Source: an uncultured Bacilli bacterium (lineage in GTDB: Bacteria > Bacillota_I > Bacilli_A > RF39 > UBA660). From it: a stretch of 64,000 nt of DNA. Below are positions 1-64,000 of the stretch, piece after piece. Within the stretch, counting starts at the first letter, position 1. Every line of letters starts with the position of its first letter. The stretch spans positions 67,846 to 131,845 of the forward strand of contig CAKONC010000004.1 of the NCBI GenBank assembly GCA_934096985.1, written 5' to 3'. The position numbers and the translations under genes were made by a program. The notes beneath the pieces were generated by a model. The model was not told the DNA's origin, did not search any database, and saw nothing but the letters and a program-made list of their open reading frames with translations.

Positions 1-420
1 TTTTTGTTTATCAAATCCACTAATTACAAGTTCTGTATTAGATGGACTAGTAACAGTTATTCCGCTTGGGATAATAACATCAATAGTATGTGAATATCCA
101 GCAGATACAACAATTTTATTTCCAGATACACTGAAACGATATCCAACACCTACAGCTTCTAATTCTTTTGTATAACCAGTGCTAACACCAATTAACATAT
201 TATTTATGTTTGAATTAGTTGTACCAGAAAGTACATTTGCTTCTTTTGTATCTTTTGCCATAGTTGTTATGAGTTCGTTACCATCAACAGTAACATTTAC
301 AAGTGGGCTAACTACTAATGAAAGTTCTCCTTTTGGACCTTTTACAGTTATAGTATTGCTTTCATTTTTAACTTCAACACCCTCAGGGATAGTTAGTTTT
401 CTATTTCCAATTCTACTCAT
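1..420 (-). CDS. rplF: 50S ribosomal protein L6, N-terminal 140 codons (gene runs off the window start)
   Basis: Minus-strand translation from ATG at 418..420 reads MSRIGNRKLTIPEGVEVKNE...GYRFSVSGNKIVVSAGYSH, typical L6. It lies after rpsH in spc-operon order. It is open-ended, so it is absent from the ORF track. Confidence 0.9.
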   Translation of the reverse strand, partial: MSRIGNRKLTIPEGVEVKNESNTITVKGPKGELSLVVSPLVNVTVDGNELITTMAKDTKEANVLSGTTNSNINNMLIGVSTGYTKELEAVGVGYRFSVSGNKIVVSAGYSHTIDVIIPSGITVTSPSNTELVISGFDKQK

Positions 421-429
421 AGATTATAC

Positions 430-828
430 TTACCAAATATAGGCAAGTACTTCACCTCCTAACCCATTTTTTCTAGCTTCTTTATCAGTCATTAAGCCTT
501 TAGAAGTAGATATAATTGCAATGCCTAATCCATTTAATACTTTAGGAAGTTTATCTGCAGGAGCATAAACTCTAAGACCTGATTTACTAACTCTTTTAAG
601 ACCTGTTATAACTCTTTCTTTTTTTGCACCGTACTTAAGTGTTAAAACCATTTTATCACCTGTAGTGTTTTTATTATAAGAATAGTCTTCGATATAGCCT
701 TCATCTTTAAGAATTTGAGCTATGCCTTTAGTCATTTTAGTTCCTTCAACTTCAACTTCAGTATATCTCATTTGATTTGCATTTCTTATTCTTGTTAGCA
801 TATCTGCTATTTTATCTTGTACAAACAT
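430..828 (-). CDS. rpsH: 30S ribosomal protein S8
   Basis: [17 protein letters not shown]... is the S8 signature. Start trimmed to the ATG at 826..828, which is preceded by AAGGAGA. The longer ORF would overlap rpsN. Confidence 0.95.
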
Positions 829-842
829 TATATATCTCCTTT

Positions 843-1028
843 CTACCAACTAGACTTCTTAACGCCTGGAATTTGTCCTTTATTAGCAAGTTCTCTGAAG
901 CAAATACGACATAATCCAAATTTTCTTAGTACACCATGAGGTCTACCACATCTTTTACATCTTGTATAAGCTCTAACTTGAAATTTAGGTTTACGATTAT
1001 TTTTAACAATCATGCTTGTTTTTGCCAT
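843..1028 (-). CDS. rpsN: 30S ribosomal protein S14, type Z (61 aa, zinc-binding CxxC...CxxC)
   Basis: [48 protein letters not shown], the short Zn-ribbon form of S14. Confidence 0.95.
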
Positions 1029-1039
1029 ATTTTCTCTCC

Positions 1040-1579
1040 TTATCCTCTAAAAGGCATTCCAAATGCTTTTAGTAGTGCACGTGCTTCATCATTAGTGTTG
1101 GCAGTTGTAACAATAACAATATCCATACCTCTAACTTTTAAAACATCGTCATAATTAATTTCTGGAAAAATTAATTGTTCTTTTATACCTAAAGTATAAT
1201 TTCCCTTTCCATCAAAACTTCTTGGTGAAACACCTCTAAAGTCTCTTACACGTGGAAGGGCAATTTTTATTAATTTTTCTAAGAAAGCATACATATTTTC
1301 ACCACGAAGGGTAACTTTTACACCTATAGGTTGACCTTCTCTTAATTTGAAACCAGCTATAGATTTATGAGCTTTAGTAACAACAGGTTTTTGACCACTA
1401 ATTAAAGTTAAATCATTAACTGCAGCATCAATGAATTTTGAATCATTTGATCCTTCACCAACACCCATGTTAATAACAATCTTAGTTATTTTAGGAACTT
1501 GCATTACAGTTGTGTAATTAAATTCTTTCATTAAACTTTGTTTAATTTCTTCATCATATAAAGTTTTAAAATTACTCAT
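1040..1579 (-). CDS. rplE: 50S ribosomal protein L5
   Basis: 179 aa; ...[33 protein letters not shown]... is an L5 motif. spc-operon position. Confidence 0.95.
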
Positions 1580-1586
1580 AACTCAC

Positions 1587-1886
1587 CTACTTTGCTTCCT
1601 TTTTACTAGCAGTTTTCTTAGTTTCTGCTTTTTTTGCATCTTTTACTTTTGCTTTTTCTTCTTTAGCATTAGTAATAACTTTTACATTAGATACATGAAT
1701 TGGAGCTTCAATATCAAATATTCCGCCCTTATCTTCAGTAGTTCTAGGTTTTGAATGCTTTTTAACAATATTTAAGCCTTCAACGACAACTTTATCTAAT
1801 TTTTTATATGTCTTAATTATTTTGCCTTCTTTTCCTTTATCTTTTCCAGCAATAACTTTAACAGTATCTCCTACTTTAACCTTCAT
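1587..1886 (-). CDS. rplX: 50S ribosomal protein L24 (Lys-rich C-terminal tail)
   Basis: [23 protein letters not shown]... is the KOW motif of L24. Operon position. Confidence 0.95.
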
Positions 1887-1894
1887 ATATCCTC

Positions 1895-2263
1895 CTATAA
1901 TACCTCAGGTGCTAAAGATACAATTTTGTTGTATTCTTTTTCACGAAGTTCTCTAGCTACAGGGCCAAGAACTCTTGTTCCGATAGGAGTTTTATCATCT
2001 TTAATTAAAACGCAAGCATTATCATCAAATTTAATATAACTACCATCTTTTCTTCTAACACCTTGAACTGTTCTTACAACAACAGCCTTAACAACTTTAC
2101 CTTCTTTTACAGGGCTATTAGGTATAGCTTTTTTTACTGTTCCGACTATTACATCACCAATATTAGCACTTTTAACTTTACTTCCACCCATAACACGGAT
2201 AACTAAAAGTTCACGAGCACCGGAATTATCAGCAACTTTTAATCTACTTTCTTGCATTACCAT
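1895..2263 (-). CDS. rplN: 50S ribosomal protein L14
   Basis: [28 protein letters not shown] matches the L14 N-terminus. GGAGG lies 7 nt upstream. Confidence 0.95.
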
Positions 2264-2274
2264 AGTTTTGCCTC

Positions 2275-2532
2275 CTATAAAATTACAGCTTTTTCAACAA
2301 CTTGAACTAATTCATATCTTTTAGTTTTAGATAATGGTCTAGTCATTGAAATTCTAACTGTATCTCCTACTTTAGCTTCATTTTTTTCATCATGAGCTGC
2401 ATATTTTTTAGAGTATTTTACTCTTTTACCATATAATGGATGTTTTTTATAAGTTTCAACTAAAACAGTAATAGTTTTATCATTCTTATCACTAACAACT
2501 TTTCCAACTAATTCTTGTTTCTTGTTTTCCAT
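2275..2532 (-). CDS. rpsQ: 30S ribosomal protein S17
   Basis: [37 protein letters not shown]... is typical S17. Confidence 0.95.
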
Positions 2533-2741
2533 TATTTTTCACCATCCATTTCTTTTTCTTTTAAAATAGTCTTTAATCTAGCTATTTCTCTACGAAGATT
2601 TCTTAGAACAACAGGTTTTTCTAAAGTTCCAGAAGATTGAGCCATTCTGTTTCTGAAAAGTTCTTCTTTATCTTCTTTAATTTTTTTAATAATGTCTTCT
2701 TTTGACATTTTTCTTATTTCATTAATTTCCAAGAGTTTCAC
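2532..2741 (-). CDS. rpmC: 50S ribosomal protein L29
   Basis: 69 aa; ...[28 protein letters not shown]... L29 pattern. Lies between rplP and rpsQ. Confidence 0.9.
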
Positions 2742-3147
2742 TCTCCTTCATAACAAATTTTGTTTTGATTGGAAGTTTATGTGAAGCAAGTCTTAAAGCT
2801 TCCCTAGCTATTTCTTCAGAAACATCACTTATTTCGAACATGATTTTTCCTTCTTTAACTACTGCTACCCATTCTTCAACATTACCTTTACCTTTACCTT
2901 GTCTAGTTTCTAAAGGTTTTCTAGTTCTAGGCATATGAGGGAAAATGTTAATATAAACTTTTCCTCCCCTTTTCATATAACGAGTCATAGCAATACGAGC
3001 GGCTTCAATTTGACGAGCAGATATCCATCCACCTTCCATTGCCATTAAACCAAATTCACCATTAGTTAGAGTAAGATTACCTTTTGCTTTGCCTTCGTAA
3101 CTTAATCTATGACTTTTACGATATTTAGTTCTTTTTGGCATTAACAT
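2722..3147 (-). CDS. rplP: 50S ribosomal protein L16
   Basis: [23 protein letters not shown]... is the L16 N-terminus. Confidence 0.95.
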
Positions 3148-3802
3148 TTTTCATCTCTCCCTTCTTGGTATTTTTAGTTTTTAGTATTTCATCTTTATAA
3201 ATCCATACTTTAACTCCAATTTTTCCATAAATTGTATTTGCTTCACTAACTGCATAATCAACGTCAGCTCTAATTGTATGAAGAGGCACAGTACCTTCAG
3301 TATAACCTTCAGTTCTAGCCATTTCAGCGCCACCAAGTCTTCCTGAAACAGCAGTTTTAATACCTTTTGCTCCAGCTTTCATTGTATTTCTAATAGCTCT
3401 TTTTTGTACGCTTCTAAAAGGAGCTCTGTTTTCAATTTGCATTGCAATATTGTCAGCAACTAGTTGAGCATTTAAATCAGGATTTTTTTCTTCAACAATG
3501 TTAATGTATACATCTTCATTAACAAGTTTTGAAATTTTCTTTCTTAATTTTTCAATATCTTCACCACCACGGCCAATTATAACACCTGGTCTTGCAGTAA
3601 AGATTGTTAATTCAACTTTATTTTTTCTTCTTTCAATAACTACTTTTGATATTGAAGCACTTTTAAGATTCTTTTCAATATATTCTCTTATTTTGATATC
3701 ATTGATTAATTTATCAGAATAATCTTTTTCAGCATACCATCTAGAATCCCAATCTTTATTAACACCAATACGATATCCTATAGGATTTACTTTTTGACCC
3801 AT
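3125..3802 (-). CDS. rpsC: 30S ribosomal protein S3
   Basis: [24 protein letters not shown]... is the S3 signature. Confidence 0.95.
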
Positions 3803-3803
3803 A

Positions 3804-4151
3804 CTATTTTGTTTCCTCCTTATTATCTGTTACATATACAACAATATGACTTGTTCTTTTATCATGTCTATCAACATTTCCACGAGATGCAAATTGGATT
3901 CTTTTATAAATAGGTCCTGGATTAATAAAGCATTTACTTATTACTAAATCTTTTTCGTTTGCACCATTATTATTAACAGCATTTGCAACTGCAGAATTTA
4001 AAACCTTTAAAATAAGTGAACTTGCTTTTGTATTTGTATTTTCTAAAATTCCTCTAGCTGTTTCAACATCTTTTCCACGAATTAAATCCATAGTCATTCT
4101 AGCAAGTCTAGGTTTAATCATTGCAGTATTATGTTTTGCATAAGTTTCCAT
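3804..4151 (-). CDS. rplV: 50S ribosomal protein L22
   Basis: 115 aa; ...[24 protein letters not shown]... L22 pattern. Confidence 0.95.
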
Positions 4152-4159
4152 TTTACCTC

Positions 4160-4423
4160 CTATTTATTTCCAGCATGGCCAGTAAATTTACGTGTTTGAG
4201 AAAATTCTCCTAATTTATGACCAACCATTTCTTCAGTAATATAAACTGGAATAAAATCTTTACCATTATGAACTGCAATTGTATGTCCTACAAATTCAGG
4301 ATAAATAGTACTTCTTCTTGACCAAGTTTTAACAACTGATTTTTTATTATCTTCATTTAATTTTTTAATTTTTTTCATGATGCTATCATCAACGAAAGCA
4401 CCTTTCTTTAAACTTCTTGCCAT
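4160..4423 (-). CDS. rpsS: 30S ribosomal protein S19
   Basis: [19 protein letters not shown]...[23 protein letters not shown] is S19. Confidence 0.95.
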
Positions 4424-4431
4424 TTTTCCTC

Positions 4432-5262
4432 CTATTTAGTCTTCCTACTTATAATAAGTTTGCTAGATGCCTTTTTAGGTTTTCTAGTTTTAACGCCAAG
4501 AGCAGGTTTACCCCAAGGAGTCATTGGACTCTTTCTACCAATTGGAGCACGTCCTTCTCCACCACCATGAGGGTGATCGTTAGGATTCATAACAGAACCA
4601 CGGTTAGTAGGTCTAATTCCTAGATATCTAGTTCTACCAGCTTTACCTAAATTAACAAGATTTGCATCTTCATTTCCAACTACACCAATAGTTGCAATAC
4701 ATCTATCAAGAATCTTTCTTGTTTCTCCAGATTGAAGTCTAACTAAAACATATTTATCTTCTCTACCTAGAATTTGAGCAGATGCTCCTGCACTACGACA
4801 AATTTCAGCGCCTTTGCCAGGTTTTAATTCAATACAATGAACTAAAGTTCCAACTGGAATATTTTTTAAAGGTAATGCATTACCAACTTTAATATCAGCG
4901 TTTTCACCATTTTCAATAATTGCACCAACTTTTAAATCTTTAGGAGCAATAATATATCTTTTTTCTCCATCTTTATAATTAATTAATGCAATATTTGCTG
5001 TTCTATTTGGATCATATTCGATAGTAGCAACTCTACCAGTAACGCCAACTTTATCTCTCTTATAATCAATAATACGATATTTTCTTTTTGCACCGCCACC
5101 AATATGTCTAACGGTCATTTTGCCTTGGTTATTTCTTCCACCAGATTTTTTTACTTTTGCAAGTAAGCCTTTAGTAGGAGTTTTTGTAGTTATTTCTTCA
5201 TTTGCAAGAGTACTCATGCCTCTTCTACCATTTGTAACTGGTTTATAATGTCTTATTGCCAT
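4432..5262 (-). CDS. rplB: 50S ribosomal protein L2
   Basis: [17 protein letters not shown]...[13 protein letters not shown] are L2 motifs. Confidence 0.95.
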
Positions 5263-5277
5263 AATTTCTCCTTTCTA

Positions 5278-5553
5278 CTAAAGTTCTATAGAAGAACCAT
5301 CTTTAAGTGTAACGATTGCTTTTTTATATGTTTTTGTTCTTCCTTGATACTTTCCAACTCTTCTTTTTTTAGATTTAGTGTTTAGAGTATTAACACTTTT
5401 AACTTGAACATTAAATGCTTCTTCTACAGCTTTTTTAATTTCAGTTTTATTAGCATCCTTGGCTACTTTAAATGTATAAACATTTTCATTTCTAAGTGTC
5501 ATAGTTTTTTCAGTAACTACTGGAGCTATTATAATATCAGAATAATGTTTCAT
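5278..5553 (-). CDS. rplW: 50S ribosomal protein L23
   Basis: 91 aa; ...IIAPVVTEKTMTLRNENVYTFKVAKDANKTEIKKAVE... is L23. Confidence 0.9.
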   Translation of the reverse strand: MKHYSDIIIAPVVTEKTMTLRNENVYTFKVAKDANKTEIKKAVEEAFNVQVKSVNTLNTKSKKRRVGKYQGRTKTYKKAIVTLKDGSSIEL

Positions 5554-6176
5554 TAATTAAGAGCCTCCTCTACCATTTTAATGCTAGTTTCATCAAATAC
5601 AATGTAATCAGCATTTAATATATCATATACGTTGATTTCATCTGGAAATAATACAAGTACATTATCCAAATTTCTAGTTGACATATATAAATTTTCTGCA
5701 TCTTCTGATGCTATGAATAAAATTTTGCCAGTTAATTTTAAATTATTTAATAATTCAATTCCTGTTTTAGTCTTTAAATCATTAAGTTTTAAACTATCAA
5801 CTACAATTAATTTCTTTTCATTTAATTTACTAGTTAAAGCACTTTTTAATGCTAAAACTCTTTCTTTACGATTAATTTTAAATGTATAATCTCTAGGAGT
5901 TGGTCCAAATACAATTCCACCCTTTCTCCATTGAGCAGCACGTATAGAACCTTGTCTTGCTCTACCAGTACCCTTTTGTTTCCATGGTTTTCTTCCGCCA
6001 CCAGATACTTCACTTCTAGTTTTTGTTTTAGCAGTTCCTTGTCTTGAAGCATCAAGTTGAAGTCTAACCATTTTTTTCATAGCAAGATCATTAACTTCAA
6101 TTCCAAATACTTTAGAATTTAGTGTAATGTCATTTACTTTTTCGCCTTTTAAATTATTAATACTTATCTTTGTCAT
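5553..6176 (-). CDS. rplD: 50S ribosomal protein L4
   Basis: 207 aa; ...SGGGRKPWKQKGTGRARQGSIRAAQWRKGG... is the L4 motif. Confidence 0.95.
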   Translation of the reverse strand: MTKISINNLKGEKVNDITLNSKVFGIEVNDLAMKKMVRLQLDASRQGTAKTKTRSEVSGGGRKPWKQKGTGRARQGSIRAAQWRKGGIVFGPTPRDYTFKINRKERVLALKSALTSKLNEKKLIVVDSLKLNDLKTKTGIELLNNLKLTGKILFIASEDAENLYMSTRNLDNVLVLFPDEINVYDILNADYIVFDETSIKMVEEALN

Positions 6177-6196
6177 TTTTATCCTCCTTTAAAAGA

Positions 6197-6925
6197 CTAC
6201 TTGTCTTCCTTTACAACTTCATTAGTTTCAGTAGTAATTTCTTCAACTACGTCAGCAACTGCTTCTGGTTCATAAGAAATAATTTCTTTTGGATTCATTT
6301 TCTTGTTACCTTTAACTGCAGTTCTAATTAAAATTAATGAATTTTTTGCACCAGGTACATTTCCACTTATCAAAATATAATTTTCATTTTTATTTGCTTC
6401 AATTACCTCAAGGTTTTGAATTGTAACTGTTTCAACACCCATGTGTCCAGCTAATTTTTTACCTTTAAGAACTCTTTTAGGAAGCATTGTTCCAAGAGAT
6501 CCTGGTCTTCTATGATAATGTGAACCATGTCCCATAGGTCCTCTAGATTGATTGTGTCTTTTAATAACACCTGCAAATCCTTTTCCTTTAGTAGTTCCAG
6601 TTACATCAACTATTTCTCCTACTGTAAATAAATCTGCAGCAATCTCATCTCCTACATTATAAGAGCCTTCAAAATCTCTTATTTCTTTTAAGAAGCGCTT
6701 AGGAGTTGTATTTGCTTTTTTTGCACTTCCGATTTCAGCCTTAGTGGCTCTAGATTCTTTTTTGTCAATAGCGCCAAGTTGAATTGCATTATAACCATCT
6801 TTTTCAACAGTTTTAATTTGCATTACTTTATTAGGTAAAACTTCAATAACTGTAACAGGTAAAAGTCTTCCTTCTTTAGTAAATACGCTAGTCATTCCAA
6901 CTTTACGTCCTAAGATTCCTTTCAT
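6197..6925 (-). CDS. rplC: 50S ribosomal protein L3 (with about 30-aa acidic C-terminal extension)
   Basis: [29 protein letters not shown]... is L3. The tail ...[24 protein letters not shown] extends beyond the usual end. Confidence 0.95.
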
Positions 6926-6945
6926 TTTTTCTTTCCTTCCTTTTC

Positions 6946-7254
6946 TTATAATTTAATATTGATTTGTACGCCACTTGGTAAATCTAAATGAGTAAGCGCA
7001 TCAACTGTTTCTTTGCTTGGATTTTTAATATCTATAAGTCTCTTGTGAGTTCTTCTTTCAAATTGTTCACGAGAATCTTTATATTTATGTACAGCTCTTA
7101 ATACTGTAAATTTTTCAATTTCAGTAGGTAGAGGTACAGGGCCAGATATTTCTCCTCCAGTTCTTTTTACTGTTTCACATATTTTTCCAGCAGCTACATC
7201 AAGTATTCTATGGTCATATGCTTTTAAAGTAATACGAATTTCTTGCTTTGCCAT
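6946..7254 (-). CDS. rpsJ: 30S ribosomal protein S10
   Basis: [19 protein letters not shown]... is S10. Start trimmed to the ATG preceded by GAAAGGAGAA. The 20-codon upstream extension of the ORF has no homology logic. Confidence 0.95.
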
Positions 7255-7441
7255 ATTTTTTGTTCTCCTTTCGTCTATATTTAAATATAGGCTTGCTCCG
7301 CACAAATTACCCAATGCTCAAGAAATATATTTACCAACTATTCCTAGTGTATCAGCAACCTTGCACATCACAGCAGTCATACAAAATCAATGATAACACA
7401 TATTTATGCGGAATTGCAAGTCTTTTTTTGCTATTTATAAA

Positions 7442-7467
7442 TAAAAAAAGCAATTTTTTAAATTGCC
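7442..7467 (-). terminator. Putative intrinsic terminator at the gpmI stop
   Basis: Minus-strand GCAATTT-AAAA-AATTGC hairpin followed by a U-run. The stem is AT-rich and short. Confidence 0.5.
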
Positions 7468-8969
7468 TTCTTATCTTTAAGGATTAAAGATTCTCCTGTC
7501 ATTTCTTCAGGTATAGAAATATCCATATAATCAAGTATTGTTGGAGCAACATTTGTTAAATCTCCTTCTTCTTTTAACTTCAATTTATCATCATTTATAA
7601 CAAATGGCACATCTGATAAACTATGAGTTGTACATACACTGCCATCTGCATTTATCATTGTATCAGCATTTCCATGATCAGCAAGTAAAACGATAGTATA
7701 GAAATTGTCTTCAGCGGCCTGAACTATTTTGCTAAAGCAAATATCAACTGCCATACATGCTTTTGTTGCTGCATCCATGCTGCCAGTATGTCCAACCATA
7801 TCTGGATTTGCAAAATTCACTAAAATAAAATCATAATCTTGCTCCATACATGTAATTACCTTTTTAGTTACACTAACAGCACTCATTTCTGGTTTTAAAT
7901 CATACGTTGCAACATCAGGAGAAGGAATATGAAATTTATCTGTTCCTTGAAGTTTGCCTTCGTAACCTTCATCAAAAAAGTAAGTAACATGTGGATATTT
8001 TTCACTTTCTGCTATTCTAGCTTGAGTTAACCCAAGTTTTGAAAAATAAATTCCTAAGCTATTTTCAACTTTAGGTTCCCCTATTAAAACGTTTGCATTT
8101 ATTGCTTTATCATGATTAAAGAAAGTGAATAGTTCTACACCTAATGTATCAATTGTTGGAAATTCATTAAATTTCTGATTCGTTAATGCAAGTAATATTT
8201 GTTTACTTCTGTCAGTTCTATAATTCATCCAAAATAAAATATCATTATTTTTAATTAAACCATTATGATCTAAAAGCATTGGTTTAAGGAATTCATCTGT
8301 AACTCCTTTTTCATAACTTGCATTTATTGCAGCTTGAGCGTTTAATATTTCTACCGAACTTCCTTTAGTTATTAAATCATAATAAAGCTTAGTTCTATCA
8401 TAATTTTCATCTCTATCCATTGCATAATATCTTCCACATATTGTAGCAATTGAGCCAACTTTATTTTTTTTAATAAGAGATTCAATCATAGATATATATT
8501 TATAAGAAGATTGTGTATCAGTATCTCTTCCATCAGTGATTAAATGAAAATAAATTTCTTTAAAACCTAGTTTAACTAAATAATTATATAAATTAATAAA
8601 ATCATCAATGCCTGCATGAACGTTGCCATCACTTGCTAAACCCATGATATGAACTCTTTTATTTAAATTATTTTTTAGATTAACAAAAGCTTCATTATCA
8701 CATGTATCCAAATTTTCTAGAAATTTATCTGTTAAAACTTCTCTAGAATAAATTCTTCTTCCAGCACCAATTGTCATATGACCAATCTCACTATTGCCAA
8801 ATTGGCCATCATATAAACCAACATAGTGTCCACTAGCATGTAATGTTGAATGAGGATATTTATTATAAAACTCATTAAAGTTCACCATATTGGCCTTTTT
8901 TATAGCATTACCATCCTCATCATTTCGAATGCCAAATCCATCAAATATAATTGTTAATAACTTTTTCAT
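7458..8969 (-). CDS. gpmI: 2,3-bisphosphoglycerate-independent phosphoglycerate mutase
   Basis: About 503 aa; MKKLLTIIFDGFG...GNSEIGHMTIGAGR...ADHGNAD are iPGM motifs. Start trimmed to the second Met cluster (8969). Confidence 0.9.
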   Translation of the reverse strand: MKKLLTIIFDGFGIRNDEDGNAIKKANMVNFNEFYNKYPHSTLHASGHYVGLYDGQFGNSEIGHMTIGAGRRIYSREVLTDKFLENLDTCDNEAFVNLKNNLNKRVHIMGLASDGNVHAGIDDFINLYNYLVKLGFKEIYFHLITDGRDTDTQSSYKYISMIESLIKKNKVGSIATICGRYYAMDRDENYDRTKLYYDLITKGSSVEILNAQAAINASYEKGVTDEFLKPMLLDHNGLIKNNDILFWMNYRTDRSKQILLALTNQKFNEFPTIDTLGVELFTFFNHDKAINANVLIGEPKVENSLGIYFSKLGLTQARIAESEKYPHVTYFFDEGYEGKLQGTDKFHIPSPDVATYDLKPEMSAVSVTKKVITCMEQDYDFILVNFANPDMVGHTGSMDAATKACMAVDICFSKIVQAAEDNFYTIVLLADHGNADTMINADGSVCTTHSLSDVPFVINDDKLKLKEEGDLTNVAPTILDYMDISIPEEMTGESLILKDKKAI

Positions 8970-9035
8970 AAAATCAATTCTTTCTAAAAAAATGATATCA
9001 CATACTAACATTTTTTTCAATTATATTAAAATTTG

Positions 9036-9064
9036 ACAAAAAAAAATTACATTTTAGTAATTTT
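9036..9064 (-). terminator. Putative intrinsic terminator directly after spo0A
   Basis: Minus-strand AAATTAC-TAAAAT-GTAATTT hairpin followed by a run of U. Confidence 0.55.
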
Positions 9065-9065
9065 C

Positions 9066-9815
9066 TTAAAAAGGTTTATTATCTAATTTAATACGATCTG
9101 CAATTGTAGTTAAAAACTCTGAATTTGTAGGTTTTGACTTATCACAGCTTACACTAAATCCAAATAGTTCTTCCATAAGGTTAATATCTCCCCTAATCCA
9201 GCTTACTTCTATTGCATGTCTTATAGCTCTTTCAACTCTAGATGGGGTAGTTTCATATTTTAAAGCAATCTGAGGATAAATTTCTTTAGTAACTAGTGAA
9301 ACGGAATCATTATTAAAAATAAGCATTATTCCGTCTCTAATATATTTATATCCTCTTATATGTGAGGGTATGCCTAGATTATGTAATAATTGACTTACCT
9401 CTAAATCTAAACTATTATTTTTAAACAGTAAAGTTTTATTTTCATAAGTTTCATTTATTTTTTTCTCTAATGAAATGATACTATATGGCTTAATTAAATA
9501 ATAAGAAATATTATATGTATTGCAATCATTTATTAGTTTTGTATCTTTATAATTTGATGTAACTATACATTTTAAATTGATACCTCTTGATTTAATTTCC
9601 TCTAATAAAGTTGCTCCATCCATTCTTGGAACTAATAATTCAAGAATTAATAAATCAATGCTATCCTTATGATTTATTATATATTCTAAGGCTTCCTCAC
9701 CATTTGAAAATGATGCTACCACTTTAATATTCTCATTATTACTAAAATGATTCTTTAGGTTATTTACGGCTACTACATTATCATCTACAATTATTGTGCG
9801 TATGCTATTTTTCAT
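9066..9815 (-). CDS. spo0A: Sporulation master regulator Spo0A (receiver + Spo0A_C domain) with Glu at the phospho-acceptor position
   Basis: The C-terminal [16 protein letters not shown]...[20 protein letters not shown]...[17 protein letters not shown] matches the B. subtilis Spo0A effector domain nearly motif for motif. The receiver has IIVDDN and LIKPY, but [14 protein letters not shown] where DVLVLDIIMPHLDG is expected. Confidence 0.85.
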   Translation of the reverse strand: [249 protein letters not shown]

Positions 9816-9921
9816 GTTTCCTCTTTCCTATAAATTACCGCCACACAACTAGATAATATACCATATTCATACAAAAAGCAAGTAAATATTTTGTAAATAT
9901 ATGACTATTTACGTAAATTTT

Positions 9922-9928
9922 TGTCGAA
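9922..9928 (+). promoter_or_regulatory. Candidate Spo0A box (TGTCGAA) in the spo0A upstream region
   Basis: Exact 0A-box heptamer inside TTTTTGTCGAATTATGGCA (9918..9936). It lies about 105 nt upstream of the spo0A start and just past the pgk terminator. Confidence 0.5.
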
Positions 9929-9933
9929 TTATG

Positions 9934-9976
9934 GCAAAAAAAGAATGGATTTAGTTTTTTTCTATAAAATCCATTC
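9934..9976 (-). terminator. Intrinsic terminator of pgk (hairpin spans the stop codon)
   Basis: Perfect 10-bp stem GAATGGATTT / AAATCCATTC (9943..9952 and 9967..9976) followed on the minus strand by UUUUUUU. Confidence 0.6.
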
Positions 9977-11078
9977 CTTTTAAATGATCACTACTTATGT
10001 ATTCAAGTGATGCTCCACCACCACTTGATAAAAATGAAAAATTATCACTTAACCCGAATTTATTAATTGCATTTAATGTGTCTCCACCACCAGCAACTTT
10101 ATATGCATCAATATTTTGAAGTGAAGAAAATAAATTTTTTGTACCAGTGGCATAATTTTCATTTTCAAATACACCACATGTTCCATTAATAAAAATTGTT
10201 TTACTCTTTTGAAAATAACTAATATACTTGTTAATTGACTTAGTATTTAAATCCAAAATTTTATCTTCGTCAATCACAAAATCAATAGGTAAAACTATTT
10301 TATTTCTAAATTCTTTTATTAAGCTTTTTATTTCTAATATAGTGATCTCATCATTGGTACACAAACTATCCATTACATCAAAACCACAAGCAAACAAAAA
10401 TGAATTTGCAATACCACCGCCCACTAACAAATAATCACATTTTTTTAATAAATCTTTAATATAACCAAGTTTATCATCCACTTTTGCTCCACCCATAAAT
10501 ACTGTGAAAGGTCTTTGAATATTTGTTATAAGTGGTTTTAAATTTGTAAGTTCTTCTTTAACTAGGAAACCATAATATGTAGGCAAAAATTCAGAAATTC
10601 CAGCAACTGAAGCATGAGCTCTATGCAACGAAGCAAAAGCATCAACTACAAATACATCTCCTAAAACTGACCAATAATTAGCCAAATTTTTATCATTTTT
10701 ACTTTCAAGTTTTTCAGGATAGTCACAAAATCTGGTATTTTCTAATAATACGACATCACCAATTTGCATATCTTTGCATGTTTTGATTACATCCATTCCA
10801 ACAGGAGAAGAAACGAAAGTTACCTCTTTACTTAACAAATTACTTAATTCATCCGCAACAGGTTTTAAAGTATTATATATTTTATCTTCCCTAGTTTTTA
10901 TTCTGCCCATATGGCTTAATAAAATTACTGAATTATTTTCTAAAAAATACTTAATTGTTTTTAAACTTTTGACAATTTTAGTATTATCCATAATTTTGCC
11001 ATCTTTTATAGGTACATTAAAATCACATCTAATAATGATTTTTTTATTATAAAATTTTTCTTCATCAATAAATTTCAT
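9951..11078 (-). CDS. pgk: Phosphoglycerate kinase
   Basis: 375 aa; ...RCDFNVPIKDGKIMDNTKI...LLSHMGR...GGGDT... are PGK motifs. Follows gap. Confidence 0.9.
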   Translation of the reverse strand: MKFIDEEKFYNKKIIIRCDFNVPIKDGKIMDNTKIVKSLKTIKYFLENNSVILLSHMGRIKTREDKIYNTLKPVADELSNLLSKEVTFVSSPVGMDVIKTCKDMQIGDVVLLENTRFCDYPEKLESKNDKNLANYWSVLGDVFVVDAFASLHRAHASVAGISEFLPTYYGFLVKEELTNLKPLITNIQRPFTVFMGGAKVDDKLGYIKDLLKKCDYLLVGGGIANSFLFACGFDVMDSLCTNDEITILEIKSLIKEFRNKIVLPIDFVIDEDKILDLNTKSINKYISYFQKSKTIFINGTCGVFENENYATGTKNLFSSLQNIDAYKVAGGGDTLNAINKFGLSDNFSFLSSGGGASLEYISSDHLKGMDFIEKN

Positions 11079-11148
11079 TTATCAACACCCTTTATCTAAA
11101 TTAATTTTAGCAAATATATTGTTCTTTTGCAATTAAAAAAGATGCTTA

Positions 11149-12162
11149 TTATTTAAACATCTTTATAGCTGTTCGTAACATTTGTGCAGTGTAACCATAT
11201 TCATTATCATACCATGCGGTAATTTTAACTAATTGCTTACCATTATATTCAACAATATTTGTAAGTAAACTATCATATAAGCAACCACATTTTCTTCCTA
11301 TTACATCAGATGAAACTAGTGGTGCACTGGAATATATAATACTTTCTGATTGATTATTTTTTATAGTTTCATTAATCAGCTCAATAGTTACATTTTTAGA
11401 AAGTTCAAGAGTTACGTCTACCATAGAACCATCTATAGTTGGTACTCTATAAGCAATACCGTCCATCTTTCCTTTCAGCTCTGGAATTACTAAACCTATT
11501 GATTTAGCGGCTCCAGTAGATGTTGGAACTATGTTATGGGCACTTGCCCTTCCTCTTCTTGAATTAATACCTTTTTTATGAAAATTATCTAAAGAATTTT
11601 GATCTGCAGTATATGCATGAATAGTACTCATAAATCCTTTTTCTACACCAAAATTATCACTTATAATTTTAAGTAATGGTGCTAGACAATTTGTTGTACA
11701 ACTAGAAGCACTTACAATTATATCTTCACTATTGATTTTATCATCATTTACATTTGCTACAATTGTTGGCATCTGTCCTTTTCCTGGAGCAGAAATAAGC
11801 ACCTTTTTAGCACCTGCTTTTATATGTTTATAAGCATCATCATAATTAGTAAATGCTCCAGTGCATTCTAAAACCAAATCAACATTTAAATCCTTCCATG
11901 GTAAATTTTCAGGATCTAATTCTGAATATAAAGGAATTTTTTTTACACCAGCTATTATTAAATTATTTCCATCATAATTTATTTCATTTTCATGAAATGT
12001 TCCATGAACAGAATCATATTTTATTAAATATGCTGCTGATTCTGCATCCATGTCTTTATTATTTATTGCTACTATGTCAAATTCAGTGGAAGTTATCATT
12101 TGCCTAAAAGCAAGTCTTCCAATTCTTCCAAAACCATTAATTGCTACTTTAATCATATTCAC
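11149..12162 (-). CDS. gap: Glyceraldehyde-3-phosphate dehydrogenase
   Basis: MIKVAINGFGRIGRLAFR...SASSCTTNCLAP...WYDNEYGY are canonical GAPDH motifs. Confidence 0.95.
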   Translation of the reverse strand: MNMIKVAINGFGRIGRLAFRQMITSTEFDIVAINNKDMDAESAAYLIKYDSVHGTFHENEINYDGNNLIIAGVKKIPLYSELDPENLPWKDLNVDLVLECTGAFTNYDDAYKHIKAGAKKVLISAPGKGQMPTIVANVNDDKINSEDIIVSASSCTTNCLAPLLKIISDNFGVEKGFMSTIHAYTADQNSLDNFHKKGINSRRGRASAHNIVPTSTGAAKSIGLVIPELKGKMDGIAYRVPTIDGSMVDVTLELSKNVTIELINETIKNNQSESIIYSSAPLVSSDVIGRKCGCLYDSLLTNIVEYNGKQLVKITAWYDNEYGYTAQMLRTAIKMFK

Positions 12163-13798
12163 TACCTCCTATAAACTCTCTTAATATTGAATCTTTTGGA
12201 ATATATTCACTACTTATTGTGAAAAATTGTTTTAAAAAACTTAATAATCTTCTTGCTTCACCATAATAAGGTGAGGTTATTGGTACAGAATAAAGTAAAG
12301 GTTCAACAAATACCTTCAAAATACCTACTTCATATGAAAGTGAAGTATTTATAATTTTATCCGCGTTCGGTATCAATGGAATTATGTATTTTTCTTCACC
12401 AATTCTAACTTTTTTTGTATTTTTAATTGTAATTGCTACATCATACCCTCTTGTTCTAAAATCCCTTACAATACGCCTTAATAATCTTAAATCATTGTTT
12501 GATATAAAATTCTGCTCATCAACACTTATCGGAATAAATGGACTTACATATATTTTATATTTCATATTATCAGGGATAAATGGCATTAACCTATCATTTA
12601 TAGCATGTAACCCCTCAAATAAAATTATACTGTTATCTTTAAGTTTTACTTTTTTTGAGGAAAGTTCTTTGCAACCTGTTATAAAATTATACCTCGGTAA
12701 TGTAACGACTTCACCATTAAATATTTTCATAACATCATTAGTTAAATATTTAATATCAGTTGCTTCTAAACATTCATAATCATTTTCACCATTTGCATCT
12801 TTTGGATTATCTTTTCTTTCATGGAAATAATCATCAATTGAAATAACTATAGGATCTAACCCATAAATTTTAAAATATGACGCAAGCCTTTTTGTAATAG
12901 TAGTTTTTCCACTAGAACTAGGTCCAGATATCATTACGCATTTAATGTTTTTGTTATCAGATATAATTTTTGCTGTTTCATTAATTGCAATATTAAAATT
13001 TAATTCACAAGACTTGACAAAATCATCAATTTTGCCATTGCATATTTCATTGTTAACATCTTTTATGTAAGGAACTTTCATTATATCTAGCCATTTTTGC
13101 CCAGCATTATATGAATCAATAATTCCCTCATAATTAATGTATTCTGGAAGATTTCCATCAGAATTTTCTTCAGGACAAATTATAACAGCTACATTATTTC
13201 CTAAATATTGAATATCAAACTTATTTAACACACCTGTAGAATAAGGCATCTCTGAATAATAATAATTAATTAAATCATCAAGTTCATATAAAACTACCGT
13301 AGGGTCTACAATATTACGAATGTTATTTGCTTTTACTAAATTTCCAATATCTTCATAATAATTTATAGCATCAGCATTTTTAATTATTAATTTTTCAAAA
13401 CGAATATTACTTTTTACAGTTTCATGCATTTTATCACTAATCTTATTGATATCTTCCTTGTTTAAAATTTTATCACATTTTAAAGATGCTACGATTCCTT
13501 TTGGAACATTATAAGAGTAATTTACTTTAATCTCTGGAAACATTTTTTTCGTAGCATACTCAAATATCATCTTTAAACCAGCAACATAAATTCTATTTCC
13601 ATAAGAATTTGTTAAATCTATAAAAGAAATATTTTCATTTTTAGTAATTTTGTCATTAAGTGAAACTATTTTATTGCCAACCAAAACGCCTATGATATTA
13701 TCTGCATTATCACAGTTTCTGCTTAACTCATAATATGATGTACCCTTTAATGTGTTAATAGTACTACCATCACTTAATGTCACAGTTACATTATTCAT
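12149..13798 (-). CDS. TGS/ThrRS-N-like domain fused to a uridine-kinase-family P-loop kinase (about 550-aa nucleoside kinase family)
   Basis: The N-terminus resembles the ThrRS TGS and second additional domain. The C-terminal half has the Walker A ISGPSSSGKTTITKRLA and Udk-like LFEGLHA. The stop overlaps the gap start by 14 nt. Confidence 0.7.
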   Translation of the reverse strand: MNNVTVTLSDGSTINTLKGTSYYELSRNCDNADNIIGVLVGNKIVSLNDKITKNENISFIDLTNSYGNRIYVAGLKMIFEYATKKMFPEIKVNYSYNVPKGIVASLKCDKILNKEDINKISDKMHETVKSNIRFEKLIIKNADAINYYEDIGNLVKANNIRNIVDPTVVLYELDDLINYYYSEMPYSTGVLNKFDIQYLGNNVAVIICPEENSDGNLPEYINYEGIIDSYNAGQKWLDIMKVPYIKDVNNEICNGKIDDFVKSCELNFNIAINETAKIISDNKNIKCVMISGPSSSGKTTITKRLASYFKIYGLDPIVISIDDYFHERKDNPKDANGENDYECLEATDIKYLTNDVMKIFNGEVVTLPRYNFITGCKELSSKKVKLKDNSIILFEGLHAINDRLMPFIPDNMKYKIYVSPFIPISVDEQNFISNNDLRLLRRIVRDFRTRGYDVAITIKNTKKVRIGEEKYIIPLIPNADKIINTSLSYEVGILKVFVEPLLYSVPITSPYYGEARRLLSFLKQFFTISSEYIPKDSILREFIGGSEYD

Positions 13799-13912
13799 CT
13801 TCTAGCCCCTTATTTTACATTACTAACAATAACATATTTTTATTAATAAATCTATAAAAATATGAATAATTTTTTTTAATTGTCATTATTATATTTATAG
13901 GTGAAAATAAAA

Positions 13913-14491
13913 ATGCAAACAATTCCAATGGTTTTAAAACAAAATAATAATCACGAATATTCATATGATTTATATTCATTATTACTTACATACCGAATCA
14001 TATTTTTAACTGGTGAAGTAAATGATATTAATGCTAATATAGTTATCGGGGAATTGCTTTATCTTGATAAAGAAAATAATAAAGACATTTACTTATATAT
14101 AAATTCTCCAGGCGGTTCGGTTTCTGCAGGACTAGCAATATATGATACTATAAAATACATAAAAAGTAATGTTATTACGATAGGAATAGGGTTATGTGCA
14201 AGCATGGGTGCATTCTTACTTTCAAGTGGAGATAAAAGATACGCCTTAGAAAACACTGAAATTATGATTCATGAACCTTTGGGTGGAGTTGAGGGTAAAG
14301 CAAGCAATATAAAAATACAAAGTGATAGAATAATTAAAACTAAAGCATTAATAAATAAAATATTAGCAAAAAATACTAAACAAAGTATTAAAAAAATTGA
14401 AAAGGATACCGAAAATGATTATTATATGAGCACAATTGAAGCAAAAAAATATGGTCTAATTGATGACATCATAAAAAAAGAAGATTATTAG
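13913..14491 (+). CDS. clpP: ATP-dependent Clp protease proteolytic subunit
   Basis: ...YDLYSLLLTYRIIFLTGEV...INSPGGSVSAGLAIYDT...GLCASMGAFLL...MIHEPLGG are ClpP catalytic motifs. ATG at 13913 with AGGTGA upstream. Confidence 0.9.
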   Translation: MQTIPMVLKQNNNHEYSYDLYSLLLTYRIIFLTGEVNDINANIVIGELLYLDKENNKDIYLYINSPGGSVSAGLAIYDTIKYIKSNVITIGIGLCASMGAFLLSSGDKRYALENTEIMIHEPLGGVEGKASNIKIQSDRIIKTKALINKILAKNTKQSIKKIEKDTENDYYMSTIEAKKYGLIDDIIKKEDY

Positions 14492-14823
14492 TCAACTCTT
14501 ATGATGACTTCATCTTCCTTTGAATATAAAAATTTTTCTTTAGCGTACCTTGCAAGATAATTTGGGTCCTGCATTTTTGTTACTTGAGAAGTTAAAGATT
14601 TTTTTTCATCAAGTAAATTTTCATACTTTTGAGTTAATTCTTTAGTTTGTTTAACATTTTTAGCTATTGTAATAAAATCTTTTGACACACTAAAAGCAAG
14701 TAGTGCTATAAGCCCTACAATAATAATTGAAATTAAAAAAAGTCTTTTCTTTTCTTTCTTAGTTCTCACTATAGCCCACCTTATCATTGTCAATATATAA
14801 TCAAAAAAAAAGAAAGTCAACAT
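14488..14823 (-). CDS. divIC: Septum formation initiator (FtsB/DivIC family); start uncertain (14823 or 14787)
   Basis: Single TM followed by a coiled coil, ...TKELTQKYENLLDEKKSLTSQVTKMQDPNYLARYAKEKF.... Sits after yabP-yabQ as in B. subtilis. Confidence 0.6.
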   Translation of the reverse strand: MLTFFFFDYILTMIRWAIVRTKKEKKRLFLISIIIVGLIALLAFSVSKDFITIAKNVKQTKELTQKYENLLDEKKSLTSQVTKMQDPNYLARYAKEKFLYSKEDEVIIRVD

Positions 14824-15125
14824 ATTTTCTTTTTTTTTGAAAGAATTTTACATAAATTTAACATTTTATTTTTTAGATAATTTGCTAATAAAAAGCCACC
14901 TACAAAACAAAATAAATAATATATGTGAAATATTCCATAATTTAATTTATAAATAATAACTAAATATATAAATACATTATCTATTGTAAAAAGAATAAAC
15001 ATGAGTATCTTAATTAATGCTTGATCTTTGAAAAAAAACTTATAATTTAAAATAGCTAAATAAAAAAATACTATTCCATAAATAAAATTAATAAATAGAA
15101 TCAATAATGTTTTATATGCTGTCAT
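14817..15125 (-). CDS. yabQ: Spore cortex biosynthesis membrane protein YabQ-like
   Basis: Small polytopic membrane protein immediately after yabP with overlapping stop/start. Assigned mainly on conserved synteny. Confidence 0.55.
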   Translation of the reverse strand: MTAYKTLLILFINFIYGIVFFYLAILNYKFFFKDQALIKILMFILFTIDNVFIYLVIIYKLNYGIFHIYYLFCFVGGFLLANYLKNKMLNLCKILSKKKKIC

Positions 15126-15397
15126 TTAAATAGTTTACTTAAAAAGCTTTCTTCTTTTGCTTTGGATTTTGATTCTATATAATTAATTAAATTTATTTTA
15201 CCTTTGATTCTAATTAATCCACCTGTAGTATCTAACGTAAGAAGTTCCATTGAACTACCTTTAATTTGAATAGGACCCATATTACTATCTAAAAAAAATT
15301 CTTTACTATCAAAATTTATAATTTTTTTTATGCCAGTTATAGAAAGTAAATTTCTATCAAGCATTTTCACTTCATGATTTATTACTTTTTCATTCAT
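15122..15397 (-). CDS. yabP: Sporulation protein YabP
   Basis: ...HEVKMLDRNLLSITGIKKIINFDSKEFFLDSNMGPIQIKGSSMELLTLD... YabP/YqfC pattern. Start trimmed to the ATG at 15397 with AGAGGA upstream, which avoids overlapping spoVG. Confidence 0.8.
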   Translation of the reverse strand: MNEKVINHEVKMLDRNLLSITGIKKIINFDSKEFFLDSNMGPIQIKGSSMELLTLDTTGGLIRIKGKINLINYIESKSKAKEESFLSKLFK

Positions 15398-15470
15398 ATA
15401 TTTTCCTCTACAAAAATATATGATGTAATGGATTTGTTTATGCAAAATAAAAAAGCGTTTTGCGCTTTTT

Positions 15471-15728
15471 TTACTCTTCATTTGTTGGAAGATTTTTATA
15501 TTCTGTTAAAATTTTATCTTCGAACATTTTTCTAGTTTCAGCATTAATTGGATGAGCTATATCATTGTATTTATCATCGTTTGGCATAGCTACAAATAAT
15601 CTGCTATCTCCTTCAATAATACGAAGATTTCTTACAACAAAGCAATCATCTAATGTTACTGTTACATAACCCTTAACCTTTGAACCTTCTCTATCAACTT
15701 TGTGAATTTTTACTGATGTAATTTCCAT
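15471..15728 (-). CDS. spoVG: Septation/sporulation regulator SpoVG
   Basis: MEITSVKIHKVDREGSKVKGYVTVTLDDCFVVRNLRIIEGDSRLFVAMP is the SpoVG signature. Confidence 0.9.
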   Translation of the reverse strand: MEITSVKIHKVDREGSKVKGYVTVTLDDCFVVRNLRIIEGDSRLFVAMPNDDKYNDIAHPINAETRKMFEDKILTEYKNLPTNEE

Positions 15729-15800
15729 ACTCTATCACTACTCCTTTATCCTATTCACAATTTCATTTTACCCTACTATTAATAATAATGCAAGATTTTT

Positions 15801-16013
15801 TTATAAATACTTAATACTTATATCTTTTGTAATAATATCTCTATATGCAAAGCTTTTTTCATCTCCAGATTCTATTATTGTAAAGATATTTGGATATAAT
15901 TTATATATAGTTCCGTCGTAATAATTTATTTTGTTTCGAAGACCATAAACAGTTATTCTAACTTTTTTCCCAACATTATTATTTATTTGATTTTTAATAA
16001 ATTCTATATTCAT
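15801..16013 (-). CDS. veg: Veg protein (biofilm/sporulation-associated small protein)
   Basis: 70 aa, ...GKKVRITVYGLRNKINYYDGTIYKLYPNIFTI... Veg-family pattern. Sits next to yabG as in B. subtilis. Confidence 0.8.
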   Translation of the reverse strand: MNIEFIKNQINNNVGKKVRITVYGLRNKINYYDGTIYKLYPNIFTIIESGDEKSFAYRDIITKDISIKYL

Positions 16014-16774
16014 CGTGGATACCCCACATACATTAAACCATTTGTTATTATCCCACCGATACCCGAAGAGCCATATTTAGTTTGATTAATTAATTTTACA
16101 ACATCAATTTCATCAGAAGTTTTTGTCAGCGCAATTGTACTTGCAATTATTGCGGGATCTAGTGCATGAATATTTACTCTTTTTGGGGATGATGCAAAAT
16201 TTGCACCCGCTTTTATTAAAGCTTCATAATCACTTTGGCAAGCACCTGCTATAATAACTAATTTATCATGACTTTTTTCATAATTTCTAGCAATCTTTAT
16301 GGCTTTTACAAAATTTTTAGAATTCTTATAATTTTCGATATTGTCTTTATTACCCTTTTTTTCATAATACGCATCATGGCCAGTTATAACAAGAATATCC
16401 GGTTTATATTCTTTTAATAAAATTGGTAATTGCTTAGAAATTTGATCTTCACTAATTTTTTTACCAATAGCATAAACTTTAAATTCTTTATAAAATTTTA
16501 AGCATTTTTCTAGGTACTCACTGTCTCCATCAATATGAAGTATTTTGCCAGGTAAATAAAAGTAACTGGTTCTATCATTATTTATATCTAATGATATTTG
16601 AAAATTATCTTCACATTTTTCAACTTTTACTAGGTCTAAATAATCACTATCTGCGTATAATCTATCAAAAACACCTTTTAAATATACTTTGCTTTCAGAA
16701 ATTGATAATACTTTAAATACTAAATCATTATTATGTGATTTTCTTGTTACATAATCACCAACTTCAATTTTCAA
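16010..16774 (-). CDS. yabG: Sporulation-specific peptidase YabG
   Basis: MKIEVGDYVTRKSHNNDLVFKVLSI...ILVITGHDAY...IIAGACQS... YabG-family pattern, with synteny to ksgA-yabG-veg. Confidence 0.8.
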   Translation of the reverse strand: MKIEVGDYVTRKSHNNDLVFKVLSISESKVYLKGVFDRLYADSDYLDLVKVEKCEDNFQISLDINNDRTSYFYLPGKILHIDGDSEYLEKCLKFYKEFKVYAIGKKISEDQISKQLPILLKEYKPDILVITGHDAYYEKKGNKDNIENYKNSKNFVKAIKIARNYEKSHDKLVIIAGACQSDYEALIKAGANFASSPKRVNIHALDPAIIASTIALTKTSDEIDVVKLINQTKYGSSGIGGIITNGLMYVGYPR

Positions 16775-16831
16775 TAAATATCACCATTAATTTATATGCT
16801 ATAGCAATCATTTTTAGACTAAAAAAAAGGG

Positions 16832-18079
16832 CTAATCCCTCTTACTTAAAAAATATGTTACCGCGGACATTATCGAAAGCAAGCCATATTCATAAGAAAG
16901 TGACCCTTGCTGATAAATAATATATGGACTTCTAATGGGGCCATCACAAGAAAGTTCTATAGAAGAACCTTGAGTAAATGAACCACTTGCCATAATTATT
17001 TTATCTGCATAACCCGGCATATCACTTTTTTCAACTACAGCATTAGAATCTATTGGACTACTTTTTTGAACTCCAATAGCATAATTTATCATATCTTCTT
17101 CATTGCCAAAATAAATATTTTGAACAATATCCACTCTTTCATCATTATATTTTGGCTCAACATTATAACCCAATAATTCAAATAATCTACTTGTAAAAAT
17201 AGCTGTTTTTAGTGATGCTGAAACCGCATTTAAAGATAAATATAGTCCTTGCAAAATTGATTTATTAGCTCCTAAAGAAGGGCCTACGTCAATCCCTTCA
17301 CCAGGTAGATTTAATCTTTCGGCACATAAATTGATTAGTTTTTTCTTTCCTACTATATAAGCACCATTCGAAGCTATAGCACCACCTAAGTTTTTTATTA
17401 ATGAACCAACTACTACATCAGCGCCAACATCCGTAGGTTCTTTTAAAGACACAAATTCACAATAGCAGTTATCTACCATAATTATAGTATTTGGACTAAC
17501 ATTTTTTATTACTTTAATTATTTTTTCAATTTTTTCTATAGACATACTTTTTCTTGTACTATAACCCTTCGAACGTTGAATTTCTACAACCTTAACAAAA
17601 GAGGCAGATAGCCTTTCAATAATTTTCTTTTTATCAAATTCATTATTTACTAAATCTATTTGTTCATAATTTATAGAAAAGGACTTTAACGAACTTGGAT
17701 TATCTTTAATTCCAATAACTTCATCAAGAGTATCATAAGGTTTACCAGTAATGCTTAAAAGTATATCATTTGGTCTTAATAATGCAAATAAACAAACTGT
17801 TAATGCATGAGAACCAGATATAAATTGATTTCTTACTAAAGCAGATTCTACATGAAATATATTTGCATATACTTTTTCAATTTTATCTCTGCCAATATCT
17901 CCATAACCATAACCTGTTGTCATGTTAAAATCAGTTTCTGAAACTTGTTCTTTTATAAAAGCATTAAGTACTTTTTGACTATTTTTAAAAATTATTTCAT
18001 CTACCTTATCAAGTTCTAATTTAATATCTTTATCTATTTGTTTTTTTAAATTATAAACCTTTTCACTTATTTCTAACAT
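16832..18079 (-). CDS. PLP-dependent methionine gamma-lyase family protein (YnbB / aluminium-resistance-protein-like)
   Basis: 415 aa; ...TGYGYGDIGRDKIEKVYANIFHVESALVRNQFISGSHALT... is characteristic of the YnbB family. Confidence 0.6.
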   Translation of the reverse strand: MLEISEKVYNLKKQIDKDIKLELDKVDEIIFKNSQKVLNAFIKEQVSETDFNMTTGYGYGDIGRDKIEKVYANIFHVESALVRNQFISGSHALTVCLFALLRPNDILLSITGKPYDTLDEVIGIKDNPSSLKSFSINYEQIDLVNNEFDKKKIIERLSASFVKVVEIQRSKGYSTRKSMSIEKIEKIIKVIKNVSPNTIIMVDNCYCEFVSLKEPTDVGADVVVGSLIKNLGGAIASNGAYIVGKKKLINLCAERLNLPGEGIDVGPSLGANKSILQGLYLSLNAVSASLKTAIFTSRLFELLGYNVEPKYNDERVDIVQNIYFGNEEDMINYAIGVQKSSPIDSNAVVEKSDMPGYADKIIMASGSFTQGSSIELSCDGPIRSPYIIYQQGSLSYEYGLLSIMSAVTYFLSKRD

Positions 18080-18798
18080 AACTCACCTCCATCTACTCTA
18101 ATTATTGCATTATTTATATAACTTGCATCATTTGCCACAAAGAAAACTACTTTAGCAATTTCCATTGGACTGCCAAACCTTCCAAGCAGAATATTTTTAT
18201 TTAAACTTGCTTTTTCTTCTTCCGTTAATAAATCATTATGCTTCGTATTAACCCATCCAGGACATAGAGCATTTACTCTTATTTTCGGAGCAAAAGCTTT
18301 AGCATAATTATGGGTTAAGGATATAATTCCTGCTTTTGAGGCATCATAATCTATACTTTCAGGATAATATGAATCTATTGCATTAGTTGAAGAAATGTTT
18401 ATAATTGAGCCTTCATCCATTATTTTTGAAAAATATTTTGTTATTATAAATGTGCCTACTAAATTAGTGTTGATAACTTGTTTAAATTCTTCAACTGTTT
18501 TCTTATCTAAAAAATTATCCATTGCAATACCTGCATTATTTATTAAAACATCTATTTTAGAAAAATCTTTTTTTACATTTTCTAAAAAATTTATTACTTC
18601 TTTTTCATTTGAGACATCACATTTATAAGCTAAACATTTTACGTTATATTTTTTTCTTATTTCTTCTTTCAAAGTATTGGCCTGCTGCATGCTAGTATTA
18701 TAATTTATAATTACGTCATACCCATTACTTGCAAATATTTGTGCACATGCGGCTCCAATTCCTTTGGAAGCTCCCGTTATTAACACAACTTTATTCAT
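18073..18798 (-). CDS. Short-chain dehydrogenase/reductase (FabG-like)
   Basis: MNKVVLITGASKGIGAA..., NNAG, and YDASKAG (the YxxxK catalytic motif). GGAGGA precedes the trimmed start. Confidence 0.75.
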   Translation of the reverse strand: MNKVVLITGASKGIGAACAQIFASNGYDVIINYNTSMQQANTLKEEIRKKYNVKCLAYKCDVSNEKEVINFLENVKKDFSKIDVLINNAGIAMDNFLDKKTVEEFKQVINTNLVGTFIITKYFSKIMDEGSIINISSTNAIDSYYPESIDYDASKAGIISLTHNYAKAFAPKIRVNALCPGWVNTKHNDLLTEEEKASLNKNILLGRFGSPMEIAKVVFFVANDASYINNAIIRVDGGELC

Positions 18799-18837
18799 AT
18801 CTATTTTCCTCCAAAACAAAAAACATTATAACATAAG

Positions 18838-19599
18838 TCATAACATTTTACTAATTTCTATAAATACTTCTTCATTAATCTGCTCAGCTCTAACATTTTC
18901 ATTAAAACCATACTTTAATAAAGTGGGCAAAATTTTGTTAAATTTGTCAACCCCAAGGTTATTCTTTAACGTTTTCCTTTTTTGAGAAAAAGCAAGTTTT
19001 AAAAAGTTAAAATATTCTTCTTCATTAATATTTAAATTTCTGTTTCTAGGGACAAATGAGATAACCTTGCTATCAACCTTAGGTACTGGAGAAAAATTAT
19101 TTTTTCCAACAAAAATTTCGTCTTTAACTTCATAATAATAATTTAAATATACAGTAAAATAACCATATTCTTTATTACCTGGCATACTTGTAAATCTATC
19201 AGCCACCTCTTTTTGAACCATAAAAACCATTTTCGAAGGTTTTATATTCGAAGTAACGTACTCAATAATTGATGTCGTAATATAGTAAGGTAGGTTTCCA
19301 ATAACATATATTTTATTATATCCTTTAGATATTTCCTCTAAATCAATTTTCAATATATCACTAAAAATAATTTCACAATTATCTGAATTATAAAAGTCTA
19401 AATATTTATGCATATCATCATCTATTTCTATGCATTTTAAATAACCATCTTTTTGAACTAAGTATTTAGTTAAAGCACCCTTTCCAGGGCCAATTTCTAT
19501 TATTAAATCATTTTCGTTAGGGTCTACTAAATCTGTAATATTCTTTATTATTTGTTCATTTATTAAAAAATTTTGTCCAAATTTTTTCTTAGCTTTCAT
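18838..19599 (-). CDS. rsmA: 16S rRNA (adenine1518/1519-N6)-dimethyltransferase
   Basis: MKAKKKFGQNFLINEQIIKNI...EIGPGKGALT...GNLPYYITT are KsgA motifs. Confidence 0.9.
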   Translation of the reverse strand: MKAKKKFGQNFLINEQIIKNITDLVDPNENDLIIEIGPGKGALTKYLVQKDGYLKCIEIDDDMHKYLDFYNSDNCEIIFSDILKIDLEEISKGYNKIYVIGNLPYYITTSIIEYVTSNIKPSKMVFMVQKEVADRFTSMPGNKEYGYFTVYLNYYYEVKDEIFVGKNNFSPVPKVDSKVISFVPRNRNLNINEEEYFNFLKLAFSQKRKTLKNNLGVDKFNKILPTLLKYGFNENVRAEQINEEVFIEISKML

Positions 19600-20125
19600 C
19601 TAACCAACCATTTCTTAAAACATCATATGTAATTTTATATCTTCCAATATGGCTTACTGCATATTCATAATCTGGGGCTAAAAAATCTAAATCATTTCCT
19701 GGAACTCCCCTATCTAAGACTATTGCAATAACAGGGTCACTAGATATTTTGGGAGCAGAAAATCTTACAATAGTTCCGCATGGAAGATTTGCACTTGAAG
19801 CTACAATATTTACATTTCCATAATCTTTGTCATTATAGGTATATGTTCCATCAGTAATATTATAATTACTTAAGCAAGCCAAAGTTCCACCACACAATGG
19901 GCAATTATAAATATAGCCTGTTAAATCTCCTGTATATGTATCTTTTGCACTATATAATGCATCATAATCAAATTCATCAATTTTTAAAGCCATAGTAGCT
20001 TCATCAACTGTTTTATTTGGATTATTATTATGAACTTTAGATTCATAAACAAAACTATTTGTAAAAGTAGTAAAAATTATTAAAATTAATAAAATTAATT
20101 TTATACCTTTAAACATCTTCTTCAT
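19589..20125 (-). CDS. Secreted 3D-domain (MltA-like) protein, YabE-position homologue
   Basis: Signal/TM segment, then ...TGYIYNCPLCGGTLACLSN...LPCGTIVRF...VLDRGVPGNDLDF... resembles a 3D domain. Occupies the yabE slot between tatD and rsmA. Confidence 0.6.
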   Translation of the reverse strand: MKKMFKGIKLILLILIIFTTFTNSFVYESKVHNNNPNKTVDEATMALKIDEFDYDALYSAKDTYTGDLTGYIYNCPLCGGTLACLSNYNITDGTYTYNDKDYGNVNIVASSANLPCGTIVRFSAPKISSDPVIAIVLDRGVPGNDLDFLAPDYEYAVSHIGRYKITYDVLRNGWLDES

Positions 20126-20202
20126 TTTATCCTCTTTTATAACTAATATTATAGCATTTGCATAAATTCTTGTAAACAATTAAAAAAATATATGACTTTT
20201 CA

Positions 20203-20955
20203 TCATATATTTAAATTAAATATCTTTTTAACGTTGCTATTAGTACTTTTCAATAAAGCTTCTTTAGTAATATTTAAATTTGTACATAAAAATTTAGTTA
20301 TATATTTAATGTTTCCAGGATAATTTTGCTTACCTCTTAAAGGAACTGGTGTTAAATATGGACTATCTGTTTCTAAAACTAAATAATCTATGCCAATACT
20401 TTTTACTACTTCTATAAGGTTACAATTTTTAAATGTAATAACACCATTTATTCCCAGTACAAATCCCATTTTAATATAATCTTTTGCAGTTTCTATTGAA
20501 CCGGAAAATGAATGAATAACTCCAATAACTTTATGTTTCTTTAACATTTTTATTGTATCGTCTGTAGCATTTCTAGAATGAATGACTACAGGAAGATTAT
20601 ATTTTTCTGCTAAACATAATTGATAATCAAATATCTTAATTTGCTTTTCTTTATCAAAATTCTCATAGTGATAATCTAAACCTATTTCACCAATACCAAT
20701 TACCTGATTATTTTTTATCTCATCTTCTAATATCTTTAAATCATTTTGTGTAATATCTTCCGCAAATTCAGGATGATACCCAATTACTCCAAAAATATCC
20801 TTATTATTAATCATTGAAAGAACTTCATTATTACTATTTTTATCACACCCTGCATTTATAAAATAAGAAATCCCATCATTTTTTGAAAGATTAATTACAT
20901 TATTTATGTCATCATAATATTCTTTATAAAGATGACAATGTGTATCAAAAAACAT
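20203..20955 (-). CDS. tatD: TatD-family metal-dependent DNase/hydrolase
   Basis: MFFDTHCHLYKEYY...GEIGLDYHY...VIHSRNA...ETDSPYLTP are TatD motifs. Follows metG as yabD does. Confidence 0.85.
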   Translation of the reverse strand: MFFDTHCHLYKEYYDDINNVINLSKNDGISYFINAGCDKNSNNEVLSMINNKDIFGVIGYHPEFAEDITQNDLKILEDEIKNNQVIGIGEIGLDYHYENFDKEKQIKIFDYQLCLAEKYNLPVVIHSRNATDDTIKMLKKHKVIGVIHSFSGSIETAKDYIKMGFVLGINGVITFKNCNLIEVVKSIGIDYLVLETDSPYLTPVPLRGKQNYPGNIKYITKFLCTNLNITKEALLKSTNSNVKKIFNLNI

Positions 20956-20957
20956 AA

Positions 20958-22490
20958 TTACTTTTCTATTCTAGCAAATAATACTTCAGCTTGACCAACT
21001 TTATTAGGCACTGGGTATTCACCAAAAGTATTAATTGTCTCAAAAGATGTTTTATTTGTATTTAACTGTTTAAATATTTTTTCTGAAGTTTCAGGTAAGA
21101 ATGCTTGAAGTAAAACTGCACCAATTCTAATACATTCTACTAAATTATATAAAATTGTAGCAAGCCTTTCTTTTTTGCTTTCATCTTTAGCAAGTACCCA
21201 AGGAGTACTATCATCAATATATTTATTACATTTTCTAAATAATTCAAAAATTGAGTCTATTGCATTGGCAATTTCAAGTTTATCCATATATGTAGTAGTT
21301 TTTTCTCTTAAAGAAGTCGCATAATTAATCAAATTATCATCCACTGGTTCATATACCTTTGGATTTGTTACTTCACCAGAAAAATATTTATTTATCATAC
21401 CAATACTTCTATTAACAAGATTACCTAAAACGTTAGCAAGATCTGCATTTGTACGTGTTACTAATGCATCTTCAGAAAAATTTCCATCACTACCAAATGG
21501 TACTTCTCTTAATGCATAATATCTTACAGCATCTACGCCATAATCTTTAATATATTCACGAGGGTCCTTATAATTCCCTAAACTTTTTGATATTTTACCA
21601 CCATTTATTACTAACCATCCATGACCAAATACTTTTTTAGGTAATGGTAAATCTAAAGCCATTAACATGATTGGCCATATTATTGTATGAAAACGAATTA
21701 TTTCTTTTCCTACAATATGTAAATCTGCAGGCCAATACTTTTTAAATAATTCATCATTATCAGTTAAATACCCTAATGCTGAAATATAATTTGATAGTGC
21801 ATCAATCCATACATATACAATATGTTTGTCATCAAAAGAAACAGGTATTCCCCATTTAAATGAAGTACGAGAAACGCATAAATCCTCAAGGCCTGGTTTA
21901 ATAAAATTATTTATCATTTCATTTTTACGTGAAACGGGTTCAATGAAATCTGGATGACTTTCTAAAAATTCCTCTAAACGTTTTTGATAATTTGATAGCT
22001 TAAAAAAATATGCTTCTTCTTTAACTAAATGAACTTCACGATGGCAATCTGGGCAACAACCGTTTTCATCTAATTGAGTTTCGGTCCAAAAGGATTCACA
22101 TGGCGTACAATATAATCCTTGATATTCACCTTTATAAATATCATTTTGATCATATAATTTTTTAAATATTTTTTGAACAACTTCTTCATGAATAGGATCA
22201 GTGGTCCTTATAAATTTATCATATGATATATCTAGACTTTTCCATAAATCCTTTGCATTATCAACTATTTTATCTACGTATTCTTTTGGTGTAACTCCAT
22301 GTTCTAATGCTTTTTTTTCAATTTTTTGGCCATGTTCATCAGTACCAGTCAAGAAAAATGTATCATAACCTTCTAAACGTTTATAGCGTGCTATAGCATC
22401 AGCAATAATTGTTGTATAACAATGACCAATATGAAAGTTATCTGATGGATAGTAAATTGGTGTTGTTAAATAAAACTTTTTACTTTCCAT
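20958..22490 (-). CDS. metG: Methionyl-tRNA synthetase (short form, no C-terminal tRNA-binding domain)
   Basis: ...YYPSDNFHIGHCYTT...CPDCHREV...KISKSLGN are class I HIGH/KMSKS-type motifs and the Zn knuckle. Confidence 0.95.
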   Translation of the reverse strand: MESKKFYLTTPIYYPSDNFHIGHCYTTIIADAIARYKRLEGYDTFFLTGTDEHGQKIEKKALEHGVTPKEYVDKIVDNAKDLWKSLDISYDKFIRTTDPIHEEVVQKIFKKLYDQNDIYKGEYQGLYCTPCESFWTETQLDENGCCPDCHREVHLVKEEAYFFKLSNYQKRLEEFLESHPDFIEPVSRKNEMINNFIKPGLEDLCVSRTSFKWGIPVSFDDKHIVYVWIDALSNYISALGYLTDNDELFKKYWPADLHIVGKEIIRFHTIIWPIMLMALDLPLPKKVFGHGWLVINGGKISKSLGNYKDPREYIKDYGVDAVRYYALREVPFGSDGNFSEDALVTRTNADLANVLGNLVNRSIGMINKYFSGEVTNPKVYEPVDDNLINYATSLREKTTTYMDKLEIANAIDSIFELFRKCNKYIDDSTPWVLAKDESKKERLATILYNLVECIRIGAVLLQAFLPETSEKIFKQLNTNKTSFETINTFGEYPVPNKVGQAEVLFARIEK

Positions 22491-22491
22491 A

Positions 22492-22971
22492 CTATACCTC
22501 CTTATTTGTACTGCCTATACCACCAGTTCTTTTAACATTAGTTTCTTCACCACAGGTTAAATAATTAAGAATGATACCTTGTGCATAAGCATCTCCCACG
22601 TTAATTACAAACTCTTTATTCCCTTCATTTTGAAGTGCTACATACATATGTCCCTCGTTTGATTCATTGTTGTAATAATCTGCATCTATAATGCCAACTT
22701 GATTACATAATCTTATATTATATTTAAATCCCATACTGCTTCTTACTACAATCATTAAAAATTCATTATCTTGTAATTTAATTTTATATCCTGTAGGTAT
22801 TTTTACTATTTCTCCGGGTTTAATTGTAATATTTCTAAACGCTATAAAATCATAACCAGCGCTTTTGCCAGTTTTTCTTTTAGGAAGAACTATACTATCG
22901 TATAAATTCTTATCATCAGCAACTGATTTTTTAAACTCCTCATAACTTATTTTTTCAAATCCTCTTTCCAT
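22492..22971 (-). CDS. dut: dUTP diphosphatase (trimeric dUTPase family)
   Basis: ...KSAGYDF...VGIIDADYY...RTGGIGSTN are dUTPase motifs. Start trimmed to MERGFEK with AAAGGAG upstream. The stop abuts the metG start. Confidence 0.8.
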   Translation of the reverse strand: MERGFEKISYEEFKKSVADDKNLYDSIVLPKRKTGKSAGYDFIAFRNITIKPGEIVKIPTGYKIKLQDNEFLMIVVRSSMGFKYNIRLCNQVGIIDADYYNNESNEGHMYVALQNEGNKEFVINVGDAYAQGIILNYLTCGEETNVKRTGGIGSTNKEV

Positions 22972-22987
22972 ATAAACTCCTTTCAAT

Positions 22988-23155
22988 AAAAAAAAACATG
23001 AACCAAAGGACGAATTATTATAAATCCGCGGTACCACCTTAATTCATGAATTTCATGCTCTTTAAACGATAAGGGAATTACCCGTAAACTACTCCAGACT
23101 CACAAAATAGACATTTTTATTCCTTTTTCACCATTAAGGAACTCTCTAAAAAAAA
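22988..23155 (-). promoter_or_regulatory. T-box riboswitch leader (candidate AUG/Met specifier) with terminator/antiterminator
   Basis: Minus strand reads AGAGAG..TGGTGAAAA...AATTAAGGTGGTACCGCGG (the T-box consensus GGTGGTACCGCG, at 23026..23044). A terminator follows: CATGAATTAAGG / CCTTTGGTTCATG plus nine U (22988..23009). Confidence 0.7.
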
Positions 23156-23208
23156 TAATCTATAAATCTTTCCTTCTTTGTATTTACAAGTAAATATTAA
23201 CATATTAT

Positions 23209-23697
23209 TTATTTATTTTCAATAATTTTTGTTACAACATTACCAATGATTTTTTCTTCACTAGAAAATGATGTTTCTTTATAAAAGATTAACAAACCAA
23301 CAATATCACTATCTATTATTATAGGATATATTAAAAAATAACCTTTTAATCCATTTATTAAATCTACATTATTACTTTCATATTTTTTTCTTTCTTCAAT
23401 AAAATTTAATAAATTATTATCAAGCTTTTCGTTAAGCAACTCTCCGTCAGTAATAAAATGTTCTTTATTTGTTACGAACATTTTAACATTTGCATAACTT
23501 TCTACAATTACTGTTAATTTATTAGCAAAATCCTTAATTAATCCAGATTTTTCATATTTTTTTAAAACTATATTAGCATTATCAATAAATATTTCCAAAT
23601 CATCATTACTATGTATATTTAGTACATTCCTTATCTCTTTAGGAATAACTATTCTTCCAAGTTCATCAATCTTTCTCACTATACCAGTATTTTTCAA
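23209..23697 (-). CDS. spoVT: Stage V sporulation regulator SpoVT-like (AbrB-type swapped-hairpin N-domain + GAF-like C-domain)
   Basis: (M)KNTGIVRKIDELGRIVIPKEIRNVLNIHSNDDLEIFID matches the SpoVT/AbrB N-terminus. Likely TTG start at 23695..23697, 5 nt after GAGGTG. Next to mfd as in B. subtilis. Confidence 0.75.
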   Translation of the reverse strand: MKNTGIVRKIDELGRIVIPKEIRNVLNIHSNDDLEIFIDNANIVLKKYEKSGLIKDFANKLTVIVESYANVKMFVTNKEHFITDGELLNEKLDNNLLNFIEERKKYESNNVDLINGLKGYFLIYPIIIDSDIVGLLIFYKETSFSSEEKIIGNVVTKIIENK

Positions 23698-23742
23698 AAA
23701 CACACCTCATTTATAGTGTGCTTTTTTTAAATATTTATATAC

Positions 23743-26700
23743 CTATAATAATGTATTTAGTAACCTAACTAAGTATCTAATGAAATGTTCAGGTAAAGAT
23801 TTATAATATAAAGTTATTATAATACATTCATGTTTATATGCTAAATTAAAATTATTACTAATACTTAATGCATTATATAATAGTTTATCACCTTTTACCT
23901 TGCTTGATAATTCTTTAGGCAAAACTATTTCTACTAATCTATCAGTTTGACGTACTTTATTAATACCTAACTTTTTAGCAATTTTTTCAAACCATTCTTC
24001 ATACATATAGTCTTCGGTTTTTTCATCAATTTTACCAAATCTATCTTGAATATTCTCTTTAATTTCAAGTAGTTTATCATAACTATCTATCTCATTAATC
24101 ATTTGATGAATTTCAATTTTAATAGTCTCATCATCAACATATTTATCATCAATATGAGTATCTATATTTATTAATGCTTGATCATTATCACTATCTTCTT
24201 CGACGTAAATGCCTTTAACTTTTTTTAGTTCATCTTCGATCATCTTTGTATATAAAGAAACACCCACTGAATCTACAAAACCTGCTTGAGAGGAACCAAA
24301 AATATCACCAGATCCTCTTATCGATAAATCTCTCATGGCAATTTTGTAACCACTACCTAAAGCTGTAAATTCTTTTAAAGCCTGAAGCCTTTTTATTGCT
24401 ATGTCATTTAACATTTTCATTTTATTATATAGCAAAAATGCATACCCAATTTTGTCACTTCTTCCAACACGACCACGAAGTTGATATAACTGAGAAAGTC
24501 CAAAATGATCTGCATCATATACAATAAGTGTATTTGCATTTGCTATATCAATACCATTTTCGATAATCGTAGTGCAAATTAAAATATCAAATTTATGATT
24601 AGTAAAATCATTCATTATATTATCAAGCTCATCTTTGTTCATTGTACCAAAAGCATATCTAATTTTTGCATCCGGAGCAAGTTTTTGTATTTCAGAAGTT
24701 TTTCCTTCCAATCCTGCAATATTGTTATATAAAATATATACTTGACCTTTTCTGCTTAATTCTTTATAGATAGCATCTTTTATTACATAATTATCTTCAC
24801 TAGTAACATACGTTTGAACAGGATATCTATTACTTGGGGCTGTTTCAATTATGGAAAGATTTCTTAGCCCTGATAAAGCCATTTTAAGCGTTCTTGGTAT
24901 AGGTGTCGCAGATAAAGCTAAAACATTAATATCATTTTTTAACTCCTTAATCTTTTCTTTATGTTTTACGCCAAATCTTTGTTCCTCATCAATTATTAAT
25001 AAACCTAATTTTTTATATTTAATTTTATCATTAAATATTTTATGAGTTCCAAAAAGTATATCAATACTGCCCTTTTCTAGTCCATCAAGAATTTCTTTTT
25101 CTTCTTTTGAGGTTGTAAATCTATTATATAATTTTATGTTTACTGGCCATGAAGCAAACCTTTTTAAAGCTACGTTATATTGTTGCTTTGATAAAATAGT
25201 TGTGGGACATAAATAAATAACTTGTTTATTATTTAAAACCGCTTTAAACATAGTTCTTAGAGCAACTTCGGTTTTTCCAAAACCAACATCTCCACATAAC
25301 AATCTATCCATTGGATTTCCACTTGATAAATCATCAGTAATATCATTGATAGCTTTTTGCTGATCAGGGGTTAAATCATAAGTAAATTCTTTAGCAAATA
25401 TTAACTCTTCCTCATAAAATTTATATGGTTCAACTTTTACTGCAATCCGTTTTTGATATAGGTCAATAAGTTCTTCTGTAATGTCTTTAATTTTTGATTC
25501 AACATATTTTCTTGTTTTTAACCAAGATGATGAATTAAGCCTATTTAATTTAGGTTTTATACCATCTTTGTCAGAATATTTATATATGTTTTCAATTTTC
25601 TGTACGGGCACATAGATTTTATCATTATCCATATATAATAGCTGAATATAATCTTTTGTTATATTGCCACTAGTTAAACTAACTATACCATTATAAATTC
25701 CTATTCCATGATTGATATGAACTACATAATCACCTTTATTTAATTCATTATAGTCCGTTATTTTTTTGCCACCATATAAGTTGTTTTGATATTTATAATC
25801 TCTTTTGATTTCATCTATATCATATTCACCGATAACAACATATGATTCAAAAATAAAGCCATGATTTATTTTTTGTTTAATAATCTTTACATCAGAAAAT
25901 AGTTTTTTAATATTTTTTATCTCTTGTTCATTTGATAAACAAAATATGACTTGTTTTTTTTCATTAATCCAATTTTTTACTTTAGTTTCCAAAAGATTTA
26001 AATCATTATTAAAATTTTCAATTTGGAAAGATTTGTATTCAATATCTTTACTTGATGTTCTAAAAGTATTCAAACTTAATTCATATTTTATATATATGTC
26101 ATTTAAATCAAACATTAGCTTTTCTTTAACATCATTGGCTTTTTTATATTCTAAAATTTCTTCAGAAAGTTTTTTATATGCAGCTTCTATTTGAGGCCTT
26201 TCAATATTAATTACAAGTGGATCTTCTAAATAATCATATATTGATATAACATTTTTTGTTTTTATTTCATCAACAGGCTTTATTATTAGACTATCAATTT
26301 TATTAATCGTCATTTGACTTGTTTCATCAAAATATCTTATTCCAATTATTTTATCATCGTCTAATTCAATTCTTAATGGATGAACTTCATTTATAGGGAA
26401 AATATCTATTATCATGCCACGTACAGAAAAATCACCTGTAGCAGCCGTAATTGAGTCTTTATGATATCCCATATTTATTAATTTTTCTATTACATTATTT
26501 CGTTCTATTTCCTTATTAATTTCTAATTTGATAAGATTTTTTGAAATTTCATCTTTATTTGGCAAATACATTAAATATGCCATTAAATTGCATATAATAA
26601 TATGTTTCGAAGAATTTGCTTTATCTAAGGTGTTTAATCTTGTTAACTTTAATTCTGGTGATGCTGCTACCATTGATGAAACAAAATCATCCATTAAAAA

Positions 26701-26898
26701 TAGTAAACATTTGTCAGTATAAGTCTGAAGTAAATTATAATAATTATTTGATTCATAAATATTACTTGTTAATATTATTATATTTTTTTGACTTTTTTTA
26801 AATAAATTTAACACATAAAAAACATTTAACTCAGAAGTTAAACCACATATTACAGAATCATTTTCATATGTAAAAATATTATTTAAAAAATCCATCAT
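23743..26898 (-). CDS. mfd: Transcription-repair coupling factor
   Basis: 1051 aa; ...LLCGDVGFGKTEVA...DEEQRFGV...LSATPIPRT...LRGRVGRS are superfamily-2 helicase motifs, with the CarD-like region YVVHINHGIG. Confidence 0.9.
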   Translation of the reverse strand: MMDFLNNIFTYENDSVICGLTSELNVFYVLNLFKKSQKNIIILTSNIYESNNYYNLLQTYTDKCLLFLMDDFVSSMVAASPELKLTRLNTLDKANSSKHIIICNLMAYLMYLPNKDEISKNLIKLEINKEIERNNVIEKLINMGYHKDSITAATGDFSVRGMIIDIFPINEVHPLRIELDDDKIIGIRYFDETSQMTINKIDSLIIKPVDEIKTKNVISIYDYLEDPLVINIERPQIEAAYKKLSEEILEYKKANDVKEKLMFDLNDIYIKYELSLNTFRTSSKDIEYKSFQIENFNNDLNLLETKVKNWINEKKQVIFCLSNEQEIKNIKKLFSDVKIIKQKINHGFIFESYVVIGEYDIDEIKRDYKYQNNLYGGKKITDYNELNKGDYVVHINHGIGIYNGIVSLTSGNITKDYIQLLYMDNDKIYVPVQKIENIYKYSDKDGIKPKLNRLNSSSWLKTRKYVESKIKDITEELIDLYQKRIAVKVEPYKFYEEELIFAKEFTYDLTPDQQKAINDITDDLSSGNPMDRLLCGDVGFGKTEVALRTMFKAVLNNKQVIYLCPTTILSKQQYNVALKRFASWPVNIKLYNRFTTSKEEKEILDGLEKGSIDILFGTHKIFNDKIKYKKLGLLIIDEEQRFGVKHKEKIKELKNDINVLALSATPIPRTLKMALSGLRNLSIIETAPSNRYPVQTYVTSEDNYVIKDAIYKELSRKGQVYILYNNIAGLEGKTSEIQKLAPDAKIRYAFGTMNKDELDNIMNDFTNHKFDILICTTIIENGIDIANANTLIVYDADHFGLSQLYQLRGRVGRSDKIGYAFLLYNKMKMLNDIAIKRLQALKEFTALGSGYKIAMRDLSIRGSGDIFGSSQAGFVDSVGVSLYTKMIEDELKKVKGIYVEEDSDNDQALINIDTHIDDKYVDDETIKIEIHQMINEIDSYDKLLEIKENIQDRFGKIDEKTEDYMYEEWFEKIAKKLGINKVRQTDRLVEIVLPKELSSKVKGDKLLYNALSISNNFNLAYKHECIIITLYYKSLPEHFIRYLVRLLNTLL

Positions 26899-27446
26899 TC
26901 ACCTTTTTTATTATAAGTATTCATACATTTTTCAATACCATAAATTATAAAACAATCTATCATTTCAGAATATTTAGCATTGTTTAGACTTTCAAGTTCA
27001 TCATTTGATAAATTTCCTAAAACATAATCTTTTATATCATTATTAGTTTCGTGGCCAATCCCAACCTTTAAATGACAAAATTTCTGCGTACCTAAAGAAT
27101 TAATAATGGATTTTATTCCATTATGCCCACCTGCAGATGAATCAAATTTAAAACGATATTGTCCACATTTTAAATCCAAATCATCATGAATAATTAATAT
27201 ATCTTCAAAATTTATTTTATAAAAATTTACAACTTTTACTACCGCAAAACCAGATAAATTCATATATGTTAAAGGTTTTAAAAAAATTACTTTTTCATTA
27301 TTAATAGATTTTATAACATATTCATAATTATCTTTTGTAAGCCATCTTTCATTTTTTAAATAATTATCTAATAATATAAAACCAACGTTATGTCTTGTAT
27401 ATTTATATTCTTTTCCTGGATTTCCTAATCCTACTATTAACTTCAT
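26895..27446 (-). CDS. pth: Peptidyl-tRNA hydrolase
   Basis: MKLIVGLGNPGKEYKYTRHNVGF...GGHNGIKSI are Pth motifs. Confidence 0.95.
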   Translation of the reverse strand: MKLIVGLGNPGKEYKYTRHNVGFILLDNYLKNERWLTKDNYEYVIKSINNEKVIFLKPLTYMNLSGFAVVKVVNFYKINFEDILIIHDDLDLKCGQYRFKFDSSAGGHNGIKSIINSLGTQKFCHLKVGIGHETNNDIKDYVLGNLSNDELESLNNAKYSEMIDCFIIYGIEKCMNTYNKKGE

Positions 27447-27469
27447 ACCATCATTTAATAATTAAAAAA

Positions 27470-28186
27470 CTAATTATTCCCTTTCTTTTTAAATACATTT
27501 TTATATGTTTTTAGATTTTCTATACAAATAACGTCATTAATTTTTACGTGATTTTTACTATTCTTAATACACTTAACTATAACTATTGACGGACTTGCAT
27601 TTGATTTTGTTTTTACTAATTGAACTTCTTTAATATTAAGATTATATTTATTTCCTAATATAAATAACTCGTCTAGCCTTTCGGTTCTATTTATTATATA
27701 TAAAATTCCTTTATTTTCAAGATAGTTTTTTGCAACGATAAATATATCTTCAAGTTTTAACAAAACTTCATGTCTAGCAATCATTTTCTCTTGCACATCA
27801 TTGACCATTTTCCCATTATATTCAAAATATGGTGGATTACACATCATTATACTAAATGACTCTTTTTTAAAATAACTACCAATGTTTTTGACATCATCAT
27901 TGATTATTGTTATTTGATTTTCTAAATTATTAATTTCAACCGATTTTTTGGCCAATTCAGAAATCTTAGATTGTATTTCAAAACCAACAATTGAAAATGA
28001 AGTATATTTAGATAAGATTAAACATGCAGCTCCATTACCAGTACAAATGTCTAGTATCTTACCACTTATATTATATTTTTGCACAAATTCTGGTAATAAT
28101 ATTGAATCTAACGAAAACTTAAAAAAATCGGTATTTTGAAATATATACCTATTCTCATAATCAAATAAATCATTTTTTACGATCAT
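27470..28186 (-). CDS. SAM-dependent methyltransferase, YabB/TrmN6-like (NPPY class)
   Basis: ...ILDICTGNGAACLIL... and MCNPPYF motifs. Sits in the yabB slot after yaaT. Confidence 0.6.
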   Translation of the reverse strand: MIVKNDLFDYENRYIFQNTDFFKFSLDSILLPEFVQKYNISGKILDICTGNGAACLILSKYTSFSIVGFEIQSKISELAKKSVEINNLENQITIINDDVKNIGSYFKKESFSIMMCNPPYFEYNGKMVNDVQEKMIARHEVLLKLEDIFIVAKNYLENKGILYIINRTERLDELFILGNKYNLNIKEVQLVKTKSNASPSIVIVKCIKNSKNHVKINDVICIENLKTYKNVFKKKGNN

Positions 28187-28952
28187 TTTTTATTTGCTCC
28201 GCATCAATAATAAGTTTTTCTTCTTCACATGCTATTTTATATTTTTTATTTAATATATCAACACTAAGGATAGTTGCATCTTTGCCATTGTATTTAATAA
28301 TATTTCCCACTGATAATAAATTTTTACTGCATTTTATATATTCTTCGTCTTCATAATTTAAACAGCATAATAACCTGCCACAGCAACCATTAATTTTTGA
28401 TGGGTTAAGCGCTAAATTCTGATTTTTTGCCATATTCATTGTAATAGAATCAAATTGATTTAAAAATCTAGAACAACACATTTTTTGACCACAAATGCCA
28501 ATTCCACCAATTTGTTTTGCTTTATCTCTTGCGCCAACTTGTCTTAATTCGATCCTTGTTCTATATATACTTGCAAGTTTTTTTGCAAGTTCTCTAAAAT
28601 CTATTCTGTCATCTGCATAAAAGTTAAATAATAATTGGCTTCGATCTAAATTATATTGAGCGTTTAATATATGCATATCCAATTTTAAATCATTAGCAAG
28701 GCTTTTTGCTTTGTTTAGTGCTATATCAGCATCTTTTAAATTTCTATAAAAATTGTTTTTATCTTCTTCTGAAGCTTTTCTAATAATTTGTTTATATTCA
28801 TTATTATCATTTTCAAATTTTTTAACTATTTTACCGAACTGATGACCCTTTTCAGTGTCTACAATTACTTCATCATCAATCTCAAAACGTTCTTCACTTT
28901 GAAAGTAATAACATTTACAATTACCTTTATAACATATAGCATAACTAATCAT
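28170..28952 (-). CDS. ricT: PSP1-domain protein RicT/YaaT (stage 0 sporulation protein)
   Basis: ...RQVGARDKAKQIGGIGICGQKMCCSRFL...NGCCGRLLCCLNYE is the Cys-rich PSP1 signature. Follows holB. Confidence 0.8.
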   Translation of the reverse strand: MISYAICYKGNCKCYYFQSEERFEIDDEVIVDTEKGHQFGKIVKKFENDNNEYKQIIRKASEEDKNNFYRNLKDADIALNKAKSLANDLKLDMHILNAQYNLDRSQLLFNFYADDRIDFRELAKKLASIYRTRIELRQVGARDKAKQIGGIGICGQKMCCSRFLNQFDSITMNMAKNQNLALNPSKINGCCGRLLCCLNYEDEEYIKCSKNLLSVGNIIKYNGKDATILSVDILNKKYKIACEEEKLIIDAEQIKNDRKK

Positions 28953-29745
28953 TTAAAACTCCTAACTCAAGGGTTAATGCATCTAACATTAAATTTATAT
29001 TTAAATTATATTGGCCCTCATATAAATATTTTGATAAAATTTGTAATTTTTTAAAATTATTAGGATATGGGTTATCACTATGAAATGCATTACAATATAT
29101 TTGATTAACAATTTTAAGCAAAGTAATAACTTCGTTTCTATCTTTATAATTCTTCAAAACTACACTATTATTATACAAAACAATATTTAAATTATCTAGT
29201 TCTATATTATTAATATAATCTAATGCTGTATTATAGTATTTTTCATATTCATCTTTTGATAACTTAAACTTTTCTTCAACTAAAATATTTTGATAATTTA
29301 CTTTAATAATTTCACATCTACTTATAATTGTACTAGCTATATTTTCTTTTGAATTTGTTATAAAAAATCCTAAAATATTAGCCTCCGGTTCTTCAAGAAA
29401 CTTTAATATTTTATTATAAGCAGAGGAATTCATTTTTTCAGGATTAACAATTATATATATACTTTTATCAGTATACATAGAAGACAAACTAAAAGATTTT
29501 TGTAAAAATTCAATATCATCTTTTTTTATAGTTTTTTCACTAGAATTTATGATAATTAAGCTAGGAAGCGTGTTATTATCTATAAGTGTATTAATATTTT
29601 GAATATCTTTAAATATTTCTTTGACAACTTCTTTTAATTCCAATAAACATCTATCAACATTATTTGTTTCAATTAAATAGGCATGAGCTAGTTTATTCTC
29701 ATGATATATATTTATTAATTCCAAAAGTGCTGCATTTATATTCAT
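28945..29745 (-). CDS. holB: DNA polymerase III delta-prime subunit
   Basis: 266 aa; ...KLAHAYLIE..., ...NKILKFLEEPE..., ...TIISRC... are clamp-loader delta-prime patterns, in the syntenic position. Confidence 0.7.
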   Translation of the reverse strand: MNINAALLELINIYHENKLAHAYLIETNNVDRCLLELKEVVKEIFKDIQNINTLIDNNTLPSLIIINSSEKTIKKDDIEFLQKSFSLSSMYTDKSIYIIVNPEKMNSSAYNKILKFLEEPEANILGFFITNSKENIASTIISRCEIIKVNYQNILVEEKFKLSKDEYEKYYNTALDYINNIELDNLNIVLYNNSVVLKNYKDRNEVITLLKIVNQIYCNAFHSDNPYPNNFKKLQILSKYLYEGQYNLNINLMLDALTLELGVLND

Positions 29746-29762
29746 TAGTACTCCTCATATTA

Positions 29763-29948
29763 CTATATTATTAAAAACATTATTATTATCATACACAACC
29801 CAGGAAATCCTAAAAAAGCTACAGATAAAAGTGTTAAGATATTAATTGGTATAATAACTTCTAATGATGCCACCATTACATTTAAACCATATAAAACACA
29901 AAATGCAAATAAAATTTTTTTAATACACCAAAATATTTTTTTTAACAT
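29763..29948 (-). CDS. bofA: BofA-family small membrane protein (pro-sigma-K processing inhibitor-like)
   Basis: 61 aa, two TM segments; ...INILTLLSVAFLGFPGLCMIIIM resembles the BofA C-terminal motif. Lies downstream of recR as in B. subtilis. Confidence 0.55.
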   Translation of the reverse strand: MLKKIFWCIKKILFAFCVLYGLNVMVASLEVIIPINILTLLSVAFLGFPGLCMIIIMFLII

Positions 29949-29985
29949 AATTTCCTCTTTATAAATTATGTTTGAATTGAATTTT

Positions 29986-30585
29986 TTATGCTATCTTTTT
30001 TCTATCATCTAAAGCTTTATTTAACGTTATAACATCTAAATAATCGATTTCAGCACCCATAGGAATACCGTATGATAATCTAGAAATTGTAACTTTTTTA
30101 TTTTCAAATATTTTTTTTATATATAAAGTTGTTGTTTCACCTTCAATTGAAGATTTCAACGCAATTATTAATTCCGGGTTTGTAAGATTCTCCACTCTTT
30201 TCACTAAAGATGATATATTGATATCTTGTGGAGAAATGTTATCAATTGGTGATATTAAACCATTTAATACATGATAAACACCCTTAAAATTACCAACTTT
30301 TTCAAAAGACAATAAACTTTTGTAATCTTCCACAACACAAATTAAATTATGATCCCTTGTTTCATTATTACAAACATCACAAATTTCTTTATCAGTTAAG
30401 CTGTTACAAACTTTACATGGTGTCAGTTTTTCTTTGGCTTCAACTAAAGCCTTACTAAAATCTAAAATATCCTCATCTTTTAATTCTAAGGTTGCTAATG
30501 CTAATCTTTCTGCGCTTTTTTCTCCTATAGTTGGATATTTTTTGAAACTTTTAATTAATTGTTCAAGTATTTTAGGGTAAATCAT
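29986..30585 (-). CDS. recR: Recombination protein RecR
   Basis: ...LIKSFKKYPTIGEKSAERLA...CKVCNSLTDKEICDVC... helix-hairpin-helix, Zn finger and Toprim. Confidence 0.95.
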   Translation of the reverse strand: MIYPKILEQLIKSFKKYPTIGEKSAERLALATLELKDEDILDFSKALVEAKEKLTPCKVCNSLTDKEICDVCNNETRDHNLICVVEDYKSLLSFEKVGNFKGVYHVLNGLISPIDNISPQDINISSLVKRVENLTNPELIIALKSSIEGETTTLYIKKIFENKKVTISRLSYGIPMGAEIDYLDVITLNKALDDRKKIA

Positions 30586-30881
30586 TAAAATAATCCACCC
30601 ATTTTTGAATATTGTCCCAATTTTTCTTCAGTAACTTTATCTATTTGATTCATGGCATCTTTAACTGCTAAGCAAATCATATCGCAAAGTATTTCTTTGT
30701 TTGATTTATCAAAAGCCTCATCATTAACTATTTCAACTGTTTTAATCTCCTTATTTCCTTTAAAAGTTACGTTAACCCAATCAGATTTTCCTACAAACTC
30801 CATAGAATCAATCTGATCCTTTTTATTCATAATATCTTTTTGCATTCTTTGAGCTTGTGCCATTATTTGTTGCATATTCAT
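30585..30881 (-). CDS. ybaB: Nucleoid-associated protein YbaB/EbfC
   Basis: MNMQQIMAQAQRMQKDIMNKK... is the YbaB N-terminus. AAGGAGGT precedes the trimmed start. Between dnaX and recR. Confidence 0.9.
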   Translation of the reverse strand: MNMQQIMAQAQRMQKDIMNKKDQIDSMEFVGKSDWVNVTFKGNKEIKTVEIVNDEAFDKSNKEILCDMICLAVKDAMNQIDKVTEEKLGQYSKMGGLF

Positions 30882-30894
30882 ATAAATTACCTCC

Positions 30895-32481
30895 TTATTT
30901 TTCTTCAACTTTATTTATATCGAATATATCTATTATATCATCAATTTCATTATTTTCCACCGGTTCATTTAACAAAGTGTATTTAATTTTATTTTTCATA
31001 TTTTCTTTAAATATATTCATTTCATTATTCCAATTTTCAGTATCAGTTGCAATAATTAAATAATTTGTTTTAAATAGATTATTAAAGTTATCTTCAACAA
31101 TTTTGCAATTTTTATTAATTTCACTTGCTAAAGACTTAATACTTGTATTTAATACCATAATTGAAGGTGAGGCTAATACTATATCTGTATCTTCAATTAA
31201 TCCTTTAACCTTCTTATTTTCAGTAATTTGTTTAAAATTAACCCACATATTACTACAAAAATTTTTATTTTCTTTTGATGCTGATACAAAACAATTATTA
31301 ATTCTTACTTTTTCAAGTTGTTCATAATACGAACTTTTGTTTTTATTTTGAGATATTTTAGGCTTTTCTCGTGTTAATAATTTGTTATTTTTTTCTTTGT
31401 TTATTGTTAATTCCATGTTATTTGTTTGTTTACAAGTAGGTTTTTCAGCATTTGTATCGTTTATTATATATTTTAATAAAATTAATTCTAATAAACTAAA
31501 TAAATCAACATTTATATTTGTTTTATATAGTGTATCTGAAAGTTCAAAACACATATTTTTATAATCATCATAACTAAGCCTATCAATTCGGTCATTCATT
31601 TTAATTTCTAATGCTCTTTTTTTTATTACATTTATTATTTTTTTTATTAAAGTTTTATAATCAACAGATAGTTCTTCTGCCTTTTCAATAAATTCGACAA
31701 TATAAGTTGCTTCATTATTATTTAGTTTATCAATCATTTCAATTACCTGTGAATTAGAAATTAACCCCAAATTATCTAAAACATCTTTTATTTCGATATG
31801 TTTTTTTAATTTTGAAATTTGATCAAGAATACTTAAAGCATCTCTTAAACCACCTTCTGAAAAATTTGCTATTTCAACTATAGCATCATCATCTATTTCT
31901 ATATTTTCCTTTTGGGAAATATTTTTTAATTGAATGATTATGTCATTTAATCCAATTTTTTTAAAATCAAGTCTTTGACATCTTGATAAAACAGTTATTG
32001 GTACATCTTCAATATTTGTTGTAGCTAATATAAATATTGCATGTGCTGGTGGTTCCTCTAGAGTTAATAAAAGTGCATTAAATGCGCTAGTACTTAACAT
32101 ATGAACTTCATCAATAATATATACTTTGTATTTTGAATTAATAGGACTAAGTTTAACATTATCAATAATTTCTCTTATTTGGTCTACACCAGTATTTGAG
32201 GCTGCATCTATTTCATATATATCACTGCTGGAGCTAAAATTTTTACATAATTCACATTCCAAACACGGATTTCCATCGGTATTATTTATACAATTAATTG
32301 CTCTTGCAAATATTTTAGCAGTGCTTGTCTTACCAGTACCTCTAGGACCCGAAAATATATACGCATGTGAAATTCTATTTTCTAAAATACTGTCCTTCAA
32401 TAATTTTACAACCACATTCTGGCCAACTAACTCATCAAAAGTCTGTGGTCGATATTTTCTATATAAAACTTTATAATCCAT
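30895..32481 (-). CDS. dnaX: DNA polymerase III subunit gamma/tau
   Basis: ...YRPQTFDELVGQ...HAYIFSGPRGTGKTS...CLECELC...IIDEVHMLS... are clamp-loader motifs. Confidence 0.9.
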   Translation of the reverse strand: MDYKVLYRKYRPQTFDELVGQNVVVKLLKDSILENRISHAYIFSGPRGTGKTSTAKIFARAINCINNTDGNPCLECELCKNFSSSSDIYEIDAASNTGVDQIREIIDNVKLSPINSKYKVYIIDEVHMLSTSAFNALLLTLEEPPAHAIFILATTNIEDVPITVLSRCQRLDFKKIGLNDIIIQLKNISQKENIEIDDDAIVEIANFSEGGLRDALSILDQISKLKKHIEIKDVLDNLGLISNSQVIEMIDKLNNNEATYIVEFIEKAEELSVDYKTLIKKIINVIKKRALEIKMNDRIDRLSYDDYKNMCFELSDTLYKTNINVDLFSLLELILLKYIINDTNAEKPTCKQTNNMELTINKEKNNKLLTREKPKISQNKNKSSYYEQLEKVRINNCFVSASKENKNFCSNMWVNFKQITENKKVKGLIEDTDIVLASPSIMVLNTSIKSLASEINKNCKIVEDNFNNLFKTNYLIIATDTENWNNEMNIFKENMKNKIKYTLLNEPVENNEIDDIIDIFDINKVEEK

Positions 32482-32524
32482 GTGTTCCTCCGCTTATAAT
32501 TATAACAATTTCTCCATTAATATT

Positions 32525-32944
32525 CTATCTTTTATTAGAAAAAAATTGTTGCAATAATAATTTATATTCATATCTAAATTTATCATTTAACATAGTCTGA
32601 TTATAATTAATATTTTTATTATCTTCATTATGAAAATTGGAGGGTAATAAATAAAATACATTTTTTATTCTTGCTTGTCTTATAGCCTCCTTGCACATAT
32701 TGCATGGTTCCAAAGTGACATACAAATCACATTCATCTAAACGCCAATCACCTATAATATTACTTGCCAATTTAATTGCATTTATTTCTGCGTGATTTAT
32801 AGAACAATTATTTTGCATTTTTGTATTGTGTGTCGAACATATTATTTTTGAATTTTTAGTTATTACACATCCAACAGGTACTTCATCTTCAACAAAAGCT
32901 TGTTTAGCTTCATTAATTAATATTTCTATTATATTTTTATTCAT
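32525..32944 (-). CDS. tadA: tRNA-specific adenosine deaminase
   Basis: ...HAEINAI...LEPCNMCKEAI... is the CDA Zn motif. Start trimmed to MNKNIIE with GGAGAA upstream. The longer ORF would run into the SRP RNA. Confidence 0.85.
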   Translation of the reverse strand: MNKNIIEILINEAKQAFVEDEVPVGCVITKNSKIICSTHNTKMQNNCSINHAEINAIKLASNIIGDWRLDECDLYVTLEPCNMCKEAIRQARIKNVFYLLPSNFHNEDNKNINYNQTMLNDKFRYEYKLLLQQFFSNKR

Positions 32945-32954
32945 AATTCTCCAT

Positions 32955-33033
32955 AAAAAAAGTGCACACAAACATGGATTGATATGGCTGCTTTATTCCT
33001 AACCTGACCAGTTTACAATATATTTGTTGCACA
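32955..33033 (-). ncRNA. ffs: Signal recognition particle RNA, small (4.5S-type, no Alu domain)
   Basis: Minus strand reads CUGGUCAGGUUAGGAAUAAAGCAGCCA, compared with the E. coli helix-8 core CCAGGUCAGGUCCGGAAGGAAGCAGCCA. A closing helix GUGCAACAAA / UUUGUGUGCAC and a U7 tail complete it. An upstream TTGATA-17-TATTAT promoter is present. It occupies the scr slot next to tadA/dnaX. Confidence 0.65.
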
Positions 33034-33091
33034 AAATAATAATAACAAATTTAATCATCATTATCAAGTAAAATTCAATAATTTTAATCAA

Positions 33092-33107
33092 TGTTTCACG
33101 TGAAACA
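33092..33107. promoter_or_regulatory. parS site 1 (TGTTTCACGTGAAACA)
   Basis: Perfect palindromic version of the Firmicute parS consensus tGTTnCACGTGAAACa. Palindromy extends to 26 bp (33087..33112). Confidence 0.85.
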
Positions 33108-33193
33108 TTGATAATCTTTTTTATATTTGACAATGGTATTTCAGTAATTTTTTTTTTTTATAATTTATACCTAAATAAACAAAATAATTCTAA

Positions 33194-33209
33194 TGTTTCA
33201 CGTGAAACA
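33194..33209. promoter_or_regulatory. parS site 2 (TGTTTCACGTGAAACA)
   Basis: Identical 16-mer; 18-bp palindrome with its flanking A/T. Confidence 0.85.
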
Positions 33210-33283
33210 TATATACTATATTTAAATTAATTAATTGTGCTGATATATGAATTTTTATGGATATTTTAGGCAAAAAACCACAA

Positions 33284-33299
33284 TGTTTCACGTGAAACA
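33284..33299. promoter_or_regulatory. parS site 3 (TGTTTCACGTGAAACA)
   Basis: Identical 16-mer; palindromy extends to 24 bp (33280..33303). Abuts the gyrA terminator. Confidence 0.85.
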
Positions 33300-33305
33300 T
33301 TGTAT

Positions 33306-33330
33306 AAAAAAACACACTATTGTGTGTTTT
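33306..33330 (-). terminator. Intrinsic terminator of gyrA (hairpin includes the stop codon)
   Basis: Minus-strand AAAACACAC-AAUA-GUGUGUUUU followed by U-rich sequence. Confidence 0.6.
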
Positions 33331-35857
33331 CATCTGAACCTGTTTGTTCATCAATTTTATCTACAATACTTATAGTAGTAACAAATTGATTATCTTTTAA
33401 ATGAATAAGCCTTGTACCTTGTGTAGCCCTGCCTAATTTAGATATTTGAGATATCGGCATTTTTATAGTTGTTCCAGTATTAGTCATAATAACTAAATCT
33501 TTTTCATTATCCGATAACTTAACAGCAACCAATTTACCATTTTTTTCTGTAACATTTAAAGCTTTAACACCTTTACTGCCACGTTTAGTTTGTCTATATT
33601 CAGATACAGATGTTTGTTTTCCATAACCAAGTTCGGTTACAATTAATATTATATCTTCTTCTTTAACAACTTCTAAGCATATACAGTCACCACCATCAAG
33701 ATTAATTCCTTTAACACCAGATGCTGTTCTGCCCATTGCTCTTATTTCCTTTTCCTCGAATTTTACAAGTTTACCTGTACTAGATCCTAGTAGTATTAAA
33801 TCTGAATTGGTAGTTAATTTAACACCTATCAATTCATCATTATCTTTTAAACTGATAGAAATTTTACCAGAAGTACGTATATTTTCAAATTCGTTTATAC
33901 TTGTTTTTTTAACAATGCCCTTTTTAGTAGCAAAGAATAAATAATCTTTATCACAATTTTGCTCGATAGATACTATTGAAGTAACATATTCTTCTTTTTC
34001 TAAAGGCAATAAATTGACGATTGGTAATCCTTTTGAAGTTCTAGAAAATTCTGGAATTTCGTATCCTTTCATACGATATACTTTACCTTTGTTAGTAAAG
34101 AATAATATATGATCATGTGTCGATAAGCTACATGCTTGATCGACAAAATCTTCATCATTAGTTGTAATACCCTTAACTCCCATTCCACCACGATTTTGAG
34201 TTCTAAATATTTCTGGTTTAGAACGTTTAATATAGCCTTTTTTAGTTAAAACAACCATTATTCGTTCTTCAGGAATTAATGATTCGTCATCAATATAATC
34301 TATAGCTGTCATATCAATATTAGTTCTACGTTCATCACTATATTTATTCTTTATTTCTAACATTTCTGTTTTAATAATTTCATTTACTTTTTGTGGACTT
34401 GCCAATATTGACTTAAGATCATCGATTAATTTTAATAAATCCGCTAATTCAGATTCAATTTTATCACGCTCAAGACCAGTTAAACGTTTCAATTTCATTT
34501 CTAGTATGGCATCAGATTGAATGTCATCTAAGCCAAATTTTAAATTTAATTCTTTTTTTGCTATTTCATCAGTTTTTGATGACTTAATTAACTTAATAAT
34601 TTCATCAATATGATCTAAAGCAATTTTTAGCCCATTTAATATATGAACTCTAGCTTCCGCTTTAGTTAAATCAAATTTTGTTCTACGAATAATAACTTCA
34701 CGTTGAAAATCTATATATTTTGTAAGTATATCCTTTAAGCCTAATGTTTTTGGTGTTAATCCATCAAGCATTAAGAAAATTATTCCATAAGAAATTTGAA
34801 ATGCAGTATGTTTATATAAATTATTTAATACAACTTGAGGGTTTGCATCTTTTTTTAAAGTTATAGTAATTTTAATACCATTTTTTAAATCTGTATGGTA
34901 ATCTGAAATTCCATCAAGTATTTTGTTATGAACCAACTCGGCTACTTTATCTTTTAACTCTGCCGTGTTTATACCATATGGTACTTCAGTAATAACAATA
35001 ACATTATGATTATTATGTTCTTCAATTACTGCTCTACTCCTAATGGTAATAGTTCCTCTTCCTGTCTCATATGCTTTTTTAATGCCAGAATTTCCAAGAA
35101 TTATACCTCCTGTTGGAAAATCTGGACCTTTAACAAATTTCATTAATGATAATGTATCAATATCAGGATTATCAATGCATGCTATGCATCCGTCTATAAC
35201 TTCACCTAAATTATGAGGTGGGATATTTGTTGCCATACCAACAGCAATTCCCATTGAACCATTTACTAAAATATTTGGAAATCTACTTGGTAATACTTTT
35301 GGTTCCTTTTCAGTACCAGTATAATTATCATCCATATCAACGGTATCTTTTTGAATATCCCTTAGTAATTCAAGTGATATTTTGGCAAGTCTTGCTTCAG
35401 TATAACGATAAGCTGCAGGAGCATCCCCTTCTATAGTACCAAAGTTTCCGTGACCATCAACTAACATATATCGTTGTTGAAAATCTTGGGCTAATCTTAC
35501 CATTGCATCATAAATAGAAGAATCACCATGTGGATGATAGTGTCCCATAACGTAACCAACAGTAGTTGCGGACTTTTTATGTGGTTTGTCAGGCGTATTA
35601 CCATCTTCATACATAGACCATAAAATACGTCTATGTACTGGCTTTAAACCATCTCTTAAATCAGGAAGTGCTCTAGAAGTTATAACACTCATTGAATAGT
35701 CTAAAAATGAGGTTTTTACTTCACTAACAATATTATTTTCAATTAGTTTATCTTTTTCGTGAAATTCACCAGCATATTCAGAATCATTAACTAATTCTTC
35801 AGTTGTTTCTTCATTAATATTATCTGAATTAATATTTTTTTCTTCATTGTCGTTCAT
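33317..35857 (-). CDS. gyrA: DNA gyrase subunit A
   Basis: ...SFLDYSMSVITSRALPDLRDGLKPVHRRILW...HPHGDSSIYDAMVRLAQ... are canonical GyrA. Acidic N-terminal extension of about 25-35 aa. Confidence 0.97.
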   Translation of the reverse strand: MNDNEEKNINSDNINEETTEELVNDSEYAGEFHEKDKLIENNIVSEVKTSFLDYSMSVITSRALPDLRDGLKPVHRRILWSMYEDGNTPDKPHKKSATTVGYVMGHYHPHGDSSIYDAMVRLAQDFQQRYMLVDGHGNFGTIEGDAPAAYRYTEARLAKISLELLRDIQKDTVDMDDNYTGTEKEPKVLPSRFPNILVNGSMGIAVGMATNIPPHNLGEVIDGCIACIDNPDIDTLSLMKFVKGPDFPTGGIILGNSGIKKAYETGRGTITIRSRAVIEEHNNHNVIVITEVPYGINTAELKDKVAELVHNKILDGISDYHTDLKNGIKITITLKKDANPQVVLNNLYKHTAFQISYGIIFLMLDGLTPKTLGLKDILTKYIDFQREVIIRRTKFDLTKAEARVHILNGLKIALDHIDEIIKLIKSSKTDEIAKKELNLKFGLDDIQSDAILEMKLKRLTGLERDKIESELADLLKLIDDLKSILASPQKVNEIIKTEMLEIKNKYSDERRTNIDMTAIDYIDDESLIPEERIMVVLTKKGYIKRSKPEIFRTQNRGGMGVKGITTNDEDFVDQACSLSTHDHILFFTNKGKVYRMKGYEIPEFSRTSKGLPIVNLLPLEKEEYVTSIVSIEQNCDKDYLFFATKKGIVKKTSINEFENIRTSGKISISLKDNDELIGVKLTTNSDLILLGSSTGKLVKFEEKEIRAMGRTASGVKGINLDGGDCICLEVVKEEDIILIVTELGYGKQTSVSEYRQTKRGSKGVKALNVTEKNGKLVAVKLSDNEKDLVIMTNTGTTIKMPISQISKLGRATQGTRLIHLKDNQFVTTISIVDKIDEQTGSDENTQ

Positions 35858-35867
35858 ATTAACCCTC

Positions 35868-38872
<3,005 letters not shown>

Positions 38873-38970
38873 TATTTGCCTCTTTTTAAGTTAAATTTAA
38901 CAAATTAACCCTTTTGTTGTACTCCTATACACATAATAATTATAACATAAAATAGGCATAAAAAAAAGAA

Positions 38971-39414
38971 TTATTTATTATTTCTTTTCAAAATGGTATT
39001 TAATCTAACTGCTTTTAAATATTGATTACTAAACACATAACCAGAGCATTTAATTTTAACATTTACTCCATTAATTAAAGTAATATTTAAATAATTCTTT
39101 TCTTCTGAATAATATTTTTCTATGCCAACTATATTAAACCAAGCACAATACTCATTTTTTATTGATAATGATGGGAAAAAAATTATTTCTTTTATTTCAC
39201 TAATAATAATTGGACATTTTTGGCAAATACCTAATAAATATGCTGATGATTTACATCTTCCAACATAAGAACTACCATAAAATTTTGTACTTTCATCCAA
39301 AATATTATAAATTGTATTTTCTATATGATAAGTTATATATTTTTCTACAACTTTAGTACCTTTATTTTCAGATAATAATGCAAGTGTATTTTTATTAATT
39401 ATATATTTTTTCAT
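38971..39414 (-). CDS. ComK-family protein (competence transcription factor-like), short form
   Basis: FYGSSYVGRCKSSAYLLGICQKCPIIISEIKEIIFFPSLS...CAWFN...ITLINGVNVKIKCSGYVFSNQYLKAVRL aligns block by block with B. subtilis ComK FFGSSYAGRKAGTYEVTKISHKPPIMVDPSNQIFLFPTLS...CGWIS...VTFSNGKTMELPISYNSFENQVYRTAWL. Confidence 0.65.
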   Translation of the reverse strand: MKKYIINKNTLALLSENKGTKVVEKYITYHIENTIYNILDESTKFYGSSYVGRCKSSAYLLGICQKCPIIISEIKEIIFFPSLSIKNEYCAWFNIVGIEKYYSEEKNYLNITLINGVNVKIKCSGYVFSNQYLKAVRLNTILKRNNK

Positions 39415-39461
39415 TTATTTCCCCCGTTAATAAAATGTTAACAAATATATAACAAAAAATA

Positions 39462-39468
39462 TGTCGAA
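39462..39468 (+). promoter_or_regulatory. Candidate Spo0A box (TGTCGAA) upstream of the comK-like gene
   Basis: Exact heptamer in AAATATGTCGAATTTTAAA, within the 66-bp dnaN/comK-like intergenic region. Confidence 0.4.
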
Positions 39469-39480
39469 TTTTAAATTATA

Positions 39481-40596
39481 CTAATAAGTTTTTATTGGTA
39501 ATATTAATTCAACAATAGTATCATCAGAAACACTATTAATTATAATGGGTTTATCATCACCATTTATTAATAATATAATGTTATCACTATCTAATACTTT
39601 TAAAGCATCAAGCATATATTTTGACGAATAACTAATTTCCAATTTTTCTTTATTATTACAATCTATCACTAGTTCTTCTTTACTTTTACTATCAGCAGAA
39701 GTACCAAATAAAGTCATTTTTTTATTATCAATCTGCATCTTAATAATATTTTTATCTTTTCCTAACATAATTGTTGAAGCTCTATCAATTGCACTATAAA
39801 ATTCTTTTAAATTTAGGTTAATCATATAACTAAAATCTTTAGGAATATAATTAGATGTGTCCGGATAAGAACCATTTAACAATGCTGTTTGAAATAAAAT
39901 ATTATTATAACTAAATAATACTTTATTTTTAAATAAATTAATCTCAATATCTCCCTCTTCTTTAAGAATGTTAACTAATTCATTGACACTTTTTCCAGGG
40001 ATTACTATATTAATACTATTTTCAATTGGTTTTGATAACTTAACAATTTTCTTTGATAATCTATATGAATCAGTTGCCGTACACTCTAAAATATCACCAT
40101 TTATTTTTAGGTTAAGTCCAGTTAACAAAGGTCTTACTTCCTGCATTGACATAGCATATGAAGTTTGGTTAATCATTTGTTTAATTAATTTTGATTCAAT
40201 ATTTATAACATTTTGACTTTTTTCTAGTGTTATTGTTGGATATTCTCCAATATTATAACATTCAATTATATATTCGTTAATATCTGAATATATTTTTATA
40301 TTATTGTTATCTGTAAGTTCAAAGTTAATAATATCATTTGGCATTTTCCTAATTATTTCTAATAAACATCTGCTTTGTAATACTGCTCTTCCTGTTGATT
40401 CAATATTGATAATATCTTTTAATTCAATGGTAGTTTTAATAGTAAGTTCACTATCACTTGCTTGAACTTCTAAGCCTTGCTCTGTTAAATTAAATAATAT
40501 ACCATTTAATACAGGAATAGTTATTTTTGTAGATAATGCTCTAACAGCATTAGATAATGCATCTAATATAATATTTTTTTTAATTGTAAATTTCAT
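39481..40596 (-). CDS. dnaN: DNA polymerase III beta sliding clamp
   Basis: 371 aa, MKFTIKKNIILDALSNAVRALSTKITIPVLNGILF... is the DnaN N-terminus. Follows dnaA. Confidence 0.9.
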   Translation of the reverse strand: MKFTIKKNIILDALSNAVRALSTKITIPVLNGILFNLTEQGLEVQASDSELTIKTTIELKDIINIESTGRAVLQSRCLLEIIRKMPNDIINFELTDNNNIKIYSDINEYIIECYNIGEYPTITLEKSQNVINIESKLIKQMINQTSYAMSMQEVRPLLTGLNLKINGDILECTATDSYRLSKKIVKLSKPIENSINIVIPGKSVNELVNILKEEGDIEINLFKNKVLFSYNNILFQTALLNGSYPDTSNYIPKDFSYMINLNLKEFYSAIDRASTIMLGKDKNIIKMQIDNKKMTLFGTSADSKSKEELVIDCNNKEKLEISYSSKYMLDALKVLDSDNIILLINGDDKPIIINSVSDDTIVELILPIKTY

Positions 40597-40736
40597 AATT
40601 TTTTCTCCTTCTTTCTTTTATTAATAAATTATTATTATATTTATAAGGTGGGTTTTGTTGATAACTTGTTATTTCCTTTAAATTGCTACTTAACCCAGTA
40701 TATTTATTAAAGAATTATCAACATTTTTCAACAAAT
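40597..40736. promoter_or_regulatory. oriC, dnaA-dnaN segment: DnaA boxes plus AT-rich candidate unwinding element
   Basis: TTATCAACA (40715..40723), TTTTCAACA (40725..40733) and TGTTGATAA (40656..40664). Next to the last box are a short GC cluster (CCCACC on the minus strand) and an almost pure A/T run with TAATAATAA (about 40609..40646). Confidence 0.7.
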
Positions 40737-42098
40737 TTATAACTTATTTTTAATTTCTTTAATAACATTATTTAACTTGTCATCTTTTTTCAAGTCATTT
40801 GTTATTTTATCATATGACGCAGAAATTGTTGAATGATCCCTCCCTCCAAATTCTAAACCTATTCTTTCAAGTTTTTCATCAGTTTCAACACGGCATAAAT
40901 ATATGGCAATATGTCTTGGCTTACTAATGTTAGCAACTTTTTTCTTACTTTTTAAATCACTTACTGTAATTCCAAAATAATCAGCAACTGCTTTTTGAAT
41001 TTTACTTATTGAATTATCAGCATAGATATTAACACTAAGATAATCTTTTAAAGCCTCAATAGCAAAATTTAAATCAATTTTATCTGGTACCATCATTGCG
41101 GTATAAGCCATTAATCTATTAATTGTACCTTCTATAAATCTAATATCATTTTGACAGGAATTTGCAATATATTCAATAACTTCTTCGTTTAACCTATCTT
41201 CTAGTGATGTATTTTTAATTTTATTGTGGATAATTTTACATCTAAGTGCAAAGTCTGGGGGATAAATATCAACAGGTAATCCCCACATAAACCTACTTCT
41301 TAATCTATCTTCTATTTTTTTTAGGTCATCAGGTGATCTATCAGAACTAATAATTATTTGTTTATTTGATTGATACAATGCATTAAATGTGTGAAAAAAT
41401 TCTTGTTGAGATTTATCTGCTCCTACTAAAAACTGTATATCATCAATAATGAGAACATCAACATTTTTATACTTATCTTTGAAGTTTTTTGCATAACTCA
41501 TTGAGTTAATACCTTTTTCTAGACTAGCAATGCCAGTATAATCTTCAACAAATTCATTACTAGTAACATATAAGACCTTTTTATTTGAATGTGCAACAAT
41601 ATAATTTCCAATTGCATGCATTAAATGAGTTTTGCCTATACCGCTACGTCCATAAAGAAATAATGGGTTATGAATAGAACCGGGATTTTCAGCTACGGCA
41701 TGAGCGGATACTACGGCAAGTCTGTTCGAATCCCCTACTACAAATGTTTCAAATGTAAATTTAGGGTTTAAATTAGTTTCCCAAGATTCATTATTATCTT
41801 CATCTTTTTTTATAACCTTTTCATTTTTTTCAATAACATTACTTTTTGGTAATTCATCTTCTACATAATACTCGAAATCAAATGATTTACCAGTTATATT
41901 TTGAAATATATTATCAATAACATCTTTATAATTTTCTGAAAGCATTTTTTTATGTATTTCCATTGGAACACAAACTTTTAAAATATTTCCATTCAAAGAA
42001 ATAGGTTTTATTTTAGAAAACCAAAGGTTATATACATTTATACTAACAACATGTTCTACTTCTTCAAGAAAAGTCTTAAATAGTTCCTCTAAATTCAT
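40737..42098 (-). CDS. dnaA: Chromosomal replication initiator protein DnaA
   Basis: ...NPLFLYGRSGIGKTHLMHAIGN...LIIDDIQFL...RFMWGLPVDIYPPD...GGRDHSTI... are canonical DnaA. Confidence 0.97.
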   Translation of the reverse strand: MNLEELFKTFLEEVEHVVSINVYNLWFSKIKPISLNGNILKVCVPMEIHKKMLSENYKDVIDNIFQNITGKSFDFEYYVEDELPKSNVIEKNEKVIKKDEDNNESWETNLNPKFTFETFVVGDSNRLAVVSAHAVAENPGSIHNPLFLYGRSGIGKTHLMHAIGNYIVAHSNKKVLYVTSNEFVEDYTGIASLEKGINSMSYAKNFKDKYKNVDVLIIDDIQFLVGADKSQQEFFHTFNALYQSNKQIIISSDRSPDDLKKIEDRLRSRFMWGLPVDIYPPDFALRCKIIHNKIKNTSLEDRLNEEVIEYIANSCQNDIRFIEGTINRLMAYTAMMVPDKIDLNFAIEALKDYLSVNIYADNSISKIQKAVADYFGITVSDLKSKKKVANISKPRHIAIYLCRVETDEKLERIGLEFGGRDHSTISASYDKITNDLKKDDKLNNVIKEIKNKL

Positions 42099-42440
42099 AC
42101 CTTACCCCACAAATAACTTTTTGACACCTTAATTGTACTTCATTTTTAAAAAAAGATAAAGCAAAAAAATATATAAACAAAAATTCCCCACAACTTATCA
42201 ACATTTTTTTCTTTTGTTTACTAGGATAGCATAACATTTTAACACTTTCAACAAAATTTTTTTGTCGAATTTTGTTGAGAACTAAAAATAATAATTAAAT
42301 AAATTGTTATAAATGTTGAAAAAATGTGAATAAAATGTTGACAAATTTGTTGAAAACTTTTTGAAGCTAGGTAAATCCTATAAAAAAATAGGGTGTATTT
42401 TTGTTGATAAATTTTGTATAATTAATACATATTATATGTT
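42099..42440. promoter_or_regulatory. oriC, dnaA-upstream segment: cluster of DnaA boxes
   Basis: TTATCAACA 42195..42203; TGTTGAGAA 42273..42281; a head-to-tail array TGTTGAAAA 42314, TGTGAATAA 42325, TGTTGACAA 42336, TGTTGAAAA 42348 (11-12 bp phasing); TGTTGATAA 42402..42410. Coding strand switches here. Confidence 0.75.
42263..42269 (+). promoter_or_regulatory. Candidate Spo0A box (TGTCGAA) inside oriC
   Basis: TTTTTTTGTCGAATTTTGTTGAGAA: the exact heptamer lies 3 nt from a DnaA-box-like TGTTGAGAA. Confidence 0.45.
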
Positions 42441-42444
42441 TTGC

Positions 42445-42474
42445 TTGACTAAAAGTCGAAAATAATATTATAAT
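42445..42474 (+). promoter_or_regulatory. Sigma-A-type promoter for rpmH-rnpA
   Basis: TTGACT (42445..42450), an 18-nt spacer, then TATAAT (42469..42474), about 35 nt upstream of the rpmH ATG. Confidence 0.5.
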
Positions 42475-42508
42475 AGTAACGCTATAAAAGAAAAGGAGAG
42501 ATTTTAGT

Positions 42509-42631
42509 ATGAAAAGAACGTATCAACCAAATAATAGAAAAATGAAAAAAACACACGGATTTTTCTCAAGAAAAAATGGTAAAGTTTTAAATAATCGTCG
42601 TAAAAAAGGTAGAAAAGTTTTATGTAAATAA
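42509..42631 (+). CDS. rpmH: 50S ribosomal protein L34 (40 aa)
   Basis: ATG after AAAGGAGAG. Translation [40 protein letters not shown] compares with B. subtilis MKRTFQPNNRKRSKVHGF.... Too short for the ORF track. Confidence 0.9.
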
Positions 42632-42633
42632 AA

Positions 42634-42658
42634 AAGCCACTTTAATGTGGTTTTTTTT
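42634..42658 (+). terminator. Weak hairpin plus T-run after rpmH (attenuator/terminator)
   Basis: AGCCAC-TTTAAT-GTGGTT followed by TTTTTTT. The stem is short. Confidence 0.45.
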
Positions 42659-42672
42659 AAAGAGGCAAAAGT

Positions 42673-43005
42673 ATGAAAAAAAAGGATATTGTAAAAAGCA
42701 GTACTGATTTTAATGAAATATTAAACTATAACAAGAAAGTTTCAAATAATGAGTTTATTATTTTTTATATGCCAAATAAATTTGATAACGTTAAATTTGG
42801 AATAAGTGCTCCGAAGAAACTTGGCAACGCTGTTTTAAGAAATAAATGTAAGCGTAGATTAAGAATGTTAATAGATGAATGTAATTTTCTCTTCAAAAAA
42901 GGTCGAAATTATATTATAATTATAAAGAAGGGTTTTTTATCTTTAAATTATGCTGATAATTTAAACTCTTTGAAAAAATTAATCGGAGGAATAAATGAAA
43001 AATAA
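42673..43005 (+). CDS. rnpA: Ribonuclease P protein component
   Basis: 110 aa, basic; ...FGISAPKKLGNAVLRNKCKRRLR... is the RNase P protein RNR-like motif. Follows rpmH. Confidence 0.85.
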   Translation: MKKKDIVKSSTDFNEILNYNKKVSNNEFIIFYMPNKFDNVKFGISAPKKLGNAVLRNKCKRRLRMLIDECNFLFKKGRNYIIIIKKGFLSLNYADNLNSLKKLIGGINEK

Positions 43006-44068
43006 TAAAAAATTTCTTACTTTAATTTTAGTGGTTATGGTTATGCTTACAACTGGTTGTGGAGCCAAAAGTTATATAACTGATGACAAAGGTAAGATAG
43101 TAACAAATAGTGAAACTGGTCAAAGTCTTCAAAAAACAATTTATTGTAAGCCCGCAGAAAATACTGAAATGTATAGATTATATGAACAGTATGAAGATCA
43201 AATGGATATAAAATTATCAAAATTACCAAGTTGTGATAAATATAAAATAACATCAAATAAAACTAATAGTTTATGGCAATTTTTATTTGTAAAACCACTT
43301 GCTTATATAATTTTAAAAGTAGGTTTATTATTTAAAAATATTGGTTTAAAAAATGCTTATTTGGGTGTTTCAGTAATGTTAATAGGAATATTAATAAGAG
43401 TAATTTTATTACCATTTACTATAAAGACACAAAATCAAAGTGAAGCTATGAAAAAGGCTTCTCCTGAATTACAAAGATTAGAGAAAAAATATGCAAATGA
43501 TACATCACAACAAGCAATGATGATGAAACAACAAGAAATGATGGCAATATATAATAAGTATAAAGAAAATCCTATGTTAGGATGTTTACTTTCATTAATT
43601 CAACTTCCACTTTTCTTTGCATTTTTGGAAGCAATTTATAAAATTCCTGCAATATATGAAGGTAAAATATTTGGTTGGAATCTAGGAACAACTCCAAGTA
43701 TTGGAATTTTTAAAAATCATCAATATACTTTTATAATATTAGTAATCTTAATTATTTTATCAACATATTTTTCCTTTAAATTTTCTATGAAGCAATCTGC
43801 CTCAGCAACTTCAAGTATGCCAGGCGCAGAAAAGCAAACAAAAATGATGTTAATCTTCATGACAGTATTTATCGGATTTGCTTCACTAAGTTTACCAACA
43901 GCAATTGCATTATATTGGATAGTTACTTATGCTTTTATGATTTTACAAACTTATATTATTAAATTTATTAAAAATAATCAAAATACAAAATCAACAAAAA
44001 AAGTAAAAAAGTCAATTAATGATAAGCTTAAAGTTAAGGAGGGTTTAAAATATGGAAAAAATAAGTAA
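42995..44068 (+). CDS. yidC: Membrane protein insertase YidC/SpoIIIJ (lipoprotein type)
   Basis: Lipobox LTTGC, then ...ILLPFTIKTQNQSEAMKKASPELQRLEKKY...GCLLSLIQLPLFFAF... is the YidC core. Confidence 0.85.
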   Translation: MKNNKKFLTLILVVMVMLTTGCGAKSYITDDKGKIVTNSETGQSLQKTIYCKPAENTEMYRLYEQYEDQMDIKLSKLPSCDKYKITSNKTNSLWQFLFVKPLAYIILKVGLLFKNIGLKNAYLGVSVMLIGILIRVILLPFTIKTQNQSEAMKKASPELQRLEKKYANDTSQQAMMMKQQEMMAIYNKYKENPMLGCLLSLIQLPLFFAFLEAIYKIPAIYEGKIFGWNLGTTPSIGIFKNHQYTFIILVILIILSTYFSFKFSMKQSASATSSMPGAEKQTKMMLIFMTVFIGFASLSLPTAIALYWIVTYAFMILQTYIIKFIKNNQNTKSTKKVKKSINDKLKVKEGLKYGKNK

Positions 44069-44666
44069 AACAGGGAAAAGTTTTGAAGAAACACTTCAAG
44101 AAATATTAGAAGAGAATAATTTAACACAAGATGAGGTTATTTATAAAACTGGTGAAATTAAAAAAAATCTTTTTAAAGGAAGTACTACTGAAGTAATAGT
44201 GTATAAAAAATCAGATATTTATGAATTTGTAAAAAATTATTTAAAAGAAATAATTAATAACATGGGACTCGAAGTGTCTTTTGAGACTAAAAAAGTTGCT
44301 GATAGAACAGTTATTAAAATGTATTCAAATAATAACAACATTTTAATAGGACATAATGGAAATACAATTAAAGCTTTAGAAAATATTGTTAGACAAAAAA
44401 TTCAATTAGAAACAGGGTTATATTTTGTTATATCGTTGGATGTTGAAAATTATAAAGATAAAAAAGCGTCTAGACTTGAAAGACTTGCAAAACAAACTGC
44501 AAAGGAAGTATTAAAAACAAAGATTGATGTACATTTGGAAAATATGAATTCCTATGAACGTAGAATTGTTCACAATGCTTTAGCAGACTTTAAACATATT
44601 TCATCTAAAAGTACTGGTGAAGAACCAAATAGACATGTAATTATAAGCTATATTAAAGAAAATTAA
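44052..44666 (+). CDS. jag: Jag/KhpB RNA-binding protein (KH + R3H domains)
   Basis: ...LIGHNGNTIKALENIVR... (KH) and ...MNSYERRIVHNALADFKHISSKSTGEEPNRHVII (R3H). Follows yidC. Confidence 0.8.
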   Translation: MEKISKTGKSFEETLQEILEENNLTQDEVIYKTGEIKKNLFKGSTTEVIVYKKSDIYEFVKNYLKEIINNMGLEVSFETKKVADRTVIKMYSNNNNILIGHNGNTIKALENIVRQKIQLETGLYFVISLDVENYKDKKASRLERLAKQTAKEVLKTKIDVHLENMNSYERRIVHNALADFKHISSKSTGEEPNRHVIISYIKEN

Positions 44667-44689
44667 TCCTAGTATTCTAGGATTTTTTT
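44666..44689 (+). terminator. Intrinsic terminator after jag
   Basis: ATCCTAG-TATT-CTAGGAT (7-bp stem) followed by TTTTTT. Confidence 0.65.
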
Positions 44690-44743
44690 ACGTTTACATA
44701 GAGAAAAAAAGGTGTTACAATAGCACAAAGAAAAGGAGAAACT

Positions 44744-46093
44744 ATGGACGATACTATTTGTGCAATTTCAACTTCTTTAGGAGTTGGAGCAATATCAATT
44801 ATTAGAGTTAGTGGAAAAGATGCTATAAAAAAAGTGAATAGTATTTTTTCTAGTGATTTAATAAAAGCAAAATCACATAGCATTAATTATGGTCATATTA
44901 TTTATAAAAATGAAATGATAGATGAAGTTTTAGTTATGCTTATGAAGGCACCTAAAACATATACTAAAGAAGACATTGTAGAAATAAATTCTCATGGTGG
45001 TTATACAACAACTAATAAAATATTAGAAATATTATTAGATATTGGATGTAGATTAGCAGAACCTGGTGAATTTACTAAAAGAGCTTTTTTAAATGGACGT
45101 ATTAATTTATTACAGTCAGAAGCAGTAAATGAATTAATAAATGCTAAAAGTGAATCAAAAAGAAAATTGTGTTTAAATCAAATAGGTAATAATTTAACTA
45201 AAATCATTGAAGATATTAGAGAAGATATAATTAGGTTACTTGCAAATATTGAAGTAAATATAGATTACCCTGAATATGAGGATAATGAAGTGGTTACTTC
45301 ATCTTTACTAAAAAATAATTTAACATTATTATCAGAAAAAATAGAAAAATTAGAAAATAATTCCAAATATGGAAAAATTGTGTCTAATGGTATTAATATA
45401 GCAATTGTAGGAAAGCCAAACGTAGGAAAAAGCAGTATACTAAATCATTTGATAGATGAGGAAAAAGCGATTGTAACCGATATTGCCGGTACTACACGAG
45501 ATATAATTGAAGCAAGTTTGACACTTAATGGAATTGAACTCAAACTAATAGATACTGCTGGTATCCATAATACTGATGATGTTGTTGAAAAAATTGGTGT
45601 TAATAAAAGTAAAGAGCAAATTGAAAAAGCAGATTTAGTAATTTTAGTCTTAGATGGTTCTAAACCTTTATCAAATGAAGATATAGAATTATTAAATAAG
45701 GTAAATGAAGATAAAACGATTATTTTTATTAATAAGAATGACTTGAAAAAAAATATTAATTTAAATTTATTACATTATAAAAATATAGTAGAGGGTAATG
45801 TAAAATCAATGGATGGACTAGATAAGTTAAAAGAAAAAATAATTGATTTATTTAATTTAAATGAAATTAATAAAGATTTAACATATCTATCTAATGCTCG
45901 TCAAATTGATTTAATTCATAAAGCAAAAAATAGTATAAAAAATGCAGAAAACTCTTTAGATATGAATGTACCTATAGATATGATATCTACTGACCTAAGA
46001 GAATGTTATGAGTACTTAGGGAAAATAATAGGTAAAACTTATGAAGATGATGTAATTGATAGATTATTTAAAGATTTTTGTGTTGGAAAGTAG
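44744..46093 (+). CDS. mnmE: tRNA modification GTPase MnmE
   Basis: MDDTICAISTSLGVGAISIIRVSG...GKPNVGKSS...DTAGI...C-terminal FCVGK. Confidence 0.95.
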   Translation: MDDTICAISTSLGVGAISIIRVSGKDAIKKVNSIFSSDLIKAKSHSINYGHIIYKNEMIDEVLVMLMKAPKTYTKEDIVEINSHGGYTTTNKILEILLDIGCRLAEPGEFTKRAFLNGRINLLQSEAVNELINAKSESKRKLCLNQIGNNLTKIIEDIREDIIRLLANIEVNIDYPEYEDNEVVTSSLLKNNLTLLSEKIEKLENNSKYGKIVSNGINIAIVGKPNVGKSSILNHLIDEEKAIVTDIAGTTRDIIEASLTLNGIELKLIDTAGIHNTDDVVEKIGVNKSKEQIEKADLVILVLDGSKPLSNEDIELLNKVNEDKTIIFINKNDLKKNINLNLLHYKNIVEGNVKSMDGLDKLKEKIIDLFNLNEINKDLTYLSNARQIDLIHKAKNSIKNAENSLDMNVPIDMISTDLRECYEYLGKIIGKTYEDDVIDRLFKDFCVGK

Positions 46094-46103
46094 ATGGTTA
46101 AAT

Positions 46104-47972
46104 ATGTATGATGTTATAGTTGTAGGTGGTGGCCATGCTGGTTGTGAGGCCGCACATATAAGTGCATTTATGGGTGCAAAAACACTTTTGATTACTTCAA
46201 ATATTGATAATATTGCAGACATGCCATGTAATCCGTCTATAGGTGGAAGTGCTAAAGGGATTATAGTTAGAGAAATTGATGCTTTAGGTGGTTTAATGGG
46301 AATAGTTGCAGATAAATCTCACTTTCAAATTAAAATGCTAAATAATTCTAAAGGCCCTGCGGTACGTAGTTTAAGAGCACAAGCCGATAAAAGGGTTTAT
46401 CCAAAAGTAATGAAAGAGTATTTGCATAACACAAAAAATCTTGAAATAAAAGAAGGCATGGTTGAAGATTTAATTATAGAAAATGCAAAAATTAAAGGAA
46501 TAATATTAGAAAACGGTAAAGAAATTTTAAGTACCAATGTAGTCCTTACTACAGGAACATATTTAAATGCCAATATATTAATTGGTTCAGAAAATGTCCC
46601 AAGTGGCCCACATGGTGAAAAAAGAAGTAACAAATTATCAACAAACTTAAAAAAATATGGCTTTAATATCAAAAGACTCAAAACAGGAACACCTCAAAGG
46701 ATAAAGGCTGATAGCATAGATTTTGACGTTCTTAAAGAAGAAAAAGGAGATGATACATACTGGACTTTTTCATTTGATACCAAGCCTTTATACAAAATAA
46801 ATGAACAGCAAAAATGTTATTTAGTATATACAAATGCAAATACACATCAAATAATTCGTGCTAATTTGAAAAAAAGTGCTATGTATGGAGGATATGCTAC
46901 AGGAGTTGGTCCAAGGTATTGTCCATCAATTGAAGATAAAATTGTCAGATTTTCAGACAAACCAAGACATCAATTATTTTTAGAGCCAGAAAGTATTTAT
47001 TATGATGAATGGTATTTACAGGGTTTTTCTACATCCATGCCAAGAGATGTTCAGGAGAAAATGGTACATTCTTTACATGGCCTTGAAAATGCTATTATTT
47101 CTAAATACGCTTATGCAATAGAATATGATGCAATAGATGCAATGCAAATTAAACCAAGTTTAGAGTCAAAGATTATATCTGGCTTGTTTACTGCAGGCCA
47201 AATAAATGGCACATCAGGATACGAAGAAGCTGCAGGTCAAGGATTAATTGCGGGAATTAATGCAGCATTAAAATTTAAAAATCAAGAGCCATTAGTTTTG
47301 AAAAGGCATGAAGCATATATTGGTGTATTAATAGATGATTTAGTAACAAAAGGAATAACAGATCCTTATAGGATGCTTACTTCACGAGCCGAATTTAGAC
47401 TACTTTTAAGACATGATAATGCAGATGCAAGATTAACTGAAATTGGTCATAAAGTAGGTAGTGTAACAGATGAAAAGTATCAAAATTACATTAATAAGTA
47501 TGATAATATATCTGAGTTAAAAAAACTTTTAGAGGAAAATAAAATAGTTATAAATGATAACACTAAAAAAATATTCAAAGAATATAATATTAATATTCCT
47601 TCAACTAATTTGAAATTCTTAACTCTTTTAAAACGTCCAGAAATAGATTTGGCTTTTATCAATAATTTTATTGATTTATCAAAGTATTCTGAAGAAGAAA
47701 AAGAAGAATTAACAATTGAAGTTAAGTATCAAGGTTACATTGCTAAAGAATATGTACAAAAAGAGAAAATGTTAAAGATGGAATCAAAGCAAATTCCTAA
47801 AGATATTGATTATACCAAAGTTAAGAACATTGCTAGTGAAGCCAGACAAAAACTATCTTTAGTAAGACCAGAGAATATTGCACAAGCCTCTAGAATAAGT
47901 GGTGTTAATCCTGTGGATATATCTCTTTTACTTATTTATTTGAAAAAGGAATATAATAAAAATGATAAATAA
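46104..47972 (+). CDS. mnmG: tRNA uridine 5-carboxymethylaminomethyl modification enzyme MnmG
   Basis: MYDVIVVGGGHAGCEAA... FAD motif. Start trimmed from the ORF-track 46056, which overlaps mnmE. Confidence 0.95.
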   Translation: MYDVIVVGGGHAGCEAAHISAFMGAKTLLITSNIDNIADMPCNPSIGGSAKGIIVREIDALGGLMGIVADKSHFQIKMLNNSKGPAVRSLRAQADKRVYPKVMKEYLHNTKNLEIKEGMVEDLIIENAKIKGIILENGKEILSTNVVLTTGTYLNANILIGSENVPSGPHGEKRSNKLSTNLKKYGFNIKRLKTGTPQRIKADSIDFDVLKEEKGDDTYWTFSFDTKPLYKINEQQKCYLVYTNANTHQIIRANLKKSAMYGGYATGVGPRYCPSIEDKIVRFSDKPRHQLFLEPESIYYDEWYLQGFSTSMPRDVQEKMVHSLHGLENAIISKYAYAIEYDAIDAMQIKPSLESKIISGLFTAGQINGTSGYEEAAGQGLIAGINAALKFKNQEPLVLKRHEAYIGVLIDDLVTKGITDPYRMLTSRAEFRLLLRHDNADARLTEIGHKVGSVTDEKYQNYINKYDNISELKKLLEENKIVINDNTKKIFKEYNINIPSTNLKFLTLLKRPEIDLAFINNFIDLSKYSEEEKEELTIEVKYQGYIAKEYVQKEKMLKMESKQIPKDIDYTKVKNIASEARQKLSLVRPENIAQASRISGVNPVDISLLLIYLKKEYNKNDK

Positions 47973-48669
47973 TTTTAACGAAAATTTAAAAAATTTAGGT
48001 ATAAATTATACAAGTAAAGAACTTGACTTGTTAGAAAAATATTATGATTTTTTAGTTGAATACAATGCACACACAAATTTAACTACTATAACAGAAAAAG
48101 AGGATGTTTATAATAAGCATTTTTATGATTCATTAATGATTACTCAGGTTGTTGATTTAACTAAAATAAATAATGTGCTAGACATTGGTTCAGGTGCTGG
48201 TTTTCCAGGTGTAGTGTTAAAAATCTTTTTTCCTAATATCAAACTTACTTTATTAGATTCGAATAATAAAAAAACCAAATTTTTAACGGAGTTGATAGAA
48301 AAATTAGGTTTAAAAGATGTTAGTATAATTAATGACAGAGCAGAAAACTATATGAAAAATAATCTAAATAGCTATGATATATGTGTTTCACGAGCAGTAG
48401 CATATGTTGATATTATTTCCTCACTTTCTACGCCATTTATTAAATTAGATGGAAAGGTGTTATTAATGAAAGGAGATTTTTCATCTGAGGAGCTTATTTT
48501 AAAAAAATATATGAAAGAACTAAATATAAAACAGTTTAGTGAATATGAATATCAATTAAATAATCAAAGTAGAAAAATAATTATTATTAGTAAAGCAAAA
48601 GAAGATAATCAAATTCCAAACTATGCATCCTTAATTAAAAAAAGTGAAAAAAGGAAAAAATTGACTTAA
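47962..48669 (+). CDS. rsmG: 16S rRNA (guanine527-N7)-methyltransferase
   Basis: ...NLTTITEKEDVYNKHFYDSL...DIGSGAGFPGVVLKI... are GidB motifs. Confidence 0.9.
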   Translation: MINNFNENLKNLGINYTSKELDLLEKYYDFLVEYNAHTNLTTITEKEDVYNKHFYDSLMITQVVDLTKINNVLDIGSGAGFPGVVLKIFFPNIKLTLLDSNNKKTKFLTELIEKLGLKDVSIINDRAENYMKNNLNSYDICVSRAVAYVDIISSLSTPFIKLDGKVLLMKGDFSSEELILKKYMKELNIKQFSEYEYQLNNQSRKIIIISKAKEDNQIPNYASLIKKSEKRKKLT

Positions 48670-48693
48670 CATTTATTGTAGTCAATTTTTTTT
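48655..48693 (+). terminator. Intrinsic terminator overlapping the rsmG stop
   Basis: AATTGACT / AGTCAATT stem with a 13-nt loop, followed by TTTTTTT. A TTGCAA-17-TATTAT promoter follows, upstream of parB. Confidence 0.55.
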
Positions 48694-48758
48694 GAACTAT
48701 TGCAAATTTTTCTTAAGTAAGTTATTATATTTATATAAGGTAGAAAAGGGGCTTTATT

Positions 48759-49652
48759 ATGAATTTTGATTCTAGCGTTTTAAATGTTGCTGTTGAAGAT
48801 ATAATTCCTAATCGATTTCAGCCACGATTAGTTTTTGATGATGCTTCATTAAAAGATTTAGCAGCTTCAATAAAAACTCATGGTATAATTCAACCATTAG
48901 TTTTAAGAAGACTTGGTGATAAATATGAAATTGTTGCTGGAGAAAGAAGATATAGAGCTGCAATGATAGCTGGATTAACTTCAGTACCAGCAGTTTTAGC
49001 AAAAATAGATGATAAAACTAGCGCAGAAGTTGCTATTAGTGAAAATGTTCAAAGAAAAGAACTAAATCCTTTGGAAGAAGCTAAATCATATGATGCTTTA
49101 TTAAAAGCTGGATACATGTCAAAAGAAATGCTTGCACAAAAAATGGGTATTCCATTAAGTGTATTAGAGGGAAAATTAAAACTATTAACCTTACCACAGG
49201 AAGTTCAAGATGCTTTACTTGCAGGTAAAATATCAGAAAGACATGCAAGAAGTTTAATGAAATTAAAAAATTCAAATGAACAAATTAAATGGCTACATAA
49301 TATAATTGAAAAAAGATTAAATGTTAAAGACTTAGAAACAGAGTTAAATAAAGAATATGGTAATTTAACTTCACCATTTAGTGTTGACATTAATAAAATA
49401 AAAAATGAATCAACAGATATTATGACTTCAATGATACAACCAATTCCTAGTAATAATACACCATCATTTGGTCCGATTAATTTAGGTGAGAAAACTACTA
49501 ACAGATTCTTTAATAATCTAGAGGATGAGCAGGCTAATATGAGTACTGATGAAACGACAAATCCTCTTACTAATTCATATATGCAATTTAATCAAAATAT
49601 AGTTGAGTCAAATGTAGACTCTTTAGATTTTTTACCGCCAGACAATAATTAG
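48759..49652 (+). CDS. parB: ParB/Spo0J (or Noc)-family partition protein with divergent low-complexity C-terminus
   Basis: ...IIPNRFQPRLVFDDASLKDLAASIKTHGIIQPLVLRR...EIVAGERRYRAA... (GERRxRA box) and an HTH region. The last ~90 aa are N/S/T/P-rich. Confidence 0.8.
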   Translation: MNFDSSVLNVAVEDIIPNRFQPRLVFDDASLKDLAASIKTHGIIQPLVLRRLGDKYEIVAGERRYRAAMIAGLTSVPAVLAKIDDKTSAEVAISENVQRKELNPLEEAKSYDALLKAGYMSKEMLAQKMGIPLSVLEGKLKLLTLPQEVQDALLAGKISERHARSLMKLKNSNEQIKWLHNIIEKRLNVKDLETELNKEYGNLTSPFSVDINKIKNESTDIMTSMIQPIPSNNTPSFGPINLGEKTTNRFFNNLEDEQANMSTDETTNPLTNSYMQFNQNIVESNVDSLDFLPPDNN

Positions 49653-49655
49653 GAG

Positions 49656-51608
49656 TTAATTCTCCTTTTTTTTATATTCCAAATTGTTATATTCTGGTTC
49701 ACTTCCTTTTAAATAATAAAAAATTGTTATATTCTTATTATCTAAAGAAGGTTTACCGCTTATTGCATTAAGAGGCATTCCAACAACATTTGTAGGCATT
49801 TGATACCATGTGTCTTGTTCATTTTCTTGTATATAGCTAACAACATTTGCCCAAGTATTTTTTACTTCATTTCCAACTTTTAATTCTATATTAGAATTGT
49901 CATCATATCCACTCCACATGAGCATTAAAATATCTTTATTATACCCAACAGCCCAATAATCAGAATCTGTTGTACCAGTTTTAAAAGCATACTTATGCTT
50001 TAATTTGGAAGCAATATTAAGACCTGTAGGTGTATTATAGTCTACAAAAGCAGAGTTTGTTGTACTTGTTAACATTTCATTTAAAATATAAACATAATTA
50101 GGATTTAATACAAGATTATTTTCTTTTTCATGTTCATAAATAACATTCCCATCTTTGTCTTCAATTTTATTAATAAAATATAATGACTTTTTGTAACCAC
50201 CTGATGCAAAAGTATTATAACCAGATGCAAAGTCCATAAGATTAAGTTCACTTGTTCCTAATGCAAGTGATGTAACTTCATTTAATTTTTCTTTTATACC
50301 ACATTGTTTAGCTGTATCGATTAATTTATCAATACCTAAAAATAAATTTGTTTTTACAGCATAAATATTATCTGAATAGGCTATTGCCGCCGCCATGGTT
50401 ATTTCCTTGTTTCCATAAAGATTAGCAAAATTTTTAGGAGAGTACGTTTTTCCTTGAGATAAAGTAAATGTAGTATATTGACTTAAAAATGTTGATGAAG
50501 ATGTCATTCCATTATTTAAAGCAGAATAATATAAAAATGGTTTCATAGTTGAACCAACTTGTCTTTTAGATGATAATGCTCTATTATATTGACTTTTATT
50601 ATAATTAATTCCACCGGTTAGAGCAAAAATACCACCAGTATTTGGATCTACAATAACAGAGGCAACTTGCAACTTCTCATCAGTAATATTATTTAGTATT
50701 TCTTCTTCAAGTTTTTTTTGATAATTTATGTTTAAAGTAGTAAATATTTTAAGATTTCCTGAGTTTATATCTTTTTCACTTATGCCATTAATTGATTTAA
50801 GTTCATTATAAACGGCATCTTCATAATATGATATCATTTGTAAATTATTATTATTTTTTTTGCCATAAACATCAATTTTACTTTTAAATAAATTATTATA
50901 TTCATCATTTGATAAATAACCATTATTTAGCATTGTTAATGCTACAACTTTTGCTCTTTGAATGCTTTTATCATAATTTGATATGGGATTATAATTACTT
51001 GGATTTTTAGGTATTCCTGCTAAAATAATTGATTCTTCTAAAGTTAATTCATCAACATTTTTATTAAAATAAAAATTTGCGGCAGATACAATTCCATAAT
51101 TTCCTAAACCATAATTTATAGTATTTAAATAAGCTTCTAAAATTTCATCTTTGGAATAATGCATTTCTAAATTTAATGTCATCATTGCTTCTTTAATTTT
51201 TCTAGACCAAGTTTTATCAAAATCTAAGTAGGCGTTTTTTATATATTGTTGACTTATTGTACTTCCACCTTCAACAATTTTTCTACTTTTAAAATTTGTA
51301 AAAAATGCTTTAAGAATTCTTAAATAATCGAATCCATTATGTTCATAAAAATTTTTATCTTCTACAGAGATAACAGCATTTTTTAAATTGTTAGAAATTT
51401 TATCTATTTTAGTCCATCTGTTAGTATTAGTTCCTTCGTAAAATATATTATTATTAATGTCGTATAATTCATATGTGTGAAATGAATTTAATGTAAGTGG
51501 ATTTTGAAAATATGCATACGAATATAAACCAATTATTATGATAATTATTGATAGAAATGAAAAAAGAAAAATCTTATAAAGAAAGTTAAAAATTTTCAAT
51601 AATTTCAC
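49656..51608 (-). CDS. Bifunctional class A penicillin-binding protein (glycosyltransferase + transpeptidase)
   Basis: N-terminal TM segment; ...ISVEDKNFYEHNGFD...GGSTISQQ... (GT51) and ...RQVGSTMKP... (SxxK), ...KTGTT... motifs. Confidence 0.85.
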   Translation of the reverse strand: MKLLKIFNFLYKIFLFSFLSIIIIIIGLYSYAYFQNPLTLNSFHTYELYDINNNIFYEGTNTNRWTKIDKISNNLKNAVISVEDKNFYEHNGFDYLRILKAFFTNFKSRKIVEGGSTISQQYIKNAYLDFDKTWSRKIKEAMMTLNLEMHYSKDEILEAYLNTINYGLGNYGIVSAANFYFNKNVDELTLEESIILAGIPKNPSNYNPISNYDKSIQRAKVVALTMLNNGYLSNDEYNNLFKSKIDVYGKKNNNNLQMISYYEDAVYNELKSINGISEKDINSGNLKIFTTLNINYQKKLEEEILNNITDEKLQVASVIVDPNTGGIFALTGGINYNKSQYNRALSSKRQVGSTMKPFLYYSALNNGMTSSSTFLSQYTTFTLSQGKTYSPKNFANLYGNKEITMAAAIAYSDNIYAVKTNLFLGIDKLIDTAKQCGIKEKLNEVTSLALGTSELNLMDFASGYNTFASGGYKKSLYFINKIEDKDGNVIYEHEKENNLVLNPNYVYILNEMLTSTTNSAFVDYNTPTGLNIASKLKHKYAFKTGTTDSDYWAVGYNKDILMLMWSGYDDNSNIELKVGNEVKNTWANVVSYIQENEQDTWYQMPTNVVGMPLNAISGKPSLDNKNITIFYYLKGSEPEYNNLEYKKKEN

Positions 51609-51707
51609 CCATATTTAGTATTGTTAAAAATATTTAATTTATGAGTGCATTTTTAATATATATATGCTATAATGTTCTAGAAAAAAAGGAGAGAAGCAGT
51701 TAAAAGC

Positions 51708-53324
51708 GTGAAAATGAAAGAAAAAATAATTAACTTAATAAAAAAATCATTAGAAGTTTTAGGTATAAATGATGATAATATTAATTTAGAAATTCCTAAA
51801 AATAAAATTAATGGTGATTATAGTTCAAATGTTGCTTTAAAAAATTGTAAAGTATTAAAAATTGCTCCAATGGAACTTGCTGAAAAAATCAAAAATAATA
51901 TTTTTGATGATGAAATAGAAAAAATAGATATTGCAGCACCAGGATTTATTAATTTTTATGTAAAAAAGGATTATTTAACTGAAAATATTAATACAATTTT
52001 GGAGCTTACTTCTTTATACGGATCTTGCAATATAGGTAAAAACGAAAAAGTAAATATTGAATTTGTCTCTGCTAATCCAACTGGTATTTTACATATGGGT
52101 AATGCCAGAGGTGGAGCATATGGTGATTCTTTAGCAAGAATTATGAAATTTTGTGGGTACGATGTTACCAAAGAATACTATTTAAATGATGCCGGTAACC
52201 AAATAACTAAACTTGCAAATTCAGTTTATAGTAGATATTTAACAATATGCAAAATAGAAAATACTTTTCCTGAAAATGGTTATCCAGGTAAAGAAATAAT
52301 TGATATTGCACAAAAACTATATGATGAATATCAAGATAAATATGTAAACTCTGATTTATCTTTTATTAAAAAATATGCTACAAAATATTTAACAGATATT
52401 ATTTTTACTCATTTAAAAGAATATAGAATTGAATATGATGTAGTTACATCAGAAAAATCAATATATGAAAAATATTCTTTTGATGATGCAATAAATAAAA
52501 TGAGAGAAAATGGTTATATATATGAAAAAGACGGAGCAACTTGGTTTAAAAGTAGTGCTCTTTATGATGATAAAGACCATGTTTTAATAAAAAATGATGG
52601 AACAAATACTTATTTATTGCCTGATATTTTATATCATGAGGATAAGATAAAAAGGGGCTTTACTCAAATTATAGATGTTTTAGGTACTGATCATCATGGA
52701 TATGTTGCAAGATTAAAAAGTGCGATAAAAGCATTAGGTTTAAATGATGAGTACATTGATGTAAAATTACTTCAATTAGTAAGAATTATTCAAAATAAAG
52801 AAGTTGTTACTATGCATAAAAGAACTGGTAAAATTATTACATTAAAAGATTTAATGGATGATACATCAGTTAATGCAGTAAGATATTATTTTTCAAAGTA
52901 TTCACTTGATACACAAATGGACTTTGATATTGACCTTGCAAGAAGTGCTTCAAATGATAATCAAGTTTATTATATATGCTATGCATATGCTAGAATTTGC
53001 TCAATATTAAATAAATATAATAAGCCATTAAAGAAAATATCAAATTATAGTAGAATTTGTAATGAATCAGCATATAATTTGTTAGCATGTTTATATAGAT
53101 TTCCAGATGTTGTAAAAAATGCATGCAATAAAAAAATACCACATTTAATTGCAAATTATTCGTATGAATTAGCAACTTTATTCCATAATTATTATGAAAC
53201 TAATAAAATAATTAGTGATGATGAACAAAATACGGAAGAAAATATTAATTTAATAAGTGCGGTTAAATATACACTTTATAATGCTTTGAATTTAATTGGC
53301 GTTGAACCTAAGGAGAGAATGTAA
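51708..53324 (+). CDS. argS: Arginyl-tRNA synthetase (start GTG 51708 or ATG 51714)
   Basis: ...EFVSANPTGILHMGNARGGAYGD... and C-terminal anticodon-binding domain pattern; about 537 aa. Confidence 0.9.
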   Translation: MKMKEKIINLIKKSLEVLGINDDNINLEIPKNKINGDYSSNVALKNCKVLKIAPMELAEKIKNNIFDDEIEKIDIAAPGFINFYVKKDYLTENINTILELTSLYGSCNIGKNEKVNIEFVSANPTGILHMGNARGGAYGDSLARIMKFCGYDVTKEYYLNDAGNQITKLANSVYSRYLTICKIENTFPENGYPGKEIIDIAQKLYDEYQDKYVNSDLSFIKKYATKYLTDIIFTHLKEYRIEYDVVTSEKSIYEKYSFDDAINKMRENGYIYEKDGATWFKSSALYDDKDHVLIKNDGTNTYLLPDILYHEDKIKRGFTQIIDVLGTDHHGYVARLKSAIKALGLNDEYIDVKLLQLVRIIQNKEVVTMHKRTGKIITLKDLMDDTSVNAVRYYFSKYSLDTQMDFDIDLARSASNDNQVYYICYAYARICSILNKYNKPLKKISNYSRICNESAYNLLACLYRFPDVVKNACNKKIPHLIANYSYELATLFHNYYETNKIISDDEQNTEENINLISAVKYTLYNALNLIGVEPKERM

Positions 53325-53325
53325 A

Positions 53326-53763
53326 ATGAAACTAAAAGATTTAACAAAAGAAGATTTAGATACTATGAGTTATGAAGAGTTAGCTCAATTAATATTATCT
53401 GATGCTAATGCACAAATGAAGATTATTGATATATTTAAAAAAATATGTGAACTAAGAAATATGTCAGAAAGTGAATTTGAAGATAAAATTGCAGATTTCT
53501 ATGATTTAATTTCTACGAATAAAGAATTTATAGTCTTAGAAAAAGGATTTTGTGATTTAAGAAAGAAACATACACCAAAAGTAATAATTGATGATGAAGA
53601 TGAAGATACAAGCATTGAAGAAGAGTCTGATGAAGAAGAAAATGAAGAAGATAACAATGATGTTTTTTATGATAATTCTTCGGATGAAGATGATGTTGAT
53701 ACAGATGATGATGAACTATCAGATTTTATGGTAGTTGATGATGAAGATGAGACAAGTATGTAA
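53326..53763 (+). CDS. rpoE: DNA-directed RNA polymerase delta subunit
   Basis: MKLKDLTKEDLDTMSYEELAQLIL... N-domain followed by a long Asp/Glu tail. GGAGAG precedes the trimmed start. Confidence 0.8.
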   Translation: MKLKDLTKEDLDTMSYEELAQLILSDANAQMKIIDIFKKICELRNMSESEFEDKIADFYDLISTNKEFIVLEKGFCDLRKKHTPKVIIDDEDEDTSIEEESDEEENEEDNNDVFYDNSSDEDDVDTDDDELSDFMVVDDEDETSM

Positions 53764-53798
53764 TGCTTGTTTTTTGCAATTAAAAAGGAAGTGAATAT

Positions 53799-54857
53799 AT
53801 GATAGAACGTTTAGAGGCAATGTTAGAAAAATATAATGAATTAAATGAGAAACTAACTAGTGAGGAAGTATTAAATAATTATAATTTATTAAAAGATATT
53901 TCTAAAGAAAAAAGTGATATTGAAGAAACTGTAAATACTTATAAAGAATATAAAGAAGTAGAAGAAAATATAAACCAAACAAAGGAAATGCTTGATGATC
54001 CAGATTTAAAAGAAATTGCTCAAGATGAACTTGCTTTGCTTGAAGATAAAAAAGATAATTTGAATAATAAACTTGAAGTGCTTCTTGTGCCTAAAGATGA
54101 AAATGATGGAAAAGATGTAATTATGGAAATAAGGGGTGCTGCTGGCGGAGATGAAGCCAATATTTTTGCAGGTGACCTATTTAGAATGTATTCTTATTAT
54201 GCAGAAAAAAATAATTGGAAAATTGAAATTATTCATTCAGTAGAGGGTACAAGTGGAGGCTTTTCTCAAATAGAATATATTGTAAAAGGAAAAGATGTTT
54301 ATTCTAAATTAAAGTATGAAAGTGGATCCCATAGAGTACAAAGAGTCCCTGAAACAGAAAATCAAGGAAGAGTACATACTTCTACTGCTACTGTATTAGT
54401 AATGCCTAAATATGATAATGTTAGTATAAATATAAATGAAAACGATTTGAAAATTGATGTTTATCATTCATCTGGAGCTGGTGGACAAAGTGTAAATACA
54501 AGTAACTCTGCAGTAAGAATTACTCACGTTCCAACTGGTGTTGTAGTAACCTGCCAAGAAGAAAGAAGTCAATTAAAAAATAAAGAAAGAGCTATGGAAC
54601 TTTTAAAGATTAAGATAAATTCTGCTTTGGAAGAAGAAAAGAATAGTAAAGAACAAAACGAAAGAAAAAGTAAAATAGGCTCTGGTGACAGAAGTGAAAA
54701 AATAAGAACATATAATTATCCACAAAATAGAGTTACTGACCATCGTATAAATTTCTCAATAATGGAGCTTGATAGAGTAATGAATGGTTATTTAGATCCA
54801 ATTATTGACGCTTTAATAAATGAAGACATGAGGTTAAAACTTGAAGGTTTAAAATAA
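53799..54857 (+). CDS. prfA: Peptide chain release factor 1
   Basis: ...RVQRVPETENQGRVHTS... (PxT motif) and ...SSGAGGQSVNT... (GGQ). Confidence 0.95.
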   Translation: MIERLEAMLEKYNELNEKLTSEEVLNNYNLLKDISKEKSDIEETVNTYKEYKEVEENINQTKEMLDDPDLKEIAQDELALLEDKKDNLNNKLEVLLVPKDENDGKDVIMEIRGAAGGDEANIFAGDLFRMYSYYAEKNNWKIEIIHSVEGTSGGFSQIEYIVKGKDVYSKLKYESGSHRVQRVPETENQGRVHTSTATVLVMPKYDNVSININENDLKIDVYHSSGAGGQSVNTSNSAVRITHVPTGVVVTCQEERSQLKNKERAMELLKIKINSALEEEKNSKEQNERKSKIGSGDRSEKIRTYNYPQNRVTDHRINFSIMELDRVMNGYLDPIIDALINEDMRLKLEGLK

Positions 54858-54858
54858 A

Positions 54859-55578
54859 ATGGATAATTTTGATAAAGAATTAATATTAAAATATGTTCCT
54901 GAAAATAAACAGGCAAAAGCATTTAAAAAATTAAGTAATAATTATCCGGTTCAATATATAATAGGTAATGTAGATTTTTATGGAATCACATTAAAAGTAA
55001 ATAAAAACGTTTTAATTCCTAGGTTTGAAACAGAGTTATTAGTTAACAAATTAGTGGAAATAATTAAAAAAAATAATTTTGTGAATACTAATATTTTAGA
55101 TGTAGGTACTGGCAGTGGGTGTATAAGTATTTACTTAAAAAAAAATTTAAAATGTAAAGTTACCGCTATTGACAAAAGTTTTAAGGCAATAAACATTGCT
55201 AAATATAATTCAAAAAAAACTAACGTTACTATTAATTTCAAAATAAAAAGTATTGAAAAATTTAAAGCTAAGGAAAAATTTGATATTTTAGTTTCAAATC
55301 CACCTTATGTATCTTTTAGTGAAAAAGTGGATGATAAAACTAAGTATGAACCACAAAATGCTATTTTTGCTAAAGATAATGGTCTTTATTTTTATAAATT
55401 AATATTGGATAAAAGTAAAAAAATATTAAATAAAAAAAGTATTATTGCTTTTGAAATAGGACAAAGTCAAGGCACTTTTATATCAAACTATGCAAAAACC
55501 ATTTATCCAGATTCGAAAATTTTAATAGAAAAAGATTTAAACCAATTTGATAGATATATTTTTATTATAAATGAATAA
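54859..55578 (+). CDS. prmC: Release factor glutamine N5-methyltransferase (short N-domain)
   Basis: ...ILDVGTGSGCISI... and ...LVSNPPYV... motifs. Directly after prfA. Confidence 0.8.
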   Translation: MDNFDKELILKYVPENKQAKAFKKLSNNYPVQYIIGNVDFYGITLKVNKNVLIPRFETELLVNKLVEIIKKNNFVNTNILDVGTGSGCISIYLKKNLKCKVTAIDKSFKAINIAKYNSKKTNVTINFKIKSIEKFKAKEKFDILVSNPPYVSFSEKVDDKTKYEPQNAIFAKDNGLYFYKLILDKSKKILNKKSIIAFEIGQSQGTFISNYAKTIYPDSKILIEKDLNQFDRYIFIINE

Positions 55579-55616
55579 TATATCTATTTTTTTTGCATTA
55601 TTATAGTGGTGAACAA

Positions 55617-56126
55617 ATGAAAAAAATTATAATAGTATTAGGTATTATTATGATGTTTGTATTATTTAGTCAAAAAAAAGACAATATAGTTATTCCAAAT
55701 GATGCAATTAGATACAGAATTATTGCAAATAGTGATTCTGACATTGATCAAAAAATTAAATGGGAAGCTAATAAAGAAGTTTTACCGATTATTGTAGATG
55801 TAATGACTAATTCTAAAACAAAAGATGAAAGTAAAGAAAATATATTAAATATTATTGATAAAATAGATCAAAGATTAAACCAATTTGATATTGATTATAA
55901 TGTAAATTATGGTTATAATTACTTTCCTTCGAAAACGTATTCAAATGTGAGCTATAAAGATGGGTATTATGAGTCTTTAGTTATAACTTTGGGAAATGGG
56001 TTAGGTAATAATTGGTGGTGTGTTTTATTTCCACCATTATGCTTACTTGATGCCACAGAAACAGAACTTGATAATGTGGAATATGATTTATATGTAAGAA
56101 AAATTCTTAATAAGTATCATAATTAA
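55617..56126 (+). CDS. spoIIR: Stage II sporulation protein R
   Basis: Signal/TM segment, ...IRYRIIANSDSDIDQKIKWEANKEV... and ...NNWWCVLFPPLCL... are SpoIIR hallmarks. Confidence 0.8.
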   Translation: MKKIIIVLGIIMMFVLFSQKKDNIVIPNDAIRYRIIANSDSDIDQKIKWEANKEVLPIIVDVMTNSKTKDESKENILNIIDKIDQRLNQFDIDYNVNYGYNYFPSKTYSNVSYKDGYYESLVITLGNGLGNNWWCVLFPPLCLLDATETELDNVEYDLYVRKILNKYHN

Positions 56127-56150
56127 AATATTAAATTTATATAATATAGC

Positions 56151-56681
56151 ATGAATATAGTCATGCTTTTATTAATTGGATTGTCGTTATCAATGGATTC
56201 ATTTTCTCTTTCTTTATCAGTTGGAACAATGAATTATTCATTTAAAAATCATTTGTTATTATCAGTATGTGTGGGCATTTTTCATTTTATTATGCCAATG
56301 CTTGGAACAATATTAGGCAATTCTATTTCCAAAAATTTTAGTATAGACTCTGATAAATTACTATTTTTTTTATTTCTTTTTATTTTTATAGAAATGGTTT
56401 TGGATTTATTTAATAAATCAGAAAAAAAAGTAAATTTATCATTAGCAAATATGCTTTTATTTGCTTTTTCAGTTAGCTTAGATAGTTTTACAATAGGAAT
56501 CGGTCTTAATAATATTACTACGTTGCCTATATTAGGATATTTTATTTTTATGATATGTGCTTTTACATTTACTATAGTGGGATTAACAATTGGAAAGAAA
56601 TCTTATAATAAATATGGCTTAATTGCAAAAATTATCGGATTAATAATTATTTTATGTTTAGCAATATCTCAAATATTGTAA
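56151..56681 (+). CDS. mntP: MntP/YwlD-family (DUF204) membrane protein, putative Mn efflux pump
   Basis: Six-TM protein; the repeated motifs LSLSMDSFSLSLSVG and FSVSLDSFTIGIGL are typical of the family. Confidence 0.7.
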   Translation: MNIVMLLLIGLSLSMDSFSLSLSVGTMNYSFKNHLLLSVCVGIFHFIMPMLGTILGNSISKNFSIDSDKLLFFLFLFIFIEMVLDLFNKSEKKVNLSLANMLLFAFSVSLDSFTIGIGLNNITTLPILGYFIFMICAFTFTIVGLTIGKKSYNKYGLIAKIIGLIIILCLAISQIL

Positions 56682-56820
56682 ATAAAATGCATATTGTTTG
56701 ACTATGTTATAAAAATGGTTTATGATAAATTTAATAAGAGTTTTTTCATAATAGCTCTGTATTTAGCATAGAACTTAATGAAAGCATTTATATTTTTATA
56801 GATGAATGTGGTGATAATAA

Positions 56821-58089
56821 ATGAAACAAATAATTATAAATGGTGGCAATACCTTAAGTGGAGATATAACCATAGGTGGTGCTAAAAATAGTGCAGTAGC
56901 ATTAATCCCTGCATCTTTACTTGCTAGCGGTAAATGTAAAATAAATAAAGTACCAAATATATCTGATAAGGATGCTCTTTTTAATATTTTAGATGAATTA
57001 AATGTTAGTTATAAATTTGACGATACATCAGTAATTATAGATTCAAATAATTTATGTAATAAAGTTATTTCTGAAGAACTTTCAAGTAAACTTAGAGCAT
57101 CATACTACTTCATGGGGATTTTACTTGGAAAGTATAAACATGTTGAGATGTATTTCCCAGGTGGATGCAATATTGGTACTAGACCAATAGATCTTCATTT
57201 AAAAGGTTTTGAGGCATTAGGTGCTAAAGTTACTCATGATGAAGATTCACATAAATATATTTTAGATGCAAAAGAACTAATAGGAACAAGAATATATTTA
57301 GATTTTGCTTCAGTTGGAGCTACAATAAATATTATGTTTGCTGCTACTTTGGCCACTGGTACAACAATTTTGGAAAATGCTGCTAAAGAAATAGAGATTA
57401 TAAACATTGCAGAATTTTTAAATAATATGGGAGCAGATATTTCGGGAGCTGGCACATCTACAATAACAATTAATGGTGTAAAATCATTACATGCTGCAGA
57501 AATTGATGTTATACCTGACAGAATTGAAGCAGGAACATATTTAATGATTGGCGCTATGGTAGGTAAAAATTTAACTGTTTGTGGTGTAATACCTGAGCAA
57601 ATTAAAGCTTTATTAGATAAATTTGATGATATGGGAATAAGCTATGATGTAAAAGAAAATAGCGTAACTATTTCTAAGTGTAATAATATTAAACCAATTA
57701 ACATAAAAACTTTAGTATATCCTGGATTTCCAACAGATTTAGGTCAACCAATGTCAGTATTATTAACTCAAGCAAACGGGGTTTCTTATTTCGAGGAAAC
57801 TATATGGGAAAATAGAATGCAACATGTAAAATACCTAAATATGATGGGTGCTAATATAAAACTTAATGATAATACACATGCTATAATAACAGGACCAACT
57901 GAGTTAAAAGGATGTCATATAAATGCTACAGATTTAAGAGGGGGAGCTGCACTAGTTATGGCTGGTCTTGTTAGTAATGGGATAACAACTATTTCTAACA
58001 TAGAATATATTTTAAGGGGCTATGAAAATTTGGTAAAAAAACTTACTAAAGTAGGTGCAGATATAAAAATTATTGATGAGGAAAATTAA
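56821..58089 (+). CDS. murA: UDP-N-acetylglucosamine 1-carboxyvinyltransferase
   Basis: MKQIIINGGNTLSGDITIGGAKNSAVALIPA...PGGCNIGTRPIDLH... (active-site Cys present). Confidence 0.95.
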   Translation: MKQIIINGGNTLSGDITIGGAKNSAVALIPASLLASGKCKINKVPNISDKDALFNILDELNVSYKFDDTSVIIDSNNLCNKVISEELSSKLRASYYFMGILLGKYKHVEMYFPGGCNIGTRPIDLHLKGFEALGAKVTHDEDSHKYILDAKELIGTRIYLDFASVGATINIMFAATLATGTTILENAAKEIEIINIAEFLNNMGADISGAGTSTITINGVKSLHAAEIDVIPDRIEAGTYLMIGAMVGKNLTVCGVIPEQIKALLDKFDDMGISYDVKENSVTISKCNNIKPINIKTLVYPGFPTDLGQPMSVLLTQANGVSYFEETIWENRMQHVKYLNMMGANIKLNDNTHAIITGPTELKGCHINATDLRGGAALVMAGLVSNGITTISNIEYILRGYENLVKKLTKVGADIKIIDEEN

Positions 58090-58711
58090 AAGAAGATATA
58101 AATTATTAATAATAATTATTCTTTCTGGATTATTAGTTATTATTAGTTATAAATTTTTTAATAAAAAAAATAGCTATTTAGTATCTATCGGAGACTATCT
58201 ATCTATGGGTAAAATTTTAGACAAAGAATTTAAAAATTATGATGATTATATTTTAGATAGTTCTTTTAATTTAAAATTATTTAGTAAAAACAATAGTTAT
58301 TATACAAGTGAGAAATTACTATATGATTTACATAACAATGAAAGTAAAGTTGACTATTTTATAAAAAATGCAAATTTTGTATTAATAAATATAGGAAATT
58401 ACGAATTAAATAACTATAAAGAGTTAAACAATGAAATAATAACAGATTATTTGAACAATATATATTCGGTAATTACACATATAAAGAAAATAAATAAAAA
58501 ATGTAATATAGTTATTTTCAATATCTATGATAAAGATAAAAAATTCAGTTATGTTAATAACAAATTAAAAAAATATTCTGAATTATTTGAGGCAAAGTAT
58601 ATAGATTTAAACTCTTTCTCGGAGGAAGAATATTATTATTTAAACAATAAATTTTATTTAAATAGTAAATCTTCGTACAAAATTAGTAAAATGATATTAA
58701 AAAATGATTGA
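58073..58711 (+). CDS. Hypothetical membrane-anchored protein (faint SGNH/GDSL-like pattern lacking the catalytic Ser)
   Basis: N-terminal TM segment; SIGDYLSMG where GDS(L) would be, and INIGNYE where GxND would be. No confident family assignment. Confidence 0.4.
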   Translation: MMRKIKRRYKLLIIIILSGLLVIISYKFFNKKNSYLVSIGDYLSMGKILDKEFKNYDDYILDSSFNLKLFSKNNSYYTSEKLLYDLHNNESKVDYFIKNANFVLINIGNYELNNYKELNNEIITDYLNNIYSVITHIKKINKKCNIVIFNIYDKDKKFSYVNNKLKKYSELFEAKYIDLNSFSEEEYYYLNNKFYLNSKSSYKISKMILKND

Positions 58712-58775
58712 TAAGTTTGTTTTTTGTGATATAATACTAAAGAAATTATGTTTAGAAAAAAGGAAGGGAAAAATT

Positions 58776-58991
58776 ATGAAAGCAAATATACATCCTGAAA
58801 TGAAAGAAGCAACTGTAAAATGTGCATGTGGTGAAACTTTCAACGTTTTATCAACAAAAGATAATATTAGTGTTGAAGTATGTAGCAAATGCCATCCATA
58901 TTATACAGGAACTCAAGCTAGAGCAAAGAAAACAGGAAATGTTGAAAAATTTAATCGTAAATATGGTATAAAAGATCAAAAAGCTGAATAG
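58776..58991 (+). CDS. rpmE: 50S ribosomal protein L31 (Zn-binding type A)
   Basis: MKANIHPEMKEATVKCACGETFNVLSTKDNISVEVCSKCHPYYTG. Start trimmed to the ATG after AGGAAGGGAA. Confidence 0.9.
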   Translation: MKANIHPEMKEATVKCACGETFNVLSTKDNISVEVCSKCHPYYTGTQARAKKTGNVEKFNRKYGIKDQKAE

Positions 58992-59036
58992 TTTTTTGTT
59001 TTTTTATGCTATAATGATAAAGGTGATATATAATTA

Positions 59037-59492
59037 ATGAAAATTTTTATTGGAACAGATCATAGAGGGGTTGAAGTTCAAAATCAAATTGCTAATTATT
59101 TAAATGAATTAGGTGTTGAGGTAAGTATTTCAAGTATTAAACATACTGATGCAGATGATTATCCTGATTTTGCATTTGATGTATGTAAAAGCGTATTAGA
59201 AAATAAAGATTCATTAGGAATTTTAATATGTGGTACTGGTATTGGTATGAGCATTGCTGCAAATAAAGTAAAAGGAATAAGAGCCGCAAGGTGTATTAAT
59301 ACAGATGATGCATATTTTGCAAGGTGTCATAATGATGCTAACATACTATGCATAAGTAGTAATAACTCTATTTCAGAACTTTATCAAATTGTTGATTCAT
59401 TTTTAAATACTCAAGGAGCTACTGAGGAACGCCATTTGAAAAGAATAGAAAAAATCATAAAATATGAAAATGGTGAATATAATGAATTATAA
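59037..59492 (+). CDS. rpiB: Ribose-5-phosphate isomerase B
   Basis: MKIFIGTDHRGVEVQNQI...GILICGTGIGMSIAANKVKGIRAA... are RpiB/LacAB motifs. Confidence 0.9.
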   Translation: MKIFIGTDHRGVEVQNQIANYLNELGVEVSISSIKHTDADDYPDFAFDVCKSVLENKDSLGILICGTGIGMSIAANKVKGIRAARCINTDDAYFARCHNDANILCISSNNSISELYQIVDSFLNTQGATEERHLKRIEKIIKYENGEYNEL

Positions 59493-59670
59493 AGCATTTA
59501 TTTATATAATTATGTTGTTTGCTACAGTTTATTCGATAAGTGGAATAAATTTTACTGGTTTTTTTAAAGTTAAACATGAACTTGAGGCAAAACTATTCGT
59601 TATGATTTTATCTCTAGGAATTAGTTATATTGCTACAAGATTTATAATAGAATTTATTGAACTTTTTTAA
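59482..59670 (+). CDS. Small two-TM membrane protein (possibly DUF1146/YwzB-like)
   Basis: 62 aa, hydrophobic, GGTGA upstream. The position resembles ywzB in B. subtilis. The family call is tentative. Confidence 0.4.
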   Translation: MNYKAFIYIIMLFATVYSISGINFTGFFKVKHELEAKLFVMILSLGISYIATRFIIEFIELF

Positions 59671-59678
59671 GGAGAAAG

Positions 59679-60572
59679 ATGAAAATCAATTATATTATAA
59701 TATTAATTTTAACAATAATAGCATTTTATTTAATAAGAAGTTTGGATGACAATACTTCTTATTTTTTTGATGATAAAAATGTTCAGAAAATAGTCTTAAA
59801 TAATAACAATAATGAAAAAGAAACAATTGAGTTTAATGAATATTTAATTGGAGTCTTAGCTTGTGAAATGCCAGCATCTTTTGAACTTGAAGCGTTAAAA
59901 GCTCAAGCAATAGCATCACGAACATATGCATATTATTTAATAAATCATAACAAAAATATAACAAATGATACTAGTACTCAATGTATGTTAAATAAATCTC
60001 AAATGAAGGAAAATTGGCAAAATGATTTTGATTTGTATTATAACAAATTGTTAACAGCAGTTATGCAAACAAATAATGTGGTTTTAAAGTACGATAATGA
60101 AATAATACCGGCTTACTATTTTTCAATGAGTAATGGTTATACTGAAGACTCTAAATATGTTTTTAATGAAACTAAAGATTTTTTAAAGCAAGTAGATTCC
60201 CATTATGAAGAAAACAACAAAAATTTTATAAAAGAAACGACATTTAGTAAAGAAAACTTTTGCTCACTATTGCAAATAGATTGCAGTGATATAAATATAA
60301 ATAACATAAATAGATCAAGTAGTAATAGAGTAATCGATTTACTAATTAATGATAAAAAATTTACAGGTGTAGAGATTAGAAAAAAATTAAATTTAAGATC
60401 AACTGATTTTGATATTGAAATAGGTGATGATGTAAAAATTACCACAAGGGGATATGGACACGGAGTGGGAATGAGTCAATATGGTGCAAATTATATGGCA
60501 AAAGAGGGAAAAAGTTATGAAGATATTTTAAAACATTATTACCAAGGAGTAATTATTTCTAGTATAAATTAA
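59679..60572 (+). CDS. spoIID: Stage II sporulation protein D (lytic transglycosylase, SpoIID/LytB domain)
   Basis: ...EALKAQAIASRTYA...YYFSMSNGYTE...GYGHGVGMSQYGANYMAKEGKSYEDILKHYYQG. Confidence 0.85.
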   Translation: MKINYIIILILTIIAFYLIRSLDDNTSYFFDDKNVQKIVLNNNNNEKETIEFNEYLIGVLACEMPASFELEALKAQAIASRTYAYYLINHNKNITNDTSTQCMLNKSQMKENWQNDFDLYYNKLLTAVMQTNNVVLKYDNEIIPAYYFSMSNGYTEDSKYVFNETKDFLKQVDSHYEENNKNFIKETTFSKENFCSLLQIDCSDININNINRSSSNRVIDLLINDKKFTGVEIRKKLNLRSTDFDIEIGDDVKITTRGYGHGVGMSQYGANYMAKEGKSYEDILKHYYQGVIISSIN

Positions 60573-60608
60573 TTTTATTTATCCATAATTTAAGTAGGAG
60601 GATAAATA

Positions 60609-61235
60609 ATGAAAAAAAGAAAACTTAAGCGTTATGTTTTACCAACTATTTATATCTTAATAATTTTGGTAACATTTTTTAGTGTATCAATAATTAATAG
60701 TTATTTACTTAAGGATGTGACAAACTATGATTATTCAAAATCACTAATGAAAGATGTTACACAAAGTGTATTAAGTGAAACAATGCCTGACTATTTTTCT
60801 AAACCATATGTAAGTGAGAAGGTTGAATTAAAATCTGGGTATTATAGCAAAGACTATGATGATGAGAGTCAAAAAAAAGCCTTAATTTCATATCAAAATA
60901 CATATATTCCAAATTTAGGTGCTATTTATGTAAGTTCCGAAGAGTTTGATGTTGTATCTACGTATGATGGAGTAGTTAAAAGCGTAAAAGAAGATGAAAC
61001 CCTTGGATCTATCGTAGAAATAATGCATACAGAAAATTTAACAACATTTTATTATTCTTTAAAAGATGTAACAGTTAAAGAAAACGATAAAATTACAAAG
61101 GGTACTATAATTGGTAAGGCTACTTCAAATAAAATTGTACAAAATCAAAATGCTTTATTATTTGAAGTATATTTACAAGGAAAATCTATTGATCCGGAAA
61201 AATTTTACTCTTTAGATCCAAATGAAGTTAAATAA
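60609..61235 (+). CDS. Membrane-anchored degenerate LytM/M23-domain protein, SpoIIQ-like
   Basis: N-terminal TM segment; ...DGVVKSVKEDETLGSIVEIMHTENLTTFYYSLKDVTVKENDKITKGTIIGKA...ALLFEVYLQGKSIDP has the M23 fold pattern, but the HxH is replaced (LLFEV). Confidence 0.55.
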   Translation: MKKRKLKRYVLPTIYILIILVTFFSVSIINSYLLKDVTNYDYSKSLMKDVTQSVLSETMPDYFSKPYVSEKVELKSGYYSKDYDDESQKKALISYQNTYIPNLGAIYVSSEEFDVVSTYDGVVKSVKEDETLGSIVEIMHTENLTTFYYSLKDVTVKENDKITKGTIIGKATSNKIVQNQNALLFEVYLQGKSIDPEKFYSLDPNEVK

Positions 61236-61812
61236 AAGTATATTATATATATACGATAATGTTTTTTTAGAATTATATAATGATAAGTTTTATAAACAAA
61301 CAATTTCTAAGCAAATTCTAAATAATGGAATTATTTTAAATAAAGAAAAATTTGAAAAAGAATACTATAATTTTCAAAAGAAAAACAAAATAAAAAAAAT
61401 ACTTACAAAAAAGGTAATAATTTATGATAGTACAATTTCCATCAATGATTTAAAGGTATTAAAAGAAAGTTTTTTAGATTTAAATATAAAATGTTTCAAG
61501 TATATAAAGGATATATCGATAATTGAAAGTACTAAAAAATATTCATATATTTTAGGAAATGATAAATTAAAAATACTTTATATAAATGCTTTTAATAGTA
61601 AAAATCAAATCACACTAAATTTTAATGAAATAACAAATAATGAATTTTTAAATATAATAAAAAAATTTAAAAATATAATATTAATTTCTAGCAATCAAAA
61701 ATTAATAAATCTTTTAGAAAAAAAGAATAATGTATTTATTATAAATGATGCTGAAAAATATATAATAAAAAATGCAAAAAAAATTTTGGCTGATGTATTA
61801 TTTAAAGATTAA
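61222..61812 (+). CDS. Hypothetical protein (196 aa, Lys/Asn/Ile-rich, no recognisable motif)
   Basis: ORF overlaps the preceding gene by 14 nt, suggesting translational coupling. No TM segment and no family recognised. Confidence 0.35.
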   Translation: MKLNKSILYIYDNVFLELYNDKFYKQTISKQILNNGIILNKEKFEKEYYNFQKKNKIKKILTKKVIIYDSTISINDLKVLKESFLDLNIKCFKYIKDISIIESTKKYSYILGNDKLKILYINAFNSKNQITLNFNEITNNEFLNIIKKFKNIILISSNQKLINLLEKKNNVFIINDAEKYIIKNAKKILADVLFKD

Positions 61813-61827
61813 ATATTACCCGTTTTT

Positions 61828-61834
61828 TGTCGAA
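61828..61834 (+). promoter_or_regulatory. Candidate Spo0A box (TGTCGAA) upstream of csp
   Basis: Lies in TTTTTGTCGAATTTTGGCA (61824..61842), identical at 18 of 19 positions to the motif upstream of spo0A. Confidence 0.45.
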
Positions 61835-61904
61835 TTTTGGCATACGAAATTAATTGTAAGAGCACTAAACTTATGTTAAATTAAACATGAAGGAAGGTGT
61901 AAAA

Positions 61905-62117
61905 TTGAAAGGAAAAGTAAAGTGGTTTAATAATGAGAAAGGGTATGGATTTATAGAGTGTGAAAATTTATCCGATATATTTGTTCATTATTCAGTAATC
62001 AAGAAAAATGGTTATAAAACTTTAAATGAAGGAGACATGGTAAGTTTTAGATTAATAGAAACTACTAAAGGTTTACAAGCTCAAGATGTCGAAGCCTTAA
62101 ATTTAACTACTGTATAG
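61905..62117 (+). CDS. Cold-shock protein (CspA family), probable TTG start
   Basis: (M)KGKVKWFNNEKGYGFIECENLSDIFVHYSVI... RNP1/RNP2 motifs. GGAAGGTG lies 5 nt before the TTG at 61905. The ORF-track ATG at 61887 has no RBS. Confidence 0.85.
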   Translation: MKGKVKWFNNEKGYGFIECENLSDIFVHYSVIKKNGYKTLNEGDMVSFRLIETTKGLQAQDVEALNLTTV

Positions 62118-62166
62118 TAGTTTTTTTTATTTATTTTTGTTATAATTAACGTAGGGAGATGATAAA

Positions 62167-62697
62167 ATGAAAATTAATATTAGGGGAGACAAAGTAACTG
62201 TTACAAAATCAATTAAAGATTATATTGAGGAAAAAATTGCAAAGCTTGATAAATATTTTAAAAATAGTGATGAAGTTAAATGTAATATTATTATTAGAGT
62301 CAAAAATAATTTACAAACTATTGAAGTTTCTATTCCAATGTCAAAACTTAATATAAGAGCAGAGGAAAGTCATAATGATTTATATGCTGCCACTGATTTA
62401 ATTATAGATAAATTAGAAAGAATGATTAGAAAAAATAAAACAAGATTAAATAATCATTATAAAAATATTCCAACATTTGAGATGAATTTAGATTATGAAG
62501 AAGAAAATGATTTAGATGATTCAAAAATAGTAAAAAGAAAAAATTTAGACATTAAGCCAATGGATGAAGACGAGGCAATAATGCAAATGGAACTACTAAA
62601 TCATGACTTCTTTGCTTTTAAAAATATAAATGAAGAATGTGTATCTGTTATTTATAAAAGAAAAGATGGATTATACGGAATTATTAATGTAAAATAA
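62167..62697 (+). CDS. hpf: Ribosome hibernation promoting factor (long HPF/YvyD)
   Basis: MKINIRGDKVTVTKSIKDYIEEKIAKLDKYF... and C-terminal ...KPMDEDEAIMQMELLNHDFFAFKN.... Confidence 0.9.
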   Translation: MKINIRGDKVTVTKSIKDYIEEKIAKLDKYFKNSDEVKCNIIIRVKNNLQTIEVSIPMSKLNIRAEESHNDLYAATDLIIDKLERMIRKNKTRLNNHYKNIPTFEMNLDYEEENDLDDSKIVKRKNLDIKPMDEDEAIMQMELLNHDFFAFKNINEECVSVIYKRKDGLYGIINVK

Positions 62698-62698
62698 C

Positions 62699-62736
62699 AA
62701 AAAGGTTTAGTCACTTGATTAAACCTTTTATTTTTT
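62699..62736 (+). terminator. Intrinsic terminator after hpf
   Basis: AAAGGTTTAG...TTAAACCTTT stem followed by a T-run. Confidence 0.65.
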
Positions 62737-62762
62737 GATATAATCAATTAGAAGGTGAAAAA

Positions 62763-64000
62763 ATGGGCATATTAAAAAAGCTATTAGATAGTGAATATAA
62801 AGAATTAAAAAGGTTTGATAAATTAGCTGATGAGATATTAGCATTAGACGATGAAATGTCAAATTTAAAAGATGAAGATTTTTCAAAGAAAACAGAAGAA
62901 TTTAAAAAAAGACTTGTAGATGGAGAAACTTTCGATGATATTTTAGTCCCTGCAATGGCTCTTGCACGTGAAGCATGTTTCCGTGCTATCGGAGAAAAAC
63001 CATTTAAAGTACAAGTAATCGGTGCTTTGGCAATTCATTATGGCAATATTGCTGAGATGAAAACAGGAGAAGGAAAAACCCTTACTACAGTATTACCAGC
63101 ATACGTAAATGCACTTACAGGAAAAGGCGTACATGTTGTAACCACTAATGAATATTTGTCTGACAGAAATGCCAACTGGATGAAACCAATATATGATTTA
63201 CTTGGCATTACAGTAGGTGTAAATTTAAGAGAACTTTCTCCAAAAGAAAAACAAGAAGTTTATAATTGTGATATAACATATTCTACTAATAATGAAATTG
63301 GCTTTGACTATTTGCGTGATAACATGGTTGTAAGAAAAGAAGATAGAGTTCAACGCCCATTAAATTATTGCATTATAGACGAAGTTGACTCAATCTTAAT
63401 TGATGAAGCTAGAACACCATTAATTATCAGTGGTGGTCAAGCAAATTCAAGTAATTTATATATAGAAGCAAATAGAGCTGTAAAAAATTTAAAAGAAGAT
63501 GTTGATTATACTTTAGATTTAAAAACAAAGAGTGTTTCTCTTACTGAAGATGGTAGTAAAAAGATAGAGAAATTATTACATATTGGAAATTTATATGATA
63601 TAGATAATGCTAGTTTAGTACACCATTTAAATCAAGCCTTAAAAGCAAATTATGTATTTGCCAAAGATGTTGATTATGTTGTAGCTGATGGCCAAGTTGT
63701 AATTGTAGACCAATTTACTGGTAGACTTATGCATGGAAGACAATATTCTGATGGACTTCATCAAGCTATTGAGGCAAAAGAAGGCGTAACAATTAACGTT
63801 GAAACCAAAACAATGGCTACTATCACATTCCAAAATTTATTTAGAATGTACAATAAACTTTCTGGTATGACCGGAACTGCTAAAACTGAGGAAGAAGAAT
63901 TTAGAAATATTTATAATATGTATGTTATATGTATTCCAACGAATAAGCCTGTTATACGTGAAGATTTACCAGACCTTGTATATGCAACAGAAAAAGGAAA
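62763..64000 (+). CDS. secA: Preprotein translocase ATPase SecA, N-terminal about 412 codons (runs off the window end)
   Basis: [25 protein letters not shown]...[12 protein letters not shown]...[19 protein letters not shown] are SecA DEAD-motor motifs. Open-ended, so absent from the ORF track. Confidence 0.95.

What the first reader, a model, noticed from the sequence alone, without database searches (positions are those of the whole stretch)
9066..9815. Spo0A orthologue with Glu replacing the phospho-acceptor Asp
The ORF is unmistakably Spo0A. Its effector-domain blocks are [36 protein letters not shown] and [17 protein letters not shown]. The B. subtilis equivalents are [36 protein letters not shown] and KAKPTNSEFIAMVADKL.

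The receiver keeps the acidic pair (IIVDDN, D11/D12) and the conserved Lys (YLIKPY). However, the segment aligning with B. subtilis DVLVLDIIMPHLDG reads [14 protein letters not shown]. The acceptor Asp (D56 in B. subtilis) is therefore Glu59, codon GAA (plus-strand TTC at 9639..9641).

Glu cannot accept phosphate by normal His-Asp transfer. In some receivers the same swap behaves as a partial phosphomimic (classically NtrC D54E). If this is real, sporulation entry here may be phosphorelay-independent and governed by Spo0A abundance or by a partner protein. That would fit with the autoregulatory-looking 0A box upstream and the embedding among glycolytic genes.
Basis: partly seen in the sequence, partly recalled or inferred. 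Interest (0 to 1): 0.7.

Follow-up and report, generated by a model that had tools for sequence, protein, structure and literature searches.

The report
Spo0A with glutamate at phospho-site
The master switch protein for spore formation (Spo0A) in this uncultured gut bacterium carries glutamate where every studied Spo0A has the aspartate that must be phosphorylated. The change is real, is fixed in at least 11 related species and arose independently elsewhere, so these bacteria probably start sporulation without the usual phosphorylation signal.

Summary
ORF 9066..9815(-) is a genuine Spo0A: receiver plus Spo0A_C domains, TIGR02875 213.9 bits against a cutoff of 200, AF2 pLDDT 87.6. Glu59 (GAA, 9639-9641) occupies the acceptor position at the end of β3.

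- **Not an error.** The identical protein occurs in 73 collection blocks, and six independent assemblies all read GAA. Eleven GTDB species representatives carry Glu (10 GAA, 1 GAG).
- **Positional orthologue.** PRK-gap-pgk-spo0A-gpmI-rpsJ is shared with Asp-type relatives.
- **Recurrent.** D→E arose at least twice in this group (bootstrap-supported), plus one single-contig sequence. It also occurs in an unrelated 48% GC Firmicute at the canonical recN-spoIVB-spo0A locus.
- **Receiver not decaying.** dN/dS is about 0.06-0.27. D11, D12, S87, Y106 and K109 are invariant. Clade-specific substitutions cluster around the pocket.
- **Sporulation context intact.** Sporulation genes surround the locus, and a perfect 0A box upstream of spo0A is conserved.

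Best reading: a functional Spo0A whose receiver became a Glu-type pseudo-receiver, so activation no longer needs His-Asp phosphotransfer. Whether Glu acts as a phosphomimic, and whether kinases or a second spo0A exist elsewhere in the genome, could not be tested. I class it as a new variant of a known kind. No description was found in the literature searched.

The parts
9066..9815 (-). spo0A coding sequence (249 aa)
   Evidence: ORF list and sequence. Pfam Response_reg plus Spo0A_C. TIGR02875 213.9 bits against cutoff 200.
9456..9794 (-). Receiver domain (residues 8-120)
   Evidence: Pfam PF00072 8.8e-19. The AF2 (beta-alpha)5 model matches 1QMP Spo0A-N with TMt 0.89. dN/dS is 0.06-0.27 within the Glu clade.
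9639..9641 (-). Codon 59, GAA = Glu at the phospho-acceptor position (B. subtilis D56)
   Evidence: Alignments. C-terminal end of beta3 in the model. GAA in 6 independent assemblies and 10 species representatives, GAG in one.
9780..9785 (-). Codons for D11 and D12, the acidic (Mg2+-binding) pair, retained
   Evidence: Invariant in all 11 sampled sequences of the Glu clade.
9555..9557 (-). Codon for S87 (conserved Thr/Ser of receivers), retained
   Evidence: Invariant in the Glu clade; end of beta4.
9489..9491 (-). Codon for K109 (conserved Lys of receivers), retained
   Evidence: Invariant in all homologues; follows beta5.
9090..9398 (-). Spo0A_C effector / DNA-binding domain (residues 140-242)
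   Evidence: PF08769 2.1e-37. 1LQ1/1FC3 E about 1e-37 and TMt 0.85-0.90. dN/dS 0.01-0.29.
9922..9928 (+). Perfect 0A box (TGTCGAA; TTCGACA on the gene strand), 113 nt upstream of the ATG
   Evidence: 7 boxes in the window against 2.46 expected, with 0 of 100 shuffles reaching 7. Conserved at -113 to -126 in all 11 Glu-clade species. Also present in Asp-type L018 and L088 and in clade-B L089.
9853..9881 (-). Putative sigma-A-type promoter of spo0A (-35 TTGCTT, 17 nt spacer, -10 TATTAT)
   Evidence: Read from the sequence and from the interspecies alignment of the pgk-spo0A spacer. It falls below the threshold of the consensus scan, so this is an inference only.
9908..9917 (.). Palindrome TTTACGTAAA between the 0A box and the promoter; candidate site for a second regulator
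   Evidence: The only exact copy in the window. The core TACGTAAA is conserved in all Glu-clade species. Function unknown.

Best explanation
This is the functional, positionally orthologous Spo0A of an uncultured, 26% GC gut Bacilli lineage. NCBI labels the lineage 'Mycoplasma sp.', 'Mollicutes' or 'Bacilli bacterium'. Its receiver domain has become a Glu-type pseudo-receiver.

Shown: Glu59 replaces the acceptor Asp and has been held by selection across a clade of at least 11 species. The rest of the pocket (D11, D12, S87, Y106, K109) is kept. Six further clade-specific receiver and linker substitutions accompany it (A16, R64, T86, L107, Y111, N134). Four of these (R64, T86, L107, Y111) lie within five residues of a pocket residue. 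The effector domain and its cognate 0A box are kept.

Inferred: the protein no longer takes phosphate from a histidine kinase or phosphorelay. The longer carboxylate, together with the co-evolved pocket residues, contacts S87 and K109 and biases the receiver toward the active, dimer-competent conformation. The decision to sporulate is then set by how much Spo0A is made. That amount would depend on its own promoter with the conserved upstream 0A box for autoregulation, on possible read-through from the gap-pgk operon, and perhaps on a protein partner.
For: - Identity and residue.
- Real and fixed: the exact protein is in 73 blocks and 6 assemblies all read GAA. Eleven GTDB species representatives have Glu, 10 GAA and 1 GAG, although dS between sub-lineages is 0.9-2.0, i.e. 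saturated. One 90% cluster has 249 members, one member sequence lies on 748 contigs, and every member read has Glu.
- Orthology: the PRK-gap-pgk-spo0A-gpmI-rpsJ order is identical in Asp-type relatives L018, L087 and L088.
- Receiver under constraint: dN/dS is 0.06-0.27. The receiver/effector divergence ratio is lower within the Glu clade than among Asp-type pairs in every bin of effector divergence above 0.05. D11, D12, S87, Y106 and K109 are invariant. Seven clade-specific fixed residues fall in the receiver and linker against one in the effector.
- No general Asp-to-Glu drift: the D11, D12 and D66 codons remain GAT/GAC.
- Recurrence: the substitution arose independently in clade B (bootstrap 97%; A+B together in 0 of 100 replicates; codon GAG). 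It also occurs in an unrelated Firmicute at the canonical spoIVB-spo0A locus.
- Sporulation genes in the window are intact: yabG, spoVG, yabP, bofA, spoVT, spoIIR, spoIID, and an M23 peptidase that may be spoIIQ-like. yabG is 76-99% identical across the clade.
- The 0A box is conserved.
- Literature: Glu is the commonest replacement in aspartate-less receivers and can act as a phosphomimic by engaging the conserved T and K (PMC4395418; PMC12632262). Erysipelotrichales-related lineages and Turicibacter lack recognisable sporulation kinases and phosphorelay proteins (PMC10868615; PMC13492147).
Against: - No activity, phosphorylation or dimerisation data exist for this protein.
- By citation (PMC4395418, citing Green et al. 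1991), D->E alone did not give constitutive activity in B. subtilis Spo0A.
- Strict retention of both metal-binding Asp residues is not needed for a pure phosphomimic. Only 29% of aspartate-less receivers keep the second one. Their retention could mean that phosphoryl chemistry of some kind persists.
- Most relatives in the same group keep Asp (100 of 120), so phosphorylation is evidently still selected there.
- The rest of the genome was not visible, so kinases, Spo0E-type phosphatases or a second spo0A may exist.
Confidence: 0.45

Rival explanations
1. Inert pseudo-receiver with partner control. Glu59 does not mimic phospho-Asp. The receiver stays in an inhibitory or neutral conformation and is switched by binding a protein or small ligand, for example a kinase-like partner acting allosterically or an anti-activator. 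Phosphorylation is not involved.
For: Helix alpha1, the usual kinase or phosphotransferase docking surface, keeps the family pattern in the Glu clade (DDNxVAVxSIRxHF against the Asp-type DDNSxVVNNLKxHF). The receiver is at least as constrained as in Asp-type relatives, which fits a conserved interaction surface. D->E alone was insufficient in B. subtilis Spo0A. For some pseudo-receivers the residue at the D position has been shown not to matter (PMC12632262).
Against: No candidate partner is visible in the 64 kb window, which contains no histidine kinase or small receiver. Glu specifically is retained across saturated synonymous divergence, rather than any non-phosphorylatable residue. It also recurs independently, which points to a role for the carboxylate itself.
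Confidence: 0.25
2. Still phosphorylated. The intact pocket (D11, D12, S87, K109) continues to catalyse phosphotransfer, either onto Glu59 as a glutamyl phosphate or onto an alternative nearby residue. The phosphorelay logic would then be preserved.
For: All other catalytic residues are invariant in the clade, which is unusual for aspartate-less receivers. PMC4395418 notes that Glu can in principle be phosphorylated.
Against: The same paper states that no example of Glu phosphorylation in bacterial signalling is known. From established knowledge, engineered D->E receivers are generally not phosphorylated. Residue 58, next to the site, is Leu, so the Ser-56-type bypass known for CheY D57N is unavailable.
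Confidence: 0.12
3. Relic or redundant copy. The lineage is losing sporulation, or has a second canonical spo0A, and this gene is a drifting or repurposed regulator.
For: Related reduced-genome orders show repeated loss of sporulation (PMC10868615). Between sub-clades, Spo0A (about 60% identity) has diverged more than its housekeeping neighbours (73-80%). The whole genome was not examined.
Against: There is purifying selection on both domains, the receiver is not relaxed, and the ORF is intact in 11 species and in hundreds of contigs. The gene sits in the same slot as the Asp-type spo0A of relatives. Sporulation-specific genes in the window are intact and conserved, and the conserved 0A box indicates continued DNA-binding function.
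Confidence: 0.08
4. Sequencing or assembly error at one base (GAT or GAC misread as GAA).
For: A single nucleotide separates the codons.
Against: GAA is found in six independent assemblies carrying different synonymous variants. The protein is in 73 collection blocks. Glu is present in 11 species representatives, including one GAG codon.
Confidence: 0.01

Closest known systems
Canonical Spo0A (B. subtilis, G. stearothermophilus, C. difficile; TIGR02875, PDB 1QMP, 1FC3, 1LQ1)
   Same: Same two-domain architecture, an effector fold with the [12 protein letters not shown] recognition helix, a 0A box at its own promoter, and sporulation genes in the genome.
   Different: The acceptor Asp is replaced by Glu. 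The locus is pgk-spo0A-gpmI near oriC rather than recN-spoIVB-spo0A. The linker is short, and the score is only just above the equivalog cutoff.
Engineered D->E phosphomimetic response regulators (NtrC D54E, Klose et al. 1993, as cited in PMC4395418; from my own knowledge also CtrA D51E and RcsB D56E)
   Same: The same substitution at the same position, with the T and K residues kept as the contacts thought to stabilise the active state.
   Different: Here the substitution is natural, fixed across a clade and accompanied by further pocket substitutions. For B. subtilis Spo0A the single change was reported insufficient.
Natural Glu-type pseudo-receivers / aspartate-less receivers (Chlamydia ChxR, plant pseudo-response regulators, fungal Rim15p)
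   Same: A receiver fold with Glu at the D position. ChxR is active without phosphorylation.
   Different: Those families have usually lost other pocket residues as well, whereas here DD, S and K are all retained. None of them is a Spo0A or controls endospore formation. In ChxR, changing the Glu did not abolish activity.
B. subtilis Spo0A-sad67 and receiver-less Spo0A-C
   Same: They show that Spo0A output can be driven by protein level alone, without phosphorylation.
   Different: Those alleles act by deleting part of the receiver and relieving inhibition. Here the receiver is complete and under purifying selection.

Membership tests
Spo0A (NCBIfam TIGR02875 / Pfam PF08769) | N-terminal receiver plus C-terminal Spo0A_C domain | tested here: met
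   PF00072 residues 8-120 (8.8e-19); PF08769 residues 140-242 (2.1e-37)
Spo0A (NCBIfam TIGR02875 / Pfam PF08769) | Whole-protein score above the curated equivalog cutoff | tested here: met
   213.9 bits against cutoff 200. This is marginal. NCBI names a 57%-identical clade member only 'Spo0A C-terminal domain-containing protein'.
Spo0A (NCBIfam TIGR02875 / Pfam PF08769) | Effector fold and DNA-recognition helix of solved Spo0A-C | tested here: met
   1LQ1/1FC3 phmmer E about 1e-37; Foldseek TMt 0.85-0.90
Spo0A (NCBIfam TIGR02875 / Pfam PF08769) | Phosphorylatable Asp at the end of beta3 (B. subtilis D56) | tested here: not met
   Glu59, codon GAA
Spo0A (NCBIfam TIGR02875 / Pfam PF08769) | Orthologous position relative to spo0A of related genomes | tested here: met
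   pgk-spo0A-gpmI-rpsJ is shared with Asp-type relatives L018, L087 and L088
Spo0A (NCBIfam TIGR02875 / Pfam PF08769) | Only spo0A gene in the genome | not testable with these tools
Spo0A (NCBIfam TIGR02875 / Pfam PF08769) | Cognate 0A boxes at target promoters, including its own | tested here: met
   TGTCGAA at 9922-9928, conserved in 11 species. 7 in the window against 2.46 expected. Binding itself was not tested.
Spo0A (NCBIfam TIGR02875 / Pfam PF08769) | Required for endospore formation | not testable with these tools
   The organism is uncultured. Sporulation genes are present in the window.
Canonical phospho-accepting receiver domain | (beta-alpha)5 fold | tested here: met
   AF2 pLDDT 87.6; secondary structure E5-10, H14-25, E30-36, H39-48, E55-59, H67-76, E82-87, H92-96, E103-108, H113-124; 1QMP TMt 0.89
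Canonical phospho-accepting receiver domain | Acidic pair after beta1, Thr/Ser after beta4, Lys after beta5 | tested here: met
   D11, D12, S87 and K109 are invariant in the clade
Canonical phospho-accepting receiver domain | Asp acceptor at the end of beta3 | tested here: not met
   Glu59
Canonical phospho-accepting receiver domain | Accepts phosphate from a His kinase, a phosphotransferase or a small-molecule donor | not testable with these tools
   Needs biochemistry
Pseudo-receiver / aspartate-less receiver (ALR), Glu subtype | Recognised as PF00072 but lacking the acceptor Asp, with Glu in its place | tested here: met
   Definition taken from PMC4395418 and PMC12632262.
Pseudo-receiver / aspartate-less receiver (ALR), Glu subtype | Activity independent of phosphorylation | not testable with these tools
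   Inference only

The most novel reading that the evidence does not exclude
A whole clade of widespread gut Bacilli has hard-wired its sporulation master regulator into a phosphorylation-independent form. Glu59 and the co-evolved pocket residues would provide a built-in phospho-mimic, so entry into sporulation is decided purely by Spo0A dosage or transcription rather than by kinases. The independent recurrences of D->E support this as a repeatable evolutionary route by which reduced genomes dismantle the sporulation phosphorelay. So do the DD2->N/S changes seen in sister lineages (7 of 120).
Probability: 0.35. Interest if true: 0.8.

Novelty: new variant of a known kind. Interest (0 to 1): 0.62.

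Why it matters
Spo0A phosphorylation is treated as the universal trigger of endospore formation. How it is achieved in Erysipelotrichales-like and 'Mollicutes-like' gut lineages, which lack recognisable sporulation kinases, is an open question (PMC10868615, PMC13492147).

A naturally fixed and recurrent Glu at the acceptor site gives a concrete, testable answer for one such lineage: these organisms may not phosphorylate Spo0A at all. It also supplies a ready-made set of co-evolved substitutions (A16, R64, T86, L107, Y111). These could show what is needed to turn D->E into an active state, since the single mutation was reported insufficient in B. subtilis.

These organisms are common in human gut metagenomes, with one clade sequence found on 748 contigs. 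Their sporulation control therefore bears on transmission of gut commensals.

Tried and rejected
- **Single-sequence AF2 model.** The effector was poorly modelled (pLDDT 56). I replaced it with the alignment-based model.
- **Consensus promoter/terminator scan.** It flagged nothing in the pgk-spo0A spacer. The promoter given in the report is read from interspecies conservation only.
- **Naming the GTDB order.** The taxonomy look-up failed on the name syntax. 'CAG-472' was not found in the papers listed or read. The order (possibly RF39-like or Erysipelotrichales-like) is left undetermined.
- **Literature searches for a natural or engineered Glu-Spo0A.** They found only the secondary citation of Green et al. 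1991 in PMC4395418. That paper is not in the library.
- **Look-up of the window's argS product.** It was not on record, so the right-hand third of the window was annotated with two Pfam scans instead.
- **Second spo0A, kinases, Spo0F/Spo0B/Spo0E in the same genome.** This is not possible with the tools.
- **Sequencing error.** Considered and rejected.
- **Compositional drift.** Considered and rejected. GAT->GAA does not change GC content, and the D11, D12 and D66 codons are unchanged.
- **The palindrome TTTACGTAAA as a recurring motif.** Rejected. Its one-mismatch copies in the window occur at the chance level.
Full report
**1. What is in the sequence**

ORF 9066..9815 on the minus strand encodes 249 aa. 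It starts at an ATG preceded by AGGAAAGAGGA.
- Pfam finds Response_reg (residues 8-120, 8.8e-19) and Spo0A_C (residues 140-242, 2.1e-37).
- The NCBIfam equivalog model TIGR02875 scores 213.9 bits against a cutoff of 200.
- The effector matches the Spo0A-C structures 1LQ1 and 1FC3 at about 1e-37.
- An AlphaFold2 model built on a 100-sequence alignment has mean pLDDT 87.6.
- Foldseek superposes the effector on 1FC3/1LQ1 (TMt 0.85-0.90) and the receiver on phosphorylated Spo0A-N, 1QMP (TMt 0.89).

**2. The acceptor residue**

HMMER aligns '[15 protein letters not shown]' to 'IDIVTLDITMPKMDG' of CheY3. MAFFT places Glu59 on B. subtilis Asp56. In the model, beta3 is residues 55-59, so Glu59 ends beta3. 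D11/D12 follow beta1, S87 ends beta4 and K109 follows beta5. The codon is GAA, which is plus-strand TTC at 9639-9641.

**3. Not an error and not a one-off**

- The identical protein is indexed in 73 blocks of the assembly collection.
- Six independent metagenome assemblies all carry GAA. They differ from the window by 0-2 synonymous changes elsewhere in the gene.
- A scan of one genome per GTDB species returned 11 species representatives, all with Glu: ten GAA and one GAG. They include Hadza 'uncultured Bacilli bacterium' MAGs, MGYG-HGUT-04242, Mycoplasma sp. CAG:472 and Bacillales bacterium UBA6448.
- The next relative, a 'Mollicutes bacterium' MAG (L018), has Asp (GAC).
- One 90%-identity cluster of this clade has 249 members. 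One member sequence was seen on 748 contigs, and every member read has Glu.

**4. Orthology**

In the window the gene order is PRK-gap-pgk-spo0A-gpmI-rpsJ, about 32 kb from dnaA/oriC. The same order holds in four groups:
- all Glu-clade species;
- the Asp-type L018;
- two further Asp-type relatives, L087 and L088;
- the second Glu clade, L089.

The Glu gene is thus the positional orthologue of an ordinary Asp-type spo0A, not a stray paralogue. I could not test whether a second spo0A lies elsewhere in the genome.

**5. Evolutionary pattern**

Among the 120 closest homologues, 20 have Glu and 100 have Asp at this column. A neighbour-joining tree shows three origins:
- Clade A, which contains the query and spans sequences down to about 56% identity (bootstrap 82%).
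- Clade B, nested among Asp-type sequences (bootstrap 97%, and 96% for B together with its Asp-type relatives).
- A singleton, P0014, known from one contig only, so uncertain.

Clades A and B never group together in 100 replicates. Clade B uses GAG where its Asp-type relative has GAT.

Outside this group, an unrelated 48% GC Firmicute carries Glu57 (GAA). Its Spo0A lies at the canonical dxs-rrmJ-nadK-argR-recN-spoIVB-spo0A locus and was seen in 34 blocks. All 118 of that protein's nearest homologues keep Asp and both acidic-pair residues. This serves as a control: the pocket is normally invariant.

In the window's group, by contrast, 20 of 120 have Glu. A further 7 of 120 have Asn or Ser at the second acidic residue. 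Among 50%-identity representatives of Spo0A-like proteins, the column reads D 101, E 7, N 7, and a few others.

**6. Selection**

- Within clade A, dN/dS is 0.06-0.27 for the receiver and 0.01-0.29 for the effector. dS is 0.6-2.0, so the deeper pairs are saturated and those ratios are approximate.
- Although silent sites are saturated, the third codon position stayed A or G. It never became the T or C that would restore Asp.
- The D11, D12 and D66 codons stayed GAT/GAC, so there is no general Asp-to-Glu drift.
- In every bin of effector divergence above 0.05, receivers have diverged less within clade A than among Asp-type pairs. The receiver/effector ratio is 1.0-3.2 against 1.7-4.3. The receiver is therefore not relaxed.
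- D11, D12, S87, Y106 and K109 are invariant in the clade.
- Residues fixed in clade A but rare in Asp-type relatives are A16, E59, R64, T86, L107, Y111 and N134. Only one such residue (I211) lies in the effector.
- Four of them (R64, T86, L107, Y111) lie within five residues of a pocket residue. T86 and Y111 already occur in the Asp-type L018, so they may have been permissive.

**7. Context**

The window carries the following.
- Origin region: dnaA, dnaN, recF, gyrB, gyrA.
- Sporulation-specific genes: yabG, spoVG, yabP, a probable yabQ, bofA, spoVT, spoIIR, spoIID, and an M23 peptidase that may be spoIIQ-like.
- No histidine kinase.

yabG is 76-99% identical across clade A, similar to housekeeping neighbours. 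A perfect 0A box lies 113 nt upstream of the start codon (TGTCGAA at 9922-9928). It is conserved at -113 to -126 in all 11 Glu-clade species and is also present in L018, L088 and L089. The window holds 7 such boxes against 2.46 expected, and no shuffle out of 100 reached 7. No intrinsic terminator was found between pgk and spo0A or between spo0A and gpmI, so read-through from the glycolytic genes is possible. Because Asp-type relatives share the synteny, and L018 and L088 share the box, these features do not specifically support a Glu-linked mechanism.

**8. Mechanism**

Shown:
- a conserved, selected Glu at the acceptor site of the orthologous Spo0A;
- an otherwise intact and co-evolved pocket;
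- an intact effector and its cognate DNA site;
- an intact local sporulation gene set.

From established knowledge of receiver domains, Glu is not a substrate for His-to-Asp phosphotransfer, and in several regulators it partly mimics phospho-Asp. The reviews read here state two relevant things. Glu is the commonest replacement in aspartate-less receivers (26%). It may act by engaging the conserved Thr/Ser and Lys (PMC4395418; PMC12632262).

My best explanation (confidence about 0.45) has three parts:
- Spo0A here is phosphotransfer-independent.
- Glu59 and the co-evolved pocket residues bias it toward the active state.
- Output is set by expression level.

Rivals:
- An inert pseudo-receiver switched by a partner (0.25). 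This is favoured by the conserved alpha1 surface and by the report that D->E alone was insufficient in B. subtilis Spo0A (Green et al. 1991, cited in PMC4395418).
- Continued phosphorylation on Glu or another residue (0.12). This is suggested by the strict retention of the metal-binding pair.
- A relic or redundant copy (0.08).
- A sequencing error (about 0.01).

**9. Comparison with what is known**

The gene is a member of the Spo0A family by architecture, score, fold and position, but it fails the defining phospho-acceptor feature. By definition it is a Glu-type pseudo-receiver. Related lineages are reported to lack recognisable sporulation kinases and phosphorelay proteins (PMC10868615; Turicibacter, PMC13492147). 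Four literature searches found no description of a natural Glu-type Spo0A. That is absence from this library only.

**10. Verdict**

I class it as a new variant of a known kind, with interest 0.62.

Noticed in passing
window 42099-42510 (dnaA-rpmH spacer); 0A box at 42263-42269: This is the replication-origin region: genes diverge on opposite strands, with dnaA at 40737-42098(-) and rpmH starting at about 42510(+). It contains a perfect 0A box. spo0A lies only about 32 kb from it. This is reminiscent of Spo0A binding at oriC in B. subtilis (from my own knowledge).
   Followed up: partly
window 38971-39414(-) and 39462-39468: A ComK-family ORF (147 aa, PF06338) sits between dnaN and recF. A perfect 0A box lies about 50 nt upstream of its start.
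   Followed up: no
window 61828-61834 and 62087-62093: Two perfect 0A boxes lie in the spacer upstream of hpf (ribosome hibernation factor, 62167-62697). Overall there are 7 boxes in the window against 2.46 expected.
   Followed up: no
window 9908-9917: The perfect palindrome TTTACGTAAA lies between the 0A box and the putative spo0A promoter. Its core TACGTAAA is conserved in all 11 Glu-clade species, while the Asp-type L018 has a different inverted repeat there. It may be a site for a second regulator.
   Followed up: partly
window 7458-12162 (gap, pgk, spo0A, gpmI): spo0A occupies the slot between pgk and gpmI where tpiA sits in the B. subtilis-type glycolytic operon. No tpiA and no terminators were seen there, so spo0A may be partly co-transcribed with glycolytic genes. 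The arrangement is shared by Asp-type relatives.
   Followed up: partly
P0040, P0043, P0064, P0086, P0089 (D12->N); P0050, P0119 (D12->S); P0090, P0091, P0093 (D11->E): Other members of the same Spo0A group have lost or altered the metal-binding acidic pair, on several separate branches. This suggests the phospho-pocket is unusually labile in this order-level lineage. In contrast, 118 of 118 clostridial-type homologues keep it.
   Followed up: partly
L093/L094 6001-6765 (protein P0271): An unrelated 48% GC Firmicute has a Spo0A with Glu57 (GAA) at the canonical recN-spoIVB-spo0A locus, seen in 34 collection blocks. One member of its 90% cluster (P0275) has Asp. Its nearest other relative is only 56% identical.
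   Followed up: partly
L012-L017 compared with the window: Between the two halves of the Glu clade, Spo0A is about 60% identical while flanking housekeeping proteins are 73-80% identical. Spo0A therefore evolves faster than its neighbours here, yet with low dN/dS within each half.
   Followed up: no
P0121, P0124, P0126, P0128: Several 50%-identity representatives are 390-450 aa proteins with three or four separate matches to the Spo0A effector region. They appear to be tandem Spo0A_C repeats without a normal receiver.
   Followed up: no
L011 10810-12231; L088 6821-8194: The gene downstream of spo0A differs in some relatives. In L011 it is only 36% identical to the window's gpmI. In L088 and clade B it is a shorter 'Metalloenzyme'-only protein of about 455 aa.
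   Followed up: no
window 28170-28952(-): A PSP1/RicT (YaaT)-family gene is present. In B. subtilis the Ric proteins stimulate the phosphorelay (from my own knowledge). Its retention in a genome whose Spo0A lacks the acceptor Asp may be worth a look.
   Followed up: no
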